From the NCBI RefSeq assembly GCF_988242995.1, contig NZ_OZ547043.1: 64,000 nucleotides of DNA. One strand, 5' to 3'. Shown piece by piece: positions 1 through 64,000 of this stretch; the stretch's first letter is position 1, and each line of letters begins with the position of its first letter. The position numbers and the translations under genes are program-made. Under the pieces are notes generated by a model. That model was given only the letters and a program-made list of their open reading frames with translations, did not search any database and had not been told where the DNA came from.

Positions 1-702
1 GGTAGTGCGATGAAAATCCTCGTACGGGAAAATACCGCTAGCCTGCGCGCCACCGATGAACGTTTGTTATTGGCCTGCGGTGCAAATATGGTTATCCCAT
101 GGAATGCCCCACTCTCCCGCTGTCTGACGATGATCGAAAGCGTGCAAGGGCAGAAGTTTAGTCGCTATGTGCCGGAAGATATCACTACCTTGCTGTCAAT
201 GACCCAGCCGCTCAAACTGCGTGGTTTCCAGAAGTGGGATGTGTTCTGTAATGCCGTCAACAACATGATGAATAACCCTCTATTACCTGCCCACGGTAAA
301 GGCGTTCTGGTTGCCCTACGTCCGGTACCGGGTATCCGCGTTGAGCAAGCCCTGACGCTGTGTCGCCCTAACCGCACCGGCGATATCATGACTATTGGCG
401 GTAATCGGCTGGTGCTGTTTCTCTCATTCTGTCGGATTAACGATCTGGATACCGCGTTGAATCATATTTTCCCATTGCCGACTGGCGACATTTTCTCAAA
501 CCGTATGGTCTGGTTTGAAGATGATCAAATCAGTGCCGAGCTGGTGCAGATGCGCCTGCTTGCCCCAGAACAATGGGGCATGCCGCTGCCTTTAACGCAA
601 AGTTCTAAACCGGTCATCAATGCCGAGCACGATGGTCGCCACTGGCGACGAATACCAGAACCAATGCGACTGTTAGATGATGCTGTGGAGCGCTCATCAT
701 GA
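1..702 (+). CDS. bcsE: Cellulose biosynthesis protein BcsE, C-terminal part (gene starts upstream of window)
   Basis: Reading frame open from window edge to stop at 700-702; 230-aa in-window ORF; lies immediately upstream of bcsF-bcsG as in the E. coli bcsEFG operon. Confidence 0.8.
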
Positions 703-890
703 TGACCATCAGCGATATCATTGAAATTATTGTCGTTTGCGCACTGATATTTTTCCCGCTGGGCTATCTGGCGCGGCACTCTTTGCGACGCATTCGCGAC
801 ACCTTACGTTTGTTCTTTGCTAAACCTCGTTATGTTAAACCGGCCGGGACGTTACGCCGCACGGAAAAAGCCAGGGCAACCAAAAAATGA
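699..890 (+). CDS. bcsF: Cellulose biosynthesis small membrane protein BcsF (63 aa)
   Basis: 63-aa ORF with one hydrophobic helix and basic C-terminus; ATG overlaps bcsE stop; position between bcsE and bcsG. Confidence 0.85.
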
Positions 891-2566
891 CTCAATTTAC
901 GCAAAATACCGCCATGCCTTCTTCCCTCTGGCAATACTGGCGCGGTCTTTCCGGCTGGAACTTCTATTTTCTGGTTAAGTTCGGCCTGTTGTGGGCGGGA
1001 TATCTTAACTTCCATCCGCTCCTCAATCTGGTGTTTGCCGCGTTTCTGCTGATGCCCATTCCGCGCTACAGCCTGCATCGCTTACGCCACTGGATTGCCC
1101 TGCCGATCGGCTTTGCTTTGTTCTGGCATGACACCTGGTTGCCTGGCCCGGAAAGCATAATGAGCCAGGGTTCGCAGGTGGCGGGGTTCAGTACCGATTA
1201 TTTAATCGACCTTGTCACACGCTTTATTAACTGGCAGATGATTGGGGCCATTTTTGTTTTATTAGTGGCCTGGTTATTCCTGTCACAATGGATTCGCATT
1301 ACCGTTTTTGTGGTTGCCATTCTGCTATGGCTGAACGTACTTACCCTGGCGGGACCAAGTTTCTCCTTGTGGCCAGCCGGTCAACCGACGACCACTGTAA
1401 CAACGACGGGTGGTAACGCAGCGGCAACCGTTGCGGCGACGGGTGGCGCACCGGTAGTGGGTGATATGCCCGCACAAACTGCACCGCCAACAACGGCGAA
1501 TCTTAACGCCTGGCTGAATAATTTCTATAACGCGGAGGCGAAACGTAAATCGACCTTCCCGTCTTCGCTGCCCGCTGATGCTCAGCCATTTGAACTACTG
1601 GTGATTAATATCTGTTCGCTTTCCTGGTCGGATATTGAAGCCGCCGGGTTGATGTCGCATCCGCTGTGGTCGCATTTCGATATTGAGTTCAAGAACTTTA
1701 ACTCCGCCACCTCCTACAGTGGCCCGGCGGCGATCCGTTTACTGCGCGCCAGCTGCGGGCAGACTTCGCACACTAATCTGTATCAACCGGCAAATAACGA
1801 CTGCTATCTGTTTGATAACCTGTCGAAACTGGGCTTTACCCAGCACCTGATGATGGGACATAACGGCCAGTTCGGCGGTTTTTTGAAAGAAGTTCGCGAA
1901 AATGGCGGCATGCAGAGCGAATTGATGGATCAAACAAATCTGCCGGTTATTTTGCTGGGCTTTGATGGTTCGCCGGTTTATGACGATACCGCCGTGCTTA
2001 ACCGCTGGCTGGACGTTACCGAAAAAGATAAAAACAGCCGTAGTGCCACGTTCTACAACACGCTTCCACTGCATGACGGCAACCATTATCCGGGCGTCAG
2101 CAAAACAGCGGATTACAAAGCGCGAGCGCAGAAATTCTTTGATGAGCTGGACGCCTTCTTTACTGAACTGGAGAAATCGGGTCGTAAAGTGATGGTGGTC
2201 GTGGTGCCGGAACACGGTGGCGCGCTGAAGGGCGACAGAATGCAGGTATCTGGCCTACGTGATATCCCTAGCCCGTCTATCACAGACGTCCCCGTTGGGG
2301 TGAAATTCTTCGGCATGAAGGCACCACATCAGGGGGCACCGATTGTCATCGACCAACCGAGCAGCTTCCTGGCTATCTCCGATCTGGTGGTTCGCGTTCT
2401 TGATGGCAAGATTTTCTCCGAAGACAATGTTGACTGGAAAAAACTCACCAGTGGGTTACCACAAACAGCACCGGTCTCCGAGAACTCAAATGCAGTAGTT
2501 ATTCAATACCAGGATAAACCGTACGTTCGCCTGAACGGCGGCGACTGGGTGCCTTACCCGCAATAA
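887..2566 (+). CDS. bcsG: Cellulose biosynthesis protein BcsG (559 aa), membrane-anchored alkaline-phosphatase-superfamily enzyme
   Basis: 559-aa ORF with N-terminal TM helices and a Thr/Ala/Gly-rich linker; ATG overlaps bcsF stop; recognised as E. coli BcsG/YhjU. Confidence 0.9.
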
Positions 2567-2571
2567 GAACG

Positions 2572-2602
2572 AAAAAGGCCGCAGAGTTTCACCCCTGCGG
2601 CC
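2572..2602 (-). terminator. Rho-independent terminator (hairpin ggccgcag...ctgcggcc with T-run on minus strand) downstream of ldr copy 1
   Basis: Inverted repeat GGCCGCAGAGTTTCACCCCTGCGGCC preceded on plus strand by an A-run; identical element repeated at 3055-3085. Confidence 0.6.
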
Positions 2603-2652
2603 TGGTCCGGGCGCAAATTGCCATTACGGCAGCCTGACGCCCGCATGACACG

Positions 2653-2760
2653 TTACTTCCGCTTATTCAGCGAGTTCACGATCAGACTGGCAAGAATGCC
2701 AGCAATGATCGGAGCCGCTAAATCATGCCAGAAGGCCATGCCCAGCTCTGCGAGCGTCAT
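2653..2760 (-). CDS. ldrD: Type I toxin Ldr family, 35 aa (MTLAELGMAFWHDLAAPIIAGILASLIVNSLNKRK)
   Basis: 35-aa peptide at the 3' end of the 80-aa ORF-track frame; ATG (plus-strand cat) at 2758-2760; hydrophobic helix plus KRK tail typical of Ldr toxins. Confidence 0.8.
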   Translation of the reverse strand: MTLAELGMAFWHDLAAPIIAGILASLIVNSLNKRK

Positions 2761-2804
2761 ATAGCCGCCTGTGTTGTAATGACAACGTTTCGCGGCTATT
2801 CTTG

Positions 2805-2872
2805 TATTGTTTGGATGCAAGAATGGCCCCCGTGGTGTTGTCAGGTGCATACCTGCAACGTGCGGGGGTTTT
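2805..2872 (+). ncRNA. rdlD: Candidate Rdl antisense RNA (antitoxin) of LDR copy 1; ends approximate
   Basis: Plus-strand GC-rich hairpin followed by TTTTCTCTC at about 2850-2876, antisense to the ldr mRNA leader; placement from known LDR architecture. Confidence 0.35.
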
Positions 2873-3054
2873 CTCTCTCCAGCAACCAATGCCACCAGGG
2901 ATTAAGCCCCCGCAACATTGCGCCTCACCGGAACCCTTCCGGCTTGACGCTGATTCTACGACTGTTTTTCTGTTCCGGAATCCATCACGTCTTCACTCTG
3001 TGCTGCGCATTCCGCAGAATATTATCCGCTTGCAACCGTTGCATTTTTCTTACG

Positions 3055-3085
3055 AAAAAGGCCGCAGAGTTTCACCCCTGCGGCC
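3055..3085 (-). terminator. Rho-independent terminator downstream of ldr copy 2
   Basis: Same hairpin as at 2577-2602 with A-run on plus strand. Confidence 0.6.
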
Positions 3086-3135
3086 TGATCCGGGCGCAAA
3101 TTGCCATTACGGCAGCCTGACGCCCGCATGACACG

Positions 3136-3243
3136 TTACTTCCGCTTGTTCAGCCAGTTCATGATCATACTGGCAAGAATGCCAGCAATGACCGGAGCCG
3201 CTAAATCATGCCAGAAGGCCATGCCCAGTTCTGCGAGCGTCAT
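3136..3243 (-). CDS. ldrD: Type I toxin Ldr family, 35 aa (MTLAELGMAFWHDLAAPVIAGILASMIMNWLNKRK)
   Basis: 35-aa peptide at 3' end of the 80-aa ORF-track frame; ATG (plus-strand cat) at 3241-3243; differs from copy 1 at 5 residues. Confidence 0.8.
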   Translation of the reverse strand: MTLAELGMAFWHDLAAPVIAGILASMIMNWLNKRK

Positions 3244-3291
3244 ATAGCCGCCTCTGTTGTAATGACAACGTTTCGCGGCTATTCTTGAGTG

Positions 3292-3356
3292 GTCTAGAGT
3301 CAAGATTAGCCCCCGTGGTGTTGTCAGGTGCATACCTGCAACGTGCGGGGGTTTTC
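3292..3356 (+). ncRNA. rdlD: Candidate Rdl antisense RNA of LDR copy 2; ends approximate
   Basis: Same GC-rich hairpin plus T-run as in copy 1, antisense to ldr leader. Confidence 0.35.
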
Positions 3357-3718
3357 TCTCTCCAGCGACCAATGCCACCAGGGATTAAGCCCCCGCAACA
3401 TTGCGCCTCACCGGAACCTTTCCGGCTTGCCGCTGATTCTACGACTGTTTTTTACCGTCAGCACCCGGCAATCTTCCTCATTGCGTGATGCCTTCCAGCT
3501 TAATTTCTTTATTTGCATTAGTTGCAGTTCATATCCGGGCTGACTCCAGACTGGTAGTGAAATGCGCAATTTTGTAGAATTGCGCCTCCTCGCGACCTCC
3601 CCAGTGAATCTGTTGCCTCATTTTTTACATACTGCGTATTCGACTTCTCCACCTGTTGCGCAAGAGAAACTGGGTTTATTCATTTTTGCGAGGCCGACTT
3701 CTTTCTGGACAGGACTTT

Positions 3719-4990
3719 ATGCAGCACAACACACTACCGAAACACGATCAGAAAATGCCGTTTACACGCTACGACTTCGGCTGGGTTTTATTATGCATAG
3801 GCATGGCGATTGGTGCCGGAACCGTGCTGATGCCAGTACAAATTGGCTTGAAGGGAATTTGGGTATTTATTACCGCAGCGATCATTGCTTATCCTGCCAC
3901 CTGGGTAGTGCAGGACATTTATTTAAAAACCCTTTCTGAAAGCGATTCCTGTAATGACTACACCGATATTATCAGTCATTACCTGGGGAAGAACTGGGGA
4001 ATTTTCCTCGGGGTTATCTACTTTTTGATGATTATCCACGGGATTTTTATCTACTCTCTCTCCGTGGTTTTCGACAGCGCCTCGTACCTGAAAACCTTCG
4101 GTTTAACCGATGCCGATCTTTCACAATCTCTACTTTATAAAGTCGCTATTTTCGCCGTACTGGTGGCGATTGCGTCTGGTGGTGAACGATTACTGTTTAA
4201 GATTTCCGGGCCAATGGTGGTGGTCAAAGTAGGGATTATTGTCGTGTTCGGTTTTGCGATGATCCCGCACTGGAATTTCGCCAATATAACCGCCTTCCCG
4301 CAAGCCTCCGTCTTTTTCCGCGATGTCCTGCTTACCATTCCATTTTGCTTCTTTTCTGCAGTATTTATTCAGGTACTAAACCCAATGAATATTGCCTATC
4401 GTAAACGGGAAGCGGATAAAGTACTGGCAACCCGGCTCGCGCTGCGTACCCACCGAATTAGTTATATCACGCTCATCGCGGTGATCCTGTTTTTTGCCTT
4501 TTCGTTTACCTTCTCAATTAGCCACGAAGAAGCCGTTTCTGCCTTTGAACAAAATATCTCGGCACTGGCACTGGCCGCGCAGGTGATCCCTGGGCATATC
4601 ATTCATATCACCTCTACGGTGCTGAATATCTTTGCCGTACTGACCGCATTCTTTGGCATTTATCTCGGTTTCCACGAGGCCATTAAAGGCATTATTCTCA
4701 ATCTGTTAAGCCGAATTATTGATACCAAGAAAATTAATTCACGCGTGCTGACTCTGGCGATCTGCGCTTTTATCGTCATTACGTTGACGATTTGGGTTTC
4801 GTTTCGTGTATCGGTGCTGGTGTTCTTTCAGTTGGGAAGCCCGTTATATGGCATTGTGTCGTGCCTCATTCCGTTTTTCCTGATCTATAAAGTCGCACAA
4901 CTGGAAAAACTTCGCGGATTTAAAGCCTGGCTGATTCTGCTTTACGGCATTTTGCTATGCTTGTCGCCACTGTTGAAGCTGATTGAGTAA
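3719..4990 (+). CDS. yhjV: Putative amino-acid transporter YhjV (HAAAP/serine-threonine transporter family), 423 aa
   Basis: Polytopic membrane ORF; start trimmed from ORF-track 3656 to ATG at 3719 ([10 protein letters not shown]...), giving the 423-aa length I recall for K-12 YhjV. Confidence 0.85.
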
Positions 4991-5019
4991 ACCGGAGCGC
5001 ATGGCCCCGGTTTTGTGAG

Positions 5020-6024
5020 TTAACGCTGCGGATTTTCATCCTGATCAACAGCAAAACAAGCTACCAGTTGACCGCCGTAGTCTTTTAGCTGCGGCTGCAA
5101 CTGGGTGCAGGGGCCGAAGTGCCGACGACAGCGGGCGTTAAACGCGCAGCCCGGCGGTGGATTGAGCGGGCTTGGCAGTTCACCGGTGAGCTTGATGCGC
5201 TCGCGGCGATCGTCCGGGTTCAGGCGCGGCGTCGCGGAGAGTAGCGCCTGAGTGTACGGATGACGCGGGTTATTGAAGATTTGGTCCTTCGTTCCCTTCT
5301 CCACGCAGCGGCCCAGGTACATCACCATCACTTCATCGGCAATGTGCTCAACCACTGACAGGTCGTGCGAGATAAAGACATAAGACAGCCCCAACTCCTG
5401 CTGCAAATCCATCATCAGATTCAGCACCTGCGCACGCACTGAAACGTCCAGCGCGGAAACCGGTTCATCGGCAATCACCACATCCGGGTCGAGCATCAGA
5501 CCACGGGCAATGGCGATACGCTGACGCTGACCGCCGGAGAACATATGCGGATAGCGGTCATAATGTTCGGTTTTCAGGCCGACTTTCGCCATCATCGACA
5601 GGGCTTTTTCCCGACGCTGTTCTTTGCTTAAGCTGGTATTAATCAGCAGCGGCTCCTCAAGAATTTGCCCGACTTTTTTACGTGGATTCAGCGAACCGTA
5701 AGGGTTCTGGAAGACAATCTGGATTTTCTGCCGACGCAGCTTCTGCGCCTGCGGATCGTGCTTGAGCAGATCCTGCCCCTGGTAATACAGCTCACCGCCG
5801 GTGGGCGTTTCGATCATCGTAAGCAACCGACCGAGGGTAGATTTACCGCAGCCGGATTCACCTACTACCGCCAGCGTTTTGCCACGTTCAAGGTTAAACG
5901 AAACGCCATCCAGCGCCTTCACCAGACGTTCCGGAGCGAACATACCTTTCTTCACCGGATAATGTTTTTTCAGGTCGATAGCCTGCAACAGCGGTTGTTG
6001 CGAGGTGGCCTCATGCGTACTCAT
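5020..6024 (-). CDS. dppF: Dipeptide ABC transporter ATP-binding protein DppF
   Basis: 334-aa ORF with Walker [13 protein letters not shown] signature LSGGQRQR and oligopeptide C-terminal domain; last gene of dppABCDF. Confidence 0.92.
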
Positions 6025-7004
6025 AGTGTCGGCCTCCCGGCATCATCAAGTGGGTAATGGCATTTGGACTGACGCCCGTCAGAGAGCATATTCAGCGCCG
6101 GTTCTTCAGCGCGACATCTGTCAGTGGCATAGGGGCAGCGCGGGTTAAGCAGGCAGCCGTTCGGGCGGTCGTACTTACCGGGAACGACACCTGGCAACGA
6201 CGCCAGACGTTCTTTGTCCTGAGCAAATTCCGGCAGCGCACGCAGCAATGCCTGAGTATACGGGTGACGCGGCGCATGGAAGATAGCGTGCGCATCGCCC
6301 GTTTCTACTACCTGGCCTGCATACATCACGATGATTTTATGTGCCGCTTCCGCCACCAGTGCCAGGTCATGAGTGATCAACACCAGCGCCATGTTCTCTT
6401 TCTGCTGTAGCTCCAGCAGTAGTTCAATGATTTGCGCCTGAATGGTCACGTCCAGCGCAGTGGTTGGTTCATCGGCAATCAGCAGCTTTGGCCGACAGGC
6501 AATCGCCATGGCGATCATCACGCGCTGGCTCATGCCGCCGGAAAGCTGATGCGGGTAAACATCCAGACGCGATGCCGGATCGGGAATACCGACCTGATTC
6601 AGCAGGTCAATCGCTCGCTGACGGCGGGTACTTTTGTTGCCGCCCTGATGCACCTTTATCGCTTCCATAATCTGGAAACCCACGGTGTAGCACGGGTTAA
6701 GGCTGGTCATCGGGTCCTGGAAGATCATTGCCACTTCGGCACCCACCAGGTTGCGGCGCTCTTTTTCTGAGATACGCTGTAAATCCTGACCGTTAAACTC
6801 CAGCTTTTCCGCCATTACGCGGCCCGGATAATCAATCAGCCCCATAATCGCCAGCGAACTGACCGATTTACCAGAGCCGGACTCACCCACAATCCCGACC
6901 ACTTCGCCCTGTTTTACGCTGTAGCTGATGCGGTCTACGGCGCGGAACGGTGCGCTTTCGTCGCCGAAATGCACCGATAATTTATCTACATTTAATAACG
7001 CCAT
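6021..7004 (-). CDS. dppD: Dipeptide ABC transporter ATP-binding protein DppD
   Basis: 327-aa ORF with Walker A GESGSGKS and signature LSGGMSQR; stop overlaps dppF start. Confidence 0.92.
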
Positions 7005-7014
7005 CTCGAACCTC

Positions 7015-7917
7015 TTACTGCTTCAGTTTGGGATCGAGCGCGTCACGCAGACCGTCACCCATCAGGTTAAATGCCAGCACCGTCAGCAGGATCGCCAGAC
7101 CCGGGAAGGTCACGACCCACCAGGCGCTTTGCGCGAACTGCAACACATCGGAGAGCATGGTGCCCCACTCCGGCGTTGGCGGCTGCGCCCCCATGCCGAG
7201 GAAACCAAGAGCAGCCATATCGAGAATGGCGTTAGAGAAACCGAGCGACGCCTGAACAATCAGAGGCGCAAGGCAGTTCGGGAAGATGTTAATAAACATC
7301 TGACGCATCGCCCCGGCACCTGCCACGCGAGACGCGGTAACGTAATCGCGATTCACCTCCACCAGCACGGCGGCGCGTGTTAAGCGCACATAGTGCGGCA
7401 AGGCAACGAAGGTCAGCGCCAGCGCGGCGTTACCAATCGACGGGCCGAAAATCGCCACCAGCACCAGTGCCAACAGCAGACTTGGCAGCGCCAGCATGAT
7501 ATCGACCACGCGCATGATGATGTTATCGACCAGGCCGCCGAAGTAACCGGCGATCAGGCCGAGAATAACGCCCATAATCAGCGATAACACAACTACCAGA
7601 CAGCCAACCAGCAGTGACAATCGCGCACCGTACATCAGACGCGACAGCACATCACGGCCTACGTCATCGGTGCCCAGCAAGTGCGCCATGCTGCCGCCTT
7701 CCTGCCAGGCTGGCGGGGCGAGCAGTGCATCGCGGAACTGTTCCGCCGGGTTATAGGGTGCAATCCAGTTGGCAAAGATCGCGATAAACAGCACGATGAC
7801 GACGTAAACCAGCCCGACGACCGCGCCTTTGTTGCGTTTAAAATAGTGCCAGAACTCCTGTAACGGGGTCATCGGCACCGGTGCGCTAATCACTTTATTT
7901 TCAGTAACCTGTGACAT
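7015..7917 (-). CDS. dppC: Dipeptide ABC transporter permease DppC
   Basis: 300-aa polytopic permease; operon position. Confidence 0.92.
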
Positions 7918-7926
7918 GATGTCCCC

Positions 7927-8946
7927 TTACTTCTTATGACGAATACGCGGGTTCACCACGCCGTACAGCAGATCGACCAGCAAGTTGACGAGGATAATCA
8001 TCGTCGCCACCAGCAATACGCCGCCCTGCACTACCGGATAGTCGCGGCGTTGCAGTGCGTCAATCAACCAGCGCCCCAGACCGGGCCACGAGAAGATGGT
8101 TTCGGTCAGAATCGCCCCCGCCAGCAATGTTCCCACCTGGAGGCCGATAACGGTCACTACCGGCAGCATCGCGTTACGCAGCGCATGGACGATAATCACC
8201 CGCATGCGGGTCAACCCTTTGGCGCGCGCGGTGCGGATATAATCTTCACCCAGCACTTCCAGCATCGAGGAGCGTGTCATACGCACAATGACCGCCAGCG
8301 GGATAGTACCCAGCACAATGGCGGGCAAGATCATATGGGCGACGGCATCGATAAAGTTACCGTCTTCACCCCAGATGGCGGTGTCGATCAGCATAAAACC
8401 GGTTAACGGATTGGAATCATCGAGGAACACCATGTCGCTCACGCGACCGGAGACGGGCGTCAGGTTCCAGTGCACCGAAACCAGCATGATCAGCATCATG
8501 CCCCACCAGAAGATCGGCATTGAATAACCTGTCAGCGCCAGGCCAACCGCCGTGTGATCGAAAATGGAACCGCGTTTAACCGCAGCCAGCACACCAACCG
8601 GAATACCGACTGCCGTAGCAAAAATCATCGCGCAGACGCCAAGTTCCAGCGTGGCCTGAAAGCGCGGCACGAACTCTTCCCATACCGGGATGCGGCTTTT
8701 CATCGAAATGCCTAAATCGCCGTGCATTACGCCCCAAATGTAATGGAGATACTGCTGCCACATCGGTTTATCTAAGCCGAGTTCAGCCAGCAGCTGCGCG
8801 TGACGCTCTGGGGAGATCCCACGCTCGCCCGCCATGATCATCACCGGATCGCCCGGGATCATGTGGACAAAGGCAAATGTGAGAAGGGTAATACCGATAA
8901 ACGTGGGGATGACGAGTCCCAAACGTCGGAGAATAAACTGCAACAT
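7927..8946 (-). CDS. dppB: Dipeptide ABC transporter permease DppB (339 aa)
   Basis: Permease ORF; start trimmed from ORF-track 9072 to ATG (plus-strand cat 8944-8946; MLQFILRRLGLV...). Confidence 0.9.
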   Translation of the reverse strand: MLQFILRRLGLVIPTFIGITLLTFAFVHMIPGDPVMIMAGERGISPERHAQLLAELGLDKPMWQQYLHYIWGVMHGDLGISMKSRIPVWEEFVPRFQATLELGVCAMIFATAVGIPVGVLAAVKRGSIFDHTAVGLALTGYSMPIFWWGMMLIMLVSVHWNLTPVSGRVSDMVFLDDSNPLTGFMLIDTAIWGEDGNFIDAVAHMILPAIVLGTIPLAVIVRMTRSSMLEVLGEDYIRTARAKGLTRMRVIIVHALRNAMLPVVTVIGLQVGTLLAGAILTETIFSWPGLGRWLIDALQRRDYPVVQGGVLLVATMIILVNLLVDLLYGVVNPRIRHKK

Positions 8947-9096
8947 AACCCGGATTCTCTGTAGTGACCCGCAGCCTGGAACTGCGTGTCTGTATTGCTC
9001 ACAAATCAATTCCCGCCCAGGTTGGGCAGGGAATGAAGTATTGCTGCCGGATGGCGCTGCACGCAGAGGCACAGCGCCACCGGGTATGGCTTTTAA

Positions 9097-10704
9097 TTAT
9101 TCGATAGAGACGTTTTCGAAGTGATGTTTGCCTAATGGATCAACCACATAGCCTTTAACTTCTTTGCGTACCGGTTCAAACACGGTGGAGTGAGCGATGA
9201 TCAGTGCCGGAGCCTGATCGTGCATCACCACCTGTGCTTGTTTGTACAGTTCAACGCGCTTGTTGTGGTCGTCGGTGGCACGCGCCGGTTGAATCAGATC
9301 TTCAAACGGTTTGTAGCACCATTTTGAGTAGTTGGAGCCTTGTTCAGAGGCGGCGCAGCTGAACAGGGTGGCGAAGAAGTTATCCGGATCCCCGTTATCG
9401 CCAGTCCAGCCCATCATTACCGTCTGGTGCTCGCCATCTTTCGCACGCTTGAGGTACTCACCCCATTCGTAGGTGACAATTTTGGCCTGCACGCCGACTT
9501 TCGCCCAGTCTGCCTGAATCATCTCTGCCATGCGGCGAGCGTTCGGGTTATACGGACGTTGTACCGGCATTGCCCACAGGTCGATGGAGAAGCCTTTTTC
9601 CAGGCCCGCTTCTTTCAGCAAGGCTTTCGCTTTTTCGGGATCGTAGGTGTAGTCCTGAACGTCGTCGTTATAGCCCCACATGGTTGGCGGGATCAGGTTT
9701 TTCGCTGCCACGCCCGCGCCCTGATAAACCGCTTTGATGATAGCGTCTTTGTTCACCGCGTAGGTCAGAGCCTGGCGAACTTTCACGTCATCAAGTGGTT
9801 TTTTCTGCACGTTATATGAAAGATAGCCGACGTTAAGCCCCGGCATTTCCATCAGGTTGATGGATTTATCCTGCTTCATGCGAGCGATGTCTGCCGGGTT
9901 CGGGTACGGCATCACCTGGCATTCATTCTTCTGCAATTTCGCGTAACGCACGGAAGCATCAGGGGTAATAGAGAAGACCAGCGTATCGATCTGCGGTTTG
10001 GTGCCCCAGTAGCCATCAAACGCTTTGTAGCGGATACGGGAATCTTTTTGATACTGCTGTAACTGGAACGGACCGGTGCCGATTGGGTTGAGGTCCAGTT
10101 TTTCCGGCGTACCGGCTTTCATCATCGCGTCAGCATATTCTTTTGACAGAATAGAGGCGAAGTCCATTGCCAGATCCGCGAGGAACGGCGCTTCCGGGCG
10201 AGTCAGCACGAACTGAACGGTGTTATCGTCCACCTTTTTCACTTCGCTGATCAGCTCCGGCAAGCCCATGCCTTCGAAGTATTCGTAGCTGCCGCCAGAG
10301 ACTTTATGGTACGGGTTTTGCGCGTTTTTCTGACGATCGAACGAGAACACCACGTCATCGGCGTTCAGTTCGCGCGTCGGTTTGAATTCTTTGTTGTCGT
10401 GCCACTTCACACCTTTACGCAGATGGAAGGTATAGGTTTTTCCGTCTTCGCTGACTTCCCACTTTTCAGCGAGGCCCGGGATTACTTCGGTGGTGCCGAT
10501 TTTAAATTCAACCAGGCGGTTATAAAGCGGCACGGAAGAGGCGTCATAGGTGGTACCGGAGGTAAACAGCTGCGGGTTAAACCCTTCCGGAGATCCTTCT
10601 GAGCAATAAACCAGAGTTTTAGCCTGAACACTTGCTGCGACGGTCATAGCCACCAGGCTGAGACCAAGCTTCAGCATCCCTGACTTTTTCAAGGAAATAC
10701 GCAT
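9097..10704 (-). CDS. dppA: Periplasmic dipeptide-binding protein DppA (535 aa)
   Basis: 535-aa ORF with signal peptide MRISLKKSGMLKLGLSLVAMTVAASVQA; family 5 solute-binding protein; first gene of dpp operon. Confidence 0.95.
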   Translation of the reverse strand: MRISLKKSGMLKLGLSLVAMTVAASVQAKTLVYCSEGSPEGFNPQLFTSGTTYDASSVPLYNRLVEFKIGTTEVIPGLAEKWEVSEDGKTYTFHLRKGVKWHDNKEFKPTRELNADDVVFSFDRQKNAQNPYHKVSGGSYEYFEGMGLPELISEVKKVDDNTVQFVLTRPEAPFLADLAMDFASILSKEYADAMMKAGTPEKLDLNPIGTGPFQLQQYQKDSRIRYKAFDGYWGTKPQIDTLVFSITPDASVRYAKLQKNECQVMPYPNPADIARMKQDKSINLMEMPGLNVGYLSYNVQKKPLDDVKVRQALTYAVNKDAIIKAVYQGAGVAAKNLIPPTMWGYNDDVQDYTYDPEKAKALLKEAGLEKGFSIDLWAMPVQRPYNPNARRMAEMIQADWAKVGVQAKIVTYEWGEYLKRAKDGEHQTVMMGWTGDNGDPDNFFATLFSCAASEQGSNYSKWCYKPFEDLIQPARATDDHNKRVELYKQAQVVMHDQAPALIIAHSTVFEPVRKEVKGYVVDPLGKHHFENVSIE

Positions 10705-10707
10705 TAT

Positions 10708-10760
10708 TCTGCTCCAATTGTGATGTTTGTTGTTTTAACCCTTTGCAGTGGGTTGTCGCT
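10708..10760 (-). promoter_or_regulatory. dppA 5' leader with C/A-rich element (AACAACAAACAUCACAA on the mRNA) just upstream of the SD; candidate GcvB-type sRNA pairing site
   Basis: C/A-rich tract read on the minus strand immediately 5' of the dppA SD/ATG; function inferred from known GcvB regulation of dppA. Confidence 0.45.
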
Positions 10761-11468
10761 GCCTGACCTTTTTTGTTTTTTGCCCGGTCGGGTCAACGTT
10801 ATGAGGTGGGGATGCCGTACTAATTAACATCAGTGTAACAGTGCGGATCCTCCATAAAATGCCCCTCGTGACCTACAATCTGTCAACAGAATGTGAAAAC
10901 GTCAATACAGCCAACCGGGATTTACACCAACGGTGAGAATCCACAAACAAAGATTAAAAAAACTTCAAACAGCTATTTGCAGCAGAGAAATTTGTGCTAC
11001 TCCAACATGACCAGAACAATCAGCTTAATATTTAGCAACAATTGGTGATTAAGTTTTATGCATTTAGTGAAAAAAATCTGAGGAAAAGGTGGATATCTGA
11101 GCGATTAATACCATGAACGCTAAAACGCACAGGGGAAAATGCCAGCGCCAGCCATAAGTAACGCAAAAAAAGATTTAAGCAAATATAAAAAAAGACAATG
11201 GTTTCTGTCACAAATCCGTTAATGGATAGTGAGATATGGGGCGCAAATTTGGCAGGGAAATATGTGGTGTGTTGCCGTTTAGATCGGATAAGACGGATAC
11301 GCTGTATCCCACAATGAGTGCGGTGCCGAATTTGGTCGGTGCCAGAGGATTACTCGCCACTTCGTGGCTCGCCCTGCGGGCCGTTGCTGGCGCAACGTTC
11401 TCTCGCTTCGCTCGAGTCGAACCTCCCTGCCCCCGGAGGTTCTCATCCTCTTCAGGCCGCAGAAAGCA

Positions 11469-11497
11469 AAAAAACCAGCCCGTAGGCTGGTTTTTCT
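11469..11497 (-). terminator. Rho-independent terminator downstream of tRNA-Pro
   Basis: Hairpin CCAGCCCGTAGGCTGG flanked by A-run and T-run (aaaaaccagcccgtaggctggtttttc); may act bidirectionally. Confidence 0.7.
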
Positions 11498-11501
11498 AAA
11501 T

Positions 11502-11578
<77 letters not shown>

Positions 11579-11669
11579 AATGCGGGGCGCATCTTACTGC
11601 GCAGATACGCCCTCGTCAATCCCTTAATAGCAAAATGCCTTTTGATCGGCGAGAAAGTCAGCAGGCCTC

Positions 11670-13361
11670 TTAGTTAGCCGCTGCCTCTTTTGCCTGCGGG
11701 ATGTGACACCAGTTGTTGTTTTCGTTAATTCCACCATCAGGTGAAGTATAGCCAAGACACCCCATGATGGTGTCGTACAGCTCTACGTGACGGCGTGACA
11801 CTTTCATGTCGGCTTCTTTTTTCAGCTGCGCAAATGCCTGCGCATTGGCCGGATTTTCCAGATATTTATCCGACATCCAGACCATCATCGGCACACGGAA
11901 CTGTTCCGGCGGTGCCAGTTCACGCGGCGTGCCGTGCAGGTGCTCGCGTTCATTAATTGACTCACCGTGGTCAGCTGCGTAGAACACAATCGCTTTCTTA
12001 TCGCGAACCTGATCAATCACGCTGGAGATAAAGTGATCCACATAGGTCACCGAGTTGTCATAGGAGTTGATCATCTGCGCTTTGGTACAGCCGCTATCAA
12101 CACCAATACATTCCGGCTTCCACTGCGCAAAGCTGCGCGGGTAACGCTGGGTGTAGTTAAAGTGTGAGCCTTTGGTATGCAGAATGATCAGATGCTTACC
12201 ATCCGGGTTGCGCCCCAGCGATTGCTGCATTTCGTCTACCAGCAACATATCATCTACCGGCTTGCCACGGTTACGTGGCTCCGCACCAATCTGCTCACGA
12301 TAAGCAATGTTGTCCGCCATCGTATTGCTGTAGAACCACATTTCGCTTTGCATAGCGTAGAGATCAGAACTGAATCCTAACTGCTTCAATACCGCGAAAA
12401 TGTTCTGTTCTTTTAATGTGCGCTGCGGATTATCTTCTGCTCCACCCTGACGTACAAACATGCAACGCAGTGAGAGTTTGGTTGCGGTATCACAGGAGTA
12501 ACCACGGAACGCCGCCAGATTTTTCTCCTGGGCCAGCTTCGGCGTGGTATTACGCTCATAGCCAAAAATGCCCATATGGTCCCAACGCGTGGTTTCACCG
12601 ATGATAAACACGACATAAGTGTCATCAACGTTTTGCGGTGCCTGATAAGTGAATTTCTTCGCCGGATTAAGCAATGAATTATTATCGGAAGATTCATCGA
12701 CCCGCGCCCAGGCATACAGCCCCAACGCAGAAAGCCAGTTTGATGGCAGATAAGAGTTCGCTACGACACCGCCATAACTCGGCAAATCAACGCCGGTCGC
12801 CCTCTCCACTTTCTTCTGCTGGATATCCAGCAAACGAATCGGTGCCCAAACCATAATACCCGCCAGTACGACGACCGCCAGGCTGCGAATACGCTGCCCT
12901 GGGGTTCGCAGTTGTCGGAGCAAGGTGTAGCGACAGCGGTTATTCCAGATAAGGATAAGAGGCAATGCACTAACGGCGATTAACCAGAGAATAAAGTTCA
13001 GACCAACAACTTCTTTTGACAGGTCGATATCGGTGGTCATGACGGAAGCGATGATGCCATAACCAATGACCACATTAAGGAAGGTCATGTAATAGCTGGC
13101 ACCGGCGGAAAAGAGCACCACCAGCGATGCCAGAATACGCCAACTGCGGCGGCCAAACAGCGAAAGAAGACGTAGTAAAAAGAAGGTCACCAGTACGGTG
13201 GCAGCCAGTTCAACAACAGCAGAAATGCCTTTCCAGACGGTAAAATCGTGCGCATAGCTGCCGAAGCGGCGGTAAAAAACCGCGCCATTCATAAAAAGGC
13301 CAATATAGATTGCAAGCAAAAAGCTCAGCTTCTGCTGTGTAATCGATTTGATGTATCTCAT
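11670..13361 (-). CDS. eptB: Kdo2-lipid A phosphoethanolamine transferase EptB (563 aa)
   Basis: N-terminal TM domain plus sulfatase-like domain; start trimmed from 13394 to ATG (plus-strand cat 13359-13361; [10 protein letters not shown]...). Confidence 0.9.
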
Positions 13362-13577
13362 GCAAACAAACCCTGGACAAACAGGTGATAACACCCTGCT
13401 TAACGGCTTTTCAGGCCCGGCAGGGGAAAAGTGCGGAGGTAGTCAGATAAGTAAAATCTACACGCGCGAATAAGTAGACCACAGCAAAGGGAAAAAGTGT
13501 GGGGAAAGAGTGTGCACGAAGCACAAATTTACAAAAATGCAAGTTTGAAAAGAGACTTTAGCGTTACAAAAAGCAGT

Positions 13578-13606
13578 AAAAAGGGCCAGTTAACTGGCCC
13601 AAATTT
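13578..13606 (-). terminator. Rho-independent terminator downstream of yhjX
   Basis: Hairpin GGGCCAGTTAACTGGCCC followed by T-run on minus strand. Confidence 0.65.
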
Positions 13607-13684
13607 TACGCGTCATTGTTTATACATTGCGTTGAAGCGTTTGATTCACACTAAGGCTAAAGCCCAGTAGCTCGCGGCAGATGA

Positions 13685-14893
13685 TTAAAGGGAGCCATGC
13701 GCCTCACGCAACATTTTCTGCTCTGGCTGACGAATCGTCGTAGAGAGCGCCAGTGACAGAATCAGCAGGGCGAAAATCACGTAGAAGGTCACATAGAAGC
13801 CGCCAAACAGTGAGGCGATAATCGACCCACAAATGCTGCCGATACCGAAACCGAGATAAATCACACCGTAGTTTTTCGCCAGGTTATTGAGGCCGAAGAA
13901 CTCACTGACCAGTGACGGGAACACCGTGATAGTGCCGCCAAAGTTAAACGCCACGCAGGCAATCGCTGCAAAGAACGTCACTGCATTCAATGGTGCAAAC
14001 AGCAGGGCCGCCATACCCACCAGCGAAATCACCTGACCAATGGTGATAACACGGATTCGGGCGATTTTGTCAGACAGTATCCCCAGAACCAGACGGCCTG
14101 AAAGGTTGGCGATGGAAATAACAGTGACTGCATTGGCTGCGGAAACCACATCAAGGTGTGCCAGACTTTGGGCGATATCTTTCGCTACCCCAATCACGTA
14201 CAGGCCGCTCATGCAGGCAGTCAGGAACATTACCGCTAACATCCAGTACTGCGGTTTACGCATCGACTCTGCCAGCGTGTAATCTTTCTCCACGACACCA
14301 TTGCTGGTTTTCACTTCCTGTTTTGGTGCGTCTTTCATTAACGTTGCGCCGAAAACAATCATCACCAGCGCAATCGCTCCCCAAATCACAAAAGTTTTTT
14401 CCAGACCCACCGTTTCCAGCAGCTGCGTGTCGATAAATTTGAACCCCAGGCTACCCAGACCATAAGAACCGATAGCGAACGCGGAGATCAGACCTTTACG
14501 CTCCGGGAACCACTTCACGCAGTTAGAGAGCGTCAGCAGGTAACCCGCGCCATCCGCCAGACCGACCAGCACACCGGCGCTTAACCACAGCATCATCAGG
14601 TTGTCAGAATGCGCTGTCAGGAAGAAGCCTAATCCCAGCAAAATGCCGGAAGCCATAGTGACGCGTTTAACGCCAAAACGTTCCTGTAATTTCCCCGCAA
14701 CAGAAGATGAAATTGCCAGCCCCAGACTTAACAAGCCGAAAGAGAAAGCGACCTGGCTTACCGGCGCATCCAGCTTGGCAGAAAGCGCGCCGTTAAACAG
14801 GCTCCAGGTATAAACCGACCCAAGGGCAAACTGGGTAATGATAGTACCGATGAGTGTCAACCAGCGGGTACGCTGATAATTTGAAGGTGTCAT
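13685..14893 (-). CDS. yhjX: MFS transporter YhjX (oxalate/formate antiporter-like), 402 aa
   Basis: 12-TM MFS ORF; start trimmed from 14938 to ATG (plus-strand cat 14891-14893; MTPSNYQRTRW...). Confidence 0.88.
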   Translation of the reverse strand: MTPSNYQRTRWLTLIGTIITQFALGSVYTWSLFNGALSAKLDAPVSQVAFSFGLLSLGLAISSSVAGKLQERFGVKRVTMASGILLGLGFFLTAHSDNLMMLWLSAGVLVGLADGAGYLLTLSNCVKWFPERKGLISAFAIGSYGLGSLGFKFIDTQLLETVGLEKTFVIWGAIALVMIVFGATLMKDAPKQEVKTSNGVVEKDYTLAESMRKPQYWMLAVMFLTACMSGLYVIGVAKDIAQSLAHLDVVSAANAVTVISIANLSGRLVLGILSDKIARIRVITIGQVISLVGMAALLFAPLNAVTFFAAIACVAFNFGGTITVFPSLVSEFFGLNNLAKNYGVIYLGFGIGSICGSIIASLFGGFYVTFYVIFALLILSLALSTTIRQPEQKMLREAHGSL

Positions 14894-15121
14894 GGCAGTA
14901 TTCCTGCAGTAATAAAAAGGAAAAATCTCTGCTGACAACCATAACGAAGTGCACTTTATGCCTGGGGAAAAACGGCATGAAATGCCATCAGAACGGAATG
15001 AAATGCATTAGTTCAGGAATGAATGACTCGACAATTATTCACCAAATTTATTATTTAGTAAGTTAGCACCCACTATCGCCACAACTGTTGTTATTCAATG
15101 GTTTCAATTGTATCTATAACG

Positions 15122-15820
15122 TTAAAATCTGGCGCTAACCCCCATCGTATACAGATAGTCGCTATTGTTAGTGGTATTTTCTGCCTGAGATAGCGCAGCA
15201 TAGGCAGCAATATTTTGATTGAGCAACATATCAGCGCCTACGGTGACATCCAGCCAGTTGCCGTTCTGGTTTGTCGCCGTCATCCGGCTCAGGCCTGATT
15301 GCGCCTTCCAGATATTCTCGCCAAATTGCTGGTTATAGCTGATTTGCGCCCAGGGTCGGAGATCGCCAAGCCGGGAGTCAACACGCCAGCCTAAGGTACT
15401 CACGCTGGCATGCCATAACGGATCGGCCAGCGTGGTAGTACTGTCGCCAAACTCGTTATACATCGAGGTGGTTGTGCCATCGTAATGTAATGCCGCGACC
15501 GGGCCGGTTGTAACCTGCTCATATAAAGGAAAATTCCAGCCCATACTCATACTGCTGGTCACATCCACAGGAGTTTCTTCCGCCAGATTGACTTCCAGTC
15601 CCAGCGCCCTTTGGCTACTTTGAATACGTTGCGACAAAATATCGTTGTAATCAGGTTGATGGTCACTATCCCAGGTGTAACGCTCTGTGGAATGTCCGGG
15701 TTGCGTATCAACGATATATTCTTGTTGCCAGGCGTAAGCTGTGTTGAGAAAAAAGGCACTGATTACCACACTCGCCAGCAGGCTTAGCTGCCAGCGACCA
15801 CCGCTTTTTTTTATGATCAT
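15122..15820 (-). CDS. yhjY: Outer-membrane beta-barrel protein YhjY (autotransporter beta-domain-like, no passenger), 232 aa
   Basis: Signal peptide then beta-strand-rich sequence ending in aromatic C-terminal residue (...VSARF); ATG at plus-strand cat 15818-15820. Confidence 0.8.
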   Translation of the reverse strand: MIIKKSGGRWQLSLLASVVISAFFLNTAYAWQQEYIVDTQPGHSTERYTWDSDHQPDYNDILSQRIQSSQRALGLEVNLAEETPVDVTSSMSMGWNFPLYEQVTTGPVAALHYDGTTTSMYNEFGDSTTTLADPLWHASVSTLGWRVDSRLGDLRPWAQISYNQQFGENIWKAQSGLSRMTATNQNGNWLDVTVGADMLLNQNIAAYAALSQAENTTNNSDYLYTMGVSARF

Positions 15821-15977
15821 TAACACGACTCCAGGGAAGAGCCGAATTCGGCAATATTATTGTCATTGTATGAAGGATATCGGGCATAGTAGCCCTGTAT
15901 TAAATATTGACTTTTTCACCGATGCGTCAAGAAAAGCGGCTGAAATTTTTACGATCGGGTACATAGCGAGGGAAAGT

Positions 15978-16541
15978 ATGGAACGTTGCGGCTGGGTGAG
16001 TCAGGACCCGCTTTATATTGCCTACCATGATAATGAATGGGGCGTGCCTGAAACTGACAGTAAAAAACTGTTCGAAATGATCTGCCTTGAAGGGCAGCAG
16101 GCTGGGTTATCGTGGATCACCGTCCTCAAAAAACGCGAAAACTATCGCGCCAGCTTTCATCAGTTCGATCCGGTGAAGGTGGCTGCAATGCAGGAAGAGG
16201 ATGTCGAAAGACTGGTACAGGACGCCGGGATTATCCGCCATCGCGGGAAAATTCAGGCAATTATTGGTAATGCGCGGGCGTACCTGCAAATGGAACAGAA
16301 CGGCGAACCGTTTGCCGACTTTGTCTGGTCGTTTGTCAATCATCAACCACAGGTGACACAAGCCACAACGTTGAGCGAAATCCCTACATCTACGCCCGCC
16401 TCCGACGCTCTATCTAAAGCCCTGAAAAAGCGTGGTTTTAAGTTTGTTGGTACCACAATCTGTTACTCCTTTATGCAGGCATGTGGGCTGGTGAATGATC
16501 ATGTGGTTGGCTGCTGTTGCTATCCGGGAAATAAACCATGA
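15978..16541 (+). CDS. tag: DNA-3-methyladenine glycosylase I (Tag), 187 aa
   Basis: Start trimmed from 15741 to ATG at 15978 (MERCGWVSQDPLYIAYHDNEWGVP...); Cys-rich zinc-binding C-terminus. Confidence 0.92.
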   Translation: MERCGWVSQDPLYIAYHDNEWGVPETDSKKLFEMICLEGQQAGLSWITVLKKRENYRASFHQFDPVKVAAMQEEDVERLVQDAGIIRHRGKIQAIIGNARAYLQMEQNGEPFADFVWSFVNHQPQVTQATTLSEIPTSTPASDALSKALKKRGFKFVGTTICYSFMQACGLVNDHVVGCCCYPGNKP

Positions 16542-16978
16542 TTCGGGAAGCGCAACGTTCAGAACTCCCCGCGATCCTCGAACTGTGGCTGGAAAGTACA
16601 ACCTGGGGGCATCCCTTTATAAAAGCGAATTACTGGCGTGATTGCATTCCGCTGGTGCGGGATGCCTATCTTGCCAACGCGCAAAACTGGGTCTGGGAAG
16701 AAGACGGTAAGTTTCTCGGTTTTGTCAGCATTATGGAAGGCCGATTTCTGGCTGCAATGTTTGTCGCACCGAAGGCCGTCAGACGCGGTATTGGTAAGGC
16801 GCTGATGCAGTATGTGCAGCAGCGCCATCCCCATCTGATGCTGGAGGTTTATCAAAAAAATCAACCGGCGATAGATTTCTACCATGCGCAGGGTTTTCAC
16901 ATTGTCGACTGCGCATGGCAGGATGAAACCCAACTACCCACCTGGATTATGAGCTGGCCGGTGGTTCAAACGCTGTAA
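16538..16978 (+). CDS. yiaC: GNAT-family N-acetyltransferase YiaC
   Basis: 146-aa ORF with acetyl-CoA-binding motif (RRGIGKALM); ATG overlaps tag stop; 3' end overlaps bisC 3' end. Confidence 0.88.
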
Positions 16979-19280
16979 GTGTCAGTTCCGGACCGTTGTA
17001 TTTTTCCAGCCATGCCAGCGCCGTATTACCCGCACAGCCATTCCCCAGCCGCGAGCTGGGGAGATCTTTGGTCAGAACGTTCACCGCGCCGTTTTTACAA
17101 ATACCGTCAGCGGTTAAATCCAGATCCGGCCAAGCCCCTTCATGAATACAAATCACGCCAGGTTTAATTCCCTCGCTAATGACCGCTCCGGCAAGAATTT
17201 GCCCGCGTGCGTTCCACAACCGAACAATATCGCCATCTTGTATGCCGCGCGCCTGGGCATCGTCAGGATGAATGGTGACAGGCTCACGATTTGCCACCGC
17301 GTACAATTCGCGCAGAGAACTGTAATTCAGCTGGCTGTGCAGACGATGTGCCGGATGAGCAGAAAGTACCTGCAACTGTTCCGGTTCGGCATTGCCCTGC
17401 CATTCGTCCGGCTCCAGCCACATTGGATGCCCAGGGCAATCCGGATAAGCGTAATCGGCAATACGCTGCGAGAAGATTTCAATCTTGCCGCTGGCGGTTT
17501 TTAATGGATGCGCCTGCGGATCGCGGCGAAAATCGGCGAAGCGAATAAACCGCTCGCTGTCCGGGTTTTCCGGCATCTCAATTAACTGGTTGGCTTGCCA
17601 GAACTCAGCAAATGGCGGCAATTCAACCTGCTGGCTTGCCCCGCGCTGCCGGGCAACGTTATAAAACGTTTCCAGCCATTGCAGCTCACTTTTTCCTTCC
17701 GTAAACCGCGCATAGCCGCCCTTCTCCCAACGTTCACTCAACTCGGCAAAGACATCAAAATCATTACGCGCTTCATAACGTGGCGGCACCACTTGTTTCA
17801 TCGGCACCAGATGCTGATTGCTGTAATCGCCGGTCATGGTGAGATCATTACGCTCAAACGAAGTGGTCGCAGGCAGAACGATATCCGCGTGTTTCGCCGC
17901 AGCCGTCCAGAAACATTCGGAGATAACCACCAGTTCCGGTTTTTGCCAGGCACGGATCAGGCGATTGGTATCCTGATGATGAGTAAAGTTGGCACCGCCC
18001 GCCCACCAGATAAAACGAATATCCGGGAAATGTCGGTTCATACCGTTGTGTTGATATGCGCCACCAGGGTTTTCCAGTGCTTCAACAATGCGGGCAACAG
18101 GGATTTTATCTACCGCATCGGTGCCGCCAGGCAAGCTGCCCTGCATGGAAGAGAGCACCGCAGAACGCCGCGTGGGGTTACCACCATTGGCAAAATGATA
18201 AGAAAGACCAAAACCGCCGCCGGGTGTGCCGATTTGCCCCAACATTGCCGCCAGCGTGACGATCATCCAATGTTTTTGCTCACCAAACTGTTGACGCTGC
18301 ATTCCCCAGCCAGCCATCAGCATGGTCGTGTTTTGGTGGAAAAGAGCCGCCAGCTCGCGGATTTTCTCTGCGTTAACCCCACAAATCCCTGCCGCCCATT
18401 CGGCGGTTTTGGCTATTCCGTCACTCTCGCCCAGCAAATAAGAGGCGAAGACGGCATAACCGGTGGTGCAACGCGCCAGAAACGCTTCGTCGTGCCAACC
18501 ATTTTCCACCAACGTATGGGCGATCCCCAGCATCAGCGCAACATCGGTGCCCATGTGCGGTGCCACCCACTCCATTTTATCGCCAAAGAAATCGACGGTT
18601 TCCGATCGCATTGGATCAATGCAGATCAGCTTTTTCCCGCTGTCACGCAGTGCGGAAAAGTAAGAAAGCCCCTGCTCATCGGATGCATTCCAAGCAATTT
18701 TCAGCGTATTGAGTGGATTAGCACTCCACAGCACCACAACATCGCTATGTTCCAGCACCAGCGGCCAACTGGTTTGCTGTTGATAAACTTCGCTGCCACC
18801 CACGACATACGGCATGATCGCCTGTGCCGCGCCGGTCGAATAATCCCCCAGATGCCCGGTATAACCGCCTGCCAGCGCCATATAGCGTTGTAATAATGTC
18901 GAGGCCTTATGCAGCACGCCGTTTGAACGCCAGCCGTAGGAACCAGCAAAAATCGATGCCGGACCATAAGCCTCACGAATGCGTTTATGTTGTTGGTGAA
19001 TAAGCTCCAGCGCCTCATCCCAACTCACACGAACAAATTCATCCTGCCCGCGAATGCCTTGCGGTTTTTCCGGTGACGCAAGAAAGCCTTTGCGCACCAT
19101 TGGAAATCGTACCCGCGTATTGCTGTGAACCTGGTCGCGAACCGCGCTCTGCAAGGAGTTTTCCATTCCTGTGACTAACGCGCCACGCGAGCTAAACACG
19201 GTTTCGCCGTCGGTTTCAACCAGCATCGGCCCCCAGTGGGCGGCAGTCAGAACGGAATATCGTGAGGATGAGTTGGCCAA
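16947..19280 (-). CDS. bisC: Biotin sulfoxide reductase BisC (molybdopterin oxidoreductase), 777 aa
   Basis: 777-aa DMSO-reductase-family ORF; first codon is TTG (plus-strand caa at 19278-19280) so a non-ATG start is implied. Confidence 0.9.
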
Positions 19281-19432
19281 ACCGAAGACTCCTGAAAGGT
19301 TAGATGTATTGAGCAGTTAAATATTACTTACAAATTTCCGAGTATTCCCAGGAATAATCTTCATGTTCACGCGGCATAATCTCCCGCCACGGAACCCGTG
19401 GCAAAGAATAAAAAGGTTATTAAGGATTAACA

Positions 19433-20092
19433 ATGAAGAAACGTGTTTATCTTATTGCCGCAGTAGTGAGTGGCGCTCTGGCGGTATCTGGCTGCACAAC
19501 TAACCCTTACACCGGCGAACGCGAAGCAGGTAAATCTGCTATTGGCGCAGGTCTGGGCTCTCTCGTGGGCGCGGGTATTGGTGCGCTCTCTTCTTCGAAG
19601 AAAGATCGCGGTAAAGGCGCGCTGATTGGCGCAGCAGCAGGCGCAGCTCTGGGCGGCGGCGTGGGTTATTACATGGATGTGCAGGAAGCGAAGCTACGTG
19701 ACAAAATGCGCGGCACTGGTGTTAGCGTAACCCGCAGCGGGGATAACATTATCCTCAATATGCCGAACAATATGACCTTCGACAGCAGCAGCGCGACCCT
19801 GAAACCGGCAGGCGCTAACACCCTGACCGGCGTGGCAATGGTGCTGAAAGAGTATCCGAAAACGGCGGTTAACGTGATTGGTTATACCGACAGCACGGGT
19901 GGTCACGACCTGAACATGCGTCTCTCCCAGCAGCGTGCGGATTCCGTTGCCAGCGCGTTGATCACCCAGGGCGTGGACGCCAGCCGCATCCGTACTCAGG
20001 GCCTTGGCCCGGCTAACCCAATCGCCAGCAACAGCACCGCAGAAGGTAAGGCGCAAAACCGCCGTGTAGAAATTACCTTAAGCCCGCTGTAA
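19433..20092 (+). CDS. yiaD: OmpA-family lipoprotein YiaD
   Basis: Lipoprotein signal with lipobox LAVSGC, Gly-rich region, C-terminal OmpA peptidoglycan-binding domain (NRRVEI). Confidence 0.9.
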   Translation: MKKRVYLIAAVVSGALAVSGCTTNPYTGEREAGKSAIGAGLGSLVGAGIGALSSSKKDRGKGALIGAAAGAALGGGVGYYMDVQEAKLRDKMRGTGVSVTRSGDNIILNMPNNMTFDSSSATLKPAGANTLTGVAMVLKEYPKTAVNVIGYTDSTGGHDLNMRLSQQRADSVASALITQGVDASRIRTQGLGPANPIASNSTAEGKAQNRRVEITLSPL

Positions 20093-20195
20093 TCCCTTTC
20101 ATGCCAGGTGATGCAGAAATCACCTGGCATTCTTCAGTTTTCCTTCATCATATTTCAGGCTAAGGTGATCGCCTTATCAGTGAATGGAGAGAAGC

Positions 20196-21170
20196 ATGAA
20201 GCCGTCCGTTATCCTCTACAAAGCCTTACCTGATGATTTACTGCAACGCCTGCAAGAGCATTTCACCGTTCACCAGGTGGCAAACCTCAGCCCACAAACC
20301 GTCGAACAAAATGCAGCAATTTTTGCCGAAGCTGAAGGTTTACTGGGTTCAAACGAGAATGTTGATGCCGCATTGCTGGAAAAAATGCCGAAACTGCGTG
20401 CCACATCAACGATCTCTGTCGGCTATGACAATTTTGATGTCGATGCGCTTACCGCCCGAAAAATTCTGCTGATGCACACGCCAACCGTATTAACAGAAAC
20501 CGTCGCCGATACGCTGATGGCGCTGGTGTTGTCTACCGCTCGTCGGGTTGTGGAGGTAGCAGAACGGGTAAAAGCAGGCGAATGGACCGCGAGCATAGGC
20601 CCGGACTGGTACGGTACTGACGTTCACCATAAAACACTGGGCATTGTCGGGATGGGACGGATCGGTATGGCGCTGGCACAACGTGCGCACTTTGGTTTCA
20701 ACATGCCCATCCTCTATAACGCGCGCCGCCACCATAAAGAAGCAGAAGAACGCTTCAACGCCCGCTACTGCGATTTGGATACACTGTTACAAGAGTCAGA
20801 TTTCGTTTGCCTGATCCTGCCGTTAACTGATGAAACGCATCATCTGTTTGGCGCAGAACAATTCGCCAAAATGAAATCCTCCGCCATATTCATTAATGCC
20901 GGACGTGGCCCGGTGGTTGATGAAAATGCACTGATTGCTGCATTGCAGAAAGGGGAAATTCACGCTGCCGGGCTGGATGTCTTCGAACAAGAGCCACTGT
21001 CTGTAGATTCGCCGTTGCTCTCAATGGCCAACGTCGTCGCAGTACCGCATATTGGATCTGCCACTCATGAGACGCGTTATGGCATGGCCGCCTGTGCCGT
21101 GGATAATTTGATTGATGCGTTACAAGGAAAGGTTGAGAAGAACTGTGTGAATCCGCACGTCGCGGACTAA
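20196..21170 (+). CDS. ghrB: Glyoxylate/hydroxypyruvate reductase B (2-ketogluconate reductase), 324 aa
   Basis: D-2-hydroxyacid dehydrogenase ORF with NAD-binding GxGxxG (GIVGMGRIG); start trimmed to ATG at 20196 ([16 protein letters not shown]...). Confidence 0.92.
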
Positions 21171-21219
21171 GCCGCGACTGCGTGGAGTAAAGCCCGATAA
21201 TCGCTCGGGCTTTTACTCT

Positions 21220-21930
21220 TTATTGGGTTGCAGTAACTGCTGTAGTCCAGGCCTGATTAAACGCCTGATGCTGTGCCGGTAATGGCGCAATCAGTTTGTT
21301 ATATTCACTTGCCTGCTGTGACGTCGGGAACTGGATGCCATTTGCGACAAAGCTCACCTGAGTACCTTGCTGAGCAATGTAGTCTCCAACCATCACCAGT
21401 TGTTGCGTGAAAGTTTGTGCCGCCGGAATCAACGGTTGCAATGCATCAGCTGGCGTCGTTACCACTTTGGTGAATGCCTGATCAAAGACCGGTTTCAGGT
21501 CATCGCTCTGTTTTAGCGCAGAGTGCGCAGCATCGGCCTGCAACTTCGCATTTTGCAGCTGTTGCGCCAGTACGCCCAGAGAACCGTTCATTTCACGCAG
21601 TGGGCCGCTTTGCGTAACGTAATCCTGCGGTACGCGAATTGCGTTAACGCTGTCTACGACCGGGCGCAGACCGGAATCCATCGCCTGATTCACCTGCTGA
21701 GAATAACCATACAGAATCGCGTAATCAGAGACAAAAGGACCAAATTGTTTTTTCTGATCGGCAGTCAGGGTAGGTAGACGTTCACCGCTACGCATCACTG
21801 TATTCTGCAGGAAGTCGATAAACGCTTTACGCTGATCGCCTTCTTTATCAAAACACCCACTCAGGCTAACTACCATTAATAACGCCGCAAGAGGCGCAAA
21901 CCAGCGAGAGCAGGACTTTCCTGTCGCCAT
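21220..21930 (-). CDS. yiaF: Lipoprotein YiaF (DUF3053), 236 aa
   Basis: Start trimmed from 22050 to ATG (plus-strand cat 21928-21930); signal peptide with lipobox LSGC. Confidence 0.85.
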   Translation of the reverse strand: MATGKSCSRWFAPLAALLMVVSLSGCFDKEGDQRKAFIDFLQNTVMRSGERLPTLTADQKKQFGPFVSDYAILYGYSQQVNQAMDSGLRPVVDSVNAIRVPQDYVTQSGPLREMNGSLGVLAQQLQNAKLQADAAHSALKQSDDLKPVFDQAFTKVVTTPADALQPLIPAAQTFTQQLVMVGDYIAQQGTQVSFVANGIQFPTSQQASEYNKLIAPLPAQHQAFNQAWTTAVTATQ

Positions 21931-22363
21931 TTTCTTACTCCTTTCACCCAAAAAAAGCGCACAACGACACACGCGTGTCTGACGTGACAAGGATAGTCCA
22001 GGACAGGCTTGCAGGATACCCTTTCTACGTAATCTTCCTGGTAAAATCATGGAGAAAATGAAACAAGGTTAATTTGTTGTTTCATTGTTAAAAAATGATG
22101 GTGCCGTTGCTTTTTTTGTAGCCAGAGATTTACGCCTTCGCAGAACATTAGATTTTCGAAATCTTTACAAACCGGGAGTGGTAAGAGATATATCGGCATT
22201 TATCAGATCGTTAGGTGGCTATAAGTCACGCTAAATGACTGGCTGAATCGAATCATAGCCAGAGCATGCCCTGACTTCACCCCGCTGTGTCTGCTTTTCC
22301 CGACTATTCTTAATGAGCTTCGATGCAATTCACGATCCCGCAGTGTGATTTGAGGAGTTTTCA

Positions 22364-22654
22364 ATGGAATATAAAGATCCAATGCATGAGCTGTTGAGCA
22401 GCCTGGAACAGATTGTTTTTAAAGATGAAACGCAGAAAATTACCCTGACGCACAGAACAACATCCTGTACCGAAATTGAGCAGTTACGAAAAGGGACAGG
22501 ATTAAAAATCGATGATTTCGCCCGGGTTTTGGGCGTATCAGTCGCCATGGTAAAGGAATGGGAATCCAGACGCGTGAAGCCTTCAAGTGCCGAACTAAAA
22601 TTGATGCGTTTGATTCAAGCCAACCCGGCATTAAGTAAGCAGTTGATGGAATAG
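22364..22654 (+). CDS. yiaG: XRE-family HTH transcriptional regulator YiaG
   Basis: 96-aa ORF with HTH (LRKGTGLKIDDFARVLGVSVAMVKEWE); good SD (gaggag) upstream. Confidence 0.88.
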   Translation: MEYKDPMHELLSSLEQIVFKDETQKITLTHRTTSCTEIEQLRKGTGLKIDDFARVLGVSVAMVKEWESRRVKPSSAELKLMRLIQANPALSKQLME

Positions 22655-22699
22655 ACTTTTATCCACTTTATTGCTGTTTACGGTCCTGATGACAGGACC

Positions 22700-22934
22700 G
22701 TTTTCCAACCGATTAATCATAAATATGAAAAATAATTGTTGCATCACCCGCCAATGCGTGGCTTAATGCACATCAACGGTTTGACGTACAGACCATTAAA
22801 GCAGTGTAGTAAGGCAAGTCCCTTCAAGAGTTATCGTTGATACCCCTCGTAGTGCACATTCCTTTAACGCTTCAAAATCTGTAAAGCACGCCATATCGCC
22901 GAAAGGCACACTTAATTATTAAAGGTAATACACT
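22700..22934 (+). promoter_or_regulatory. cspA promoter region and long 5' untranslated leader (cold-box region); bounds approximate
   Basis: AT-rich region upstream of cspA; function from established cspA biology, elements not individually mapped. Confidence 0.45.
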
Positions 22935-23147
22935 ATGTCCGGTAAAATGACTGGTATCGTAAAATGGTTCAACGCTGACAAAGGCTTCGGCTTCATCACT
23001 CCTGACGATGGCTCTAAAGACGTGTTCGTACACTTCTCTGCTATCCAGAACGATGGTTACAAATCTCTGGACGAAGGTCAGAAAGTGTCCTTCACCATCG
23101 AAAGCGGCGCTAAAGGCCCGGCAGCTGGTAACGTAACCAGCCTGTAA
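22935..23147 (+). CDS. cspA: Major cold-shock protein CspA (70 aa)
   Basis: Recognised sequence [70 protein letters not shown] with RNP motifs. Confidence 0.97.
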
Positions 23148-23171
23148 TCTCTGCTTAAAAGCACAGAATCT

Positions 23172-23202
23172 AAGATCCCTGCCATTTGGCGGGGATTTTT
23201 TT
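23172..23202 (+). terminator. Rho-independent terminator of cspA
   Basis: Hairpin ATCCCTGCCATTTGGCGGGGAT followed by TTTTTTT. Confidence 0.75.
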
Positions 23203-23334
23203 ATTTGTTTTTCAGGAAATAAATAATCGATCGCGTAATAAAATCTATTATTATTTTTGTGAAAAATAAATTTGGGTGCAATGAGAATGCGCAACGCCGT
23301 AAGAAAGGCGGGAATAACTTCCCGCCGAAGACTC

Positions 23335-23487
23335 TTACTCTTTCAAATTGCAGGCTAAAAATGCCGCCAGCTCATAACTCCCCTGTTTAATATGCAATTC
23401 ACACAGTGAATCTCTTATCATCCAGGTGAAAAATAAAAGCGTGAAACAAATCACTATTAAAGAAAGTAATCTATATTTCTGCGGCAT
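23335..23487 (-). CDS. hokA: Hok-family type I toxin HokA (50 aa); the in-frame upstream extension in the ORF track may correspond to the mok leader frame
   Basis: 50-aa peptide MPQKYRLLSLIVICFTLLFFTWMIRDSLCELHIKQGSYELAAFLACNLKE; ATG at plus-strand cat 23485-23487; antisense sok RNA expected nearby but not mapped. Confidence 0.85.
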   Translation of the reverse strand: MPQKYRLLSLIVICFTLLFFTWMIRDSLCELHIKQGSYELAAFLACNLKE

Positions 23488-23764
23488 TCCCAGCCCCCTA
23501 TGTTGATTTCCAACGAGTAAGAGGCTAACCTTATGGTGTTCAGGCATAGGGTAGCCTCACTTTGATTTATAGTCAGGTGGGGCTTTTCTCTGTCTGCCTT
23601 TCGGTGAATACCTGAGACAAACAGTCTCAAGCACCCGCAGCTATTCTAGCTTAATAAGTTCGTTTCTTCTCCTTGATATAATCCTAAAAAAATCTCATAA
23701 AATTAATATATGAGACAATCTTTATTCAGCAGAAGATTATTAAAGGTTGCTCTATTATTTAGCG

Positions 23765-23796
23765 ATAAAAAAGCCTGCCAGATGGCAGGCTTTTTA
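23765..23796 (-). terminator. Rho-independent terminator downstream of glyS
   Basis: Hairpin AGCCTGCCAGATGGCAGGCT flanked by A-run and T-run (bidirectional character). Confidence 0.7.
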
Positions 23797-23808
23797 ATAA
23801 CGGCGTTA

Positions 23809-25878
23809 TTACTGTAACAGCGAAATATCCGCAACGCGCAGGAACAGTTCGCGCAGTTTCTCCAGCATGGTCAAACGGTTGATACGCAATTCTTTGTCAT
23901 CAACCATGACCATCACTTTATCGAAGAAGGCATCAACCGGTTCACGCAGCTCAGCCAGTTCGACCAGCGCATCCTGGTAACGACCTTCAGCAAAGTACGG
24001 CTCCAGTTTATCGCGCAGCACAACCACCTGCATCGCCAGTTTAATTTCTTCCGGCTCTTTCAGAGTAGAAGCATTCACGCGATCGCTCAGCACTTCGTCA
24101 GACTTCGCCAGAATGTTAGATACACGTTTGTTCGCCGCCGCCAGTGCAGCAGCTGCATCCAGGGTACGGAAGTGCGATACCGCCTTCATACGGGCATCGA
24201 AATCTGCCGGACGAGTCGGACGACGCGCCAGTACCGCCTGGATGGTATCAACGGTATAACCTTCGTCCTGATACCAGGCGCGGAAGCGACCGAGCATAAA
24301 GTCGATAACATCATCAACCACGTTGGCATTAGTCAGCTTATCGCCATACAGACGCACTGCTTCTTCGGTCAGCGTTTGCAGATCAAGGTTGAGGTTCTTC
24401 TCAACGATAATGCGCAGCACACCAAGTGCGGCACGACGCAGCGCAAACGGGTCTTTATCGCCTTTCGGATGCTGACCGATACCGAAGATACCTGCCAGGG
24501 TGTCCATCTTGTCAGCAATCGCCAGCGCACAAGCCACTGGGTTAGACGGCAGGTCATCACCGGCAAAACGCGGCTGATACTGCTCGTTCAGCGCCACTGC
24601 CACATCTTCCGCTTCGCCATCGTGACGCGCGTAGTGCATCCCCATAACGCCCTGGGTGTCGGTGAACTCGAAGACCATGTTGGTCATCAGGTCGCACTTG
24701 GACAGCAGGCCCGCACGGGTTGCGTGGTTAACGTCAGCGCCAATCTGTTCAGCAATCCAGCCAGCCAGCGCCTGGATGCGGTCAGTTTTGTCGCGCAGTG
24801 TACCCAGCTGTTGCTGAAACAACACGGTTTGCAGGCGCGGCAGGTTATCTTCCAGACGTTTTTTACGGTCAGTGTTGAAGAAGAACTCGGCATCCGCCAA
24901 ACGTGGACGAACGACTTTCTCGTTACCAGAGATAATTTGCTGCGGATCTTTCGATTCGATGTTGGCAACGAAGATAAAGTTCGGCAGCAGTTTGCCGTCG
25001 TTCGCGTACACCGGGAAGTACTTCTGGTCACCTTTCATGGTGTAAACCAGCGCTTCAGACGGCACAGCGAGGAATTTCTCTTCAAATTTCGCGGTCAGCA
25101 CAACCGGCCACTCCACCAGCGAAGCCACTTCTTCCAACAGGCTTTCGCTTAAGTCAGCGTTACCGCCAATCTTACGCGCCGCTTCTTCGGCATCGGCTTT
25201 AATCTTCGCCTTACGTTCTTCGTAATCGGCGATGACTTTCCCGCGCTCACGCAGAATTTCCGGATACTGATCGGCATTGTCGATAGTGAATTCCGGCTCG
25301 CCCATAAAGCGGTGGCCGCGAATCACGCGATCGGACTGAATGCCCAGAATGGTAGCCGGAATAACTTTGTCGCCCAGCAGCAGGGTCACGGTGTGCACCG
25401 GACGCACGAAGTGCACGTCGCTTGCACCCCAACGCATCAGTTTCGGGATCGGCAGTTTCGCCAGCGAAGTCGCAACCATATTCGGCAACAGTGCTTCAGT
25501 GCTTTCGCCCTTCACGTGGGCGCGATACAGCAGCCATTCACCTTTATCGGTAGTCAGACGCTCAGCCTGGTCTACGGTAATACCGCAACCACGCGCCCAG
25601 CCTTCTGCCGCTTTGCTCGGTTTGCCTTCAGCGTCGAACGCCTGAGCAATCGCCGGGCCGCGTTTTTCGATTTCACGATCCGGTTGCGCTTCCGCCAGGT
25701 TAGCTACTTTCAGCGCCAGACGACGCGGAGCAGCAAACCATTGAACGGTGCCGTGTGCGAGACCAGCGTTATCCAGCTCCGCAGTAAAATTCGCAGCAAA
25801 GGACTCAGCCAGGCTGCGCAGTGCTTTTGGTGGCAGCTCTTCAGTGCCAATTTCCACCAGGAAAGTTTTCTCAGACAT
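23809..25878 (-). CDS. glyS: Glycine--tRNA ligase beta subunit GlyS (689 aa)
   Basis: 689-aa ORF recognised as GlyS; immediately downstream of glyQ. Confidence 0.95.
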
Positions 25879-25887
25879 AGCCGCCTC

Positions 25888-26799
25888 TTACTTATCTTTG
25901 TTGCACATCGGGAAGCCGAGGGCTTCACGGGAAGCGTAGTATGCTTCAGCCACTGCTTTGGTCAGGGTGCGAATGCGCAGAATGTAGCGCTGACGCTCGG
26001 TGACGGAGATGGCTTTACGCGCATCCAGCAGGTTGAAGCTGTGGGCGGCTTTTAGAATACGCTCGTAGGCTGGCAGCGGCAGTGGATTTTCCAGCGCCAG
26101 CAGCTGCTGCGCTTCTTTCTCGTACTGCTCAAAGCAGGTGAACAGGAAGTCCACATCCGCGTATTCGAAGTTGTAAGTGGACTGCTCCACTTCGTTCTGA
26201 TGGAACACGTCGCCGTAGGTGGTTTTACCCAGCGGGCCGTCGCTCCAGACCAGGTCGTAAACGCTGTCTACGCCCTGAATGTACATTGCCAGACGTTCCA
26301 GACCGTAGGTGATCTCGCCGGTAACCGGTTTACACTCCAGACCACCAACCTGCTGGAAGTAAGTGAACTGCGTCACTTCCATGCCGTTCAGCCACACTTC
26401 CCAGCCCAGCCCCCAGGCACCCAGCGTCGGGTTTTCCCAGTTATCTTCCACGAAACGGATGTCGTGGATGGTCGGGTCCATGCCCAGCTCTTTCAGAGAA
26501 CCAAGGTACAGCTCCTGAATATTGTCCGGCGATGGCTTAATGACCACCTGGAACTGATAGTAGTGCTGTAAACGGTTGGGGTTTTCGCCGTAGCGACCAT
26601 CGGTCGGGCGACGAGAAGGCTGAACATAAGCAGCCGCCATCGGTTCTGGCCCCAGCGCGCGCAGACAGGTCATTGGGTGAGAGGTTCCCGCGCCGACTTC
26701 CATGTCCAATGGTTGAACAATGGTGCAGCCCTGGCGAGCCCAGTAATCCTGTAAGGTCAGGATCAAGCCCTGGAAGGTCCTGGTATCAAACTTTTGCAT
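25888..26799 (-). CDS. glyQ: Glycine--tRNA ligase alpha subunit GlyQ (303 aa)
   Basis: 303-aa ORF recognised as GlyQ ([25 protein letters not shown]...). Confidence 0.95.
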
Positions 26800-26893
26800 A
26801 TTATTTCGTGCTGGATACGTGTGGATTTAAAGGAAGGGATCAGTATACCCGCTGGATGGAAGATATACAGTACGAAACGGGAAAAAGCAGGGC

Positions 26894-27202
26894 TTAACGC
26901 ATGGAAAGATGCAAAAAATGGCCATCTGCGTCAAAAGAACAGACAAACTGCTCTTTACGGAAGGTATAACCGCGCATTTCGTAGCTCCCCTGGAACTGTT
27001 CAAATGCGGTGACGTCGATTTTTTGCGCACCTGTATTATAGCGTTTTGCCGCCTGATCTTTGCATAGCCCTTCCATATTCAACGAACGCAGAGGATCAAC
27101 CTTTACCCGTTGTGCTTTCTGCACGGGTGGCGGTGTAGAACAACCCACTAGCGCCATAAGCACCATAAGCGCCATTGCCGGAAAGAAAGAGTTCATCATC
27201 AT
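26894..27202 (-). CDS. ysaB: Small lipoprotein YsaB (start codon among first three Met uncertain)
   Basis: About 100-aa ORF with signal peptide and lipobox LVGC. Confidence 0.7.
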   Translation of the reverse strand: MMMNSFFPAMALMVLMALVGCSTPPPVQKAQRVKVDPLRSLNMEGLCKDQAAKRYNTGAQKIDVTAFEQFQGSYEMRGYTFRKEQFVCSFDADGHFLHLSMR

Positions 27203-27376
27203 TAAATTACCGTCTGGTTTGCAGGTGAGTCTTATTATTTATATCGGTATAGTGGCTGATATCTTACGAATTTCCTTAAGCCTCTATAAGCTGTAGTGAT
27301 AAAACTCAGATTATTCCAGTGCGCCAACCGAATGATTTATCGGTCAGACTTTTTTTAACCAGATACAGAGACACAG

Positions 27377-28372
27377 ATGCAGCCCAAAATTTACTGGATT
27401 GATAACCTGCGAGGGATAGCGTGTTTAATGGTGGTGATGATTCACACCACTACCTGGTATGTGACCAATGCTCATAGTGTTAGCCCCGTCACATGGGATA
27501 TCGCCAATGTTCTGAATTCTGCCTCTCGTGTCAGCGTGCCGCTATTTTTCATGATTTCCGGCTATCTCTTTTTTGGCGAACGCAGCGCCCAGCCGCGCCA
27601 TTTCTTGCGTATCGGCTTATGTCTGCTTTTTTATAGCGCAATCGCACTGCTCTACATTGCGCTGTTTACCTCCATCAATATGGAGTTAGCGCTGAAAAAC
27701 CTGCTGCAAAAGCCAGTGTTTTACCACTTGTGGTTTTTCTTCGCGATTGCGGTGATTTATCTGGTTTCACCGCTGATTCAGGTGAAGAACGTCGGCGGAA
27801 AAATGTTGCTGGTGCTAATGGTGGTGATTGGCATTATCGCTAACCCAAACACAGTGCCGCAGAAAATTGACGGTTTTGAATGGCTGCCAATTAACTTATA
27901 TATCAATGGCGATACTTTTTACTACATCCTGTATGGCATGTTGGGCCGCGCTATAGGGATGATGGACACACAGCATAAAGCACTGTCGTGGGTGTGCGCC
28001 GCACTGTTTGCGACGGGGGTTTATATTATCTCTCGCGGGACATTATATGAATTGCAGTGGCGCGGAAATTTTGCCGATACCTGGTATCTTTACTGTGGGC
28101 CGATGGTTTTTATCTGCGCAATCACGCTATTGACTCTGGTTAAAAACACGCTGGATACGCGTACCGTTCGCGGACTTGGCTTAATCTCCCGCCATTCGTT
28201 GGGTATATACGGATTCCACGCCTTGATTATCCATGCACTGCGCACCCGGGGGATTGAGCTTAAAAACTGGCCAATACTCGATATTATTTGGATCTTTTGC
28301 GCGACGTTGGCAGCGAGTTTGTTACTTTCTATGCTGGTACAACGAATCGACAGAAACAGACTAGTGAGTTAA
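27377..28372 (+). CDS. wecH: O-acetyltransferase WecH (acyltransferase-3 family membrane protein)
   Basis: 331-aa polytopic ORF recognised as WecH/YiaH. Confidence 0.88.
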
Positions 28373-28380
28373 ATAAATAT

Positions 28381-28406
28381 CCTCCGGCATAGCCGGAGGT
28401 TTTTCA
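28381..28406 (+). terminator. Rho-independent terminator of wecH
   Basis: Hairpin CCTCCGGCATAGCCGGAGG followed by TTTTTC. Confidence 0.7.
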
Positions 28407-28409
28407 AAT

Positions 28410-29085
28410 GCGCCTATAAGGCTCTCTTACCAGCCGCGCCCTAACAGGCGCACACGATCTGACATTTGCATCCAACTTCGTTACTTACGGCCCGTAAACG
28501 GGCTGCCCGGATAGGGAATCGATAACTGCTCTCCCATTTTATCCTCTTCAAGCTGGTGCTTTATGTAATCCTGTATCTTCGCCGTGTTCTTACCCACTGT
28601 ATCGACGTAGTACCCTCTGCACCAGAACTCCCTGTTCCTGTATTTGAATTTCAAATCACCAAACTGCTCGTAAAGCATCAGACTGCTTTTCCCTTTCAGA
28701 TATCCCATAAAGCCGGATACGCTCATTTTGGGCGGGATCTCCACAAGCATATGGATATAATCTGCACAGCATTCAGCTTCCAGAATCCGTACGCTTTTCC
28801 ACTCACACAGCTTTCTCAAAATACTGCCTATTGCTCTACGCTTCTCTCTGTAGAACACCTGTCTTCGGTATTTTGGCGCAAAAACTATGTGATATTTACA
28901 GTTCCATCGGGTGTGCGCTAAGCTCTTTTCGTTCCCCATTGGGACCCCCTTTTGATTTCTTGTTTGACACTTGCAGTTGCCAGACCGCAAAGTGTTTTAA
29001 CAAATCAAAAGGGGTTTTAATAACTGGCTCAAAGCTGAAAGCTTTCCGGAACCCCCAGCCTAGCTGGGGGTTTTCTGTGCACAAT
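28410..29085 (-). mobile_element. IS200-like insertion sequence (IS200/IS605 family); boundaries approximate
   Basis: Single Y1-transposase gene flanked by about 70 bp (3' side) and about 150 bp (5' side) containing a strong hairpin (ACCCCCAGCCTAGCTGGGGGTT, 29053-29076), typical of the IS200 left end; inserted between the wecH and yiaA terminators. Confidence 0.7.
28481..28939 (-). CDS. tnpA: IS200/IS605-family Y1 transposase TnpA (152 aa)
   Basis: Start trimmed to ATG (plus-strand cat 28937-28939); MGNEKSLAHTRWNCKYHIVFAPKYRRQ... with HuH motif (YIHMLV) and catalytic Tyr region. Confidence 0.9.
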   Translation of the reverse strand: MGNEKSLAHTRWNCKYHIVFAPKYRRQVFYREKRRAIGSILRKLCEWKSVRILEAECCADYIHMLVEIPPKMSVSGFMGYLKGKSSLMLYEQFGDLKFKYRNREFWCRGYYVDTVGKNTAKIQDYIKHQLEEDKMGEQLSIPYPGSPFTGRK

Positions 29086-29124
29086 AAAGGCCCGGTCACA
29101 TTGGACTGACCGGGCTTATGTGAA

Positions 29125-29562
29125 TTATTCGCTGTATTCTTCCTGGGTAACCTGTGTTTCTTTTAGTGGGTTTATTCCGGCATCACGAATATTCTTCTGC
29201 ACCGCTACTGCACCAAACAAGCTTAAGAAGAAAGCTAGTCCATAAAAACCTTTCTCGCTGAGTAATAATGTCGCATTCCACAGACCTACCATCAGTAATG
29301 CAACAGAGATAATAAAGACAGTCAGGCAGGTCATATAATAAATGGAAGTGGTCGGTATGCCTTCATACTTGTCCCGAACGGTCTTTTGATAAGACGCAGC
29401 AGAAAACAGTCCTAATACCAGTACGGCAAAATAATATCCTTTTTCATTTAACTGCATCTCTGCATTCCATAGCCCTAACAGATAGGTAACGATACCACCA
29501 ACGAGAGCTATCCATGACACAATACTGAATGCCGGAGAATAGGTTGATATTTTGTTGTCCAT
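29125..29562 (-). CDS. yiaA: Inner membrane protein YiaA (145 aa)
   Basis: Hydrophobic ORF with duplicated YiaAB two-helix motif; ATG at plus-strand cat 29560-29562; own terminator hairpin at 29089-29116. Confidence 0.82.
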
Positions 29563-29607
29563 CACAGTATTCCTTTCATTCCTGAATGTGTAAGAGCTTT
29601 ATGTTGC

Positions 29608-29949
29608 TCATGCCGGGCGAAACAAACGCATTTGACCAAACAAGCAGACAAAAAAGGCGATAGGGTAGATCACCATTTCATAAGCATTGATAGGTGCGTT
29701 TAAAACACCTATAAACAAGAGACCGATAGTGATTAACGCAACTAACTGGCAGATGTGGGTAAAAAAATCATCCAGTTGCCCGAGTTTTTCTGCGCGAAGA
29801 TATGCATAGTTGCCAAAAGTTGCCGTCATTAACACGCCAAGAAAATAGCCTTTTCCACTTAACAATGGGCATGAGATCCATAGCCCAAGCAGATAAACCA
29901 GCGCCCCGGCAACAAATAATATTTTTGCCACAGTCTTTGAGGTTTTCAT
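29608..29949 (-). CDS. yiaB: Inner membrane protein YiaB (113 aa)
   Basis: Paralog-like to YiaA; start set to internal ATG (plus-strand cat 29947-29949; MKTSKTVAKILF...), giving the 113-aa length I recall for K-12 YiaB; ORF-track start 29991 possible. Confidence 0.72.
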   Translation of the reverse strand: MKTSKTVAKILFVAGALVYLLGLWISCPLLSGKGYFLGVLMTATFGNYAYLRAEKLGQLDDFFTHICQLVALITIGLLFIGVLNAPINAYEMVIYPIAFFVCLFGQMRLFRPA

Positions 29950-30116
29950 AACGATCTCCATATCTACCAGCGATACATTACGAGTAACCAACGAAAGACA
30001 AAACTGAAAAATGCCATTAACAAATGATTTCAGAATAAATTCATACTAAATATTAATTAATTACTGATATATATAGATGTAAATTATCCCCCACCCGGTC
30101 AGGCAGGGGATAACGT

Positions 30117-31571
30117 TTACGCCATTAATGGCAGAAGTTGCTGATAGAGGCGACGGAACGTTTCACGTCGTGGCTGATAAGCGGCATAACGCTGCGCATC
30201 TGGTAGATGCGACTGTTCTAACGGCAGTTGCGGCAACAACTCAATGAGCGATTTCTCTGGATTCGCCGCAATCTGCGCCAGCCTTGCTGCGCCCAGTGCT
30301 GGCCCCACATCCCCCCCCGTACGGTAATCGAGCCGCTGACCGCTGATATCCGCCAGCATCTGACGCCAGTACTCACTACGCGCCCCGCCACCAATCAACG
30401 TAACACTTTGCGGTTTAATGCCGCAGGCATGCACGACATCCATGCCATCTGCCAGCGCATAACCCACGCCTTCCAGCACTGCTCGCGCCAGTTCATTGGG
30501 GCCATGTTGATGAGTCAAACCAAAGAAAACCCCCTTCGCCTGGGGATTATTGTGTGGTGTACGCTCGCCGGAAAGATAAGGCAGAAACCAAACTGGCTCG
30601 GCACTTTCATCAGCCTGTTGAGCAGCCGCGATTAAAGCTGGGACATTGTTCAGGCCCGTTAATTTCGCAGCCCAATCCAGACACGACGCTGCACTCAGCA
30701 TTACAGACATTAAATGCCAACGCTGCGGTAGCGCATGGCAAAAGCTGTGTACGGCGCTTTCTGGCTTGCTTAAGAACCCTTCGCTGACAGCAAAATAGAC
30801 CCCCGACGTCCCCAGCGATAACATTGCCTGATTAGCATCAACCATTCCTACACCAACCGCACCAGCTGCATTATCACCACCGCCTGCGACAACTGGCACC
30901 GCCGCCATACCCCACGCTTTCGCAACTTCAGGTAGCAAAGCACCAGTAATTTCGCTGCCTTCGTATAATGCGGGCATCTGGTCACGAGATAAGTGGCAAG
31001 CCTGCAGCATGACGTCACTCCAGTCACGCTTTGCGACATCCAGCCACATGGTGCCAGCTGCGTCAGACATATCGCTGGCAAACTCCCCCGTCATACGCAG
31101 ACGCAAGTAATCTTTCGGTAACAATACTTTGTCGATTTGACGGAATATCTCCGGCTCATGCCGCTGAACCCATAGCAATTTAGGCGCAGTAAATCCGGGC
31201 ATCATCAGGTTACCGGTAATCACCCGCGATTGCGGAACTCGCGCTTCCAGCAAAGCGCACTCTTGCGCACAGCGCCCGTCGTTCCACAAAATGGCAGGGC
31301 GTAATAACCGTTGCTGGGCATCCAGTAAGGTTGCACCGTGCATCTGGCCGGCAATACCCAATGCTTTAACGTCCTGCAGAGAATGCTGATCGCCCAGGGC
31401 TTTCATTGCGCGATCAGTTGCCTGCCACCACTGTTCCGGGTCTTGTTCCGACCAGAGTGGATGCGGGCGCGAAACGGTCAGCTTTTCCGTTTGCGAAGCA
31501 ACCACCTCGCCCTGCTCGTTGAGCAAAATAACTTTTACGCCCGAGGTGCCAAGATCTATCCCGATATACAT
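30117..31571 (-). CDS. xylB: Xylulokinase XylB (484 aa)
   Basis: FGGY carbohydrate kinase ORF (MYIGIDLGTSGVKVILL...); downstream of xylA. Confidence 0.95.
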   Translation of the reverse strand: MYIGIDLGTSGVKVILLNEQGEVVASQTEKLTVSRPHPLWSEQDPEQWWQATDRAMKALGDQHSLQDVKALGIAGQMHGATLLDAQQRLLRPAILWNDGRCAQECALLEARVPQSRVITGNLMMPGFTAPKLLWVQRHEPEIFRQIDKVLLPKDYLRLRMTGEFASDMSDAAGTMWLDVAKRDWSDVMLQACHLSRDQMPALYEGSEITGALLPEVAKAWGMAAVPVVAGGGDNAAGAVGVGMVDANQAMLSLGTSGVYFAVSEGFLSKPESAVHSFCHALPQRWHLMSVMLSAASCLDWAAKLTGLNNVPALIAAAQQADESAEPVWFLPYLSGERTPHNNPQAKGVFFGLTHQHGPNELARAVLEGVGYALADGMDVVHACGIKPQSVTLIGGGARSEYWRQMLADISGQRLDYRTGGDVGPALGAARLAQIAANPEKSLIELLPQLPLEQSHLPDAQRYAAYQPRRETFRRLYQQLLPLMA

Positions 31572-31642
31572 ATCGATCGTTCCTTAAAAAAATGCCCGGT
31601 ATCGCTACCGATAACCGGGCCAACGGACTGCACAGTTAGCCT

Positions 31643-32965
31643 TTATTTGTCGAACAGATAATGGTTTACCAGATTTTCCAGTTGCTCCTGGCGACCACTC
31701 TGATGCACCGGAGACAAATTGTGTTCCTGAGCATATTTGGCTAAATCTGCCAGTGACATTTGGCCTTTCAGGATTTGCTGGCCTAATTCGCTATTCCAGC
31801 CGGAATAACGCTGCGCGATGCGTTTATCCAGCTCGCCATCTTCAATCATGCGTGCTGCAATTTTCAGCGCCAACGCCATCGTATCCATCGCGCCGATATG
31901 ACCGTAAAACAGATCATATTTATCAGTACTTTGACGACGTACTTTGGCATCGAAGTTCAGACCGCCGGTGGTGAAACCGCCTGCTTTGAGAATTTCATAC
32001 ATCACCAACGCATTCTCTTCCACACTGTTCGGGAACTGGTCGGTGTCCCAGCCCAGTTGTGCATCGCCACGGTTAGCGTCGACAGAACCGAACAGGCCAA
32101 GCGCAATGGCGGTGGCTATTTCATGATGGAAAGAGTGACCTGCCAGCGTCGCGTGGTTAGCTTCAATGTTCAGTTTAATCTCTTTTTCCAGACCAAACTG
32201 TTTCAGGAAGCCATACACCGTCGCAGCATCGTAATCATATTGATGTTTAGTCGGTTCTTGCGGTTTCGGTTCGATAAGCAACGTGCCCTGGAAGCCGATT
32301 TTATGTTTATGCTCAACCACCATCTGCATAAAGCGGCCCAGTTGTTCACGCTCCTGACGCAGGTCGGTATTTAACAGCGTTTCGTAACCTTCACGACCGC
32401 CCCACAGGACATAGTTTTCACCACCCAATTTATGGGTTGCTTCCATCGCTGTAACAACTTGAGTTGCCGCCCAACTAAAGACTTCAGGATCTGGGTTCGT
32501 CGCCGCACCCGCGCCGTAGCGAGGGTTTGTAAAGCAGTTAGCGGTTCCCCACAGCAGCTTCACGCCGCTCTCTTCTTGCTTGCCTGCCAGGACATCAACC
32601 ATTTGCGCAAAATTATTGATGTACTCTTTTAACGACGCGCCCTCAGGGGAAACATCCACGTCGTGGAAGCAATAAAATGGCACATGTAACTTGTGGAAAA
32701 ACTCAAATGCGACATCTGCTTTACGCTTCGCCAACGCCAGTGCCTCACCAGGCTGCTGCCACGGACGATTAAACGCCCCCACACCAAACATGTCCGCCCC
32801 GTTCCAGCAGAAGGTGTGCCAGTAGCAGGCGGCAAATCGCAAGTGCTCTTCCATACGCTTGCCCAACACCAGTTCGTCGGGATTATAGTGATGGAATGCT
32901 AACGGGTTAGAGGATTTTGAGCCTTCATAACGAACGCGATCGAGCTGGTCAAAATAGGCTTGCAT
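31643..32965 (-). CDS. xylA: Xylose isomerase XylA (440 aa)
   Basis: Start trimmed to ATG (plus-strand cat 32963-32965; [16 protein letters not shown]...); recognised sequence. Confidence 0.95.
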
Positions 32966-33330
32966 ATTGAACTCCATAATCAGGTAATGCCGCGGGTGAT
33001 GGATGATGTCGTAATATTGGGCACTCCCTTTCAGTTGCTCAATTATGTTATTTCACACTGCTATTGAGATAATTCACAAGTGTGCGCTCGCTCGCAAAAT
33101 AAAATGGAATGAGGAAACTGGGTAATTCCTCGAAGAGAAAAATGCAATAAGTACAATTGCGCAACAAAAGTAAGATCTCGGTCATAAATCAAGAAATAAA
33201 CCAAAAATCGTAATCGAAAGATAAAAATCTGTAATTGTTTTCCCCTGTTTAGTTGCTAAAAATTGGTTACGTTTATCGCGGTGATTGTTACTTATTAAAG
33301 CTGTCCTCTACCTACAGAAGGCCCTACACC
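32966..33330. promoter_or_regulatory. xylA / xylF divergent promoter region (expected XylR and CRP binding sites)
   Basis: 365-bp AT-rich intergenic region between divergent xylAB and xylFGH; sites not individually mapped. Confidence 0.5.
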
Positions 33331-34323
33331 ATGAAAATAAAGAACATTCTACTCACCCTTTGCACCTCACTTCTGCTTACCAACGTTGCGGCACACGCCA
33401 AAGAAGTCAAAATAGGTATGGCGATTGATGATCTCCGTCTTGAACGCTGGCAAAAAGATCGAGATATTTTTGTGAAAAAGGCAGAATCTCTCGGCGCGAA
33501 AGTATTTGTACAGTCTGCAAATGGCAATGAAGAAACACAAATGTCGCAGATTGAAAACATGATTAACCGGGGCGTCGATGTTCTTGTCATTATTCCGTAT
33601 AACGGTCAGGTATTAAGTAACGTTGTAAAAGAAGCCAAACAAGAAGGTATTAAAGTATTAGCTTACGACCGTATGATTAACGATGCGGATATCGATTTTT
33701 ATATTTCTTTCGATAACGAAAAAGTCGGTGAACTGCAGGCAAAAGCCCTGGTCGATATTGTTCCGCAAGGTAATTACTTCCTGATGGGCGGCTCGCCGGT
33801 AGATAACAACGCCAAGCTGTTCCGCGCCGGGCAAATGAAAGTGTTAAAACCTTACGTTGATTCCGGAAAAATTAAAGTCGTTGGTGACCAATGGGTTGAT
33901 GGCTGGTTACCGGAAAACGCATTGAAAATTATGGAAAACGCGCTAACCGCCAATAATAACAAAATTGATGCTGTAGTTGCCTCAAACGATGCCACCGCAG
34001 GTGGGGCAATTCAGGCATTAAGCGCGCAAGGTTTATCAGGGAAAGTAGCAATTTCCGGCCAGGATGCGGATCTCGCAGGTATTAAACGTATTGCTGCCGG
34101 TAGGCAAACTATGACGGTGTATAAACCTATTACATTGTTGGCAAATACTGCCGCAGAAATTGCCGTTGAGTTGGGCAATGGTCAGGAACCAAAAGCAGAT
34201 ACCACTCTGAATAATGGTCTGAAAGATGTTCCCTCCCGCCTGCTGACACCGATCGATGTGAATAAAAACAACATCAAAGAAACGGTAGTTAAAGACGGAT
34301 TCCACAAAGAGAGCGAGCTGTAA
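33331..34323 (+). CDS. xylF: D-xylose ABC transporter periplasmic binding protein XylF (330 aa)
   Basis: Start trimmed to ATG 33331 (MKIKNILLTLCTSLLLTNVAAHA signal peptide). Confidence 0.93.
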   Translation: MKIKNILLTLCTSLLLTNVAAHAKEVKIGMAIDDLRLERWQKDRDIFVKKAESLGAKVFVQSANGNEETQMSQIENMINRGVDVLVIIPYNGQVLSNVVKEAKQEGIKVLAYDRMINDADIDFYISFDNEKVGELQAKALVDIVPQGNYFLMGGSPVDNNAKLFRAGQMKVLKPYVDSGKIKVVGDQWVDGWLPENALKIMENALTANNNKIDAVVASNDATAGGAIQALSAQGLSGKVAISGQDADLAGIKRIAAGRQTMTVYKPITLLANTAAEIAVELGNGQEPKADTTLNNGLKDVPSRLLTPIDVNKNNIKETVVKDGFHKESEL

Positions 34324-34400
34324 GCGTTACGCCCCGGCGAGGAGCGGGGGCGTGATTTCTCTCCATGCCGCGTGAATGAATTGGCTTAGGTGGGGTCGTT

Positions 34401-35942
34401 ATGCCTTATCTACTTGAAATGAAGAACATTACCAAAACCTTCGGCAGTGTGAAGGCGATTGATAACGTCAGCTTGCGGTTGAATGCTGGCGAAATCGTCT
34501 CACTCTGTGGGGAAAATGGGTCTGGTAAATCAACGCTGATGAAAGTGCTGTGTGGTATTTACCCCCATGGCTCCTACGAAGGCGAAATTATTTTTGCGGG
34601 AGAAGAGATTCAGGCGAGTCACATCCGCGATACCGAACGCAAAGGTATCGCCATCATTCACCAGGAATTGGCCCTGGTGAAAGAATTGACCGTGCTGGAA
34701 AATATCTTCCTGGGTAACGAAATAACCCACAATGGCATTATGGATTATGACCTGATGACGCTACGCTGTCAGAAGCTGCTCGCACAGGTCAGTTTATCCA
34801 TTTCACCTGATACCCGCGTTGGCGATTTAGGGCTTGGGCAACAACAACTGGTTGAAATTGCCAAGGCACTTAATAAACAGGTGCGTTTGTTAATTCTCGA
34901 TGAACCGACAGCCTCATTAACTGAGCAGGAAACGTCGGTTTTACTGGATATTATTCGCGATCTGCAACAGCACGGTATCGCCTGTATTTATATTTCGCAC
35001 AAACTCAACGAAGTCAAAGCGATTTCCGATACGATTTGCGTTATTCGCGACGGTCAGCACATTGGTACGCGTGATGCTGCCGGAATGAGTGAAGACGATA
35101 TTATCACCATGATGGTCGGGCGAGAGTTAACCGCGCTTTACCCTAATGAACCACATACCACCGGAGATGAAATATTACGTATTGAACATCTGACGGCATG
35201 GCATCCGGTTAATCGTCATATTAAACGAGTTAATGATGTCTCGTTTTCCCTGAAACGTGGCGAAATATTAGGTATTGCCGGACTCGTTGGTGCCGGACGT
35301 ACAGAGACCATTCAGTGCCTGTTTGGCGTGTGGCCCGGACAATGGGAAGGAAAAATTTATATTGATGGCAAACAGGTAGATATTCGTAATTGTCAGCAAG
35401 CCATCGCCCAGGGGATTGCGATGGTCCCCGAAGACAGAAAGCGCGACGGTATCGTTCCGGTAATGGCGGTTGGTAAAAATATTACCCTCGCCGCACTCAA
35501 TAAATTTACCGGCGGTATTAGCCAGCTTGATGACGCGGCAGAGCAAAAATGTATTCTGGAATCAATCCAGCAACTCAAAGTTAAAACGTCGTCCCCCGAC
35601 CTTGCTATTGGACGTTTGAGCGGCGGTAATCAGCAAAAAGCGATCCTCGCTCGCTGCCTGTTACTCAACCCGCGCATTCTCATTCTTGATGAGCCTACCA
35701 GGGGTATCGATATTGGCGCGAAATACGAGATCTACAAATTAATTAACCAACTCGTCCAGCAGGGTATTGCCGTTATTGTCATCTCTTCCGAATTACCTGA
35801 AGTGCTCGGCCTTAGCGATCGTGTACTGGTGATGCATGAAGGGAAACTAAAAGCCAACCTGATAAATCATAACCTGACTCAGGAGCAGGTGATGGAAGCC
35901 GCATTGAGGAGCGAACATCATGTCGAAAAGCAATCCGTCTGA
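34401..35942 (+). CDS. xylG: D-xylose ABC transporter ATP-binding protein XylG (513 aa)
   Basis: Tandem ABC domains (GENGSGKST; LSGGNQQK). Confidence 0.93.
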
Positions 35943-37101
35943 AGTGAAATTGGCCGTACCGACATCCGGTGGCTTTTCCGGGTTGAAGTCACTGAATTTG
36001 CAGGTCTTCGTGATGATTGCAGCTATCATCGCAATCATGCTGTTCTTTACCTGGACCACCGATGGTGCCTACTTAAGCGCTCGTAACGTCTCCAACCTGT
36101 TACGCCAGACCGCGATTACCGGCATCCTCGCGGTAGGAATGGTGTTCGTCATAATTTCTGCTGAAATCGACCTTTCCGTCGGCTCAATGATGGGGCTATT
36201 AGGTGGCGTCGCGGCGATTTGTGACGTCTGGCTAGGCTGGCCTTTGCCACTTACCATCATTGTGACTTTGGTTCTGGGACTGCTTCTCGGTGCCTGGAAC
36301 GGATGGTGGGTCGCGTACCGCAAAGTCCCTTCATTTATTGTCACCCTCGCGGGCATGTTGGCATTTCGCGGCATACTCATTGGCATCACCAACGGCACGA
36401 CTGTATCCCCCACCAGCGCCGCGATGTCACAAATCGGGCAAAGCTATCTACCCGCCAGCACCGGCTTCATCATTGGCACGCTTGGCTTAATGGCTTTTGT
36501 TGGCTGGCAATGGCGCGGAAGAATGCGCCGTCAGGCTTTGGGTTTGCAGTCTCCGGCCTCTACCGCAGTTGTCGGTCGCCAGGCATTAACGGCGATTATC
36601 GTCTTAGGCGCAATCTGGCTGTTGAACGATTACCGTGGCGTTCCCACTCCTGTTCTGCTGCTGACGTTGCTGTTACTCGGCGGAATGTTTATGGCAACGC
36701 GGACGGCATTTGGACGACGCATTTATGCCATCGGCGGCAATCTGGAAGCAGCACGTCTCTCCGGGATTAACGTTGAACGCACCAAACTTTCCGTGTTCGC
36801 TATTAACGGATTAATGGTAGCCATCGCCGGATTAATCCTCAGTTCTCGACTTGGCGCTGGTTCACCTTCTGCGGGGAATATCGCCGAGCTGGACGCAATT
36901 GCAGCATGCGTGATTGGCGGCACCAGTCTGGCAGGCGGCGTCGGGAGCGTGGCTGGAGCGGTAATGGGGGCATTCATCATGGCTTCACTGGATAACGGTA
37001 TGAGTATGATGGATGTACCGACCTTCTGGCAGTATATCGTTAAAGGTGCGATTCTGTTGCTGGCAGTATGGATGGACTCCGCAACCAAACGCCGTTCTTG
37101 A
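35920..37101 (+). CDS. xylH: D-xylose ABC transporter permease XylH (393 aa)
   Basis: Polytopic permease overlapping xylG 3' end by 23 bp. Confidence 0.93.
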
Positions 37102-37178
37102 TTTTGATAAAAATTTTCTCAAAGCCGGTAACATATTACCGGTTTTGAGTTTTTGCATGATTCAGCAGGAAAAGAACC

Positions 37179-38357
37179 ATGTTTACTAAACGTCACCGCA
37201 TCACATTACTGTTCAATGCCAATAAAGCCTATGACCGGCAGGTAGTAGAGGGCGTAGGGGAATATTTACAGGCGTCACAATCGGAATGGGATATTTTCAT
37301 TGAAGAAGATTTCCGCGCCCGCATTGATAAAATCAAGGACTGGTTAGGAGATGGCGTCATTGCCGACTTCGACGACAAACAAATCGAGCAAGCGCTGGCT
37401 GATGTCGACGTCCCCATTGTTGGGGTTGGCGGCTCGTATCACCTTGCAGAAAGTTACCCACCCGTTCATTACATTGCCACCGATAACTATGCGCTGGTTG
37501 AAAGCGCATTTTTGCATTTAAAAGAGAAAGGCGTTAACCGCTTTGCTTTTTATGGTCTTCCGGAATCAAGCGGTAAACGTTGGGCCACTGAACGCGAATA
37601 TGCATTTCGTCAGCTTGTCGCCGAAGAAAAGTATCGCGGAGTGGTTTATCAGGGATTAGAAACCGCGCCAGAGAACTGGCAACACGCGCAAAATCGGCTG
37701 GCAGACTGGCTACAAACGCTCCCACCGCAAACCGGGATTATTGCCGTTACTGACGCCCGGGCGCGGCATATTCTGCAAGTATGTGAACATCTACATATTC
37801 CCGTACCGGAAAAATTATGCGTGATTGGCATCGATAACGAAGAACTGACCCGCTATCTGTCGCGTGTCGCCCTTTCTTCGGTCGCTCAGGGCGCGCGGCA
37901 AATGGGCTATCAGGCGGCAAAACTGTTGCATCGATTATTAGATAAAGAAGAAATGCCGCTACAGCGGATTTTGGTCCCACCAGTTCGCGTCATTGAACGG
38001 CGCTCAACAGATTACCGCTCGCTGACCGATCCCGCCGTTATTCAGGCCATGCATTACATTCGTAATCACGCCTGTAAAGGGATTAAAGTGGATCAGGTAC
38101 TCGATGCGGTCGGGATCTCGCGCTCCAATCTTGAGAAGCGTTTTAAAGAAGAGGTGGGTGAAACCATCCATGCCATGATTCATGCCGAGAAGTTGGAGAA
38201 AGCGCGCAGTCTGCTGATTTCAACCACCTTGTCAATCAATGAGATATCGCAAATGTGCGGTTATCCATCGCTGCAATATTTCTACTCTGTTTTTAAAAAA
38301 GCATATGACACGACGCCAAAAGAGTATCGCGATGTAAATAGCGAGGTCATGTTGTAG
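37179..38357 (+). CDS. xylR: Xylose operon transcriptional activator XylR (AraC family), 392 aa
   Basis: Periplasmic-binding-protein-like N-domain plus C-terminal AraC HTH. Confidence 0.93.
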   Translation: MFTKRHRITLLFNANKAYDRQVVEGVGEYLQASQSEWDIFIEEDFRARIDKIKDWLGDGVIADFDDKQIEQALADVDVPIVGVGGSYHLAESYPPVHYIATDNYALVESAFLHLKEKGVNRFAFYGLPESSGKRWATEREYAFRQLVAEEKYRGVVYQGLETAPENWQHAQNRLADWLQTLPPQTGIIAVTDARARHILQVCEHLHIPVPEKLCVIGIDNEELTRYLSRVALSSVAQGARQMGYQAAKLLHRLLDKEEMPLQRILVPPVRVIERRSTDYRSLTDPAVIQAMHYIRNHACKGIKVDQVLDAVGISRSNLEKRFKEEVGETIHAMIHAEKLEKARSLLISTTLSINEISQMCGYPSLQYFYSVFKKAYDTTPKEYRDVNSEVML

Positions 38358-38464
38358 CGATGATGAGAATTGTCGGCGTCGCTTCAGGTAACTCAGCACA
38401 ACCACCTGATGGGAGCAAAAGCCTTATCCGACAGACAAATCGGATAAGGCTCGAGGAAATGCAA

Positions 38465-39289
38465 TTACATATGTGCCGCGATTAACCGTTGGTTATCCTG
38501 GTACATTGCGAACAGGTAGTTGTTATAACTCTTCCCTTTGGTCGAGTAGCCCTTCAGCTTGTGAATCATCGCTGTGGCAGTCACTTCCTGATCTGCTTTA
38601 CGCAGCTGTGCACGCGATTTACGGAACGAAGAGTAAGCCGGATGCGTATTCAGGTTAGTAACATAGGCGCTCACCGATTCTTTGACAGAACTAAACTGTG
38701 AGTACCCCTTCACTTTACCCGGCGCATTAGTACAACGTCCTTTCATGCATTTCATGCCGAACAGATTGTTGTTGTTGCGCGCCAGCTTCGACGTTCCCCA
38801 ACCGCTTTCTGCTGCAGCCATCGTCGCTACCATACTGGTGGGGATAATGTCTACGCGTTCAAGCAAGGTATTCCACGGGATTTTTCGCGTATTACCAGAC
38901 CACTTCACCTTGTAGCGTTTGGCGATGTCTTTCAGACGCGCACGCTCAGCAGGTGACCATTGGCCCTGATACTGTTTTGAAATCAGCCAGTTACGTTCCG
39001 CAGTAATGGCCGCATTTTGGCTGGTAATGTAAGGCATTACAGTCCGGAGAAACGCCTTTTTCCTTGGTGTTCCGGAAGGGTATTTTCGCAAATCAGGAAG
39101 TGAACTACTCTTTGCACTATTGCGAGAATACTCTTGTTTACTGCTTACCTGGTTATTACTAGCTTTAGTTAAGTGGGACTTTTGACTCGCTGTTGTTGTG
39201 TGCGTCTTCGCTAACACCTCACTCGAAAACACCAGAGTGAGTAACATAAGAATCATCGCCCCATATCGTCGTATGGGAGTCAAAATCAT
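38465..39289 (-). CDS. bax: Bax protein (glucosaminidase-like domain), 274 aa
   Basis: Signal peptide plus FlgJ/glucosaminidase-like domain; synteny xylR-bax-malS. Confidence 0.85.
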   Translation of the reverse strand: MILTPIRRYGAMILMLLTLVFSSEVLAKTHTTTASQKSHLTKASNNQVSSKQEYSRNSAKSSSLPDLRKYPSGTPRKKAFLRTVMPYITSQNAAITAERNWLISKQYQGQWSPAERARLKDIAKRYKVKWSGNTRKIPWNTLLERVDIIPTSMVATMAAAESGWGTSKLARNNNNLFGMKCMKGRCTNAPGKVKGYSQFSSVKESVSAYVTNLNTHPAYSSFRKSRAQLRKADQEVTATAMIHKLKGYSTKGKSYNNYLFAMYQDNQRLIAAHM

Positions 39290-39608
39290 CAGGTCTCCTG
39301 GTCGGATTTAATCATTCCAACACCTTATATTTTTCACAAATTTGAGAGTTGAATCTCAAATCATATCAAAAATAGCTGTCAAGAGCACCCCAAGGAATAG
39401 TCCAAATCTGAAACTATGTCACGAGTTAACGATTCAGATTGGCGCTAAATCGCAGAAAATGTGGGGTTTATCGCAAAATTCAGCCGTTTTTTGCGCGCGA
39501 TCGCTCACCCTTGCTTCTCATCCTGTGGACTTACCGCTCAGGGATGAGTTTTGTCTGGCTTATCGCTGGCAAACTGTCTGAAATCGCAGCAATAAGGACT
39601 CATTCACC

Positions 39609-41639
39609 ATGAAACTCGCCGCCTGTTTTCTGACGCTCCTTCCTGGCTTCGCCGTTGCCGCCAGCTGGACTTCTCCGGGGTTTCCCGCCTTTAGCGAACA
39701 GGGGACGGGAACATTTGTCAGCCACGCACAGTTGCCCAAAGGTACGCGTCCACTAACGCTAAATTTTGACCAACAGTGCTGGCAGCCTGCGGATGCGATA
39801 AAACTCAATCAGATGCTTTCCCTGCAACCTTGTAGCAACACGCCGCCTCAATGGCAATTGTTCAGGGACGGCGAATATACGCTGCAACTAGACACCCGCT
39901 CCGGTACACCAACATTGATGATTTCCATCCAGAACGCCGTCGAACCGGTAGCAAGCCTGGTCCGTGAATGCCCGAAATGGGATGGATTACCGCTCACACT
40001 GGATGTCAGCGCCACTTTCCCGGAAGGAGCCGCCGTACGGGATTATTACAGCCAGCAAATTGCGATAGTGAAGAACGGTCAAATAACGTTACAACCCGCT
40101 GCCACCAGCAACGGTTTACTCCTGCTGGAACGGGCAGAAACTGACGCCCCTGCCCCTTTTGACTGGCATAACGCCACAGTTTACTTTGTGCTGACAGATC
40201 GTTTCGAAAACGGCGATCCCAGTAATGACCAGAGTTACGGACGTCATAAAGACGGTATGGCAGAAATTGGCACTTTTCACGGCGGCGATTTACGCGGCCT
40301 GACCAACAAACTGGATTACCTCCAGCAGTTGGGCGTTAATGCTTTATGGATAAGCGCCCCATTTGAGCAAATTCACGGCTGGGTCGGCGGCGGTACAAAA
40401 GGTGATTTCCCGCATTATGCCTACCACGGTTATTACACACAGGACTGGACGAATCTTGATGCCAATATGGGCAGCGAAGCCGATCTACGGACACTGGTTG
40501 ATAGCGCGCATCAGCGCGGTATTCGTATTCTCTTTGATGTCGTGATGAACCACACTGGCTATGCCACGCTGGCGGATATGCAGGAGTATCAGTTTGGCGC
40601 GTTATATCTTTCTGGTGACGAAGTGAAAAAAACGTTGGGTGAACGCTGGAGCGACTGGAAACCTGCCGCCGGGCAAACCTGGCATAGCTTTAACGATTAC
40701 ATTAATTTCAGCGACAAAACAGGCTGGGATAAATGGTGGGGAAAAAACTGGATCAGAACCGATATCGGCGATTACGACAATCCTGGATTCGACGATCTCA
40801 CTATGTCGCTGGCCTTTTTGCCGGATATCAAAACCGAATCAACGACCGCTTCTGGTCTACCAGTGTTCTATAAAAACAAAACGGATACCCACGCTAAAGT
40901 TATCGACGGTTTTACCCCTCGCGATTACTTAACCCACTGGTTAAGTCAGTGGGTCCGCGACTATGGGATTGATGGTTTTCGGGTCGACACCGCCAAACAT
41001 GTTGAGTTGCCCGCCTGGCAGCAACTGAAATCCGAAGCCAGCGCCGCACTTCGCGAATGGAAAAAAGCTAACCCCGACAAAACATTAGATGACAAACCGT
41101 TCTGGATGACCGGTGAAGCCTGGGGCCACGGCGTGATGCAAAGTGATTACTATCGCCACGGCTTCGATGCGATGATCAATTTCGATTATCAGGAGCAGGC
41201 GGCTAAAGCAGTCGATTGTCTGGCGCAGATGGATACGACCTGGCAGCAAATGGCGGAGAAATTGCAGGATTTCAACGTGTTGAGCTACCTCTCATCGCAT
41301 GATACCCGCCTGTTCCGTGAAGGGGGCGACAAAGCAGCAGAGTTATTATTATTAGCGCCAGGCGCGGTACAAATCTTTTATGGTGATGAATCCTCGCGTC
41401 CGTTCGGCCCCACCGGTTCGGATCCGCTGCAAGGTACGCGTTCGGATATGAACTGGCAGGATGTTAGCGGTAAATCTGCCGCCAGCGTCGCGCACTGGCA
41501 GAAAATCAGCCAGTTCCGCGCCCGCCATCCCGCAATTGGCGAGGGCAAACAAACGACACTTTCGCTGAAGCAGGGCTACGGCTTTGTTCGTGAGCATGGC
41601 GACGATAAAGTGCTGGTCATCTGGGCTGGGCAACAGTGA
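39609..41639 (+). CDS. malS: Periplasmic alpha-amylase MalS (676 aa)
   Basis: Signal peptide; GH13 motifs (GFRVDTAKH, FDVVMNHTG). Confidence 0.93.
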   Translation: MKLAACFLTLLPGFAVAASWTSPGFPAFSEQGTGTFVSHAQLPKGTRPLTLNFDQQCWQPADAIKLNQMLSLQPCSNTPPQWQLFRDGEYTLQLDTRSGTPTLMISIQNAVEPVASLVRECPKWDGLPLTLDVSATFPEGAAVRDYYSQQIAIVKNGQITLQPAATSNGLLLLERAETDAPAPFDWHNATVYFVLTDRFENGDPSNDQSYGRHKDGMAEIGTFHGGDLRGLTNKLDYLQQLGVNALWISAPFEQIHGWVGGGTKGDFPHYAYHGYYTQDWTNLDANMGSEADLRTLVDSAHQRGIRILFDVVMNHTGYATLADMQEYQFGALYLSGDEVKKTLGERWSDWKPAAGQTWHSFNDYINFSDKTGWDKWWGKNWIRTDIGDYDNPGFDDLTMSLAFLPDIKTESTTASGLPVFYKNKTDTHAKVIDGFTPRDYLTHWLSQWVRDYGIDGFRVDTAKHVELPAWQQLKSEASAALREWKKANPDKTLDDKPFWMTGEAWGHGVMQSDYYRHGFDAMINFDYQEQAAKAVDCLAQMDTTWQQMAEKLQDFNVLSYLSSHDTRLFREGGDKAAELLLLAPGAVQIFYGDESSRPFGPTGSDPLQGTRSDMNWQDVSGKSAASVAHWQKISQFRARHPAIGEGKQTTLSLKQGYGFVREHGDDKVLVIWAGQQ

Positions 41640-41816
41640 CTTTTCCGGCTTCCCGTTCGTCAGTACCTCGGGAAGCCGCCAACCAGGATAAAATGTCAGC
41701 TCTAATCAGCGTTGCAGGATAAAGCACCGCTCCCTCTTCAACAGAGCGATTTGCACCCCAGCAAATGTAGCGTTATTGTTACCTTCCTTGCTACAGAGTT
41801 CGACAGATATCCCGCT

Positions 41817-43070
41817 ATGACATTCTCCCTTTTTGGTGACAAATTTACCCGCCACTCCGGCATTACGCTGCTGATGGAAGATCTGAACGACGGTTTACGC
41901 ACGCCCGGCGCGATTATGCTCGGCGGCGGTAATCCGGCGCAGATCCCGGAAATGCAGGACTACTTCCAGACGCTACTGACCGACATGCTGGAAAGTGGCA
42001 AAGCGACTGATGCACTGTGCAATTACGACGGTCCACAGGGGAAAACGGAGCTACTCACACTGCTTGCCGGAATGCTGCGCGAGAAGTTGGGCTGGGATAT
42101 CGAACCACAGAATATTGCACTAACAAACGGCAGCCAGAGCGCGTTTTTCTACTTATTTAATCTGTTCGCCGGACGCCGTGTCGATGGTCGGGTCAAAAAA
42201 GTGCTGTTTCCGCTGGCACCGGAATACATTGGCTACGCTGACGCCGGACTGGAAGAAGATCTGTTTGTCTCTGCGCGTCCGAATATTGAACTGCTGCCGG
42301 AAGGCCAGTTTAAATACCACGTCGATTTTGAGCATCTGCATATTGGCGAAGAAACCGGGATGATTTGCGTCTCCCGGCCGACGAATCCAACAGGCAATGT
42401 GATTACTGACGAAGAGTTGCTGAAGCTTGACGCGCTGGCGAATCAACACGGCATTCCGCTGGTGATTGATAACGCTTATGGCGTCCCGTTCCCGGGTATC
42501 ATCTTCAGCGAAGCGCGCCCGCTGTGGAATCCGAATATCGTACTGTGCATGAGTCTTTCCAAGCTGGGTCTACCAGGCTCCCGCTGCGGCATTATCATCG
42601 CCAATGAAAAAATCATCACCGCCATCACCAATATGAACGGCATTATCAGCCTGGCACCTGGCGGTATTGGTCCGGCGATGATGAGTGAAATGATTAAGCG
42701 TAACGATCTGCTGCGCCTGTCTGAAACAGTCATCAAACCGTTTTACTACCAGCGTGTTCAGGAAACTATCGCCATCATTCGCCGCTATTTACCGGAAGAT
42801 CGCTGCCTGATTCATAAACCCGAAGGAGCCATTTTCCTCTGGCTATGGTTTAAGGATTTGCCAATTACGACCGAGCAGCTCTACCAGCGCCTGAAAGCAC
42901 GGGGCGTGCTGATGGTGCCGGGGCACAGCTTCTTCCCAGGGCTGGATAAACCGTGGCCGCATACGCATCAATGTATGCGCATGAACTACGTACCAGAGCC
43001 GGAGAAAATTGAGGCGGGAGTGAAGATTCTGGCGGAAGAGATAGAAAGAGCCTGGGCTGAAAGTCACTAA
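41817..43070 (+). CDS. avtA: Valine--pyruvate aminotransferase AvtA (417 aa)
   Basis: Start trimmed from 41712 to ATG 41817 (MTFSLFGDKFTRHSGI...); PLP aminotransferase fold. Confidence 0.9.
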   Translation: MTFSLFGDKFTRHSGITLLMEDLNDGLRTPGAIMLGGGNPAQIPEMQDYFQTLLTDMLESGKATDALCNYDGPQGKTELLTLLAGMLREKLGWDIEPQNIALTNGSQSAFFYLFNLFAGRRVDGRVKKVLFPLAPEYIGYADAGLEEDLFVSARPNIELLPEGQFKYHVDFEHLHIGEETGMICVSRPTNPTGNVITDEELLKLDALANQHGIPLVIDNAYGVPFPGIIFSEARPLWNPNIVLCMSLSKLGLPGSRCGIIIANEKIITAITNMNGIISLAPGGIGPAMMSEMIKRNDLLRLSETVIKPFYYQRVQETIAIIRRYLPEDRCLIHKPEGAIFLWLWFKDLPITTEQLYQRLKARGVLMVPGHSFFPGLDKPWPHTHQCMRMNYVPEPEKIEAGVKILAEEIERAWAESH

Positions 43071-43074
43071 AAAT

Positions 43075-43190
43075 TGCCTGATGCGCTACGCTTATCAGGC
43101 CTACATGATTTCTGCAATATATTGAATTTGGTAGAATTTGTAGGCCGGATAAGGCGTTTTAGCCGCATCCGGCATAAACAAAGCGCACTA
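43075..43190. repeat. REP/BIME cluster (two REP-type palindromes) between avtA and ysaA
   Basis: gcctgatgcgctacgcttatcaggcctac and taggccggataaggcgttttagccgcatccggcat match the E. coli REP consensus. Confidence 0.8.
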
Positions 43191-43221
43191 TCCCTGCGTT
43201 GAGAAACGCCGGAAAAACGTT

Positions 43222-43695
43222 TCAAACAGGCTGCTGCCGTAGCCGATGTCGCTGCACTTTCTCGACATCCATGCACTGCAACGCCTTTGTCGGGCAGGCT
43301 TCAACACAGGCCGGTCCCGTCGCCCGATGCCAGCACAGATCGCACTTAATCGCCCTCGCCTTTTTGCGCGAAGAAACGACCTCCATCGCACCAAACGGGC
43401 AAGCCAGCATACAGCTTTTACAGCCAATGCAACGTGATTGTTCAACGAAAATATGCCCATGTTCGCGGCTTATCGCGTCAACAGGGCAGACATTCGCGCA
43501 CGGTGCATCTTCACACTGATGGCAGGCTACAGCCGTGGTCCATGTGTGGTCTTTAATGACACGAATACGGGAAATAAACTCGTCTGGTGACAACGCAGCG
43601 CAATCCTGATTTTCCTGATGCGACACTGCGCAAGCCACTTCACAGGTACGGCAACCGATACATTTCGTCGCATCTGCAATAATAAACCGGTTCAT
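43222..43695 (-). CDS. ysaA: 4Fe-4S ferredoxin-type protein YsaA (157 aa)
   Basis: Multiple CxxCxxCxxxCP motifs; ATG at plus-strand cat 43693-43695 (ORF-track start is GTG two codons upstream). Confidence 0.85.
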   Translation of the reverse strand: MNRFIIADATKCIGCRTCEVACAVSHQENQDCAALSPDEFISRIRVIKDHTWTTAVACHQCEDAPCANVCPVDAISREHGHIFVEQSRCIGCKSCMLACPFGAMEVVSSRKKARAIKCDLCWHRATGPACVEACPTKALQCMDVEKVQRHRLRQQPV

Positions 43696-43796
43696 GATCA
43701 CTCCTTTGCACTAAAACAGCAGAGTGCCAGAGAGCGCGTCTCTACTGCTTTGATCCAACGAAGGAAATGTTAAAGTTTTGGCACTTGTCCAAAGCG

Positions 43797-44645
43797 TTAT
43801 GTGATCGCGCCCTGGTCGTCCCTGACAGTAAATCCCAGTTCATTAGAAATAGCCTGCGCGGTTTCACGCAGTGGTTTCAGGAGATTTTTCTCCCCCACCT
43901 GTTTCAGACGCGATGTCGAAAGAGAAATCGACACGGCGTACGGCACCCGCCCATGAATATCAAACACCGGAACAGCAATACAAGAGACGCCGAGTTCGTT
44001 TTCTTCTCTGTCCATCGCCGCTCCGCTTTCACGAATGTGCGCCAGTTCGTCGAACATCGCGGGCAGCTCGGTAATGGTATTGCGGGTTAACGGCTGGATC
44101 TCATGCTGATGGCTTTCCCAGTATGACTTCACGTAGTCCGGGTGACCAAACGCCATGTAGATCTTGCCCATTGCGGAACAGTAGAGCGGCATATGCTGGC
44201 CTATATAGGCACGGGTTCGCAGCATCCCGGTTGTGGGTTCCAGCTTATAAATCAAAATAGCGTGATCGTCTTCGCGGCTCGAGAAGTTAATGGTTTCACC
44301 AGTGGCGATGTTCAGTGCCTCAAGATGCGGAGCGGCGATATGAATGATATTCAGCGAAGACAGCGCCTTCTGCCCGACGGCAATAAATTTGGTAGTCAGG
44401 CGGTAACTCCCTGCGGCGGGCGCGGTGGTCACATAGCCGCAGGATTGTAATCCCTGCAATAAGCGATGGACGGTACTCTTATTTAAACCAGCCAGCTCCG
44501 AAAGATGCGCCAACGGACAACCGTTTGGATAGTTGCTCAAAATCTCAATCAGCATCAACCCGCGAAACAGACTCTGGCTTCCGGCTGGACGCTCTTTTTC
44601 CTGCGCCATCTCGTTCTCTTTTTTTCCCATCACTTCTTTCCCCAT
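43797..44645 (-). CDS. yiaJ: IclR-family transcriptional repressor YiaJ of the yiaK-S operon (282 aa)
   Basis: N-terminal HTH plus IclR effector domain; divergent from yiaK. Confidence 0.9.
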   Translation of the reverse strand: MGKEVMGKKENEMAQEKERPAGSQSLFRGLMLIEILSNYPNGCPLAHLSELAGLNKSTVHRLLQGLQSCGYVTTAPAAGSYRLTTKFIAVGQKALSSLNIIHIAAPHLEALNIATGETINFSSREDDHAILIYKLEPTTGMLRTRAYIGQHMPLYCSAMGKIYMAFGHPDYVKSYWESHQHEIQPLTRNTITELPAMFDELAHIRESGAAMDREENELGVSCIAVPVFDIHGRVPYAVSISLSTSRLKQVGEKNLLKPLRETAQAISNELGFTVRDDQGAIT

Positions 44646-44846
44646 TTTGTCGCGTCCTGATGGTAGCGCAAAGTGTGTCGTAGTTCACGATCTCGACAGA
44701 TAATTTATAACCACTTGATTTTTAAGTTTTTTGAAATTCATCAATCAGATTGCTTTGTTAAAAAGCGATCGATATATTTGAAATCAGATTTCGCATATTG
44801 AAATTTTATGCCAAAAAAGCGATCAAAAAAAACAAGGAAGCCAGGG

Positions 44847-45845
44847 ATGAAAGTGACATTTGAGCAGTTAAAAGCAGCCTTTAATCGAGTCTTAATTTCA
44901 CGCGGCGTTGACAGCGAAACGGCTGATGCCTGTGCCGAGATGTTCGCCCGCACCACCGAATCCGGCGTTTATTCTCACGGCGTCAACCGTTTCCCTCGTT
45001 TCATTCAACAACTGGAAAACGGCGATATCATTCCCAATGCCCAACCCAAACGTATAACCAGCCTCGGCGCAATTGAACAGTGGGACGCCCAGCGTTCGAT
45101 CGGTAACCTGACAGCGAAAAAGATGATGGATCGCGCCATTGAACTGGCTGCCGATCACGGTATTGGTCTGGTGGCACTACGTAATGCCAACCACTGGATG
45201 CGCGGCGGCAGCTACGGCTGGCAGGCGGCGGAAAAAGGCTATATTGGCATTTGCTGGACCAACTCCATCGCCGTAATGCCGCCGTGGGGCGCAAAAGAGT
45301 GTCGCATCGGCACTAACCCGCTGATCGTCGCCATTCCTTCTACCCCAATCACCATGGTCGATATGTCGATGTCGATGTTCTCTTACGGCATGTTAGAAGT
45401 TAACCGTCTGGCAGGCCGTCAGCTCCCGGTCGATGGTGGCTTTGATGATGAGGGCAATTTGACCAAAGAACCTGGCGTTATCGAGAAGAATCGCCGCATT
45501 TTGCCGATGGGCTACTGGAAAGGTTCTGGCATGTCGATTGTGCTGGATATGATCGCCACTCTCCTTTCTGACGGCGCATCGGTTGCCGAAGTCACCCAGG
45601 ACAACAGCGACGAATACGGCATTTCACAAATTTTTATTGCCATTGAAGTAGATAAGCTTATCGACGGCCCCACCCGCGATGCCAAGCTGCAACGCATCAT
45701 GGATTACGTTACTACCGCTGAACGCGCTGACGAAAACCAGGCCATCCGCTTACCCGGCCACGAATTTACTACCCTGCTGGCCGAAAACCGCCGTAACGGC
45801 ATCACCGTTGATGACAGCGTGTGGGCCAAAATCCAGGCGTTATGA
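44847..45845 (+). CDS. yiaK: 2,3-diketo-L-gulonate reductase YiaK (332 aa)
   Basis: Start trimmed to ATG 44847 ([16 protein letters not shown]...); malate/L-lactate dehydrogenase-2 family. Confidence 0.92.
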
Positions 45846-45853
45846 GGAGATAA

Positions 45854-46324
<471 letters not shown>

Positions 46325-46441
46325 TCGAATAATCGTCTACGCCAGAACGCCTGGGTAATGTTATTGCTCTAACTATATTAATAATTCAGGTTGCTGCACA
46401 TGCAACTTGAATTATGACAAACATAGCCTCAAGGAATAGCT

Positions 46442-46915
46442 ATGAAAAAAATACTTGAAGCAATACTGGCGATTAATCTCGCCGTACTTTCCTGTATTGT
46501 GTTTATAAACATTATTTTAAGATATGGTTTTCAGACAAGCATTTTATCTGTAGATGAATTGTCACGTTATTTATTTGTCTGGTTAACATTTATTGGCGCG
46601 ATTGTGGCTTTTATGGATAACGCCCACGTTCAGGTCACCTTTCTGGTGGAGAAACTCTCCCCCGCATGGCAGCGACGAGTCGCTCTGGTTACCCATTCCT
46701 TAATCTTATTTATTTGTGGCGCACTGGCCTGGGGCGCAACGCTAAAAACAATTCAGGACTGGAGCGATTATTCACCGATCCTCGGTTTGCCCATCGGCCT
46801 GATGTATGCCGCTTGTCTGCCCACCAGCCTCGTTATCGCATTCTTTGAACTGCGTCATTTATATCAACTCATCACGCGTAGCAATTCTCTAACGTCGCCA
46901 CCGCAAGGAGCTTAA
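46442..46915 (+). CDS. yiaM: TRAP transporter small permease YiaM
   Basis: 157-aa 4-TM ORF (DctQ-like). Confidence 0.9.
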
Positions 46916-46917
46916 TC

Positions 46918-48195
46918 ATGGCTGTGCTGATTTTTCTGGGCTGTCTGTTGGGTGGTATTGCTATCGGTTTGCCTATTGCCTGGGCACTGTTGTTGTGCGG
47001 AGCGGCGTTAATGTTCTGGCTGGACATGTTTGATGTCCAGATCATGGCACAAACGCTGGTGAACGGAGCCGACAGCTTCTCCCTGCTGGCGATTCCGTTC
47101 TTTGTGCTGGCGGGTGAAATCATGAATGCGGGCGGCTTGTCGAAACGCATTGTTGACCTGCCGATGAAACTGGTGGGGCATAAGCCTGGTGGGCTTGGCT
47201 ACGTCGGCGTGCTGGCGGCAATGATTATGGCGAGCCTTTCCGGTTCTGCCGTTGCAGATACCGCCGCCGTTGCCGCACTACTGGTGCCGATGATGCGCAG
47301 CGCCGACTACCCGGTCAACCGGGCGGCGGGGCTGATTGCCTCTGGCGGCATTATCGCGCCAATTATTCCCCCTTCCATTCCGTTTATTATTTTCGGCGTT
47401 TCCAGCGGATTATCCATCAGTAAGCTGTTTATGGCGGGCATTGCCCCTGGCATGATGATGGGCGCAACGCTGATGCTTACCTGGTGGTGGCAGGCCAGTC
47501 GCCTTAATTTACCCCGCCAGCAAAAAGCAACGATGCAGGAAATCTGGCACTCTTTTGTCTCCGGTATCTGGGCGCTGTTTCTTCCAGTCATCATTATTGG
47601 CGGGTTTCGCTCCGGTCTGTTTACCCCTACCGAAGCCGGGGCCGTTGCTGCTTTCTATGCGCTGTTTGTCGCCACAGTTATTTACCGTGAAATGACCTTC
47701 GCCACACTTTGGCATGTGCTCATTGGCGCAGCGAAAACGACCTCAGTGGTGATGTTTCTGGTGGCCTCGGCACAAGTTTCCGCCTGGCTGATCACCATTG
47801 CTGAACTGCCGATGATGGTTTCTGATTTACTGCAACCGCTGGTCGATTCACCGCGTCTGCTGTTTATCGTCATTATGGTGGCTATCCTGATTGTCGGCAT
47901 GGTCATGGATTTAACGCCGACGGTATTAATTCTTACCCCGGTATTAATGCCTTTAGTTAAAGAGGCAGGAATCGATCCGATTTATTTCGGTGTCATGTTT
48001 ATCATTAACTGCTCAATCGGCTTAATTACACCGCCTATCGGTAATGTGCTTAACGTTATTTCAGGGGTGGCAAAACTCAAATTCGATGATGCAGTCAGAG
48101 GCGTTTTCCCTTACGTCCTGGTTTTATATTCATTATTAGTCGTATTTGTTTTTATTCCCGATCTCATCATCCTCCCTTTGAAATGGATTAATTAA
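46918..48195 (+). CDS. yiaN: TRAP transporter large permease YiaN
   Basis: 425-aa polytopic DctM-like ORF. Confidence 0.9.
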   Translation: MAVLIFLGCLLGGIAIGLPIAWALLLCGAALMFWLDMFDVQIMAQTLVNGADSFSLLAIPFFVLAGEIMNAGGLSKRIVDLPMKLVGHKPGGLGYVGVLAAMIMASLSGSAVADTAAVAALLVPMMRSADYPVNRAAGLIASGGIIAPIIPPSIPFIIFGVSSGLSISKLFMAGIAPGMMMGATLMLTWWWQASRLNLPRQQKATMQEIWHSFVSGIWALFLPVIIIGGFRSGLFTPTEAGAVAAFYALFVATVIYREMTFATLWHVLIGAAKTTSVVMFLVASAQVSAWLITIAELPMMVSDLLQPLVDSPRLLFIVIMVAILIVGMVMDLTPTVLILTPVLMPLVKEAGIDPIYFGVMFIINCSIGLITPPIGNVLNVISGVAKLKFDDAVRGVFPYVLVLYSLLVVFVFIPDLIILPLKWIN

Positions 48196-48207
48196 AAGGA
48201 AAATATT

Positions 48208-49194
48208 ATGAAATTACGTTCTGTAACCTACGCTTTATTAATTTCCGGAGTGGCTGCGTTCAGCACATCTTCTCTGGCGGCACAATCATTACGTTTCGGT
48301 TATGAAACCTCACAAACCGACTCGCAACATATTGCGGCAAAGAAATTCAATGAATTATTACAGGAAAAAACCAAAGGCGAACTGAAATTAAAATTGTTTC
48401 CGGATAGCACTCTCGGTAATGCGCAGGCGATGATCAGCGGCGTACGTGGCGGCACCATCGATATGGAAATGTCCGGCTCGAATAACTTTGCCGGGTTATC
48501 ACCAGTGATGAACTTGCTTGATGTCCCTTTCCTGTTCCGCGATACCGCTCACGCGCATAAAACGCTCGACGGCAAAGTCGGTGATGATCTGAAAGCCTCA
48601 CTTGAAGGTAAAGGACTAAAAGTACTGGCCTACTGGGAAAACGGCTGGCGCGATGTCACCAACTCGCGCGCACCGGTTAAAACCCCCGCCGACCTGAAAG
48701 GGCTGAAAATTCGCACCAACAATAGCCCGATGAATATCGCCGCATTCAAAGTCTTTGGCGCTAACCCGATCCCGATGCCGTTTGCCGAAGTCTATACCGG
48801 GCTGGAAACGCGCACTATCGACGCACAGGAACACCCGATCAACGTCGTCTGGTCAGCAAAATTTTTCGAAGTACAGAAGTACCTTTCTCTGACGCACCAC
48901 GCCTATTCGCCACTTCTGGTGGTGATCAACAAAGCGAAGTTTGACGGCTTAACCCCGGAGTTCCAGCAGGCGCTGATCTCATCTGCGCAGGAAGCGGGTA
49001 ACTACCAGCGCAAACTGGTTGCCGAAGATCAGCAAAAAATCATCGACGGCATGAAAGAAGCGGGCGTGGAAGTCATCACCGATCTCGACCGCAAAGCCTT
49101 TAGCGACGCACTGGGGAATCAGGTTCGCGACATGTTTGTTAAAGATGTTCCGCAGGGTGCTGATCTGCTGAAAGCCGTGGATGAGGTGCAATAA
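48208..49194 (+). CDS. yiaO: TRAP transporter periplasmic solute-binding protein YiaO
   Basis: 328-aa ORF with signal peptide, DctP-like. Confidence 0.9.
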   Translation: MKLRSVTYALLISGVAAFSTSSLAAQSLRFGYETSQTDSQHIAAKKFNELLQEKTKGELKLKLFPDSTLGNAQAMISGVRGGTIDMEMSGSNNFAGLSPVMNLLDVPFLFRDTAHAHKTLDGKVGDDLKASLEGKGLKVLAYWENGWRDVTNSRAPVKTPADLKGLKIRTNNSPMNIAAFKVFGANPIPMPFAEVYTGLETRTIDAQEHPINVVWSAKFFEVQKYLSLTHHAYSPLLVVINKAKFDGLTPEFQQALISSAQEAGNYQRKLVAEDQQKIIDGMKEAGVEVITDLDRKAFSDALGNQVRDMFVKDVPQGADLLKAVDEVQ

Positions 49195-49197
49195 ACC

Positions 49198-50694
49198 ATG
49201 ACGCAATACTGGCTGGGGTTAGATTGTGGCGGTAGCTGGCTGAAAGCCGGGCTGTATGACCGCGAAGGCCGGGAGGCAGGCGTGCAGCGCCTGCCGCTGT
49301 GCGCATTAAGCCCGCAGCCAGGCTGGGCAGAGCGCGATATGGCAGAACTGTGGCAATGCTGCATGGCTGTCATTCGCACCCTGCTTACTCATTCTGGTGT
49401 CAGCGGGGAGCAAATAGTGGGTATCGGTATCTCCGCACAGGGAAAGGGCTTGTTTTTGCTGGATAAAAACGACAAGCCGCTCGGGAATGCTATTTTGTCC
49501 TCGGACCGCCGGGCGATGGAAATCGTTCGTCGCTGGCAGGAAGATGGCATCCCGGAAAAACTCTACCCGCTGACCCGACAAACCTTGTGGACCGGGCATC
49601 CGGTGTCGCTGTTACGCTGGCTGAAAGAGCACGAACCAGAACGCTACGCGCAAATTGGCTGCGTGATGATGACGCACGACTACCTGCGCTGGTGTTTAAC
49701 TGGCGTCAAAGGCTGTGAAGAGAGCAATATTTCCGAGTCCAATCTCTACAACATGAGTCTTGGGGAATATGACCCGTGTCTCACCGACTGGCTGGGGATC
49801 GCTGAAATCAACCACGCCCTGCCGCCTGTTGTCGGATCTGCCGAAATCTGCGGGGAAATCACCGCTCAGACAGCCGCACTGACCGGTCTGAAAGCGGGTA
49901 CGCCCGTTGTCGGCGGCCTGTTTGATGTGGTTTCCACCGCACTCTGTGCCGGGATCGAAGACGAATTTACCCTTAATGCGGTGATGGGCACCTGGGCGGT
50001 GACCAGCGGAATAACCCGTGGTTTACGTGACGGTGAAGCGCATCCGTATGTCTATGGTCGCTACGTTAACGATGGTCAATTTATCGTTCACGAAGCCAGC
50101 CCCACCTCTTCCGGCAACCTCGAATGGTTTACCGCACAGTGGGGAGAAATCTCGTTTGATGAGATTAACCAGGCCGTTGCCAGCTTGCCGAAGGCCGGGG
50201 GCGATCTCTTTTTCCTGCCGTTCCTGTACGGCAGCAACGCCGGACTCGAGATGACCAGCGGTTTCTACGGGATGCAGGCCATTCACACCCGCGCACACCT
50301 GTTGCAGGCCATTTATGAAGGCGTGGTGTTCAGCCATATGACCCATCTCAACCGAATGCGCGAACGTTTTACTGATGTGCACACCCTGCGCGTCACTGGC
50401 GGCCCGGCGCATTCCGATGTCTGGATGCAAATGCTGGCGGACGTCAGCGGGCTGCGTATCGAACTGCCGCAGGTGGAAGAAACCGGCTGTTTTGGCGCGG
50501 CGCTTGCCGCCCGCGTCGGCACCGGGGTTTATCGCGATTTCAGCGAAGCCCAACGTGATTTACAGCACCCGGTACGCACCCTGCTGCCGGATATGACCGC
50601 CCATCAGCTTTACCAACAAAAATACCAACGCTATCAGCATCTCATTGCCGCACTTCAGGGCTTTCACGCCCGCATCAAGGAGCACACATTATGA
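49198..50694 (+). CDS. lyxK: L-xylulose/3-keto-L-gulonate kinase LyxK (498 aa)
   Basis: FGGY kinase family (YWLGLDCGGSWLKAGLYD...). Confidence 0.92.
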   Translation: MTQYWLGLDCGGSWLKAGLYDREGREAGVQRLPLCALSPQPGWAERDMAELWQCCMAVIRTLLTHSGVSGEQIVGIGISAQGKGLFLLDKNDKPLGNAILSSDRRAMEIVRRWQEDGIPEKLYPLTRQTLWTGHPVSLLRWLKEHEPERYAQIGCVMMTHDYLRWCLTGVKGCEESNISESNLYNMSLGEYDPCLTDWLGIAEINHALPPVVGSAEICGEITAQTAALTGLKAGTPVVGGLFDVVSTALCAGIEDEFTLNAVMGTWAVTSGITRGLRDGEAHPYVYGRYVNDGQFIVHEASPTSSGNLEWFTAQWGEISFDEINQAVASLPKAGGDLFFLPFLYGSNAGLEMTSGFYGMQAIHTRAHLLQAIYEGVVFSHMTHLNRMRERFTDVHTLRVTGGPAHSDVWMQMLADVSGLRIELPQVEETGCFGAALAARVGTGVYRDFSEAQRDLQHPVRTLLPDMTAHQLYQQKYQRYQHLIAALQGFHARIKEHTL

Positions 50695-51353
50695 GCCGAC
50701 CACTTCTGCAACTGGCCCTCGACCACTCATCACTTGAAGACGCACAGCGCGACGTGATGCTGTTAAAAGACAGCGTCGATATCGTCGAAGCGGGCACCAT
50801 TCTCTGTTTAAACGAAGGGCTTGGCGCAGTGAAAGCCTTGCGCGAACAGTGCCCGAACAAAATCATCGTCGCTGACTGGAAGGTCGCCGATGCCGGTGAA
50901 ACGCTCGCTCAACAAGCATTTACCGCAGGTGCTAACTGGATGACCATCATCTGCGCCGCACCGCTCGCGACGGTGGAAAAAGGCCACGCGATGGCGCAAC
51001 GCTGCGGCGGTGAAATTCAGATAGAGCTGTTCGGTAACTGGACGCTGGACGACGCCCGCGACTGGCATCGTATTGGCGTGCGGCAGGCGATTTATCATCG
51101 CGGTCGCGACGCGCAAGCCAGCGGGCAACAGTGGGGCGAAGCCGATCTTGCACGCATGAAGGCGCTTTCCGATATCGGCCTTGAGCTTTCCATTACCGGC
51201 GGTATTACTCCTGCTGATCTGCCACTGTTTAAAGATATCCGCGTAAAGGCGTTTATTGCCGGACGGGCGCTGGCAGGCGCAGCAAATCCGGTGCAGGTGG
51301 CTGGCGATTTCCATGCGCAAATCGACGCTATCTGGGGAGGCGCGCGTGCGTAA
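50691..51353 (+). CDS. sgbH: 3-keto-L-gulonate-6-phosphate decarboxylase SgbH (220 aa)
   Basis: OMP-decarboxylase-like ORF; ATG overlaps lyxK stop. Confidence 0.92.
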
Positions 51354-52206
51354 TCATCCGTTAGGGATTTATGAAAAAGCGCTGGCGAAAGATCTCTCCT
51401 GGCCGGAGCGGCTGGTGCTGGCAAAAAGCTGCGGCTTTGATTTTGTCGAAATGTCGGTGGATGAAACTGACGAGCGTCTGTCACGCCTTGACTGGAGCGC
51501 CGCACAACGTGCTTTGCTGGTCACTGCGATGATCCAAACGGGTGTTGCCATTCCGTCGATGTGCCTGTCCGCACATCGTCGCTTTCCTTTTGGTAGCCGT
51601 GACGACGCGGTACGCCAGAGAGCACGGGAGATCATGAGTAAAGCGATTCGCCTGGCGCGCGATCTCGGCATTCGTACTATTCAACTGGCAGGTTACGACG
51701 TCTATTACGAAGACCACGACGAAGGCACCCAGCAACGTTTTGCTGAAGGGCTGGCGTGGGCGGTCGAACAGGCGGCGGCATCACAAGTCATGCTGGCAGT
51801 GGAGATTATGGATACCGCGTTTATGAACTCCATCAGCAAATGGAAAAAATGGGACGAGATGCTCGCCTCGCCGTGGTTCACCGTCTACCCGGACGTCGGC
51901 AACCTCAGCGCCTGGGGCAATGATGTTCCCGCCGAACTGAAACTGGGCATTGATCGTATCGCCGCGATCCACCTGAAAGACACCCAGCCAGTCACCGAGC
52001 AAAGCCCCGGACAGTTCCGCGACGTGCCGTTTGGCGAAGGCTGCGTCGATTTCGTTGGCATCTTCAAAACGCTGCATGAACTGAACTATCGCGGTTCTTT
52101 CCTGATTGAGATGTGGACCGAAAAAGCCAAAGAGCCGGTGCTGGAGATTATTCAGGCGCGGCGCTGGATTGAAGCGCGTATGCAGGAGGCTGGATTTATA
52201 TGTTAG
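51346..52206 (+). CDS. sgbU: L-ribulose-5-phosphate 3-epimerase SgbU (286 aa)
   Basis: Xylose-isomerase-like TIM barrel; start placed at GTG 51346 ([18 protein letters not shown]...) overlapping sgbH stop by 8 bp; ORF-track ATG at 51256 would overlap sgbH by 98 bp. Confidence 0.85.
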
Positions 52207-52895
52207 AGCAACTGAAAGCCGACGTGCTGGCGGCAAATCTGGCACTTCCCGCTCACCATCTGGTGACGTTCACCTGGGGCAATGTCAGCGCGGTAGACGA
52301 AACGCGGCAATGGATGGTAATCAAACCTTCCGGCGTCGAGTACGACGTGATGACCGCCGACGATATGGTGGTGGTTGAGATAGCCACCGGTAAGGTGGTG
52401 GAAGGCAGAAAAAAACCCTCGTCCGACACGCCAACGCATCTGGCGCTCTACCGTCGCTATGCCGAAATCGGTGGCATTGTGCATACCCACTCGCGCCACG
52501 CGACCATCTGGTCACAGGCCGGGCTGGATCTCCCCGCCTGGGGCACCACGCACGCCGATTACTTCTATGGAGCCATCCCCTGCACGCGCCTGATGACCGC
52601 AGAAGAGATCAACGGCGAGTATGAATACCAGACTGGCGAAGTGATCATTGAAACCCTCGAAGAACGCGGCAGGAGTCCAGCGCAAATCCCGGCGGTTCTG
52701 GTACATTCTCACGGCCCGTTCGCCTGGGGAAAAAATGCCGCCGATGCAGTGCATAACGCCGTGGTGCTGGAAGAGTGCGCCTATATGGGCCTGTTCTCGC
52801 GCCAGCTTGCGCCGCAACTCCCTGCGATGCAAAACGAACTGTTGGATAAGCACTACCTGCGTAAGCATGGGGCCAATGCCTATTACGGGCAGTAA
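52200..52895 (+). CDS. sgbE: L-ribulose-5-phosphate 4-epimerase SgbE (231 aa)
   Basis: Class II aldolase/epimerase family (AraD-like); overlaps sgbU stop. Confidence 0.92.
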
Positions 52896-52926
52896 TCCCT
52901 CACGCCGGGGCTTCATCGCCCCGGCA

Positions 52927-53742
52927 CTACGAATTGATATGTTCCTTGCTGTAACGTCGCTTCCACGCAGCTGGCGTTAAACCGGTGTGTTTGCGAAAAA
53001 TCTGTCGGAAATAACCAACGTCATTAAACCCGCACAACGCCGCCACTTCCGTGAGCGATCGCGCTTCGCTAATTAACAGCTTTTCGGCTTCGCGCACTCG
53101 CTGGCGATGAATTGCTTCTGTTAACGTCAGATGAAACACCCGCCGATAGACACGCCCAAGATAATCGGCATTGCAGTACAGCTCGCGGGCTAAAAGCGCC
53201 GTGGAAAGCGGGCGATGATATTGCGTGCGGATCAGTTTCTGCGCTTTCCAGGCAAGCGTGGTACCTGCGGCATCGGCCTGTTCATCAAGACGCGCGTCAC
53301 GGGTGAGTTGCTGCAAAATCAGCAGCACAATAAACTCCAGCGCCGGAGTGCGTTGATGCTTTTCCTGTTCGCTTAAGAACTGGCGAAACAGGGCCACCAA
53401 CGCCTGCGGATCGGCAACCTTCGTTTGTTGCGGCACGCTAAGATGAGTGAGCCAGCGCGGGTCGCTATCCGGCGCTTTAACCTCAAAATGCAGCCAGTAA
53501 AATTTGAGATCGGCGGGAAAATCCTCTACCCCAACATGCTGTCGGTTCGGCCAGAGTAATAAACTCTCTCCCGCATCGACCAGAAATATCCGCTCTTCTT
53601 CCTGAATCGCTAATCGACCTTTTTCGACAAAGATAATTTCCCATGACTCCAGCCGCCTTGCCGGATGCCTCCCTACGCCACGGGAAATAAATAATCCACC
53701 ATTTTGCACTTTAATCGGTAACGTTATGGATAATTCGAGCAT
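52927..53742 (-). CDS. AraC/XylS-family transcriptional regulator (271 aa)
   Basis: N-terminal cupin-like ligand-binding region plus C-terminal double HTH (signature ...DVGYFRQIFRKHTGLTPAAWKRR); divergent from transporter gene. Confidence 0.85.
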   Translation of the reverse strand: MLELSITLPIKVQNGGLFISRGVGRHPARRLESWEIIFVEKGRLAIQEEERIFLVDAGESLLLWPNRQHVGVEDFPADLKFYWLHFEVKAPDSDPRWLTHLSVPQQTKVADPQALVALFRQFLSEQEKHQRTPALEFIVLLILQQLTRDARLDEQADAAGTTLAWKAQKLIRTQYHRPLSTALLARELYCNADYLGRVYRRVFHLTLTEAIHRQRVREAEKLLISEARSLTEVAALCGFNDVGYFRQIFRKHTGLTPAAWKRRYSKEHINS

Positions 53743-53967
53743 TGATATGTAATTTCCCGCTTATTCATTAATGATTAAACACATTACCTTTTGATTATGA
53801 ATCAAAAACATTAATTTCACCTGATCCAATTCACACTTTTAAATTCAGGTCGGAATCGTCACCTTTTTTTACTCTTTTCTCGCCTTGTTGATATTCCCGT
53901 TCACGGCAGAATTAATCATGTCATTGCAATAAAACTAAAAATTGCTCCCTATTCACGAGGAATATCT
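53743..53967. promoter_or_regulatory. Divergent promoter region between the AraC-family regulator gene and the GPH transporter–GH127 gene pair
   Basis: 225-bp AT-rich intergenic region with homopolymer tracts (ttttttt) and SD-like sequence (cacgaggaa) before the transporter ATG; individual sites not mapped. Confidence 0.4.
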
Positions 53968-55368
53968 ATGACCTCTACACCGATTACTGCCGCTGATATC
54001 GCTAAAGGTAAAATTGACGATGCGTTATCTGTACGGGAAAAAATAGGCTACGGCCTGGGTGACGCAGGCGGCACCGTAATAACTTGCCTGATCATGAACT
54101 TTCTCACCTTTTTCTACACCGACGTTTTTGGCTTAACTCCGGCGCTGGTCGGCACGCTGTTTATTGCACTGCGCGTGTTTGATGCCATCTCCGACCCGGT
54201 GATGGGCGTCATTGCCGACCGGACGCAAAGTCGCTGGGGGCGCTTTCGTCCGTGGCAGTTATGGATTGCCATTCCCATCGGCATTATCGGCATCCTGACG
54301 TTCACCGTGCCAGATGCCAGCATGGGAGTAAAAATCGCCTGGGCGTTCGGCACTTACCTGCTCCTTTCAGTCGGTTATACCGCCATCAACGTGCCGTACT
54401 GCGCGCTGATCAACACCATGACCACCCGCCACAATGAAGTGATCTCCTGCCAGTCCTGGCGATTCGTTCTCTGCGGCGTAGCGGGATTTCTGGTTTCGGT
54501 AGGCTTACCGTGGATGGTAGATCTCTTCGGTCAGGGTAATGCCGCGCGCGGCTATCAACTGGGCGTCGGCGTGCTGTGCGCCATCGCTGTGGTGATGTTC
54601 CTGTGCTGTTTCTTCTGGGTTCGTGAACGGGTGCCACTCTCCACAATGGGGAAATTTACCCTGCGCGAACATCTTGCCGGGCTGCGAAACAACGACCAAC
54701 TACTGCTGATGCTGGTCATGTCTTTCCTGCTGATTAACGTCTTTAACATTCGCGGCGGTGGGTATATGTACTTCATTACCTACGTCTTACAAGGCAGTAC
54801 GGGCTACACGTCGCTGTTCTTCACCATGGTCACCTTCGCCTCCATTATCGGCTCGGTGATTGTCAGCCCGTTAACGCGGCGTTTCGATACCGTCAAAATT
54901 TATTACTACACCAACCTGCTCCTCGCTGCGCTGGCGGTGTTGATGTGGTTCCTGCCCTCCGGCCCGGCTTATCAAACGCTGTGGCTGGCGGTGATCCTCG
55001 GTAATGGCGTGATTCTTGGCTTCACATTGCCACTGCACTTCTCATTGATGGCCTTTGCCGATGACTACGGCGAGTGGAAAACCCGCGTACGTTCTTCCGG
55101 CATGAACTTCGCCTTCAATCTGTTTTTCATCAAACTGGCCTGGGCCTCCAGCGCCGGGATCATCAGCCTGCTGTTTATTTTTGTCGCCTACCAGCCAGGC
55201 GTGGAAAACCAGACCACCAGTTCGCTTGGCGGGATCACGGCGATGGAAACATTACTGCCTGCGCTATTCCACCTGCTGCTGGCAGGGGCGATCCGCTTTT
55301 GCAAACTCAATAACCCTATGATGTCACGCATTGCTACCGACCTGCGTCAGCGTCATGTACAGCCTTAA
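53968..55368 (+). CDS. Glycoside-pentoside-hexuronide (GPH):cation symporter family transporter (MFS superfamily), 466 aa
   Basis: 12-TM ORF with N-terminal GPH-type sequence (...[25 protein letters not shown]...); stop 10 bp before GH127 start. Confidence 0.85.
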
Positions 55369-55378
55369 GGAGCACAAG

Positions 55379-57343
55379 ATGAACATTTCGGAAGTCGATC
55401 TGCATAAACTGACGGTCAGCGATCCGTTCCTCGGTCAGTACCAACAACTGGTCCGCGATGTGGTGATTCCTTATCAGTGGGACGCCTTGAACGATCGTAT
55501 CCCAGAAGCGGAACCCAGCCATGCGATTGAAAACTTTCGCATTGCCGCAGGACTGCAAGACGGTGAATTTTACGGGATGGTGTTTCAGGACAGCGACGTC
55601 GCCAAATGGCTGGAAGCGGTAGCCTGGTCGCTGTGCCAGAAGCCGGATGCCGAACTGGAAAAAACCGCTGACGAGGTAATCGAACTGGTCGCTTCCGCCC
55701 AGTGCGAAGATGGCTATCTCAATACTTACTTTACGGTAAAAGCGCCCGAAGAACGCTGGAGCAATCTGGCGGAGTGTCATGAACTTTACTGCGCCGGTCA
55801 TCTGATTGAAGCCGGAGTCGCCTTCTTCCAGGCCACGGGCAAGCGGCGCTTGCTGGAAGTGGTTTGCCGTCTGGCCGATCATATCGACAGCGTATTTGGT
55901 CCAGGTGAAAGTAAGTTACACGGTTATCCTGGTCACCCGGAAATTGAACTGGCGCTAATGCGCCTGTATGAAGTGACCGAAGAGCCGCGCTACCTGGCGC
56001 TGACGAACTATTTTGTCGAACAGCGTGGTGCGCAACCGCACTATTACGACCAGGAATATGAAAAGCGCGGGCAGACCTCGCACTGGCACACCTACGGCCC
56101 GGCGTGGATGGTGAAAGATAAAGCCTACAGCCAGGCGCATTTGCCCATCGCACAGCAACAAACCGCCATCGGACATGCAGTACGCTTTGTATATCTGATG
56201 ACTGGCGTCGCACATCTGGCGCGTTTAAGTCACGATGAAAGCAAGCGTCAGGATTGCCTGCGGCTGTGGAACAATATGGCCCAGCGTCAGTTATATATTA
56301 CCGGCGGCATTGGCTCACAAAGCAGCGGCGAAGCGTTCAGCAGCGATTACGATCTGCCGAATGACACGGTTTACGCCGAAAGCTGTGCTTCCATCGGCCT
56401 GATGATGTTCGCCCGGCGAATGCTGGAAATGGAAGGCGACAGTCAATATGCCGATGTGATGGAGCGCGCACTGTACAACACCGTGCTCGGCGGCATGGCG
56501 CTGGATGGCAAACATTTCTTCTATGTGAATCCGCTGGAAGTACATCCAAAATCGCTGAAATTCAACCATATCTACGATCACGTTAAGCCGATCCGCCAGC
56601 GTTGGTTTGGTTGCGCTTGTTGTCCGCCAAATATCGCCCGCGTGCTGACCTCGATTGGTCATTATCTCTACACGCCGCGTGAAGATGCGTTGTATATCAA
56701 CATCTACGCAGGAAACAGCATGGAAGTGCCGGTAGAAAATGGCACGTTGCGCCTGCGGGTTAGCGGGAACTATCCGTGGCAGGAACAGGTGACAATTGCG
56801 GTTGAATCGCCCCAGCCGGTGCGTCATACGCTGGCTTTACGTCTGCCGGACTGGTGCACACAGCCGCAGATCATATTGAATGGGGAAGAGGTCGGGCAGG
56901 ATATTCGTAAAGGGTATTTGCACATTACCCGCGAATGGCAGGAGGGCGACACACTGAATCTGACTTTGCCAATGCCGGTACGTCGCGTTTACGGTAACCC
57001 TCTGGTGCGTCACGTCGCCGGAAAAGTGGCGATTCAGCGCGGCCCGCTGGTGTATTGCCTGGAACAGGCCGACAACGGCGAGTCACTGCATAACCTGTGG
57101 CTGCCTACCGATGCGCCATTTACGACCTTTGACGGCAAGGGATTGTTCCGCCATAAGATCTTAATCCAGGCACCGGGTTACCGGTATGAACAGAGCAATC
57201 CAGAGCAGCAACCGCTGTGGCATTACGACAGCGCGCCAGCCAAACGCCAGCCGCAAACCCTGACCTTTATCCCGTGGTTTAGCTGGGCCAACCGGGGTGA
57301 AGGCGAAATGCGGATCTGGGTGAATGAGGAAACCAGCGCATGA
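55379..57343 (+). CDS. Glycoside hydrolase family 127 / DUF1680 protein (beta-L-arabinofuranosidase-like), 655 aa
   Basis: Start trimmed to ATG 55379 preceded by SD aaggag; contains the Cys-rich CACCPPN motif and conserved Glu/Cys positions typical of HypBA1-type enzymes; family assignment from recalled motifs, not from a search. Confidence 0.75.
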   Translation: MNISEVDLHKLTVSDPFLGQYQQLVRDVVIPYQWDALNDRIPEAEPSHAIENFRIAAGLQDGEFYGMVFQDSDVAKWLEAVAWSLCQKPDAELEKTADEVIELVASAQCEDGYLNTYFTVKAPEERWSNLAECHELYCAGHLIEAGVAFFQATGKRRLLEVVCRLADHIDSVFGPGESKLHGYPGHPEIELALMRLYEVTEEPRYLALTNYFVEQRGAQPHYYDQEYEKRGQTSHWHTYGPAWMVKDKAYSQAHLPIAQQQTAIGHAVRFVYLMTGVAHLARLSHDESKRQDCLRLWNNMAQRQLYITGGIGSQSSGEAFSSDYDLPNDTVYAESCASIGLMMFARRMLEMEGDSQYADVMERALYNTVLGGMALDGKHFFYVNPLEVHPKSLKFNHIYDHVKPIRQRWFGCACCPPNIARVLTSIGHYLYTPREDALYINIYAGNSMEVPVENGTLRLRVSGNYPWQEQVTIAVESPQPVRHTLALRLPDWCTQPQIILNGEEVGQDIRKGYLHITREWQEGDTLNLTLPMPVRRVYGNPLVRHVAGKVAIQRGPLVYCLEQADNGESLHNLWLPTDAPFTTFDGKGLFRHKILIQAPGYRYEQSNPEQQPLWHYDSAPAKRQPQTLTFIPWFSWANRGEGEMRIWVNEETSA

Positions 57344-57345
57344 TG

Positions 57346-57380
57346 CGACGCTTAACGCGTCTTATCAGTATCAACATATC
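57346..57380. repeat. REP-like palindromic element downstream of the GH127 gene
   Basis: gatgcgacgcttaacgcgtcttatcag resembles the E. coli REP consensus. Confidence 0.6.
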
Positions 57381-57414
57381 GGTGCGGTTGCCCGCCAACC
57401 ATCGAAACGCGAGA

Positions 57415-57825
57415 TTAAACGCCCGGCAATACACGCCGGGCAGCTTCCGCCAGAAACGCACTTCTGTTGGCATAGTCTGGGTTATTGCGCACGTAGGTAT
57501 CAATCTTGTTCAGTAATCTTTTTGGCATCGTAATATTGATACGTTCAGCCCGACCTTCGAACTGATTCATATTGATATCCACCAGCAACCATTGCCCGCC
57601 AATAAAGTCCTGCGCACGCTGGACCAGATGTGTTTCCACAGAGCCTGGAAGCGGCAACTCTTCATTCATCTCGCATAAGGTTTCGAAGTGCGCGACCAGT
57701 GCACTTCGCGCATCCTGGAAAGCGTAGTCCAGCGTATCACCAGCAAAATAACAGCCTGGAACATCAGGGAAAAAACCGCTGGCACTGCCGTCAGGATCAC
57801 TGTGGATATAGGCGGGATAAAACAT
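57415..57825 (-). CDS. hicB: HicB-family antitoxin (RNase-H-like N-domain plus C-terminal ribbon-helix-helix), 136 aa
   Basis: MFYPAYIHSDPDGSASGFFPDVPGCYFAGDT... N-terminus typical of HicB/UPF0150; C-terminal RHH-like segment (INITMPKRLLNKIDTYV); 14 bp downstream of hicA. Confidence 0.8.
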   Translation of the reverse strand: MFYPAYIHSDPDGSASGFFPDVPGCYFAGDTLDYAFQDARSALVAHFETLCEMNEELPLPGSVETHLVQRAQDFIGGQWLLVDINMNQFEGRAERINITMPKRLLNKIDTYVRNNPDYANRSAFLAEAARRVLPGV

Positions 57826-57841
57826 ATTGCCTCCTGAAATT

Positions 57842-58027
57842 TTAAAATGTTAAACCAGCCTGACGCCCAATTTGCGCCAGCGTACCGGGCTTAATATCTT
57901 TTTTAGGGTGCGGAACCGTCACCAGACCCGGATGAACAGGGTGGCGGAACTGATGATGACTGCCACGGGTTCGAATATGTTCCCAGCCATGCTGCTTCAG
58001 GATGGCGATCACGTCTGCACTTTTCAC
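57842..58027 (-). CDS. hicA: HicA-family mRNA-interferase toxin (61 aa)
   Basis: MKSADVIAILKQHGWEHIRTRGSHHQFRHPVHPGLVTVPHPKKDIKPGTLAQIGRQAGLTF; matches the YcfA/HicA pattern (GSHH..F.HP...G.VTVPHP.KD...GTL..I.KQAGL). Confidence 0.85.
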   Translation of the reverse strand: MKSADVIAILKQHGWEHIRTRGSHHQFRHPVHPGLVTVPHPKKDIKPGTLAQIGRQAGLTF

Positions 58028-58239
58028 ATCCCTGCCCTTCCATGATTATACACACGATACACACACAATTAGCGATAACAATCACGATAGCGCGATTTAT
58101 ATGGGCCGTCAGGGGGATAAAGTTGACTCGCTCGGAAGGAGAATAACGGTGTGCAGTAACTTGTTGAAAAGATGCGAGGAGACTCGTAATTAAGTTCAAT
58201 CAATATTCAGTCATTCAAGACGTAGACATTTGAATTGGT

Positions 58240-58285
58240 AAAACGCGTAAGCGTCGCATCAGGCAATGAATACCCAATGCGACCA
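58240..58285. repeat. REP-like palindromic element between hicA upstream region and aldB 3' end
   Basis: gcgtaagcgtcgcatcaggcaatgaatacccaatgcgacc contains REP-type inverted repeat. Confidence 0.5.
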
Positions 58286-58295
58286 GCTTCTTATA

Positions 58296-59834
58296 TCAGA
58301 ACAGCCCCAACGGTTTATCCGAATAGCTCACCAGCAGGCACTTGGTTTGCTGGTAATGCTCAAGCATCATCTTATGGGTTTCGCGTCCGATGCCCGACTG
58401 TTTGTAGCCGCCAAACGCCGCATGTGCCGGGTAAGCGTGATAACAGTTGGTCCACACGCGCCCAGCCTGAATGCCGCGCCCCATCTTATAGGCCAGATTA
58501 CCGTTGCGGCTCCAGACACCCGCGCCCAGGCCATATTGCGTGTCGTTCGCCAGCTCCAGCGCTTCTTCCATCGTTTTGAAGGTGGTCACCGCCAGCACCG
58601 GACCAAAAATTTCTTCCTGGAACACGCGCATATTATTCTGACCAAACAGAATCGTCGGTTCGAGGTAGTAGCCGTCTTTCAGTTCGCCTTCCAGCAGCTT
58701 GCGCCGCCCGCCGGTGAGCACATCAGCGCCTTCTTTTTTACCGATATCAATGTAATTGAGGATGGTTTCCAGTTGCCCGTGCGAAACCTGCGCCCCCATT
58801 TGCGTCACGCTGTCGAGTGGGTTACCGCTACGAATGCTTTCGACACGGCGGATGGCGCGTTCCATAAAGCGTTCGTAGATAGACTCCTGCACTAAAGCAC
58901 GGCTTGGACAGGTGCAAACTTCGCCCTGGTTAAAGGCAAACAGTGCAAAGCCTTCCAGCGCTTTATCGAAAAAGGCATCTTCTTCATCCATCACATCAGC
59001 AAAGAAGATATTTGGCGATTTGCCGCCCAGCTCCAGGGTTACCGGAATAATGTTTTGCGTAGCGTATTGCATAATTTGTTGGCCCACTTCCGTTGAGCCG
59101 GTAAACGCCACTTTAGCGATGCGTTTCGAGGTCGCCAGATATTCGCCAATTTCCCCACCTGCACCGTTGACCACGTTCACCACGCCTGGCGGCAGTAAAT
59201 CACCGACGATTTCCATTAGCAGCAGTACAGAAAGCGGGGTAAGACGTGCGGGTTTCAGCACCACACAGTTGCCCGCCGCCAGCGCGGGGGCCATTTTCCA
59301 GCTCGCCATCAGCAGCGGGAAGTTCCACGGAATAATCTGCCCCACCACGCCTAACGGTTCGTGGAAGTGATAAGCCACAGTTTCGCTATCCACTTCACTA
59401 ATACCGCCTTCCTGCGCCCGAATACACGAGGCGAAATAGCGGAAATGGTCAATCGCCAGCGGCACATCGGCAGCACTGGTTTCGCGAATGGGTTTGCCGT
59501 TATCCCAGGTTTCAGCGGTCGCTAACAGTTCGAGGTTCTGCTCCATCCGATCGGCAATCTTAAACAGAATCGCCGCGCGATCCTGCACCGAGGTATGCGC
59601 CCATTTATCTTTCACTTTGTGCGCAGCATCCAGCGCCAGATCGATATCTCGTTTGCCCGAAGACGCCACTTCGCACAGCAGCTGCCCGGTCACCGGCGTC
59701 AGGTTCTGGTAATACTCGCCGTCGGCAGGGGCTACCCATTCGCCGCCAATAAAGTTGTCGTAGCGGGCTTTTAACTTGAGGGGGAAACCATACTCGCCGG
59801 GCTTAATCTGTGCTGAAGGGGGATTATTGGTCAT
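58296..59834 (-). CDS. aldB: Aldehyde dehydrogenase B (AldB), 512 aa
   Basis: Start trimmed from 59924 to ATG (plus-strand cat 59832-59834; [17 protein letters not shown]...); ALDH motifs (catalytic Cys in GQNCTCPSR-like context). Confidence 0.93.
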
Positions 59835-59993
59835 GATCGTCTCCTTGCAGTGTGAGGTATAACAAGGGTAGACGTGACTGGCGAAATCTTCGCCAGTCGG
59901 TAACAGCTTTACGACGGCTATCACGAATTTACGGGCAAGGACTACAGAGATAACTAAAACTCTCTCAAAAATCGCAAATTTTGAGATAGTTTA

Positions 59994-60024
59994 AAAAATG
60001 GCTGACAATTAGCCAGCCATTGGG
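59994..60024 (-). terminator. Rho-independent terminator downstream of yiaY
   Basis: Hairpin ATGGCTGACAATTAGCCAGCCAT with T-run on minus strand (A-run on plus). Confidence 0.6.
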
Positions 60025-60034
60025 GGAATGATGA

Positions 60035-61186
60035 TTACATCGCAGCGCGATAAATTGCCACAATCTCTTCGTGAGTTGCCTGAATCGGGTTAGTAAACCC
60101 ACACGCATCTTTCAGGGCATTGGTGGCCAGTACCGCGAAATCCTCTTCTTTCACGTTCAGGTCACGCAGGCCTGCCGGGATATTCACTTTCTTCGCCAGT
60201 TCACGGATGGCATTGATGCACGCTTCTGCGCCTTCCGCGTCATTTTTGCCTGTCACGTTAACGCCCATGGCAGCAGCACAGTCACGCAGACGCGCAGCAG
60301 CGACTTTGCTGTTGAACACCTGAACGTGTGGCAGCAGAACGGCATTACATACACCATGTGGCAGGTTGTAGAAACCGCCCAGCTGGTGCGCCATCGCATG
60401 AACATAACCAAGAGATGCGTTGTTGAATGCCATGCCAGCGAGGAACTGGGCATAAGCCATTGCTTCACGCGCTTTAGCATTGCTGCCATCTTCAACGGCT
60501 AACGGCAGATTTTCGGCAATCATGGTCACCGCTTTCAGTGCGCAAGCGTCAGTGATCGGCGTTGCAGCAATTGAAACATACGCTTCAATAGCGTGTGTTA
60601 AGGCATCCATACCGGTTGCGGCGGTCAGTGACTTCGGCATACCGATCATCAGAGAGGAGTCATTGACAGAAAGCAGCGGGGTCACGTGCTTATCAACAAT
60701 CGCCATTTTGATGTGACGCGCTTCGTCAGTGATGATGCAGAAACGGGTCATTTCAGAGGCCGTACCCGCCGTGGTATTGATGGCGATCATCGGCAGCTGC
60801 GGTTTTGCAGAGCGGTCAACGCCTTCATAATCGCGAATATCGCCACCATTGGCCGCCACCAGCGCAATACCTTTTGCGCAGTCGTGTGGAGAACCACCGC
60901 CTAAGGAAATCACGCTATCGCAATTATTTTCTTTAAGTAATTTCAAACCTGCAGCGACGTTTTCCGTGGTGGGGTTAGGTTGGGTGCCATCATAAATAAC
61001 ACTAAAAATATTGCGTTCTTCCAGTGCTTTTTGCACATCACCCGCCATACCCAATTTCGTTAACATATTGTCAGTGACAATTAAGGTACGGGTAAATCCA
61101 TAATCTGCCATCATATTCATTGCATCATTCAATGAATCAGCACCAATAACATTCACGGAAGGAATAAAAAAGGTTGAAGCTGCCAT
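60035..61186 (-). CDS. yiaY: Iron-containing (group III) alcohol dehydrogenase YiaY, 383 aa
   Basis: Fe-ADH family ORF with NAD-binding GGGSPHD motif. Confidence 0.9.
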
Positions 61187-61283
61187 AACACACTCCTGAA
61201 AGTGTAAAAAAGGGCGGGCAGCTTACTGAGGATTTTCATTCAAAAATATGATCAGTATTATTGATTATCAAAATTAATCTAAT

Positions 61284-61322
61284 AAAAAGCACATTGTATT
61301 CATTAAACAATGTGCTTTTTTT
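61284..61322 (-). terminator. Rho-independent terminator downstream of selB (bidirectional hairpin)
   Basis: AGCACATTGT...ACAATGTGCT hairpin flanked by A-run and T-run. Confidence 0.7.
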
Positions 61323-61375
61323 AAATTCATAAGAATTTTGTATTAATTTATTTTAAAACTTAATTAATCATTTCC

Positions 61376-63220
61376 TTATTTTTCCGGAAATAATAATGCG
61401 TCGCGCAATAAATGATCATTTCCACGACGACGCGTAAAGCCAATGCGGTCAAAATATTCCAAAATCTGAATTGCCAGCTTTCGGCCTACACCTAAGCGAT
61501 CGCGGAAATCCGCCGCGCAGGTTGAACCACACTCCTGATCGAGATCGCGGATCATATTGGCAAACTCGACAATCCGATCGTTACGGTAATAACGATCTTT
61601 AACGATCGCGGTAATTATCCCCTGCTGCGCCGCCTGGCGTAGCGTCAGGCGCATTGCCTGCTCGTCGGTTCCCGTCTCTTTTGCCAGGTCACGCACCCAC
61701 CACGGTTCGTCACCAAACAGCGGCTCTGCTTTTTGCCAGACGACCTGCTGCTCTTCGCTGAAGCCCGCTTTATGATCCGGCAGATGCAGCCAACCGTGAT
61801 GACTGAGGATGTCGCCGCTTTCGCGCATCTTTTCAATCAGCAACAGTACCAGCGCTTCATCTTCCATTGGCAACGCCATACGTCGCAGACGTTCGCGCCC
61901 AGGACCAGGTTCATCGCGATGTTGCTCATGATAAGTCGCTAATGTGTCGAGAATTTTCCGCTGCCAGCGGGCGGCAACCGGCGCATTCAACAAGCTATAA
62001 CCAGCCTGAATATAGCCAGGCTGTTGCAGCAGTTCGCGCATCCCTTCGCCGTTGAGCTGCCGTGCCCAGGCGAAATCCGCAAGGTTAACCGCTCCGCGTT
62101 CCAGATGAACAGATAACGCATCGGCATCGCTCTGCGCCCGTGCAAGAGACGCCAGCCATTGCAGATATTCCGGCTTACGCTTACCGCGACGCGGCGGGTT
62201 AAGCATCACCACACGCGCCCCCGCCAGCGTGTTGCGGGCCGAGATATCGCGCAGCACCAGGCGATCGTTATCCGCCAGCCATAGCGGCGTGTCGAACACC
62301 AGCTCGGCAAGGTTATCTTCCAGCAGCGAAACGCGTCCCGTGACGTGGCTGGCGGCGTGGTGAATATGCAGCGGCTGCCACTGGGTCAGCGGTGTATGGG
62401 TTTGAAGCTCGACAATCACCCGTGTGAAAGGCTCCGGCGGCGCATCGGCAAGCAGCCAGTCACCACGGTGAATCTGCTCTTTTTCCGCATCACCCGCGAT
62501 GTTAAGCGCGATACGCTGACCGGCATGGGCAGTTTCTGTTGGCTGATTTTGCGCATGCAGCGCACGCACGCGCATCGGTTTATTTACACCAGTCAGCCAT
62601 AGTGAATCGCCTACCTTCACTTCCCCGCTTAACGCCGTACCGGTGACGACCAGCCCGGCACCTTTTACGGTAAATGCACGGTCGATCGCGAGGCGGAAAC
62701 TATGTTGGCTGGCGTGTTCACGTTCTGGTAACTGAAGCAAATGCTCGCGCAGGGCATCAATTCCCCGACCTTCGGTTGCTGCGGTGATAAACAGTTTTGC
62801 CTCAGCAAAACCGTATTCCCGCAGCACCTCCTTTACCTGGCGTTCAACCTCATCAACACGCGCTTCGTCCACGCGATCGGCTTTGGTCAGCGCCACTGTC
62901 AGCATCGGGTTACCGGTCAGCTGCAAAATCGCCAGATGCTCACGGGTCTGTGCCATCACGCCGTCATCGCACGCCACCACCAGCAGCGCATGATCGATAC
63001 CCCCGACGCCCGCCAGCATGTTGGAAAGAAACTTTTCATGACCGGGAACGTCGATAAAACCAGGCACGCGGCCATCCGGCTGCGGCCAGTAGGCATAACC
63101 GAGATCGATGGTCATGCCGCGCTTTTTTTCTTCCGGCAGACGGTCGGCATTTACGCCAGTAATCGCCTGCAATAAGGTTGTTTTGCCGTGGTCAACGTGT
63201 CCGGCAGTCGCAATAATCAT
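61376..63220 (-). CDS. selB: Selenocysteine-specific translation elongation factor SelB (614 aa)
   Basis: N-terminal GTPase ([10 protein letters not shown]) plus winged-helix C-terminal domains. Confidence 0.95.
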
Positions 63221-64000
63221 TTCAACAACATCTCCAAAAACCGTTGCTCATCTTCAAGGCAGCGTAAATCCAGCCACAATCGTCCGTCATAAATACGACC
63301 AATCACCGGCACTGGCAATTCACGCCAGCGGGCGGCTAATGACTCAAGGTGGCTACCGCGTCCATCATGGGGTGTAAACGTTAATGCCGCGCTCGGCAGG
63401 CGATCAACCGGCAGCGAACCACTGCCAATCTGCGAAAGACATGGCATAACCTGTACCGCAAACTCCGCGCCGTAATGTGCGGCAAGGGGAGCCTGTAAAC
63501 GTTGTGCCTGGATTTGAATGACCTCTGCGCTGCGGGTAAGCAGGCGCAGGGTCGGTAATTTTTCACTCAGAGCTTCAGGGTGTAAATAAAGACGCAACGT
63601 GGCTTCCAGCGCCGCGAGGGTCATTTTATCCGCGCGTAATGCACGCTTCAGCGGGTGGCTTTGCAGGCGGGCGATCATCTCTTTTTTACCAACGATAATC
63701 CCTGCCTGCGGCCCGCCTAACAACTTGTCGCCGGAGAAACTCACCAGACTGACGCCCGCCGCAATCAACTCCTGCGGCATTGGCTCTTTCGGCAAACCGT
63801 ACTGGCTAAGATCAACCAGCGAGCCACTGCCTAAATCAGTCACTACGGGAACATCCAGCTCTTTGCCGAGCGCCACCAGTTCCGCTTCATCTATCGCTTT
63901 GGTGAATCCCTGAATGCTGTAGTTACTGGTATGTACTTTCATCAACAGCGCGGTATTTTCATTCACCGCCTGGCGATAATCATTAGCGTGCGTGCGGTTG
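63217..64000 (-). CDS. selA: L-seryl-tRNA(Sec) selenium transferase SelA, C-terminal part (gene continues beyond window end)
   Basis: Reading frame open to window edge; C-terminal sequence recognised as SelA; stop overlaps selB start. Confidence 0.85.

Follow-up and report, generated by a model that had tools for sequence, protein, structure and literature searches.

Organization of the selB–yiaY locus

The DNA under study is the E. coli intergenic spacer between selB and yiaY; positions refer to the whole 64-kb stretch that was analyzed (the window). The two open reading frames, encoding 614 and 383 residues, respectively, lie on the minus strand and bound the spacer exactly, in agreement with the 189-bp interval between yiaY and selB given in a preliminary description made from the sequence. 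Read in the direction of transcription, the spacer carries a conserved AT block, a putative selB terminator, a candidate yiaY promoter and the yiaY Shine-Dalgarno sequence (Table 1).

Table 1 Features of the selB–yiaY spacer and its flanking genes (window coordinates).
Feature	Position	Strand	Basis or remark
selB, selenocysteine-specific elongation factor	61376–63220	−	gene predicted to be ended by the hairpin
selB–yiaY intergenic spacer	61187–61375	−	189 bp, 75.7% A+T
Conserved AT block of the selB 3'UTR: ATTAAT, 21-nt start-to-start spacing, ATTAATACAAAAT	61335–61368	−	alignment
A7 tract 5' of the stem	61316–61322	−	lengthens the helix; T7 tail on the plus strand
Putative selB intrinsic terminator, core stem-loop GCACAUUGU / 9-nt loop / ACAAUGUGC	61289–61315	−	fold and compensatory changes
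U-tract UUUUUAUU directly 3' of the stem	61281–61288	−	sequence; T-run after the hairpin in every ortholog
Candidate −35 TTGATA, also first half of the FNR-like TTGATAATCAATAA (61271–61258, 8/10)	61266–61271	−	sequence match
GATCAT(A/G)TTTT block	61243–61253	−	identical in all 8 aligned sequences except at the A/G position
Candidate −10, TATTTT or CATATT	61248–61243 or 61250–61245	−	within the GATCAT(A/G)TTTT block
Dam GATC site	61250–61253	−	in the candidate −10 block
yiaY Shine-Dalgarno AGGAG	61193–61197	−	6 nt before the ATG at 61186; conserved as AGGAG or AAGGA
yiaY, Fe-type alcohol dehydrogenase annotated as L-threonine dehydrogenase	60035–61186	−	gene predicted to be served by the promoter

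The yiaY and selB annotations and a match to an 801-nt query around the interval are present in 5,425 of 5,426 complete E. coli genomes. The K-12 MG1655 spacer (NC_000913.3, 3757828–3758016) has the same length and differs from that of the window strain at one base (188/189 identical). Within E. coli the spacer is polymorphic, many genomes showing 90–95% identity, and 65 of the 5,426 complete genomes fall short of at least 80% coverage of window positions 61100–61460. In E. coli 2017.15.02CC (locus L083, 3248–3945; ~61375 in the window) an IS1 element directly follows selB, and everything from yiaL' to yiaY is lacking; the arrangement resembles a deletion associated with IS1 and anchored in this spacer.

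Base composition and predicted curvature

The A+T content of the spacer is 75.7%, compared with a mean of 48.7% (sd 6.1%) for 189-nt segments of the window. Just 0.11% of such segments reach this value, all of them overlapping the selB–yiaY locus, and the spacer is the top-ranking 189-nt block of the 64 kb. The composition is uneven, with 83% A+T over the 145 bp from 61231 to 61375 and 52% over the 44 nt beside yiaY (61187–61230), which hold the 5'UTR and the Shine-Dalgarno sequence. The longest run of A and T alone is 18 nt (61341–61358), and homopolymers include a T7, an A6 and two A5 tracts. Both neighboring genes share in the AT-rich island, with 40% GC over the first ~300 nt of yiaY and 39% GC over the final 100 nt of selB. 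The depiction of the interval as strongly AT-rich with long A/T tracts is therefore accurate.

Predicted curvature has a mean of 13.1 degrees in the spacer and 8.9 degrees in the window, with a spacer maximum of 20.9 degrees at the 98th percentile, values that were computed with Bolshoy/Trifonov wedge parameters and are usable only as a relative ranking. Curvature had been proposed in the preliminary description as a check, and the outcome is unremarkable: it is moderately raised, but 12 peaks elsewhere in the window exceed the spacer maximum and the helical phasing of AA/TT steps in the spacer is not significant in a periodicity test (p = 0.12–0.22). The aldB–yiaY spacer on the other side of yiaY (59925–60034, peak at 59970) has the second-highest predicted curvature in the window, 35 degrees against the mean of 8.9, and exceeds any value in the selB–yiaY spacer.

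A putative terminator downstream of selB

A hairpin begins 55 nt past the selB stop codon. Its arms (61284–61297 and 61307–61320) are complementary at 14 of 14 positions, and the minus-strand RNA including the A/U extension folds with −20.1 kcal/mol (z = −5.4). The order of elements, A7–stem–U5AUU, is that of an intrinsic terminator, a stable stem-loop with a U-rich tract. Because the A7 tract provides a T7 tail on the opposite strand, this anatomy is bidirectional, and the plus-strand fold has −15.9 kcal/mol (z = −6.1). Activity on the plus strand would stop only antisense transcripts, since selB and yiaY are co-directional. A simple terminator scan missed the hairpin; the scan accepts loops of 3–8 nt and the loop here is 9 nt.

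The structure has been kept in evolution. A hairpin and a T-run are present in every aligned spacer, and the stem is maintained by compensatory substitutions in CFT073 (GCACGUUAU/GUAACGUGC), Citrobacter (GCACAUUAG/CUAAUGUGC) and Kluyvera (GCACGUUAGG/CCUAGCGUGC) as well as in E. albertii. Pseudocitrobacter has in its place an unrelated GC-rich stem of 13 bp followed by U6. The compensatory substitutions are good evidence of selection on a terminator-like structure. Together, anatomy and covariation suggest an intrinsic terminator that ends the selAB transcript, and they back the selB terminator hairpin of the preliminary description as a putative terminator. The curated Term-seq tables of Adams et al. 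2021, which cover three aerobic conditions, list neither a 3' end at the hairpin (K-12 37579xx) nor an entry for selB; expression of selAB may be too weak for their thresholds.

The hairpin and U-tract could also close a small RNA derived from the selB 3'UTR, and the spacer contains short open reading frames of 23–30 codons, among them a 28-codon frame (61239–61153) that overlaps the yiaY start. An unannotated gene for a small RNA or small protein in the spacer is nevertheless barely credible. No Rfam model matched near threshold at permissive E-values (best 22.7 bits, E = 2), and no 3' end is recorded at the hairpin by Adams et al. 2021. The short frames are devoid of ribosome-binding sites, and the ATG of the 28-codon frame is kept only in Escherichia.

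The candidate yiaY promoter

On the yiaY strand the sole promoter-like match is TTGATA (61271–61266) followed after 17 nt by TATTTT (61248–61243), which agrees with the consensus at 9 of 12 positions and lies ~30 nt past the hairpin. The region contains 2 promoter-like matches against 2.4 in shuffled sequences. The promoter prediction foreseen in the preliminary description thus returns a TTGATA-17-TATTTT pair at shuffle level, of which only the −10 block is conserved. Neither TTGATA nor the overlapping TTGATAATCAATAA is conserved in CFT073, in E. coli B2 strains or in other genera. For the −10 region of yiaY, the GATCAT(A/G)TTTT block is the strongest candidate on sequence grounds. Transcription would then start near 61236–61240 and yield a 5'UTR of roughly 50 nt carrying the AGGAG. 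The literature offers computational promoters only for yiaY (yiaYp4 and yiaYp6; RegulonDB-style), and no mapped yiaY transcription start within the spacer was found in the one published dataset searched.

The 28-codon ATG frame (61153–61239, minus strand) opens where yiaY transcription is predicted to start and runs, in a different reading frame, across the start of yiaY. A perfect 8-bp pairing between AAGCUGCC and GGCAGCUU (61217–61224 with 61177–61184, minus strand) joins the yiaY 5'UTR to codons 1–3; an inner hairpin spans the Shine-Dalgarno sequence and, together with this pairing, could occlude translation initiation. A 5'UTR structure that occludes the yiaY start codon was rejected as a candidate feature, as the fold has a z score of only −1.7 and the pairing, kept in Escherichia, is not clearly kept in Citrobacter.

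Expression of yiaY without a promoter of its own, by read-through from selAB with the hairpin as a regulated attenuator, would accord with the lack of a yiaY transcription start in the dataset searched and of a listed Term-seq 3' end at the hairpin. Termination may also be leaky, because the GC content of the stem is moderate, the loop is 9 nt long and the U-tract is interrupted. However, the spacer's most conserved block, which resembles a −10 element, comes after the hairpin, and yiaY shows strong responses to O2/FNR, Ler and hns (see below); selB appears in none of the supplementary tables of Myers et al. 2013 (PMC3688515). Read-through is accordingly judged highly unlikely as the source of yiaY expression.

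Conservation across genera

When species-representative genomes were scanned with YiaY, 80 loci were obtained, and selB and yiaY are still neighbors in E. albertii, three Citrobacter, Pseudocitrobacter, Kluyvera, Superficieibacter and two further Enterobacteriaceae. In the five named genera the spacer is 167–189 bp long with 69–77% A+T (189 bp in E. albertii; 167–188 bp in Citrobacter, Pseudocitrobacter and Kluyvera); in the two further Enterobacteriaceae it is 120 bp long and not AT-rich. Outside the Escherichia–Citrobacter group aldB is found upstream of yiaY, in Pluralibacter gergoviae (L009) and in loci L028, L032, L033, L043, L049, L051, L061, L064 and L071 of the scan. The E. coli order is selB–yiaY–aldB, unlike the selB–aldB–yiaY of Pluralibacter.

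Besides the hairpin and the −10 block, the AT block of the selB 3'UTR is retained in the alignment across five genera. The spacer contains three copies of ATTAAT against 0.5 in shuffled sequences. The conservation of ATTAAT-(21 nt)-ATTAATACAAAAT is weaker evidence because of its two-letter composition; the block may serve H-NS or Ler as a nucleation site, or an upstream regulator as a binding site. If this block and the GATC overlapping the −10 were specific regulatory sites instead of generic AT-rich DNA, they might serve a dedicated regulator or an anti-silencer, or might act as a Dam-methylation-sensitive yiaY switch beyond the terminator of the neighboring gene. Such a specific-site reading of the conserved blocks is decidedly unlikely.

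Anaerobic expression and FNR

RNA-seq of Shigella flexneri places yiaY at +3.18 log2 anaerobically and at −2.73 log2 in Δfnr. The expression dependence of an FNR-activated promoter is therefore present in Shigella; neither a box at an activating position nor in vivo occupancy was found. The best match to TTGAT-N4-ATCAA, at 61258–61271, scores 8/10 with both mismatches in one half-site, and its center lies at about −28 relative to the best promoter. A position of −41.5 would result only from a hypothetical start near 61223 with GAAAAT as the −10 element. The FNR peak tables of Myers et al. 2013 (PMC3688515), S5–S7, contain no entry for yiaY or selB, and for this reason the effect of FNR on yiaY may be indirect. 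FNR as a direct activator of yiaY was rejected as unproven, in view of the missing K-12 ChIP peak in those tables and of a poor box that occurs at chance frequency and is not conserved.

In three Citrobacter spacers (L004, ~2855–2870; L005; L006), an FNR-like box that matches at 9/10 positions, TTGATTGAAATCAG, directly precedes the terminator hairpin. The box of K-12-like E. coli is instead the 8/10 match at the −35, and both boxes are missing from B2 E. coli. These differences may reflect binding-site turnover.

H-NS occupancy and proposed silencing

Chromatin immunoprecipitation on microarrays (ChIP-chip) of H-NS in MG1655 was reported by Myers et al. 2013 (PMC3688515) with coordinates of U00096.2. 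The offset between U00096.2 and NC_000913.3 is 1977, verified with the sigma-70 peak 'exbB/metC' at 3150014, which then falls in the exbB–metC spacer; the K-12 selB–yiaY spacer is thus at ~3755851–3756039 of U00096.2. It lies inside both H-NS regions listed in Table S3 of that study, the aerobic one at 3755059–3756664 (1.6 kb), whose midpoint of 3755861 falls in the spacer, and the anaerobic one at 3755039–3757215 (2.2 kb). Both belong to the extended class (>1 kb) that the same authors tie to filaments and to low RNA polymerase (RNAP) occupancy.

Expression data point in the same direction. Table S11 of Myers et al. 2013 (PMC3688515), which collects genes regulated by O2 only in the Δhns/ΔstpA strain, gives yiaY a +O2/−O2 ratio of 0.153, a ~6.5-fold anaerobic induction and the seventh strongest in the table; yiaY is absent from the table of the wild type under aerobic and anaerobic conditions. 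Ler, which antagonizes H-NS, increases yiaY expression in enteropathogenic E. coli (EPEC) E2348/69 by 5-fold in one growth phase and 9-fold in another, and the authors of the Ler study predict that Ler-activated genes are H-NS-repressed. All binding and expression data were obtained in K-12, EPEC or Shigella and not in the window strain, with which K-12 shares 188 of 189 spacer positions. The region thus shows a high A+T content, in vivo H-NS occupancy in the K-12 literature and a change, at the level of expression, upon removal or antagonism of H-NS. Strong curvature, phased A-tracts and the nucleation motif TCGATAAATT, which are frequent in H-NS-bound DNA and not required for binding, were not detected, and consensus scans of the spacer for H-NS, Fis, IHF, ArcA, CRP, FNR, NarL and sigma-54 returned nothing above dinucleotide shuffles.

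For IHF, Table S4 of Myers et al. 2013 (PMC3688515) contains an anaerobic ChIP-chip peak at U00096.2 3756423–3756791 (~61759–62127 in the window), in the 3' half of selB and ~400 bp from the spacer. A perfect match to the Fis consensus at 61403–61417 is inside selB and expected by chance. Within yiaY, ~400 nt past the start codon, Adams et al. 2021 place a region of Rho-dependent, bicyclomycin-sensitive termination (NC_000913.3 3757428, minus strand; ~60787 in the window). Termination regions of this kind are common in H-NS-silenced genes, and the site would fit the known cooperation between Rho and H-NS.

The preliminary description had proposed a nucleoid-protein-bound, conditionally silenced promoter in this interval, with published ChIP data for H-NS as a check. 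Coverage of the spacer in both H-NS regions, the O2 response confined to Δhns/ΔstpA, the 5–9-fold effect of Ler and the anaerobic, FNR-dependent expression in Shigella all uphold that proposal. Its further statement that such regions are typical upstream of alcohol dehydrogenase genes does not hold as a rule, since the predictor is base composition and not the kind of gene.

H-NS might instead be a passive occupant, the AT-richness being the sum of terminator A/U tracts, promoter elements and A+T mutational bias, with yiaY controlled by specific anaerobic factors alone. The lack of a nucleation motif above chance, the moderate curvature and the polymorphism of the spacer within E. coli are compatible with this account, as is the FNR-dependent anaerobic induction in Shigella, which is hns+. 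It sits poorly, however, with an O2 response of K-12 yiaY that is listed only for Δhns/ΔstpA and is missing from the wild-type table, with the induction by Ler, the known activating mode of which is H-NS antagonism, and with the correlation of extended (>1 kb) H-NS regions with low RNAP occupancy. A purely passive role of H-NS is considered unlikely.

A composite model of the spacer

The spacer is best explained as the selB terminator followed by an H-NS-covered, conditionally expressed yiaY promoter region, a reading to which we assign a probability of about 80%. On the minus strand, the end of selB would be followed by a 55-nt AT-rich 3'UTR and by an intrinsic terminator, consisting of A7, a 9-bp GC-containing stem and U5AUU, that would end the selAB transcript. 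The yiaY promoter would come next, with the almost fully conserved GATCAT(A/G)TTTT as its predicted −10 region and a weak, poorly conserved −35. As the published ChIP-chip data show for K-12, the tract of 83% A+T and the AT-rich ends of both genes are coated in vivo by an extended H-NS filament, which would keep yiaY silent in ordinary laboratory growth. Expression is seen when H-NS/StpA are removed and O2 is absent, when Ler is present or, in Shigella, anaerobically and with dependence on FNR. Each of these effects is established at the level of expression, and a direct mechanism is inferred.

Nucleoid-protein binding of the spacer is already in the literature, and the feature is real, ordinary and not novel: a conventional composite intergenic region, normal in the core genome of Escherichia and Citrobacter. 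It is a case in which a reader of the sequence alone can flag an H-NS-covered promoter by base composition, and the scattered evidence gathered here depicts yiaY as a cryptic, H-NS-silenced, anaerobically inducible dehydrogenase gene. This may be of interest to those who engineer E. coli for alcohol, aldehyde or threonine metabolism, work in which yiaY deletions are frequent; beyond annotation the significance is small, and no open question is made testable.

Comparison with known systems

The hairpin shares with canonical Rho-independent terminators a stable stem followed by a U-run, a location 55 nt past the stop codon and a stem kept by compensatory substitutions. It differs from them in having only 4 G-C pairs out of 9, a 9-nt loop and an interrupted U-tract (U5AUU). 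The 5' A-tract, which makes the hairpin symmetrical, is shared with bidirectional A-tract/stem/U-tract terminators.

FNR class II promoters, in which the box is centered at −41.5, have in common with the yiaY region the FNR-dependent anaerobic expression (in Shigella) and a TTGAT half-site near the promoter. Unlike theirs, the yiaY box scores 8/10, is centered at about −28, is lost in B2 strains and other genera and has no K-12 FNR ChIP peak.

Also close to the yiaY region are the H-NS-silenced and anti-silenced E. coli promoters, such as those of hlyE, bgl, proU and the LEE operons (Category 7 of Myers et al. 2013). In contrast to these, the AT island of the spacer is short (~300–500 bp) and is flanked by two genes of the core genome with normal GC content instead of lying in horizontally acquired DNA; an FNR peak is not listed for it even in Δhns/ΔstpA, and neither a high-affinity nucleation motif nor strong curvature was detected. 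Like them, it is a very AT-rich promoter region within an H-NS region of more than 1 kb, and its gene is silent in standard growth, anaerobically induced upon deletion of hns/stpA and responsive to Ler.
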